Shown here one piece after another: positions 1-37,945 of a stretch of DNA of 37,945 nucleotides. The stretch's first letter is position 1. Every line of letters begins with the position of its first letter. Source of the stretch: Octopus bimaculoides (lineage: Eukaryota); NCBI RefSeq assembly GCF_001194135.2, contig NC_068986.1:117042335-117080279 (forward strand), written 5' to 3'. The notes beneath the pieces were generated by a model that saw only the letters and a list, made by a program, of their open reading frames with translations, had not been told where the DNA came from and made no database searches. The position numbers and the translations under genes are program-made.

Positions 1-4
1 CCAT

Positions 5-290
5 ATCATCATCATCATCATCATCGTTTAACGTCCGCCTTCCATGCTAGCATGGGTTGGACGATTTGACTGAGGACTGGTGAAACTGGATGGCAACACC
101 AGGCTCCAATCTAATTTGGCAGAGTTTCTACAGCTGGATGCCCTTCCTAACGCCAACCACTCAGAGAGTGTAGTGGGTGCTTTTACGTGTCACCCGCACG
201 AAAACAGCCACGCTCGAAATGGTGTCTTTTATGTGCCACCCGCACAAGAGCCAGTCCAGGGGCACTGGCAACGATCTCGCTCGAAAGGCA
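5..290 (-). mobile_element. SINE family B (local label; (ATG)n tail, tggttggcgttaggaagggcatccagctgtagaaac core)
   Basis: (CAT)n followed by cgtttaacgtccgccttccatgctagcatgggttggacg; repeated more than 15 times in the window; the (ATG)n tail suggests mobilisation by an RTE-type LINE (inference). Confidence 0.8.
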
Positions 291-412
291 ACAACTCAAA
301 TAACCTCATTTCCTATGCAGGTGTGTGTTTGTATTAATGCGTTGGTGATAGATTAATAGATGAATAATTAATTAGTGGTCTGTATTGTAATTTCTGTTTC
401 TTTTCTTCTCAG

Positions 413-17431
<17,019 letters not shown>

Positions 17432-17734
17432 ACAACTCTGTGTGCATTTTCTTGCACATTCATATTTTCTGTACATCCTTACACTGTATCTGTGCAGTGT
17501 TTCCGTTGTGGACTGGAGGAAAAGCTACAAGTTAGACACGTTGGCCTGTCTGTTGACTTAGTCAACTCAATGTTGGTCCTGAAACATTACAACAACACAA
17601 TACTGATACCTTCATGTCATCGTGGTCTGTGATAGTTAAAGCTGTTCTCTTGATTGTTGTAGCAGCTCCTTTCAAACAATCAACTAGTGTGTAAGAGACA
17701 TATCACAAACTCACACATACGCACGTGCAAATGA

Positions 17735-17735
<1 letters not shown>

Positions 17736-17783
<48 letters not shown>
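17736..17783. repeat. (CA)n microsatellite in the putative PI4KA 3' UTR; another at 28019-28041
   Basis: Read directly. Confidence 0.95.
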
Positions 17784-17784
<1 letters not shown>

Positions 17785-17830
17785 TACATATGAAACATGC
17801 ATATATTTCCACCACTAGTTTTTAACATAA

Positions 17831-17836
17831 AATAAA
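17831..17836 (+). terminator. Candidate proximal PI4KA polyadenylation signal AATAAA
   Basis: AATAAA 400 nt after the stop, followed 16 nt later by a genomic A14. Confidence 0.35.
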
Positions 17837-18329
17837 TTCCCCTGATATACAGAAAAAAAAAAAAAATATTGGAGACCTCCTCTTTTAAGAGTAGACATAG
17901 TCAGCAGTTAATACATATATGTATGTATGTATATAGTTTTTCAAGCTTTATTATTAGCTGGGCAGATGATAGCTGCTAAGTTGGTGAGAGAAAAGTTGCA
18001 GGTCTCCAACAATCGGGAACTATTATTATTTTTTATTTTTTTAAGCTGAAATTGTTATTTGAATGAAAGTTGTTGCCATGAGTGACCAAATTTGATCTGT
18101 TAGAATTTGGTCACTAAATATATTTCCTGGATTAAATCTTATCCACATGATAGGAAATCAACATTATTGTTTTGAAATATTTTTTAATATTTCTAAATAT
18201 TTTCTCTGTTGGTGCGTGCATTGTTCTTGTTATGATACTCTTATCAGAGATTGGTGGTGGCATCGTTGTACAACAGTTTCAAGGCCAGTATGTATATTCT
18301 TGTTGTATATTTTGTGAATAGCTACACTA

Positions 18330-18560
18330 CATCGTCATCATTCATTTCTTTTAACGTCCACTTTTCCATGCTAGCATGGGTTGGACAGTTTATTGAGGCA
18401 GATTTTCCTGTGACCTGATGCCTTTCCTGTCGCCAACCATCACCCTGTTTCCAAGCAAGGTGATATATTTCTCCTTGACCAGATGAGTTCTCGCAGAATA
18501 TTGGAAACAAATGACACTGCTTGTATGGCAGTGACACTCATTTACAACAATATTGTGATG
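18330..18560 (-). mobile_element. Family B-related SINE, older subfamily (ccctgtttccaagcaaggt..tatt motif); relatives near 10110-10310, 13180-13430, 21600-21780, 25600-25740, 37475-37630
   Basis: Shared ttttccatgctagcatgggttggacag...gatgcc.ttcctgt.gccaacc. Confidence 0.65.
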
Positions 18561-18601
18561 TCAAGAGGAGACACACACACACATAGATATGTATGTATGT
18601 T

Positions 18602-18607
<6 letters not shown>

Positions 18608-18668
<61 letters not shown>
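18608..18668. repeat. (TA)n microsatellite; others at 3641-3668 and 37917-37945
   Basis: Read directly. Confidence 0.95.
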
Positions 18669-18673
<5 letters not shown>

Positions 18674-20895
18674 CACATATGCGTGCATGTGTGTGTGTCA
18701 ATTCAGTGACTGGGAATGTTAGTCATCCTGTTATGGGTCAATGTTTTTCTTATGAACAGAAGATTACAGTTGCAGGAGGCCCTCACACATCTAAACAAAC
18801 CACTTGTCAAATAAAACGAATCATTTTACAATCATGTAAACATTGGAAGCGATTCTGATACTTCATCAAACACCTCAAACAAAATATGGTATGAATGATG
18901 GAAGTGATTTTGTTTTGCTTCTTCAGATTCAGTCCTATTTCGGTCATCTGAAAGTAGACTGGTGTGTCACCTATGGAACTGCACTTAGTATTAGGGGAGA
19001 AGAAAAGAGAATGAGGCCTGCTATGTCATGATGTGACAATAACTTCAGTTGGTAGTCTCATTTTTTTCTAAAAAGAATGCAAATAAAAACATTTTTTTTT
19101 TTCCCACAACATCTTGACCATAAACTCCCACAAAATTTATTTACAAACATTCCTGTTTAGCTGAATTTTTTTTCTTTCAATTTTGTCTTTTTACTTTTAA
19201 TGAATCTGATTTTGACTGTTTTCTCGCACAATCTTTCAAACCAGAAGCATTTCACTGTTTTAATGTTTGAGAAGAACTTTCTATCATTCACATTACCAAT
19301 TACCTCTTTCGCTTTGGAGCAAATTCCAAATGGTTTCTTTTATATATTTGTTTATTGTTTAGATACAATTCTGTTTTTGTTTTTCACAATATTTCACTTG
19401 TTTTCAGAAATAACTCCATGACATTTTATTTTCTCCATTTTGTCTCTCAGAAATACCTGTCTAGTCTCTTGATGGGACCATGATTTCCAGTTATACAGAG
19501 AAACAAGATTCAAAATTATTTAATTTGATTAATTTATTTGTCATCAATCAATATGTGGAGAAAGTAAGTTTATTCCAAAGTTGGTATTCATCAGATACAT
19601 TTCTAGAAAGTCTTTCACATTTTACTTCTCATTTGTTCTGGCAAGAAATCTTTTGGGTTAAATGTCTATATATCACTTTCTCCTCAATAATAGTTATGTC
19701 TCTGAAAAAATGATTTTCAACAACTTTGTCTTACAGCTGTATAGAGTGAAGACAGGTTGTGTGTTATATCTGTATCAGTCTCAAGTAAAATTTTCATCAA
19801 TATTCTACCTGTATATTCGTCTTCCAATTTTAACAATTTCTAAACATGTAACTTAACATGAATTTTTTTTTTTTTTTTAAGATAAATCCAACTTGTGTTG
19901 AATATTTGATCTGTCTCCTTAGAATTGTCACATTTTTTTATTGTTGTAACTTCATGGTCTTTATTTCAGATCTTTTCCTTCTCTTATTATAAAGACTAAA
20001 TTTGAAATTAAATATTTATCTTACCTGTATGATTCAAAGGAATTTAGACTTTAAGGCTAAAATCTGGTGTGATTATTTCCCAGTCAGAAACTTGGTGAAT
20101 GTTTTCATTTAAAACAAAAACAATCAAGTCTTATTACATTTTTTTTGTTAATATTTTCATGTTATTTGTGACTTTTTAAAAATGATTGCTTCACCTGTTA
20201 ATTTAGTTCTGCAGGTGATACAGCTTTAATTCTCCAGTAGAATTTTAAAAATCAGTTTATTATTTAGTAGTTGAAAATTTATTCTTATGACTGATCTTGG
20301 GGTTAGCAAAATGGTTGTCAAGTCCTTATAAATACAGTACTTCTTGTAATTCATCTTTTTCCATCTTAGACATCATGTAATGAACTCATTTCCTTTCATT
20401 TGTTGATTATATTTTTTAAGAAAAATCATTGACTAATGATAGTTTTGAATACCATTTTGTTAAATTTCATGAATCAGATTCTATGAAACAATGTTGTTGA
20501 ATCCCTAGAAACGGAACTGTTTGGTCACAAAGTGTCAAGTGTAAAGATGCTTAGTGTATGTTTAAAGAACAAAGTCTATCCAACATGATTTATCCATAAA
20601 ACTGTTTTACTTTCTTCCTTTAAATTTTCTCCCATTTCATAGTCATTGACTTTGTTTTTGACAAATTAAAAGAACTGCAATTCTTTATGTAATGACATTT
20701 TAATTGCAAACATGACAGAATATATTTCTAAACAGATGTACATCAGGTGACAGAGATAAGCTATTTTATTTTGTGCTGATTTTAAACTGTGACAAAAGTC
20801 TACCATTAATGCTTGTCTTTTCTATCAGTCTTTCTTCTGTATGAAATGATCCAACAATGATTTCACTTCACCTTATATTATTTTCCCTTCTTTAA

Positions 20896-21116
20896 CCCTT
20901 TTGATACCAACCCGGCTGAAACCACCTCTGGCTCTGAGTACAATTGTCTTGTTTTCATAAGTTTTGAATTAAAATCTTCCACTAAACCTTAGTCACAATT
21001 TATGTTCCTAACACTAGCTGAATGATAACTATGTTATTTTACTAAATTCTTTGTTATATTTAAAATTAATTGAAAGAAACACAGAGCATCTCAAAATAAA
21101 TACAGTAACGAAAGGG
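20896..21116 (-). mobile_element. piggyBac-like non-autonomous MITE (221 bp)
   Basis: TTAA|CCCTTT...AAAGGG|TTAA; same sequence as the copies at 32808 and 33049 in reverse orientation. Confidence 0.8.
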
Positions 21117-21246
21117 TTAAGTAATATATTTTTAATGCAGAACTGATTTTCAGTGTTTAACTGGACAAGTATCTTGGTACACAAGGTAAATAAGTTCTGA
21201 CTTTTTATTTTAATAACATATCTTATTCTGTTGGCTTTGTTTAACT

Positions 21247-21252
21247 AATAAA
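21247..21252 (+). terminator. Candidate distal PI4KA polyadenylation signal AATAAA
   Basis: AATAAA at the end of a long U-rich, TE-poor stretch, just before SINE density resumes. Confidence 0.3.
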
Positions 21253-21399
21253 AGCTGTTGTAACTAACACACCTGAACAGCAACAGGTCCTTGTTTACCA
21301 TTTTTATACAATTTTAACTACTTGCCTCTAAAACTGTAATTATGTAAATTAGCTTATTAAAATTAACTCTCAAAGCCAACATAAATTAGCATCTTTGAC

Positions 21400-21570
21400 A
21401 AACATGTCTCTGTAGTTACGTTTGCTTCTTCCCAACCACGTAGTTTTGAGTTCAGTCCTGCTGTAGCACCTTGGGTAAGAGTGTCTTCTTCTATAACTCT
21501 GAGCTGACCAACTCCTTGTGAGAGGATTTGGTTGACAGAAACTGAAAGAAGCCCAGTGTGTGTGTCTGTC
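21400..21570 (+). mobile_element. SINE family A, 5' fragment
   Basis: gttcagtcctgctgtagcaccttgggtaagagtgtcttc...actgaaagaagccc. Confidence 0.65.
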
Positions 21571-22044
21571 TTGACATTGCATGAGATTTGTTAATGCGTA
21601 TCGGTCGTAGAAGCAGTGTCATTCATTCCTGGTATTCTGTGCGGATATGTCTGGCTGTGGGAAAATATTCCCTTGCTTGGAAACAGGTGAGGGTTGGTGA
21701 CAAGAAGGGCATCCACCTGTAGAAAATCTGCCTCACTAAACTCCTCAACTCAGTCTGGTCATGCTAGCATGGAAATGACAATAATATATACATACGCACA
21801 TGTGAAATCATTATCATTTAACACCCAATTTTACATTTTTGCATGAGTCAAGTGGAATTCATCGTAGCAAATTTTCTATGGCCTTTCTTGTTGCTACTTC
21901 TGACTTGTTTCCAAATAAGGTAATATTTCCCCATAGCCAGGCATTTTTTCAGAAAACTGGTAATGAACGACACTGCTTATATGACAGTGACACTCATTTA
22001 CAACCACTATGTGATGTCAAGTCAAAGAGAGATAAACACACACA

Positions 22045-22200
22045 AAACAGGTTTCTTTCAGTTTCTGTCTTCCAAATTCACTCACAAGGTGTTCGTTAAC
22101 CTGTGGCTGTAGTAGAAGACACTTGCTCAAGGTACCACATAGTGGGACTGAACCTGAGACTACATGGTTGGAAGCAAATTTCTTAGTCATACATCTATGC
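22045..22200 (-). mobile_element. SINE family A, 5' fragment
   Basis: Reverse complement of the family A head (ttctttcagtttctgtcttccaaattcactcacaagg...gtgggactgaacc). Confidence 0.7.
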
Positions 22201-24459
22201 TTGCACTTACATCTTGTGTGTAATGTTTTCTTTCCAAGTTCCCTTACTACATTTCCTTTTCTGTCACTTCTAGTAGAGAATTCAATCTCAATTTGGTAAA
22301 CCATCAAAGTAAACATTAATTTCTACTTCATTAGTTCAGCACATCGTTATTGTTTGTTCTCATTTGCTCTACTGTAAGGTGAATAAGGTCAAAGACGGAG
22401 AACTAGGCATTAGTGTAAGCCTAAAGATGGTATTCCATCAAAATGAAAACCCTTCAATCATCTAGCTAGGCTAATACTAATTTATTCCAATCAGTCTGTG
22501 TCACCCTGCCCCCACCTCAAACACTTATACAAATTTCTGCTACTAAAACATTAGTAACAAGCCCTCAGTAATGAGTTAATTAATATACATAAATTAATCA
22601 ACTATGAAATGACCAAGTAATTAGCAATCACATGAAGTTTCCAGTGTTTGTCATTAGCCTCATCTTTGTACATTAGAAGACTTGAAATGTTGTACAATTG
22701 TCCCTTTTAAAATTTCACACATGGAAATTTAATAAAATCATTTGAAATATTTTAAATACTATTTTCTTCATTCAGTTAGTATTGTTTTCATATTTAACAA
22801 TTGCTCAACAATGTTTAATAAAGATCTCATCCTTTATGTAAAGATTGTAATATAGGCTGTTGAAGTTACTCTCACCCACCCCAATATATTACTGTTAGTT
22901 AGTGTAATGATTCCAAGGTGGTGAAATGTAATCTTAACTTTAATAAGATTTGAACTCAGAACAATAAAGTAACCAACTAGTTATGTTACTCTCTTAACTA
23001 TTGCTTCAACCACTTGCGTTTTCACAAATGTAATATTAATTCACTTGTTCGGAACATCTTAGAAACTTTTTTTTAATAGAAAACTCAAATTCTGTTAAAT
23101 AGTTTGAGATTGGGGCTGGAAGGAGTACCATTCACTAAATATTTGTATTTCATGAAGATACTCAAAGGAATGGTTAAATCACACAACCTTCTTAAAAAAT
23201 ACATTCTCTGGGATATTAAAATGTCTAAATCTTATGTTGATGTGAAGCCTAATAATTTTGAGTTTATAGACTATTTAAATACCACAAGTTTTAAGCATAG
23301 CTACCTTGTAAGAATAAGTGCTAAATGGGCAAGACAATTGATTAATATTCAACAGTATAGAAGCATCTTATTAATTAAATATTTAATTAGAAACTGGGTT
23401 CTTTTATTTCATTATTTCTGGTGTTGGACTGGCAGAAGCAGTAGAGTGTCAGACAAAATGCTTATATTTGTCTCTGAATCCTTTTTACATTCTAAGTTCA
23501 AATCATGCCAGAGTTGATTTTACCTTTCATTGTCCAGGGCTGATAAAATAAGTACCGGTGAAGGAGAGGGGTTACTTTTATAATTCTTCCTTACAATTCA
23601 AGGTCTTATCCATCCAGTTACATTAGAAACCAATATTTCTATGGCTCTGTACATCTGCACATGGAATGGTTTTGTAGAATTATTTTTACTACTTTTTCAA
23701 GGTTTCTCTGATGATCTATAATCATGAAGTGAAATATTCACAAAGATAAATTATTGAATCAAATTTAATTTTTTGTCATCCTAGTTGTGTGGCTTCTATC
23801 TTAGGATTTTGTACTATTATAAAAATTTGCTTAAAGATAGAATACATACACAACTGCTGTAGACCTTTGAACAATCAGATTGTTGTGAGATCATTTATTA
23901 TTTTCTGATTACAACTTTTTTTTAAAAATAATTTACTGCTAAGATTTTCAGTAAAAAATTATATTAGATTTTATGAATCATGAATTTGAGACTGAAAACA
24001 GCAACAGGCCCACAGATGAGACTCAAATAACATCTGTTTATTGTTAAGTGTATTACTGATTTCAATATAGAAAGGCTCTTACAATTTCCTCTTTCTCCAA
24101 TGAGATGTTTAACCCTTTTGTTAGCAAACTTCTGCTGAAATAACTTTCATTAAGCTGCCATTTGGAGCATAAATTAACATGTTTTGATGGTAGGCTTTTT
24201 TTTTTTTTATTTAGATCACTTTAAAAACAGAAGTTTTTGTTATAGAATCAAAAGCAGGTTGGTACCCAAAGTAAAAAAAAAAATGTAATTTTTTCCCTGT
24301 TATTTCTATGTCCCAAAGATAATTGAACAGTTATTTATTTAGCCTAGCAAACTGAAATATATGTAAATTTCTTATAGGTTTATGTTCAACATAGAAAGTG
24401 TTCCATGAATCAAATTATGAACTGAATTGACCAATAAAATTATTATTAATCAAATACTA

Positions 24460-24576
24460 NNNNNNNNNNNNNNNNNNNNNNNNNNNNNNNNNNNNNNNNN
24501 NNNNNNNNNNNNNNNNNNNNNNNNNNNNNNNNNNNNNNNNNNNNNNNNNNNNNNNNNNNNNNNNNNNNNNNNNNNN
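24460..24576. other. Assembly gap (117 N)
   Basis: Run of n counted directly. Confidence 0.99.
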
Positions 24577-24963
24577 AAATAGTTTTTCTTTAATTTTCTT
24601 TTTATATAATATATTTTCAAAGATCTTCTCCATCCTTCCTTCCACACTTCTTTTGTTTTAATGTTATTTACAAGTGGTTGATTTTCACCATAAACTAATT
24701 TTAGAATAACTGATTGTCATCAGGAATGTAATGTTAGTTCTGTCTCACTGACAACATAATGAGAAAATTATTGCTTATTGTTTTAAGGCATTGTTATCAA
24801 GACCTGACAATTGTTGACATGTTACAGAATGTGAAATATCTTAAGGCCTACATTTTGTGACTAAATAAAAAAAAAATGCTTGAAAAAATTGAAAAACAAA
24901 AACTTTCTCCTTTGAGATTTAATTTCTTATTAATATCAAATGAATTTTTTTTTCATTTTGTCT

Positions 24964-24974
24964 TTTATTTTATT
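24964..24974 (-). terminator. Candidate polyadenylation signals (overlapping AATAAA x2) of the sulfurtransferase
   Basis: tttatt on plus at 24964-24969 and 24969-24974, about 400 nt past the stop; AT-rich context makes chance hits common. Confidence 0.35.
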
Positions 24975-25373
24975 TTATATTCAGCAACACACTACAGTCG
25001 TTTGGTTATAAAAAAAATCTTTATAACGATAACCAATATTCGAATTTGTAAAAATTATAGCAAACATAAGAAAAATGGATATGAAAATAATTTAAACAGT
25101 ATAAAATAAATTCTTAATCTTGGTCTTAAAACCAGATCAATATGACGGATTATATCAAAGCTGGTGATCATTTCTACAGGTGTGGCAGTAATTTGCTCTT
25201 GTGAAGCTGATTTTTTTACTTCAACGAAAGTTACTGACCTCTTTTTCTTGGGTGAAAACAAATCACAAAAGCAAATTTAAATAAAAAGTTTCTAAAATAT
25301 CTTTGTATAATTTCGGATCACACTTTAAATTACTTTCAAAAAGATTCTGCACTATAACTTGGAATTTCCAAGA

Positions 25374-25424
25374 TTAAATGATTTGTTTGGAATCAGCTCT
25401 CTGAGACCATTCATGCCAAGAACC
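25374..25424 (-). CDS. Sulfurtransferase terminal exon (GSWHEWSQRADSKQII*)
   Basis: tttcag acceptor; completes the rhodanese C-terminal signature; TAA at 25376-25374. Confidence 0.94.
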   Translation of the reverse strand, partial: GSWHEWSQRADSKQII

Positions 25425-28400
25425 CTGAAATTAGGAACAAAAAATTGGTTTGAGGGTTAATTCAGAATTGTACAGACATCTTTTATGTAAATACAGGTCA
25501 ACAGGAAAGTTAAATTACTTTATAGGAAATAGAGAAAAATATCAGTTGAGTGATGAGATATTGGGATGAAGCAATTTGTTTTAATGTAATTTAAGAATCC
25601 CTATTGTTTGCTGTCTACTTCATGCTTACATGGGTCAGACAGAATTTGTTGAAGCAGATATTTTTCTATGTCTGGATGCTCTTCCTGTTGCCAACCCTCT
25701 CTTGTTTCCAAGTACGGTAATATTTCCATTTCATAGATTGGAAATGAATGCCATTTGTTTATAATAACCATACAATATTTAGACAAAGGTCCCCTGCAAA
25801 AACACTCAAACATATGTGCAAGGGGTTTCTTTCAGGTAATTTAGTGCCAACACCCTTTGGCCTCATTTCCTGGTAAGAATTTATCTGAATTGTCTTTGCC
25901 AGAAAGGTAGGCAATGAGGTGTTTGGTTGGTTTCTTAAAAGGTGTGTTGCAAATTGTTAGATCAACTGCATCACAAAACTCCAAGGCCTTATACCTGCCT
26001 AATTTCTGAAGCTGTAACTATAGACTCCATGTGCATCATGAAAGCCATCCATGTGTTTAACACCATGTCCATAGAAGCCATTAGCTACAAGATCATAGTC
26101 ACTGACTGTTGAGGTAGTCTGCAGAAGACTCTCATAAAAGTGACCCTTCTGGTGTTCCATCAGTGAGGTATACGTCAAGATAAATGTTGCTACTGTGCTA
26201 CCTCTAATTAGACTTAATTATCCTGTTACACACTCCTACAACTTCCATTGCCTTATCTATCCATCTCTCAGCAAACAGGATACCTCTGTCATCACTATTG
26301 CTCACCCAAGAGAGTTTGAACTGCTATCTTCTACCCTGAGGAATTTGGGGAGAATAAAAAATGGTTTCTATTTTACTCCCCCCACTCAATCTCAACTCTC
26401 TGCGCCACTTTCTTGTACCTTGAAAGTAAAACCTTATGCCTCATCTCTGCGTGTTTTTGCTCCTCTTTCCTGCTTTAGCCTCTCAATATCTGAACCCCCC
26501 TCCCCCACATTAAAGGATCTTGTCTTGTGAGTTACTTAGTGACCTCACAAGTGGCAGTGTCACAAAAAAAAAAAGGGCATCCAGCCATAGAAACCATGTC
26601 AAAGCAGATGCTGAAGACCAACAGAGCTGTCAGTTTAGTTGGATCCTGTTGAACTGCCCAACCCATTGTTAGTAATGGAATACGGATGTTGAATGATGAT
26701 GGAGCAGGCAAAAATGTTGGTAGTTAGCAACAGTTAAGAGTTGAAGTATTTCCTGGCCTGTTGAGAAGGAGGACACATTATAAGAGGATATAAATACTTG
26801 ACGAAATACTAAGTAACTTTATACAACCGATTCATTTGTGCTGCTGAGTCAAAAGAAATTAATAAAATTCATTTGTAAAAAGACAGAAGTACAATTGAAG
26901 AACTTACCAAATAGACGGTGATTTCTTCTTTACCAAGCATTTCTGCAGCAGCAGCAACGCCACAAGCAGTTACTCCCGTTTGACACGTACAAATTAAAGG
27001 TTTCCCAAGAGAAACTCCAGAAGCTGTAAACACTGAATTGGAAAAAAAAGAAAAAGAAATAGTTTAGAACAGAAAGAACAACAGTGTTTTCACAAAAACC
27101 TATTTGATAACATAAAAGAATTCTAAAAATAAAAATGAATATATATTCCACATACAAATATGTCAAATTCTCAAACTTTTACAGAGAGAGATGTTGGTCC
27201 TGCTACATGGGGAAAACAAGAACGGTGAGGTTACAACATAGCCAAAGTCATTAATCATTATCATCATCATCATCATCATTTAGCACCTTCCTTTCATGCT
27301 GAAATGGATCGGACAGTTTGACAGGATTCAGCAAGCTGGAGAACTGCATCAAACTCCAGTGTTGGTTTTGGTATAGTTTTTATGCCTGGATTCCCAACAC
27401 CGACTACTTTACAAAATGTGACACCAGCATTAATGAGGTTACCAAATAGCTTGCAAGACAAAGAAAAAGCCTTAACAGATTGGAGGTGTGGTATTGAGGG
27501 AAGGAACGTGTCTTACTATAGAGGAGGCATGTGGATACCCTGCAAAGAATTAGTGGGTGTAACTGGCAAGAAGACAAAAATGGTGGTGACCAAGTGTCAC
27601 CACCATCATTAGTAATTTGTGTGAAAGGTTATTTCTTCCTTGAGGTCATTCAACTTTACAAATAATCGTCTATTTAGATCTACATTACCCAATGTCTATT
27701 TCAGGGACAGTATATCTAGGACTGCATTATCTAAAGTGCCCTTTAGATACGTAATTAATTATCTTTCAGACTCAGTATGTTTAGGATGACATTAATTGTT
27801 GCGTTGTTTAAACAGGGTGTATCTCAGACTCCATTACCAATAGACTTCTAACAAGCTTGTCTGTAGTTCCCTGTGATTATGTCAATAACTGAGACAAGGG
27901 ATTTTCTCAGCAAATATCAAAATACCAATCCCTGAAATTCTTATTTGAAAACAATGTTTTGCAAGTTTTCTAGCCAATGTTTACAGTGTTTGTAATATAC
28001 ATTGCCAAAATATATGTACACACACACACACACACACACACAATGGAAAAGTTAGGTTTCACACAAGTAAATTTATATATAAAAAAAAATAAAAAAAGAG
28101 AAAATGCTTTGAGAACTTTATCCTGGGTAGACACAAAAAAAGTATTAACATTTTTATCAAAATAAGCTACCAGTTTCAATTGCTTAAAAAGAATTTATTC
28201 ATGCTGAAATAAAAAGAAGAGATACTAAAATAAATTGAATTAATCTTTCCTGATATCAGTTCTAGTATTTCACATTTTTTTCTTAAATATTTACATGGTA
28301 CTGGTGTTTTATTTTTTTCTGAGTGATGCTGGGTTATGATGGTATTAGCACCAGGATGTCCTTTTAAAAGTAATAACAGCAGGAGTGGGTGTTTGTAGCA

Positions 28401-31400
28401 GCAGCAGTAATGTTAGTGGCTGTAGTGGTCATTGTTTTATCAGCTTCACTAGAAGCTGCAGTAACTGTGGCAAGTTCAATAAAAGTTGCAGTAAAATTAG
28501 CAATAGTTTTCTCTCTTTCTCTACCAAAGATATTCTGCTATGGTTGGTATTTGGTTACGAAGGTTGTTTCTTTGTTGAAGCACTGTTGTTGTGCAATCAC
28601 TAAATTGATAGGGGAAAATTGTAAAATTTGGTCATTTCTTACTTGCACGTATGTATGTTCACTGAGTCCTGTTTGTATTCCCACATTTAATCTGGTTTGT
28701 CCTGGGCAATTATATGCTCAGGATTTGAAGAAAATTACATTGGACAAATCAGTAAATCCTTAAGACAACATATAGACAGTGAATGCAAATACATATGTGC
28801 GAATAAGAAACAACCAAACTTTATGATTTTCATCTTAATATCAATTTAGTGATTACACAACAACAATGCATCAACAAAAGAACAACCCTTATAACCAAAT
28901 ACCAATCTCATCAAAATACCTGTAGTAAAGAAAGGGAGACAACTATAAGGTGGGCCAGAATTTATGACTCACTTATTAGTTTTTTAATATGCTTATTTTA
29001 TTATTGTATTCTTTAATTCATTTCAGTCATTTGACTGCAGCCATGCAGGAGCACTGCTTTTAGTCGAACAAATCAACCCCAGGACTTATTGTTTGTAAGC
29101 CTAGTGCTTTTTCTATCGGTTTCTTTTGCCAAACTGCTAAGTTACGGGGGCGTAAACACACCAACATAAGTTATCAAGCAATGTTGGGGGAACAAAGACA
29201 CACACATATATATACAACGGGCTTCTTTCAGTTTCTATCTACCAAATCCTCTCACAAGGCTTTGGTTGGCCCAAGGCTATAGTAGAAGACACTTGCCCAC
29301 TTATCTAAATTTATTATTTTATTTCTTAATATGCATATTAATAAATATTAATATATTTATTTCTTTATTGCCCACAGTGGACTAAACAGAGGGGACAAAC
29401 AAGGACAGACAAAGGGATTAAGTCGATTACATTGACCCCAGTGCATAACTAGTACTTATTTAATTGACCCCGAAAGGATGAATTTTAACTCAGACTGTAA
29501 TAGCAGAAGAAATACCACTAGGCATTTCGCCTGGTATGCTAACGATTCTACCAGCTCACTGCCTTATGAATATTAATATATCAAATGTAACTAACTGTTT
29601 GGCACCTTGGGCAAGTGTCTTCTACTATAGACTCTGGGTGACCAAAGCCTTGAGTGGATTTGGTAGAGGGAAACTGAAAGAAGCCCATCATATATATGTA
29701 TTTGTCCCCACCACCACTGCTTGACAACCCAAGCTGGTGTGTTTATGTCCCTGTAACTTAGTGGTTCAGCAAAAAGGGTCAATAAAGTACTAGGCTTACA
29801 AAGAATAAATTTTGGGGTTGATTTGACAAAAGGTGGTACTCCAGTATGGCCACAGTCAAATGACTGAAACAAGTAAATTAATATAAGAATTCTCAAATCA
29901 TTTTTTACTTTTAGTTTTATTAATATATACACAAACAAACAAACACACACTGCATAGTTTCTGTTTACCAGATTTTACACTTAAAGTATTAAACAAGTCA
30001 GAATTAAGGTAAAAATTATTTTCTCCGGTTGCTATGCAGCAAGATGGAACTTGGAACCACAAGTTTGTGAAGTAAGTTCCTTAACAAGACAACCATGCCT
30101 GGAGATTGTTTAAAAGTTGGTACTTAACTCTAGTCCCATGGTGTCAAGTGGATCAGAGACAAATATATCCTTAAAATGATTATTAGAGTACCATAAAAGA
30201 ACATTTTTAGATGAAATGATAAAAAGTTCATCCACGCTCTGTGGATTGATACAGATTTCAAGAAAATTCTGTTTCCATATATTGGTTTTATTGTTGTTGT
30301 TTTACTTGAATGGGACAAAAAGAAGAAATAATTCAATAAAACTATCTGAAAACGTTAATACATTCTCATAAGAATATGTAACTTACAGTCTTTTAGTTCA
30401 GCCTTTGACTTCATGGTACCATCTGGTTTAAATAGTGTTGAATATGGTAAATTCTTGGAATGAGGAATATGACCTAACAAATAAAACAAATATAAATTAA
30501 TAGTAAAATGGGAAAAAATATTCCATTTGTAATTTACAGTAAATCATAATTATCACCATTATTATTAATTAATTTTTGGCTTCCATACTGGCGCTGGTTG
30601 GATGATTTGACAGGATCTGACAAACTGAAAGACAGCAGCATATGCCTATGTCTACCAAAGCTTGGTCTTTATGCCAACCACTTTACAGAGTGTAGTGGGT
30701 GGTTTTTGCATGGTACTAACACTAGTGAAGATTGGTTCATAACTTGCAAGGCTAAGGGACTAAACTGGCCCCTGTAACCAAGGGATAATAGAATAGATAA
30801 GACAGAGAGAGAATGAGGGAGGGAGAGAGAGAGAGAGAGTGTGTGCGGATAATGATTTTAGGTGGAAGTTAAAGGAGAGAAAGTAAGGTGAGAGAAACAG
30901 ACTTGTGGTCGTGATAATGTGGTGGAGGAGAGAACAACAGGGGATTAGAATATACACTGATTGGAGGGGAGGGAATATGGCAAGAAATAAGGGAATGGGG
31001 AGGACTTAGTGTCAGGGGTTATTGAGAAAAGGGAGAGAGAGAGATTACTTATTTTTCTGTCCACCAAGAACCACTTGTTAACCTTTTAACCATTTCAATC
31101 TTATTTTGATCTTGATTTTGATTTTTAGATGTCAAAAACAGCTGATGCCAAATGGGTTTTTACACTGAATTGATGGAACCAAAAATGGCAGCACAAAATC
31201 TATTGTAACCAAATGTCTATCACTCAATGCTGGTGTTTAGCACCAGGTTAACCTTAATGAAGCAGATTATTATAATCTACCCAGGACAGGTATGCATTTG
31301 CAGAACATTGGTGAAACCACAACAGGTCTTCTTGATCAACTGTGCCTTCATTCCGACTTTAGTGTTTTCTTGACAGAAATATTGGGGTGGTTTTCCATTG

Positions 31401-33376
31401 CCTTCCCTCAACCGGGTGGCTGTTGGATCATATGGAGCTCATCCGCCCTTCAACAGGTCTTATTTTTAGTCCTGTCAGGTGTCCAGACACCCTCCTGACA
31501 GGAGTTATTCAAGTGGGGGAGCCAGTTTAGTGGCTGACCACTTGACCATGGAACAGGTAGCACTTGTTTACACGGTACTAGTAACAAGTCTCATCAGCCT
31601 GTGATGAGATCCCTGACCAGACTCTACCTAAGACAAAAAAAATGTCCTTTGAAGAACTTTTTACTTTCCTGATAACAGAAGAGCAATTTTGGATAAACTA
31701 CCAAGAACTCTTTTATCCAAGAACTCTTTTATTATTAAGAAAGTAAAGAGATCTTCAAGGGAAATTTGACCATTGTTTTCTTCTTCATCTACTTATGTAG
31801 ATGCTTGTTTGTTGACATGATAATGGTGATGATGATGGGGGTGGGAGTGATGGTGTGGAAGAGGAAGAGGATGTTAAATCTTTAAGAATCTTTGGATTAT
31901 CAATGATGCCATGCAGATATTGTACTGTTTAGGTGTGAGAATGCCATGAAACATCCTAACAGTTATGTTAGCAATCCTAAAAAAAAAAAAAAAACCAATG
32001 TTCTAACGACATACCAAGTTTATCTTGAGGATTTCCATGGAAAGCTTGAGAAGGACGACAGTCGACAACTTTTTCAGTTTGGGTTTCCAGATTTTTTGCT
32101 ATTTCTTCAAAGGACCGAAAACGTTTTGGCTCAAGGTTAATTTCAAAGTTGCATTTCTAGAAAATTCAAGAATACAAAGAGGATGAGAAATTTATTTGTA
32201 AATCTCAGAAAAGAAGTGCCAATCATTAAATGAAACAAGAACATTCTTTTTTTCTTTTATTCTTTTACTTGTTTCAGTCATTTGACTGTGGCCATGCTGG
32301 AGAACCGCCATTGCTTGACAAACGATGCTGGTGTGTTTATGTCCCTGTAACTTAGTGGTTCGGCAAAAGAGACCGATAAAATAAGTACTAGGCTTACAAG
32401 GAATAAGCTCTGGGGTTGACTTGCTTGATTAAAGGTGGTGCTCCAGCATGGCCGCAGTCAAATGACTGAAACAAGAGTTCTCTTTCAATAAACATGGTGT
32501 TAGAGGAATCCTTATGTTAATAACACCTTCTATAAACACTGGGGTTTGTGGATTGAGTTCCCAAAGAATAAGATTTATTTAGAAAATTCCAGAAAACAAT
32601 GCAGAAAATATTAAATTTTTACCTCGTATGTTGTCGGTTTTGCTGTCACTTCATAGTTATCAGCAATCCACTTGGACATTCCTCCATCTAACATTGATAC
32701 ATCAGAGTGGCCAAGGTACTGAAAAAGTCAAAGAATGATTATTGGTGACTAAGCACAAAGTAAATAGTTTAGAGTTGTGGCTTTCATGCCTTTTACAACA
32801 TTGTTAACCCTTTCGTTACTGTATTTAGTTTGAGATGCTCTGTGTTTCTTTCAGTTGATTTTAAATATAACAAAGAACTTAGTAAAATAACTTAGTTATC
32901 ATTAAGCTAGTGTTAGGAACATAAATTGGGACTAAGATTTTAATTCAAAACTTATGAAAGCAAAACATTTGTACTACAGAGCCAGAGGCAGTTTCAGCCG
33001 GATTGGTATCGAAAGGGTTAAGAATTGTTTGTCTATTATATATTTTAACCCTTTTGTTACCATATTTCTGTTGAGATGCTCTGTGTTTCTTTCAATTAAT
33101 TTTAAATATAACAAAGAATTTAGTAAAATAACTTAGTTATCATTAAGCTAGTCTTAGGAGCATAAGTTGTGATGAAGATTTGGTGGAAGATTTTAATTCA
33201 AAACTTATGAAAACAAGACATTTGTACTACAGAGCCAGAGCTGGTTTCATCTGGGTTGGTAACGAAAGGGTTAATGGTATAATAGAAATGGGATGGCTTT
33301 AACTGGCAAGGAAGGAAACAATTACTGATTGGACATTTATTTCTGGTTTTTTTTTGAAGGTTGGTGTTTATGTAAT

Positions 33377-33431
<55 letters not shown>

Positions 33432-35856
33432 ATGCACACACATATGTAAAATCATTAACCTCACACACACACATGTAATTGTGCATATACCTCAATTTTT
33501 AATTGAATCGTTGTCCCTGTTGAGTCAAGCGAAATCGAATTGTGGCCAATGACCCAGCAAGTAAAGTGAGATCACAGCCGAGGCTGATACCAGTGTTGCA
33601 TAACCAGAGCAATTTAAAAGTACCCCTTAAATCGTTGGGCGATATGCTGTGCTTGAGAAGATCTACTGAGTCAAGTAAAATCAAAATGGAAATCTTTGTT
33701 GTGGCCAATGCCACTTCCACCTGACTGGTAGCACGCAATAAGCACCATTCAAGCGTGGGTCAATGCCAGTGCCGCCTGACTGGTTCCCCATGCTTGTGGC
33801 ATGTAAAAAGCACCGTCTGAACATGGTTGATGCCAGTGCCCCTGACTGGCCCCTGTGCTGGTGGCACGTAAAAAGCATTCACTATATTCTCGGAGTGGTT
33901 GGCATAAAGAAGGGCATCCAGCTGTAGAAACCTTGCCAGATCAGATTGGAGCCTGGTGCAGCCATTTGGTTCACCAGTCCTCAGTCAAATCGTCCAGCCC
34001 ATGCCAGCATGGAAAGCGGACGTTAAACGATGATGATGATGATGATGATGATACAGTGTAACTAGATAAAGATTCAGCTGATATTTCTAGCATGTCAAAC
34101 ATTATTTGCTGAAACTCTTGAATCCCACACTGTAGGCCAGTCCTGATTAAACAGAGTTATGAGTAAAAACCATTCCAGCCATGACCATGCAGGCTTTTGA
34201 AGAATATTTCAGACAATAACAAAATTATCTAATGTGTCCTCCCTTGCTTTGAATAGAAGAATGGGATTTGGGAGAGATTTAAGTGCTATTTCTAGCGGCC
34301 GCATGGGTTGGCTCTTAGGTGAAACTTGATCAAGTAGAGCTATGAGCAAAAACATTCCAGTTGTGACCATCCTGTTTGTTTAGGGGTTTGTAAGACCACA
34401 TCATTTAAGGTGCCTTTCCTTTATTATGAAAATAGGGTACAATCTGAGAAAAATTTGGTTGCTATTTCTAGTTTGTAGAAGTGTCCTTAGTTATGATCTC
34501 TGTATCGATGTAACATAAGAAGATAAGAAGAAATAATCAGAAAGTTTGTAATAGGCGCAGGGGTGGTTGTGTGATAAGTAGCTTGCTTACCAACCACATG
34601 GTTCTGGGTTCAGTCCCACTACATGGAACCTTGGGCCAGTGTCTTCTACTATAGCCTCAGGCCGATCAAAGCCTTGTGAGTGGATTTGGTAGATGGAAAC
34701 TGAAAGAAGCCTGTCATATATGTGTGTGTTTGTGTGTCTGTGTCCCCCCATCATCACTTGACAACTGATGCTGGTGTGTTTACGTCCCCATAACTTAGTG
34801 GTTCAGCAAAAATGACCGATGGGATAAGTACGAGGCTCACAAAGAATAAGTCTTGGGGTCGATTTGTTCGACTAAAGGCGGTGCTCCAGCATGGCCACAG
34901 TCAAATGACTGAAATAAATAAAAGAATAAAGGAAAGAAACAAAGGAATGCCTACCTTAAACATCCACCAGGCTCGGAATGCTGAGCTGTTGTTTTGCTGA
35001 TCATAAACAATAATATAATTCTTATTGGAAATTCCCAAATTTCCAATGTATTCACTTAAACAATTTGTATCTGGTAAGTCGTACGGCAGATGTTTAGTTG
35101 GGGTACTGCACTGGTTCAGATCAAAGTAGATGGATCCAGGAATATGTTGCCTGGGGCAAAGAAATTATAATATCACTGTTTGTTACAATGTGTGTTTGGG
35201 TGTTATGCTTTTAACAGCCTTAACTATGGGAAGAAACTGAAGATGTAATTGAAATTTTTTAACAATGGAACAAGTCTGAGTGTTATGTGTCTAATAATCT
35301 TAATGAAACAAAATTGAAGACGTGATCAAATTATTCGACATAAAACAAGTTTGCTTGTTGTGCTTTAAACAAACTGAACTATGGAATGAAAGTAAAGACA
35401 ATCAAAATATTTAATGCAATGAAACAATGTTATGAAGATTTATAAATTCATGCTTCATAAATGAAATAAAATTAACAAAACATGAAATTTCCATAGGAAT
35501 TTCTTCTGATTCATTATGTTCTGAGTTCAAATTCCACAAGGCTGACTTTGTCTTTCATTCTTTCAGGGTCAATAAATAAAGTAAAGTGAAGCCCTGGTTT
35601 GAAGTAATCGACTAAAACCTTCCCCTTAAATTTCAGGCTTTGTGCCTATAGTAGAAAGGATTATTATTATAATAAATTAATTATAGGTGTAGGAGTGGCT
35701 GTGTGGTAAGTAGCTTGCTTACCAACCACATGGTTCCGGGTTCAGTCCCACTGCGTGGCATCTTGGGCATGTGTCTTCTACTATAGCCTCGGGCCGACCA
35801 AAGCCTTGTGAGTGGATTTGGTAGATGGAAACTGAAAGAAGCCCGTCGTATATATG

Positions 35857-35900
<44 letters not shown>

Positions 35901-37387
35901 TGTCTGTCCCCCTAGCATTGCTTGACAACCAATGCTGCTGTGTTTATGTCCCCGTCACTTAGTGGTTCAGCAAAGGAAAACGATAGAATAAGTACTAGGC
36001 TTCCAAAGAATAAGTCCCGTTGTCGATATGCTCGACTAAAGGCGGTGCTCCAGCATGGCCGCAGTCAAATGACTGAAACAAGTAAAAGAGTAATTACTTA
36101 AACTCCTAAAAAATATTTTATTTAAGCAACCTGCCAAAGAGACATGTAATTTTTTAGAAGCCCATGAAGTAGACTATGTGGTTTCTTGATGTATTATAAA
36201 TAGCAGTCAAATCTGCCTGACATCACAATGCCTTGCTGTCCATTGGTTATGATGATGAGGGTTCCAATAGATAGGATCAACGGAACAGCCTGCTCATGAA
36301 ATTAACATGCAAGTGGCTGAGTACTCCACAGACACATGTGCCCATAATGTAGTTCTCAGTATGACACACCAAACATGACAAGCCTGGCCTTTTGAAATCC
36401 AGTCACAACTCATTTTCACCAGATGAGTGGAATGGAGTAATGAGAAATAAATTGTCTTGCTTAAGGATACAAAGGTGGGGTTTGGTAATTGAACTCACGA
36501 CTGAAAACCCTAGCCACTGAAAACCCTAATCACTGAATACAATAGCTACTAAGGTGGTGAACTGATACAATCGTTAGCATGTTGGCCAAAAGGATTCGAT
36601 GCATTTCCTCCGTCTTTACATTCTGAGTTCAAATTCCACCGAGGCTGACAAATGCCTTTCATCCTTTCGGAGTTGATAAAATAAGTACCAGTTACACACT
36701 GGGGTCGATGTGATAGATATCACAGTGCAATGTCTTAAAGAAAAAGGAAAGTGACAATGGAAAAAGAAATATTTGATATACAATAAACGATGGGATGTCT
36801 TTGAGCATCTGTCTTGTCAAAGATAACTGATATGGCAGTTAGCAACATCATCCTCATCATCGTTTAACGTCCGCTTTCCATGCTAGCATGGGTTGGACGA
36901 TTTGACTGAGGACTGGCGAACCAGATGGCTACACCAGGCTCCAATCTGATTTGGCTTGGTTTCTACAACTGGATGCCCTTCCTAACACCAACCACTCCAA
37001 GAGTGTAGTGGGTGCTTTTACGTGCCACCGGCACGAGGGCCAGTCAGGCGGGTACTGGCGACAACCACGCTTGACATGGTGTATTTTACGTGTCACCTGC
37101 ACAGGAACCAGTCCATCGGCACTGGCAACGATCTCGCTCGAATGTCTTTTCATGTGCCACTGGCACAAGTGCCAGGGAGGCGACGTTGGTAACGATCACG
37201 CTGAAATGAATAAATAAAACAAGGACACCTCAACTTACTTCTTGTAGAACTTGTCGTAGCCAACACCAGGCTTTTGCAGACGAGCCCAAGAAACATCTAA
37301 AACACGAAGTTTGTCTGCAGACGACGATGACAAACAATCCTTCAGCCAGTTAGTGGACACGAGGGTTCCAATTTTAGTAATCCGCAT
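25374..37387 (-). CDS. Tandem-domain rhodanese / TST-MPST family sulfurtransferase, 281 aa; complement(join(25374..25424,26908..27032,30387..30473,32015..32156,32623..32718,34955..35150,37239..37387))
   Basis: Seven minus-strand exons with AG/GT ends, 846 nt = 282 codons. Protein: MRITKIGTLVSTNWLKDCLSSSSADKLRVLDVSWARLQKPGVGYDKFYKKQHIPGSIYFDLNQCSTPTKHLPYDLPDTNCLSEYIGNLGISNKNYIIVYDQQNNSSAFRAWWMFKYLGHSDVSMLDGGMSKWIADNYEVTAKPTTYEKCNFEINLEPKRFRSFEEIAKNLETQTEKVVDCRPSQAFHGNPQDKLGHIPHSKNLPYSTLFKPDGTMKSKAELKDLFTASGVSLGKPLICTCQTGVTACGVAAAAEMLGKEEITVYLGSWHEWSQRADSKQII*. Family motifs: LVSTxWL, VLDxSW, HIPG..FD, RxWWMF, LDGG..W, GHIP, CxxGVTAC, GSWxEW. TST versus MPST orthology cannot be decided, so no symbol is given. 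Confidence 0.95.
25835..26180 (-). mobile_element. Decayed RTE-clade LINE fragment, AP-endonuclease domain
   Basis: Minus translation HFYESLLQTTSTVSDYDLVANGFYGHGVKHMDGFHDAHGVYSYSFRN*AG.. then, after a frameshift, LEFCDAVDLTICNTPFKKPTKHLIAYLSG; resembles RTE endonuclease motifs GDFNGHVG and LEFC..N.L.I.NT.F.K. Confidence 0.75.
26908..27032 (-). CDS. Sulfurtransferase exon 6, active site (LFTASGVSLGKPLICTCQTGVTACGVAAAAEMLGKEEITVYL); catalytic Cys240 codon at 26985-26983
   Basis: Long pyrimidine tract plus ttcag acceptor, gtaagt donor; 125 nt. Confidence 0.96.
28503..28946. repeat. 108-bp inverted repeat (28503-28610 / 28839-28946), 228-nt spacer
   Basis: Ungapped manual alignment, 89/108 identical. 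Confidence 0.9.
28995..29300 (-). mobile_element. SINE family A, 3' two-thirds
   Basis: tttcagtcatttgactgcagccatgc...ggcttctttcagtttc. Confidence 0.75.
29600..29885 (+). mobile_element. SINE family A, inverted relative to 28995-29300
   Basis: caccttgggcaagtgtcttc...cagtcaaatgactgaaacaagta. Confidence 0.75.
30387..30473 (-). CDS. Sulfurtransferase exon 5 (GHIPHSKNLPYSTLFKPDGTMKSKAELKD)
   Basis: ttgttag / gtaagt on minus; 87 nt. Confidence 0.94.
32015..32156 (-). CDS. Sulfurtransferase exon 4 (KCNFEINLEPKRFRSFEEIAKNLETQTEKVVDCRPSQAFHGNPQDKL)
   Basis: tttctag / gtatgt on minus; 142 nt. Confidence 0.93.
32262..32476. mobile_element. SINE family A 3' end present in both orientations (42-bp inverted arms)
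   Basis: Arms 32268-32309 and 32434-32475. Confidence 0.75.
32623..32718 (-). CDS. Sulfurtransferase exon 3 (YLGHSDVSMLDGGMSKWIADNYEVTAKPTTYE)
   Basis: ttttcag / gtaaaa on minus; 96 nt. Confidence 0.95.
32808..33017 (+). mobile_element. piggyBac-like MITE, copy with 12-bp internal deletion (210 bp)
   Basis: TTAA at 32804-7 and 33018-21; CCCTTTCG...CGAAAGGG termini. Confidence 0.8.
33049..33270 (+). mobile_element. piggyBac-like MITE (222 bp)
   Basis: TTAA at 33045-8 and 33271-4. Confidence 0.8.
33500..34052 (+). mobile_element. SINE family B, long copy
   Basis: Head, subrepeats, core, ggacgttaaac(gat)n. Confidence 0.8.
34554..34930 (+). mobile_element. SINE family A, near full length
   Basis: Colinear with 35686-36090; B box 34607-34617. 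Confidence 0.85.
34955..35150 (-). CDS. Sulfurtransferase exon 2 (QHIPGSIYFDLNQ...AFRAWWMFK)
   Basis: gccccag / gtaggc on minus; 196 nt. Confidence 0.96.
35686..36090 (+). mobile_element. tRNA-derived SINE, family A (local label), near full length
   Basis: A box tggctgtgtgg 35696-35706, B box ggttcagtccc 35739-35749, internal (TG)n, 3' end gcagtcaaatgactgaaacaagtaaaagag; about 10 related copies in the window. Confidence 0.85.
36845..37203 (-). mobile_element. SINE family B, ending about 35 nt below the donor of sulfurtransferase exon 1
   Basis: catcatcgtttaacgtccgctttccatgctagcatgggttggacg and three subrepeats. Confidence 0.85.
37239..37387 (-). CDS. Sulfurtransferase coding exon 1 (MRITKIG...GYDKFYK); the exon starts at 37402 after an acceptor
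   Basis: Minus strand: cttctttgcag | tttttatcggaaagc ATG; A at -3; donor gtaagt below 37239. Confidence 0.9.
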
Positions 37388-37624
37388 GCTTTCCGATAAA
37401 AACTGCAAAGAAGAAAGATAAGAAGTGCTTTATTGAAAAAATAACAAAAATAAAATATAAATATAAATAGAATCATCATCATATTCTAACATCCACTTTT
37501 CCATGCTTGCATGGGTTGGATAGAATTTGTTGAGGTAGATTTTCTATGACTGGATACTCTACCTGTTGCCAACCCTCATCTTTTTCCTTGTGAGGTAATA
37601 TTTCTACATGACCAGAGATGTTTC

Positions 37625-37790
37625 CTTGGAGGAAGTGCATGTGAGAGAGGGAGTGGGAGTGAGAGAGAGAGTGTGTGTGTGAGAGGGAGTGTGTGAGAGA
37701 GGGAGTGCATGTGAGAGAGGGAGTGTGAGTGAAAGAGGGAGTGTGTGCGAGAGAGAGAGAGTGTGAGAGAGAGAGTGTGAGAGAGAGAGA
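37625..37790. repeat. Purine-rich (GA)/(GT) low-complexity tract
   Basis: gagagagggagtgtgtgagagag-type units; gtgcatgtgagagagggagtg occurs twice. Confidence 0.85.
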
Positions 37791-37945
37791 TGCAATGGTT
37801 GAAGAGAATTGAAAGATGGGAGAAAGAGGGAAGGTGATCAACAGATAGCCAAGAGTCGAGGGAACAAACATAGGCTTGATAGGATACACATACAAGCATA
37901 TACATACATACATACATTATATATATATATATATATATATATATA

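What the first reader, a model, noticed from the sequence alone, without database searches (positions are those of the whole stretch)
26908..35150. Sulfurtransferase with a rewired active site: neither rhodanese (TST) nor MPST type
Seen: the catalytic loop is C240-Q-T-G-V-T (26985-26968). Established: TST has CRKGVT and MPST has CGSGVT, and swapping these two loop residues shifts thiosulfate versus 3-mercaptopyruvate preference. MPST also uses a Ser250-His74-Asp63 triad and Arg188/Arg197 (human numbering) for substrate binding. Aligned by eye to human MPST from memory, this protein has Asn for Asp63 (FDLNQC), Tyr for His74 (HLPYDLP), Thr for Ser250 and Ala for Arg188 (DCRPSQAFHG versus DSRATGRFRG), and a roughly 5-residue deletion removes the EPEPR loop with Arg197. 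The C-terminal signature YDGSW is YLGSW. The frame, splice sites and catalytic Cys are all intact, so this looks like a functional enzyme with different donor or acceptor specificity, or a persulfide carrier, rather than a pseudogene (inference).
Basis: partly seen in the sequence, partly recalled or inferred. Interest (0 to 1): 0.72.

Follow-up and report, generated by a model that had tools for sequence, protein, structure and literature searches.

The report
Divergent octopus rhodanese-family sulfurtransferase paralogue
This is an intact octopus gene for a second sulfur-transfer enzyme that keeps the catalytic cysteine but lacks the residues its textbook relatives use to bind their substrates; the same pattern occurs in many invertebrates and nobody appears to have studied it.

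Summary
A 7-exon gene on the minus strand (37387-25374) encodes a 281-aa tandem-rhodanese protein with Cys240 in a CQTGVT loop at 26985-26968. It is identical to the annotated Octopus bimaculoides XP_014774610.1, named '3-mercaptopyruvate sulfurtransferase'. HMMER and MAFFT alignments confirm Asp63->Asn, His74->Tyr, Arg188->Ala, loss of the Arg197 loop, Gly249->Gln, Ser250->Thr and YDGSW->YLGSW.

It is not a pseudogene. All introns are GT-AG, the Argonauta orthologue has the same exon structure, dN/dS against Argonauta is about 0.1, and the AlphaFold model is confident and matches MPST and TST (TM 0.87-0.89).

Three things change the picture:
- Octopus also has a canonical MPST (CGSGVS, both arginines, His74) on the same chromosome.
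- The altered pocket is not cephalopod-specific. Bivalves, Solemya, Lingula, Capitella, Urechis, a sea urchin and a rotifer carry similar TST-like proteins.
- The pocket is not a fixed new design. In O. sinensis and O. vulgaris the loop is CNKAVT or CYKGVT, and replacements within Octopus concentrate in pocket residues while the rest of the protein is conserved.

Most likely this is a persulfide-carrying sulfurtransferase that no longer depends on 3-mercaptopyruvate or thiosulfate binding. That function is inferred, not tested.

The parts
37239..37387 (-). Exon 1 (149 nt): ATG at 37387-37385, residues 1-50 (codon 50 split, phase 2), including Trp34.
   Evidence: Donor gtaagt.
34955..35150 (-). 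Exon 2 (196 nt): QHIPGSIYFDLNQC...WWMFK. Holds Asn62 (35116-35114, equivalent to Asp63), Tyr73 (35083-35081, equivalent to His74), the inactive-domain Asp100 and Ser105 (equivalent to Tyr108).
32623..32718 (-). Exon 3 (96 nt): YLGHSDVSMLDGG...TTYE, the end of the N-terminal rhodanese domain and the start of the linker.
32015..32156 (-). Exon 4 (142 nt): linker plus VVDCRPSQAFHGNPQDKL. Holds Arg181, Ala185 (32045-32043, equivalent to Arg188), His187 and the shortened Arg197 loop. It ends in phase 1 inside codon Gly195.
30387..30473 (-). Exon 5 (87 nt): (G)HIPHSKNLPYSTLFKPDGTMKSKAELKD.
26908..27032 (-). Exon 6 (125 nt): LFTASGVSLGKPLICTCQTGVTACGVAAAAEMLGKEEITVYL, which holds the active-site loop.
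26968..26985 (-). Six-residue active-site loop Cys240-Gln-Thr-Gly-Val-Thr245.
   Evidence: Aligned to CGSGVT of human MPST and CRKGVT of bovine TST.
25374..25424 (-). Exon 7 (51 nt): GSWHEWSQRADSKQII plus stop TAA (25376-25374).

Best explanation
The window holds the O. bimaculoides gene for a divergent paralogue of the tandem-rhodanese TST/MPST family.

Shown:
- It has two rhodanese domains. The N-terminal one is inactive, with Asp100 where the catalytic Cys would be.
- The C-terminal domain keeps what generic rhodanese chemistry needs: Cys240 at the start of a six-residue loop, Gly at +3, and a hydroxyl residue (Thr245) at the loop end.
- It has lost every side chain that canonical enzymes use to hold their anionic donors. 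These are Arg188, the Arg197 loop and the Ser-His-Asp triad of MPST, and Arg186, Arg248 and Lys249 of TST.
- The scaffold is under purifying selection, but pocket residues change at about the neutral rate or faster.
- Octopus keeps a separate canonical MPST.

Inferred:
- The protein still forms a Cys240 persulfide and passes the sulfur on by the usual ping-pong mechanism.
- It takes sulfane sulfur from a donor that needs no cationic arginine clamp, such as glutathione persulfide, polysulfide or a protein persulfide, rather than from 3-mercaptopyruvate or thiosulfate.
- It therefore acts as a persulfide carrier or relay, and the identity of the pocket side chains matters little.
For: - Family and fold: Pfam Rhodanese matched twice, E=2e-31. 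Human MPST 4JGT scores E=3e-59 and bovine TST E=6e-58. The AF2 model has pLDDT 92.7 and pTM 0.91, and Foldseek gives TM 0.87-0.89 to MPST and TST.
- Lost substrate residues.
- Roles of those residues: Arg188 and Arg197 hydrogen-bond 3-MP, and a Ser-His-Asp triad is proposed (PMC12926118). Bovine TST depends on Arg186 and Lys249 (PMC10594923). The loop-end Thr is needed for TST activity (PMC8533005), and it is kept here.
- Selection against Argonauta: dN/dS is 0.098 and 0.091 for Octopus against the two Argonauta copies, and 0.20 between the Argonauta copies.
- Selection against the O. sinensis orthologue: the non-pocket part has dN/dS 0.23. In the pocket, 7 of 14 codons changed against 24 of 267 elsewhere (p=2e-4), and the nonsynonymous:synonymous count is 8:1 against 27:29 (p=0.024).
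- Control: in canonical MPST the same positions are the most conserved part, with 2-3 of 14 changed against 51-57% elsewhere.
- Cys240, Val244 and Thr245 are invariant in all cephalopod copies.
- Canonical paralogue P0254 lies on the same chromosome at 37.9 Mb.
- Squid- or cuttlefish-like homologues occur on intron-free contigs of about 1 kb in 62 blocks of the run-assembly collection, so they are probably transcripts.
Against: - No activity, substrate or localisation was measured, so the donor and acceptor are pure inference.
- Neutral-rate change in the pocket would also fit a protein that is losing catalysis. The O. sinensis and O. vulgaris orthologue has Ala in place of the near-universal loop Gly (CNKAVT).
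- Lys or Arg at loop position +2 recurs in O. sinensis, O. vulgaris, one Argonauta copy and some bivalves. That resembles Lys249 of TST and hints that some members still handle thiosulfate or sulfite.
- Expression of the O. bimaculoides gene itself was not checked.
- dS against Argonauta is close to saturation (1.3-1.5), so those ratios are approximate.
Confidence: 0.5

Rival explanations
1. It is simply the invertebrate 'TST' of mitochondrial sulfide oxidation, moving sulfur between glutathione persulfide, sulfite and thiosulfate. It works much like vertebrate rhodanese despite the substitutions, and loop variation only tunes the kinetics.
For: - Relatives are annotated as thiosulfate sulfurtransferase, and the Urechis unicinctus entry AEV92812 (loop CEVGVT, no Arg188 or Arg197) was deposited under that name.
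- Urechis tst is induced by sulfide together with sqr and pdo (bioRxiv 10.1101/2024.09.27.614670).
- The clade has multiplied in the sulfide-symbiotic clam Solemya velum, with at least 5 copies.
- Lys or Arg recurs at loop position +2.
- Most rhodanese domains show some thiosulfate:cyanide activity in vitro (PMC8533005).
Against: - Arg186/188, conserved in both TST and MPST and in 148 of 190 homologues, is Ala here, and loop positions +1 and +2 are uncharged.
- A dedicated anion-binding pocket should be conserved, yet it is the least conserved part of the protein.
- I found no open paper with kinetics for any member of the divergent group.
Confidence: 0.25
2. The pocket is under diversifying (positive) selection. 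A conserved rhodanese scaffold presents a rapidly changing binding site that is being adapted to new small-molecule or protein partners, so the paralogues are acquiring new functions.
For: - Pocket dN is 0.29 against gene-wide dS of 0.19 between the O. bimaculoides and O. sinensis orthologues. The nonsynonymous:synonymous count is 8:1 in the pocket against 27:29 elsewhere.
- The same sites (185, 241, 243) differ again between the two O. sinensis copies.
- In those copies, exon 4 differs by 8.5% while its upstream intron flank differs by 1.6%.
- Bivalves show the same enrichment, with 11 of 13 pocket positions changed against 42% elsewhere (p=0.002).
Against: - With 14 codons, omega above 1 cannot be told apart from omega equal to 1.
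- The paralogue comparison is confounded by a gene-conversion mosaic: exons 2-3 are 100% identical, introns included.
- The enrichment is not significant against Argonauta or the squid-like sequences.
- No candidate substrate is known.
Confidence: 0.13
3. It is a non-catalytic or decaying duplicate. It could be a structural or regulatory rhodanese-fold protein, or a gene on its way to becoming a pseudogene, with the cysteine retained by chance or for redox sensing.
For: - The substrate-binding residues are free to vary.
- The loop Gly is replaced by Ala in the O. sinensis and O. vulgaris orthologue.
- Two relatives have lost the Cys: P0126 (Plakobranchus, SQRGVS) and P0166 (taxon not looked up, GASGIT).
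- A tandem-rhodanese protein serves as an accessory subunit of yeast complex I (PDB 6YJ5 appears among the hits).
Against: - The reading frame and all splice sites are intact, and the 7-exon structure is conserved in Argonauta and O. sinensis.
- dN/dS is 0.1-0.3 overall.
- Cys240, Val244, Thr245 and the flanking TAC are invariant in every cephalopod copy, including sequences only 56-58% identical overall.
- Homologues are probably transcribed.
Confidence: 0.1

Closest known systems
Human and rat 3-mercaptopyruvate sulfurtransferase (MPST; PDB 4JGT, 3OLH, 5WQJ)
   Same: Best sequence and structure match: E=3e-59, 35-36% identity, TM 0.87-0.89. It has the same two-domain architecture, catalytic Cys position, six-residue loop, loop Gly and loop-end Thr.
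   Different: The loop is CQTGVT rather than CGSGVT. Arg188 becomes Ala, the Arg197 loop is shortened and lacks Arg, His74 becomes Tyr, Asp63 becomes Asn, Tyr108 becomes Ser, and YDGSW becomes YLGSW. Octopus has a separate true MPST orthologue (P0254).
Bovine and human thiosulfate sulfurtransferase (rhodanese, TST; PDB 1RHD, 1BOH, 8AGF)
   Same: Almost as close as MPST: E=6e-58, 34-38% identity, TM 0.87-0.89, with the same fold and Cys position.
   Different: It lacks CRKGVT (Arg248 becomes Gln, Lys249 becomes Thr) and Arg186 (Ala). Vertebrate TST and MPST group together, apart from this clade, in the neighbour-joining tree.
Uncharacterised invertebrate 'TST-like' proteins: Argonauta hians (2), O. 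sinensis and O. vulgaris (2 each), Dreissena, Ruditapes, Pecten, Solemya velum (at least 5), Lingula XP_013420773, Capitella, Urechis unicinctus AEV92812, Lytechinus, Brachionus
   Same: They show the same losses (no Arg188, Arg197 loop absent or changed, Asp of YDGSW lost, non-Gly at loop +1) and cluster with the window protein.
   Different: The loops differ almost everywhere: CQLGVT, CQRGVT, CNKAVT, CYKGVT, CLRGLT, CFTGMT, CNTGMT, CEVGVT, CFVGIS and others. Monophyly of the whole assemblage is weakly supported (bootstrap 32-45%), whereas the cephalopod subclade has 100%.
Single-domain rhodaneses with a CQ loop (human TSTD1 CQMGKR, E. coli YgaP CQAGKR)
   Same: They have Gln at loop position +1, according to the loop table of PMC8533005. 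The squid-like homologue reads CQMGVT.
   Different: They are single-domain proteins with an Arg at the loop end. No close sequence relationship to them was found here. This is a resemblance, not membership.

Membership tests
Tandem-rhodanese sulfurtransferase superfamily (Pfam PF00581 twice; TST/MPST/SseA type) | Two rhodanese domains joined by a linker, with significant similarity to solved members | tested here: met
   Pfam Rhodanese in 2 stretches, E=2e-31. 31 PDB sequences match, the best at E=3e-59. The AF2 model has TM 0.87-0.89 to MPST and TST.
Tandem-rhodanese sulfurtransferase superfamily (Pfam PF00581 twice; TST/MPST/SseA type) | Catalytic Cys at the start of a six-residue loop in the C-terminal domain, with loop-end Thr, Ser or Arg; the N-terminal domain lacks the Cys | tested here: met
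   C240-Q-T-G-V-T245 aligns with CGSGVT and CRKGVT without a gap, and Asp100 sits at the equivalent N-domain position.
Tandem-rhodanese sulfurtransferase superfamily (Pfam PF00581 twice; TST/MPST/SseA type) | Formation of a Cys persulfide and sulfur transfer (enzymatic activity) | not testable with these tools
   Needs recombinant protein and assays.
3-mercaptopyruvate sulfurtransferase (EC 2.8.1.2), the name under which NCBI annotates this gene | Loop CG[ST]GV[TS] | tested here: not met
   The loop is CQTGVT. The canonical Octopus paralogue P0254 has CGSGVS.
3-mercaptopyruvate sulfurtransferase (EC 2.8.1.2), the name under which NCBI annotates this gene | Arg188 and Arg197, which bind 3-mercaptopyruvate (PMC12926118) | tested here: not met
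   Ala185 aligns at Arg188. The Arg197 loop is 5-6 residues shorter, with Gln or a gap at Arg197.
3-mercaptopyruvate sulfurtransferase (EC 2.8.1.2), the name under which NCBI annotates this gene | Ser250-His74-Asp63 triad | tested here: not met
   The equivalents are Thr242, Tyr73 and Asn62. Asn at Asp63 also occurs in the canonical Octopus MPST, so only His74 to Tyr is diagnostic.
3-mercaptopyruvate sulfurtransferase (EC 2.8.1.2), the name under which NCBI annotates this gene | Orthology to metazoan MPST | tested here: not met
   P0254 (same chromosome, 37.9 Mb) groups with cuttlefish, gastropod, bivalve and Lingula MPST. The window protein groups elsewhere and is 34% identical to P0254.
Thiosulfate sulfurtransferase / rhodanese (EC 2.8.1.1) | Loop CRKGVT with Arg248 and Lys249 | tested here: not met
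   Gln241 and Thr242 occupy those positions.
Thiosulfate sulfurtransferase / rhodanese (EC 2.8.1.1) | Arg186 stabilising the thiosulfate anion (PMC10594923) | tested here: not met
   Ala185 aligns with bovine Arg186.
Thiosulfate sulfurtransferase / rhodanese (EC 2.8.1.1) | Thiosulfate:cyanide activity and mitochondrial location | not testable with these tools
   No assay or localisation predictor was available. The N-terminus MRITKIGTLVSTNWL starts only 7 residues before the conserved LVS..WL motif.

The most novel reading that the evidence does not exclude
The invertebrate TST-like clade, including this octopus gene, uses a conserved rhodanese scaffold with a hypervariable active-site pocket that is under diversifying selection. 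On this reading it is a family of sulfurtransferases, or trans-persulfidases, repeatedly retuned to new donors, acceptors or protein partners. It would then not be an MPST or a TST at all, and the current annotation would mislabel a functionally distinct enzyme class.
Probability: 0.13. Interest if true: 0.7.

Novelty: new variant of a known kind. Interest (0 to 1): 0.42.

Why it matters
Genome papers on marine invertebrates count 'TST' and 'MPST' genes as parts of the sulfide-detoxification and H2S-producing pathways purely by homology (for example PMC13212745). This gene and its many relatives carry those names but lack the residues that define either activity. Octopus has a separate true MPST. 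Pathway inferences and automatic names for this clade are therefore unsafe.

If the pocket's fast evolution on a conserved scaffold turns out to be adaptive, it would be a useful natural experiment in how rhodanese active-site loops set specificity. If it reflects relaxed constraint, it points to a carrier role that needs only the cysteine and the loop backbone. Either answer is cheap to obtain with recombinant protein.

Tried and rejected
- Pseudogene or annotation artefact: rejected. The frame is intact, all introns are GT-AG, three species share the 7-exon structure, and dN/dS is well below 1.
- A second copy or fragment inside the window: none. tblastn finds only the seven exons.
- 'Gln at loop +1 is a fixed cephalopod signature': rejected after reading the members of the 90% cluster. 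O. sinensis and O. vulgaris have Asn or Tyr there.
- Positive-selection test on the two O. sinensis paralogues (dN/dS 0.83, pocket dN far above gene-wide dS): set aside. The pair is a gene-conversion mosaic with exons 2-3 and their introns 100% identical, so gene-wide dS is not a valid neutral yardstick.
- Resolving where the divergent clade branches: the neighbour-joining tree leaves the deep nodes unsupported (bootstrap 8-45%), and long-branch attraction is possible.
- Published kinetics for the Urechis 'TST' or any other divergent member, or any paper on cephalopod sulfurtransferases: none found in the open library. Subscription journals are not covered.
- EanB-like C-S bond formation: only fold-level similarity (TM about 0.81, 20% identity) and no supporting evidence.
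- Rfam scan of the window: no hits.


Full report
**What is there.** The window is low-GC eukaryotic DNA rich in interspersed repeats. On the minus strand I rebuilt a seven-exon gene:

| Exon | Window coordinates |
|---|---|
| 1 | 37387-37239 |
| 2 | 35150-34955 |
| 3 | 32718-32623 |
| 4 | 32156-32015 |
| 5 | 30473-30387 |
| 6 | 27032-26908 |
| 7 | 25424-25374 |

Every intron is GT..AG. The CDS is 846 nt and encodes 281 aa, with Cys240-Gln-Thr-Gly-Val-Thr at 26985-26968. The protein is 100% identical to XP_014774610.1, '3-mercaptopyruvate sulfurtransferase [Octopus bimaculoides]'. The public gene model has the same limits and lies at the very end of chromosome record CM046606.1.

**Checking the by-eye alignment.** Pfam finds two rhodanese domains. 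The best solved relatives are human MPST (4JGT, E=3e-59) and bovine rhodanese (E=6e-58). HMMER's alignment to these, and two independent MAFFT alignments, give the same equivalences:

| Human MPST | Window protein |
|---|---|
| Asp63 | Asn62 |
| His74 | Tyr73 |
| Tyr108 | Ser105 |
| Arg188 (bovine TST Arg186) | Ala185 |
| Arg190 | His187 |
| Arg197 loop | 5-6 residues shorter, no Arg |
| Gly249 (TST Arg248) | Gln241 |
| Ser250 (TST Lys249) | Thr242 |
| YDGSW | YLGSW |

Arg184, Gly251, Val252 and Thr253 are kept. Published work ties these residues to function. Arg188 and Arg197 hydrogen-bond 3-mercaptopyruvate, and a Ser-His-Asp triad is proposed (PMC12926118). Bovine TST depends on Arg186 and Lys249 (PMC10594923). 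The loop-end Thr is needed for TST activity (PMC8533005). Among 190 aligned homologues, 148 have Arg at position 188 and about 140 have a CG[ST]G loop, so the departures are real.

**Is the gene functional?**
- The Argonauta hians orthologue P0002 is 76% identical and lies next to PI4KA, as the window gene does. It has the same seven exons with the same lengths, apart from 3 nt in exon 1.
- Nei-Gojobori dN/dS is 0.098 (Octopus against Argonauta copy 1), 0.091 (against copy 2) and 0.20 between the two Argonauta copies. dS against Argonauta is near saturation.
- An AlphaFold2 model from a 17-sequence alignment has mean pLDDT 92.7 and pTM 0.91. It superposes on MPST and TST structures with TM 0.87-0.89.
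- Homologues of 56-58% identity, probably from squid or cuttlefish, sit complete on intron-free contigs of about 1 kb. They occur in 62 blocks of the sequencing-run assembly collection, so they are probably transcripts.
- A pseudogene is excluded.

**Does Octopus also have a canonical enzyme?** Yes. Searching with the canonical Lingula protein returned P0254, a 289-aa O. bimaculoides protein also named MPST, at 37.9 Mb on the same chromosome, about 79 Mb away. It has CGSGVS, His69, Arg184 and Arg193 and YDGSW, but Asn at the Asp63 position. P0254 is 34% identical to the window protein. It groups with cuttlefish, gastropod, bivalve and brachiopod MPST in a neighbour-joining tree.

**How widespread is the altered pocket?** An exhaustive HMMER search of 1.8 billion representative proteins, followed by cluster look-ups, shows that the nearest relatives are not canonical enzymes. 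They form an assemblage of invertebrate 'TST-like' proteins:

| Taxon | Loop |
|---|---|
| Dreissena | CLRGLT |
| Ruditapes | CFTGMT |
| Pecten | CNSGMS |
| Solemya velum (at least five copies on one chromosome) | CQTGMT, CRTGVT, CTTGMK, CRTGMQ, CRTGVY |
| Lingula | CNTGMT |
| Capitella | CNSGVT |
| Urechis unicinctus AEV92812 | CEVGVT |
| Lytechinus | CFVGIS |
| Brachionus | CQTGVR |

All lack Arg188, and Arg197 is absent or replaced. Most have also lost the Asp of YDGSW. Lingula, like Octopus, has both types. The cephalopod subclade has 100% bootstrap support. The wider grouping has only 32-45%, so its monophyly is unresolved. I found no open paper that reports kinetics for any member or that discusses these active sites. 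Genome papers simply count them as TST.

**The pocket is not a fixed design.** The 90% cluster of the window protein contains two copies each from O. sinensis and O. vulgaris, 87-89% identical to it. Their loops are CNKAVT and CYKGVT, and they have Asp or His at the Arg188 position. The CNKAVT copy is the syntenic orthologue, lying next to PI4KA. The other copy lies head-to-head about 30 kb upstream.

I then compared codons between O. bimaculoides and its O. sinensis orthologue. The 'pocket' was defined in advance as 14 codons: positions 62, 73, 185, 189-194 and 241-245.

| Measure | Pocket (14 codons) | Rest of protein |
|---|---|---|
| Codons changed | 7 of 14 | 24 of 267 (Fisher p=2e-4) |
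| Nonsynonymous:synonymous differences | 8:1 | 27:29 (p=0.024) |
| dN/dS | pocket dN 0.29; gene-wide dS 0.19 | 0.23 |

Overall dN/dS for this pair is 0.30. Canonical MPST shows the opposite pattern: the same positions change in 2-3 of 14 cases while 51-57% of other positions differ. Bivalve members show the same enrichment as Octopus, with 11 of 13 pocket positions changed against 42% elsewhere (p=0.002). Comparisons with Argonauta and the squid-like sequences show pocket change at least as fast as background, but not significantly faster. Cys240, Val244 and Thr245 never change in cephalopods.

**A caution.** The two O. sinensis copies give dN/dS 0.83, with differences clustered around the pocket. 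However, exons 2-3 and their flanking introns are 100% identical, while exons 4 and 6 differ by 8.5-12.8%. That is a gene-conversion mosaic, so I do not use this pair as a test of positive selection.

**Interpretation.**
- *Shown:* this is a conserved, selected tandem-rhodanese scaffold with an intact catalytic Cys and loop backbone. It lacks the canonical donor-binding side chains and has a pocket free to vary. It exists alongside a canonical MPST.
- *Inferred:* it still forms a Cys240 persulfide, but takes the sulfur from a donor that needs no arginine clamp (GSSH, polysulfide or a protein persulfide). It acts as a carrier or relay rather than as an MPST or TST.
- *Rivals:* an ordinary sulfide-pathway 'TST' despite the changes, supported by the recurring Lys or Arg at loop +2, sulfide-induced tst in Urechis and the expansion in Solemya; diversifying selection creating new specificities; and a non-catalytic or decaying duplicate.
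- Three sequences cannot separate relaxed from positive selection on 14 codons, and no tool here measures activity.

**Verdict.** The gene is already annotated, and loop variability across the rhodanese superfamily is well known (PMC8533005). What is not in the literature I could search is that a broad invertebrate paralogue group labelled TST or MPST lacks the defining residues of both enzymes, and that its pocket is the fastest-evolving part of the protein. I rate it a new variant of a known kind, of moderate interest.

Noticed in passing
window 7088-17431 (+ strand): The last seven or more exons of a PI4KA-type phosphatidylinositol 4-kinase, ending ...YYQNKIPY at about 17428-17431. It is convergent with the rhodanese gene. 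The same neighbour is found in Argonauta hians (L001) and O. sinensis (L009), which supports orthology.
   Followed up: partly
window 37388-37945; O. sinensis loci L009 and L010: The window and the chromosome record CM046606.1 end 558 bp upstream of the ATG. In O. sinensis a second, head-to-head copy (loop CYKGVT) lies about 30 kb upstream of the orthologue, which is where the O. bimaculoides assembly stops. A second O. bimaculoides copy may therefore be missing from the assembly.
   Followed up: partly
L009 versus L010 (O. sinensis paralogues): A gene-conversion mosaic. Exons 2 and 3 with 250-bp intron flanks are 100% identical, whereas exons 1, 4 and 6 differ by 5.4%, 8.5% and 12.8%, and some of their flanks align poorly.
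   Followed up: yes
window 4-285, 5894-6089, 11987-12182, 36840-37142 (direct); 7331-7568, 33871-34049 (inverted): An interspersed repeat family of about 300 bp, possibly SINE-like, occurs in introns and flanks. It was not classified.
   Followed up: no
window 32278-32486, 34534-34929, 35666-36093 (direct); 28993-29299 (inverted): A second interspersed repeat family lies in the introns of the rhodanese gene. Its spurious ORFs (for example ...LFQSFDCGHAGAPPL...) recur in the ORF list. It was not classified.
   Followed up: no
window 10606-11158 and 16762-17027: Two long, near-perfect inverted repeats inside PI4KA introns: 255-nt arms at 95% with a 43-nt spacer, and 126-nt arms at 94% with a 14-nt spacer. 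They could be hairpin-forming or MITE-like elements.
   Followed up: no
window 6550-6828, 17736-17783, 18609-18673, 33379-33429, 37629-37790: Microsatellites (ATT)93, (CA)24, (AT)32 and (TG)25, plus a GA/GT-rich minisatellite next to the end of the scaffold.
   Followed up: no
L002 18485-18550 (Argonauta hians P0003): The second Argonauta copy is annotated with an extra 66-nt exon that inserts 22 residues into the interdomain linker. It may be an alternative exon or an annotation artefact.
   Followed up: no
L003 (canonical O. bimaculoides MPST) versus window exons 4-5: The canonical gene has only three coding exons, and one intron splits the active-site loop codon Gly248. Its first intron (phase 1, codon Asp195) lies four aligned codons from the phase-1 intron of the window gene at Gly195, right beside the Arg197-loop deletion. 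That hints the deletion arose by a shift of the exon boundary.
   Followed up: no
Solemya velum proteins P0055, P0059, P0063, P0068, P0118: At least five divergent TST-like paralogues lie on one chromosome of this sulfide-symbiotic clam, each with a different loop. This looks like a lineage-specific expansion.
   Followed up: no
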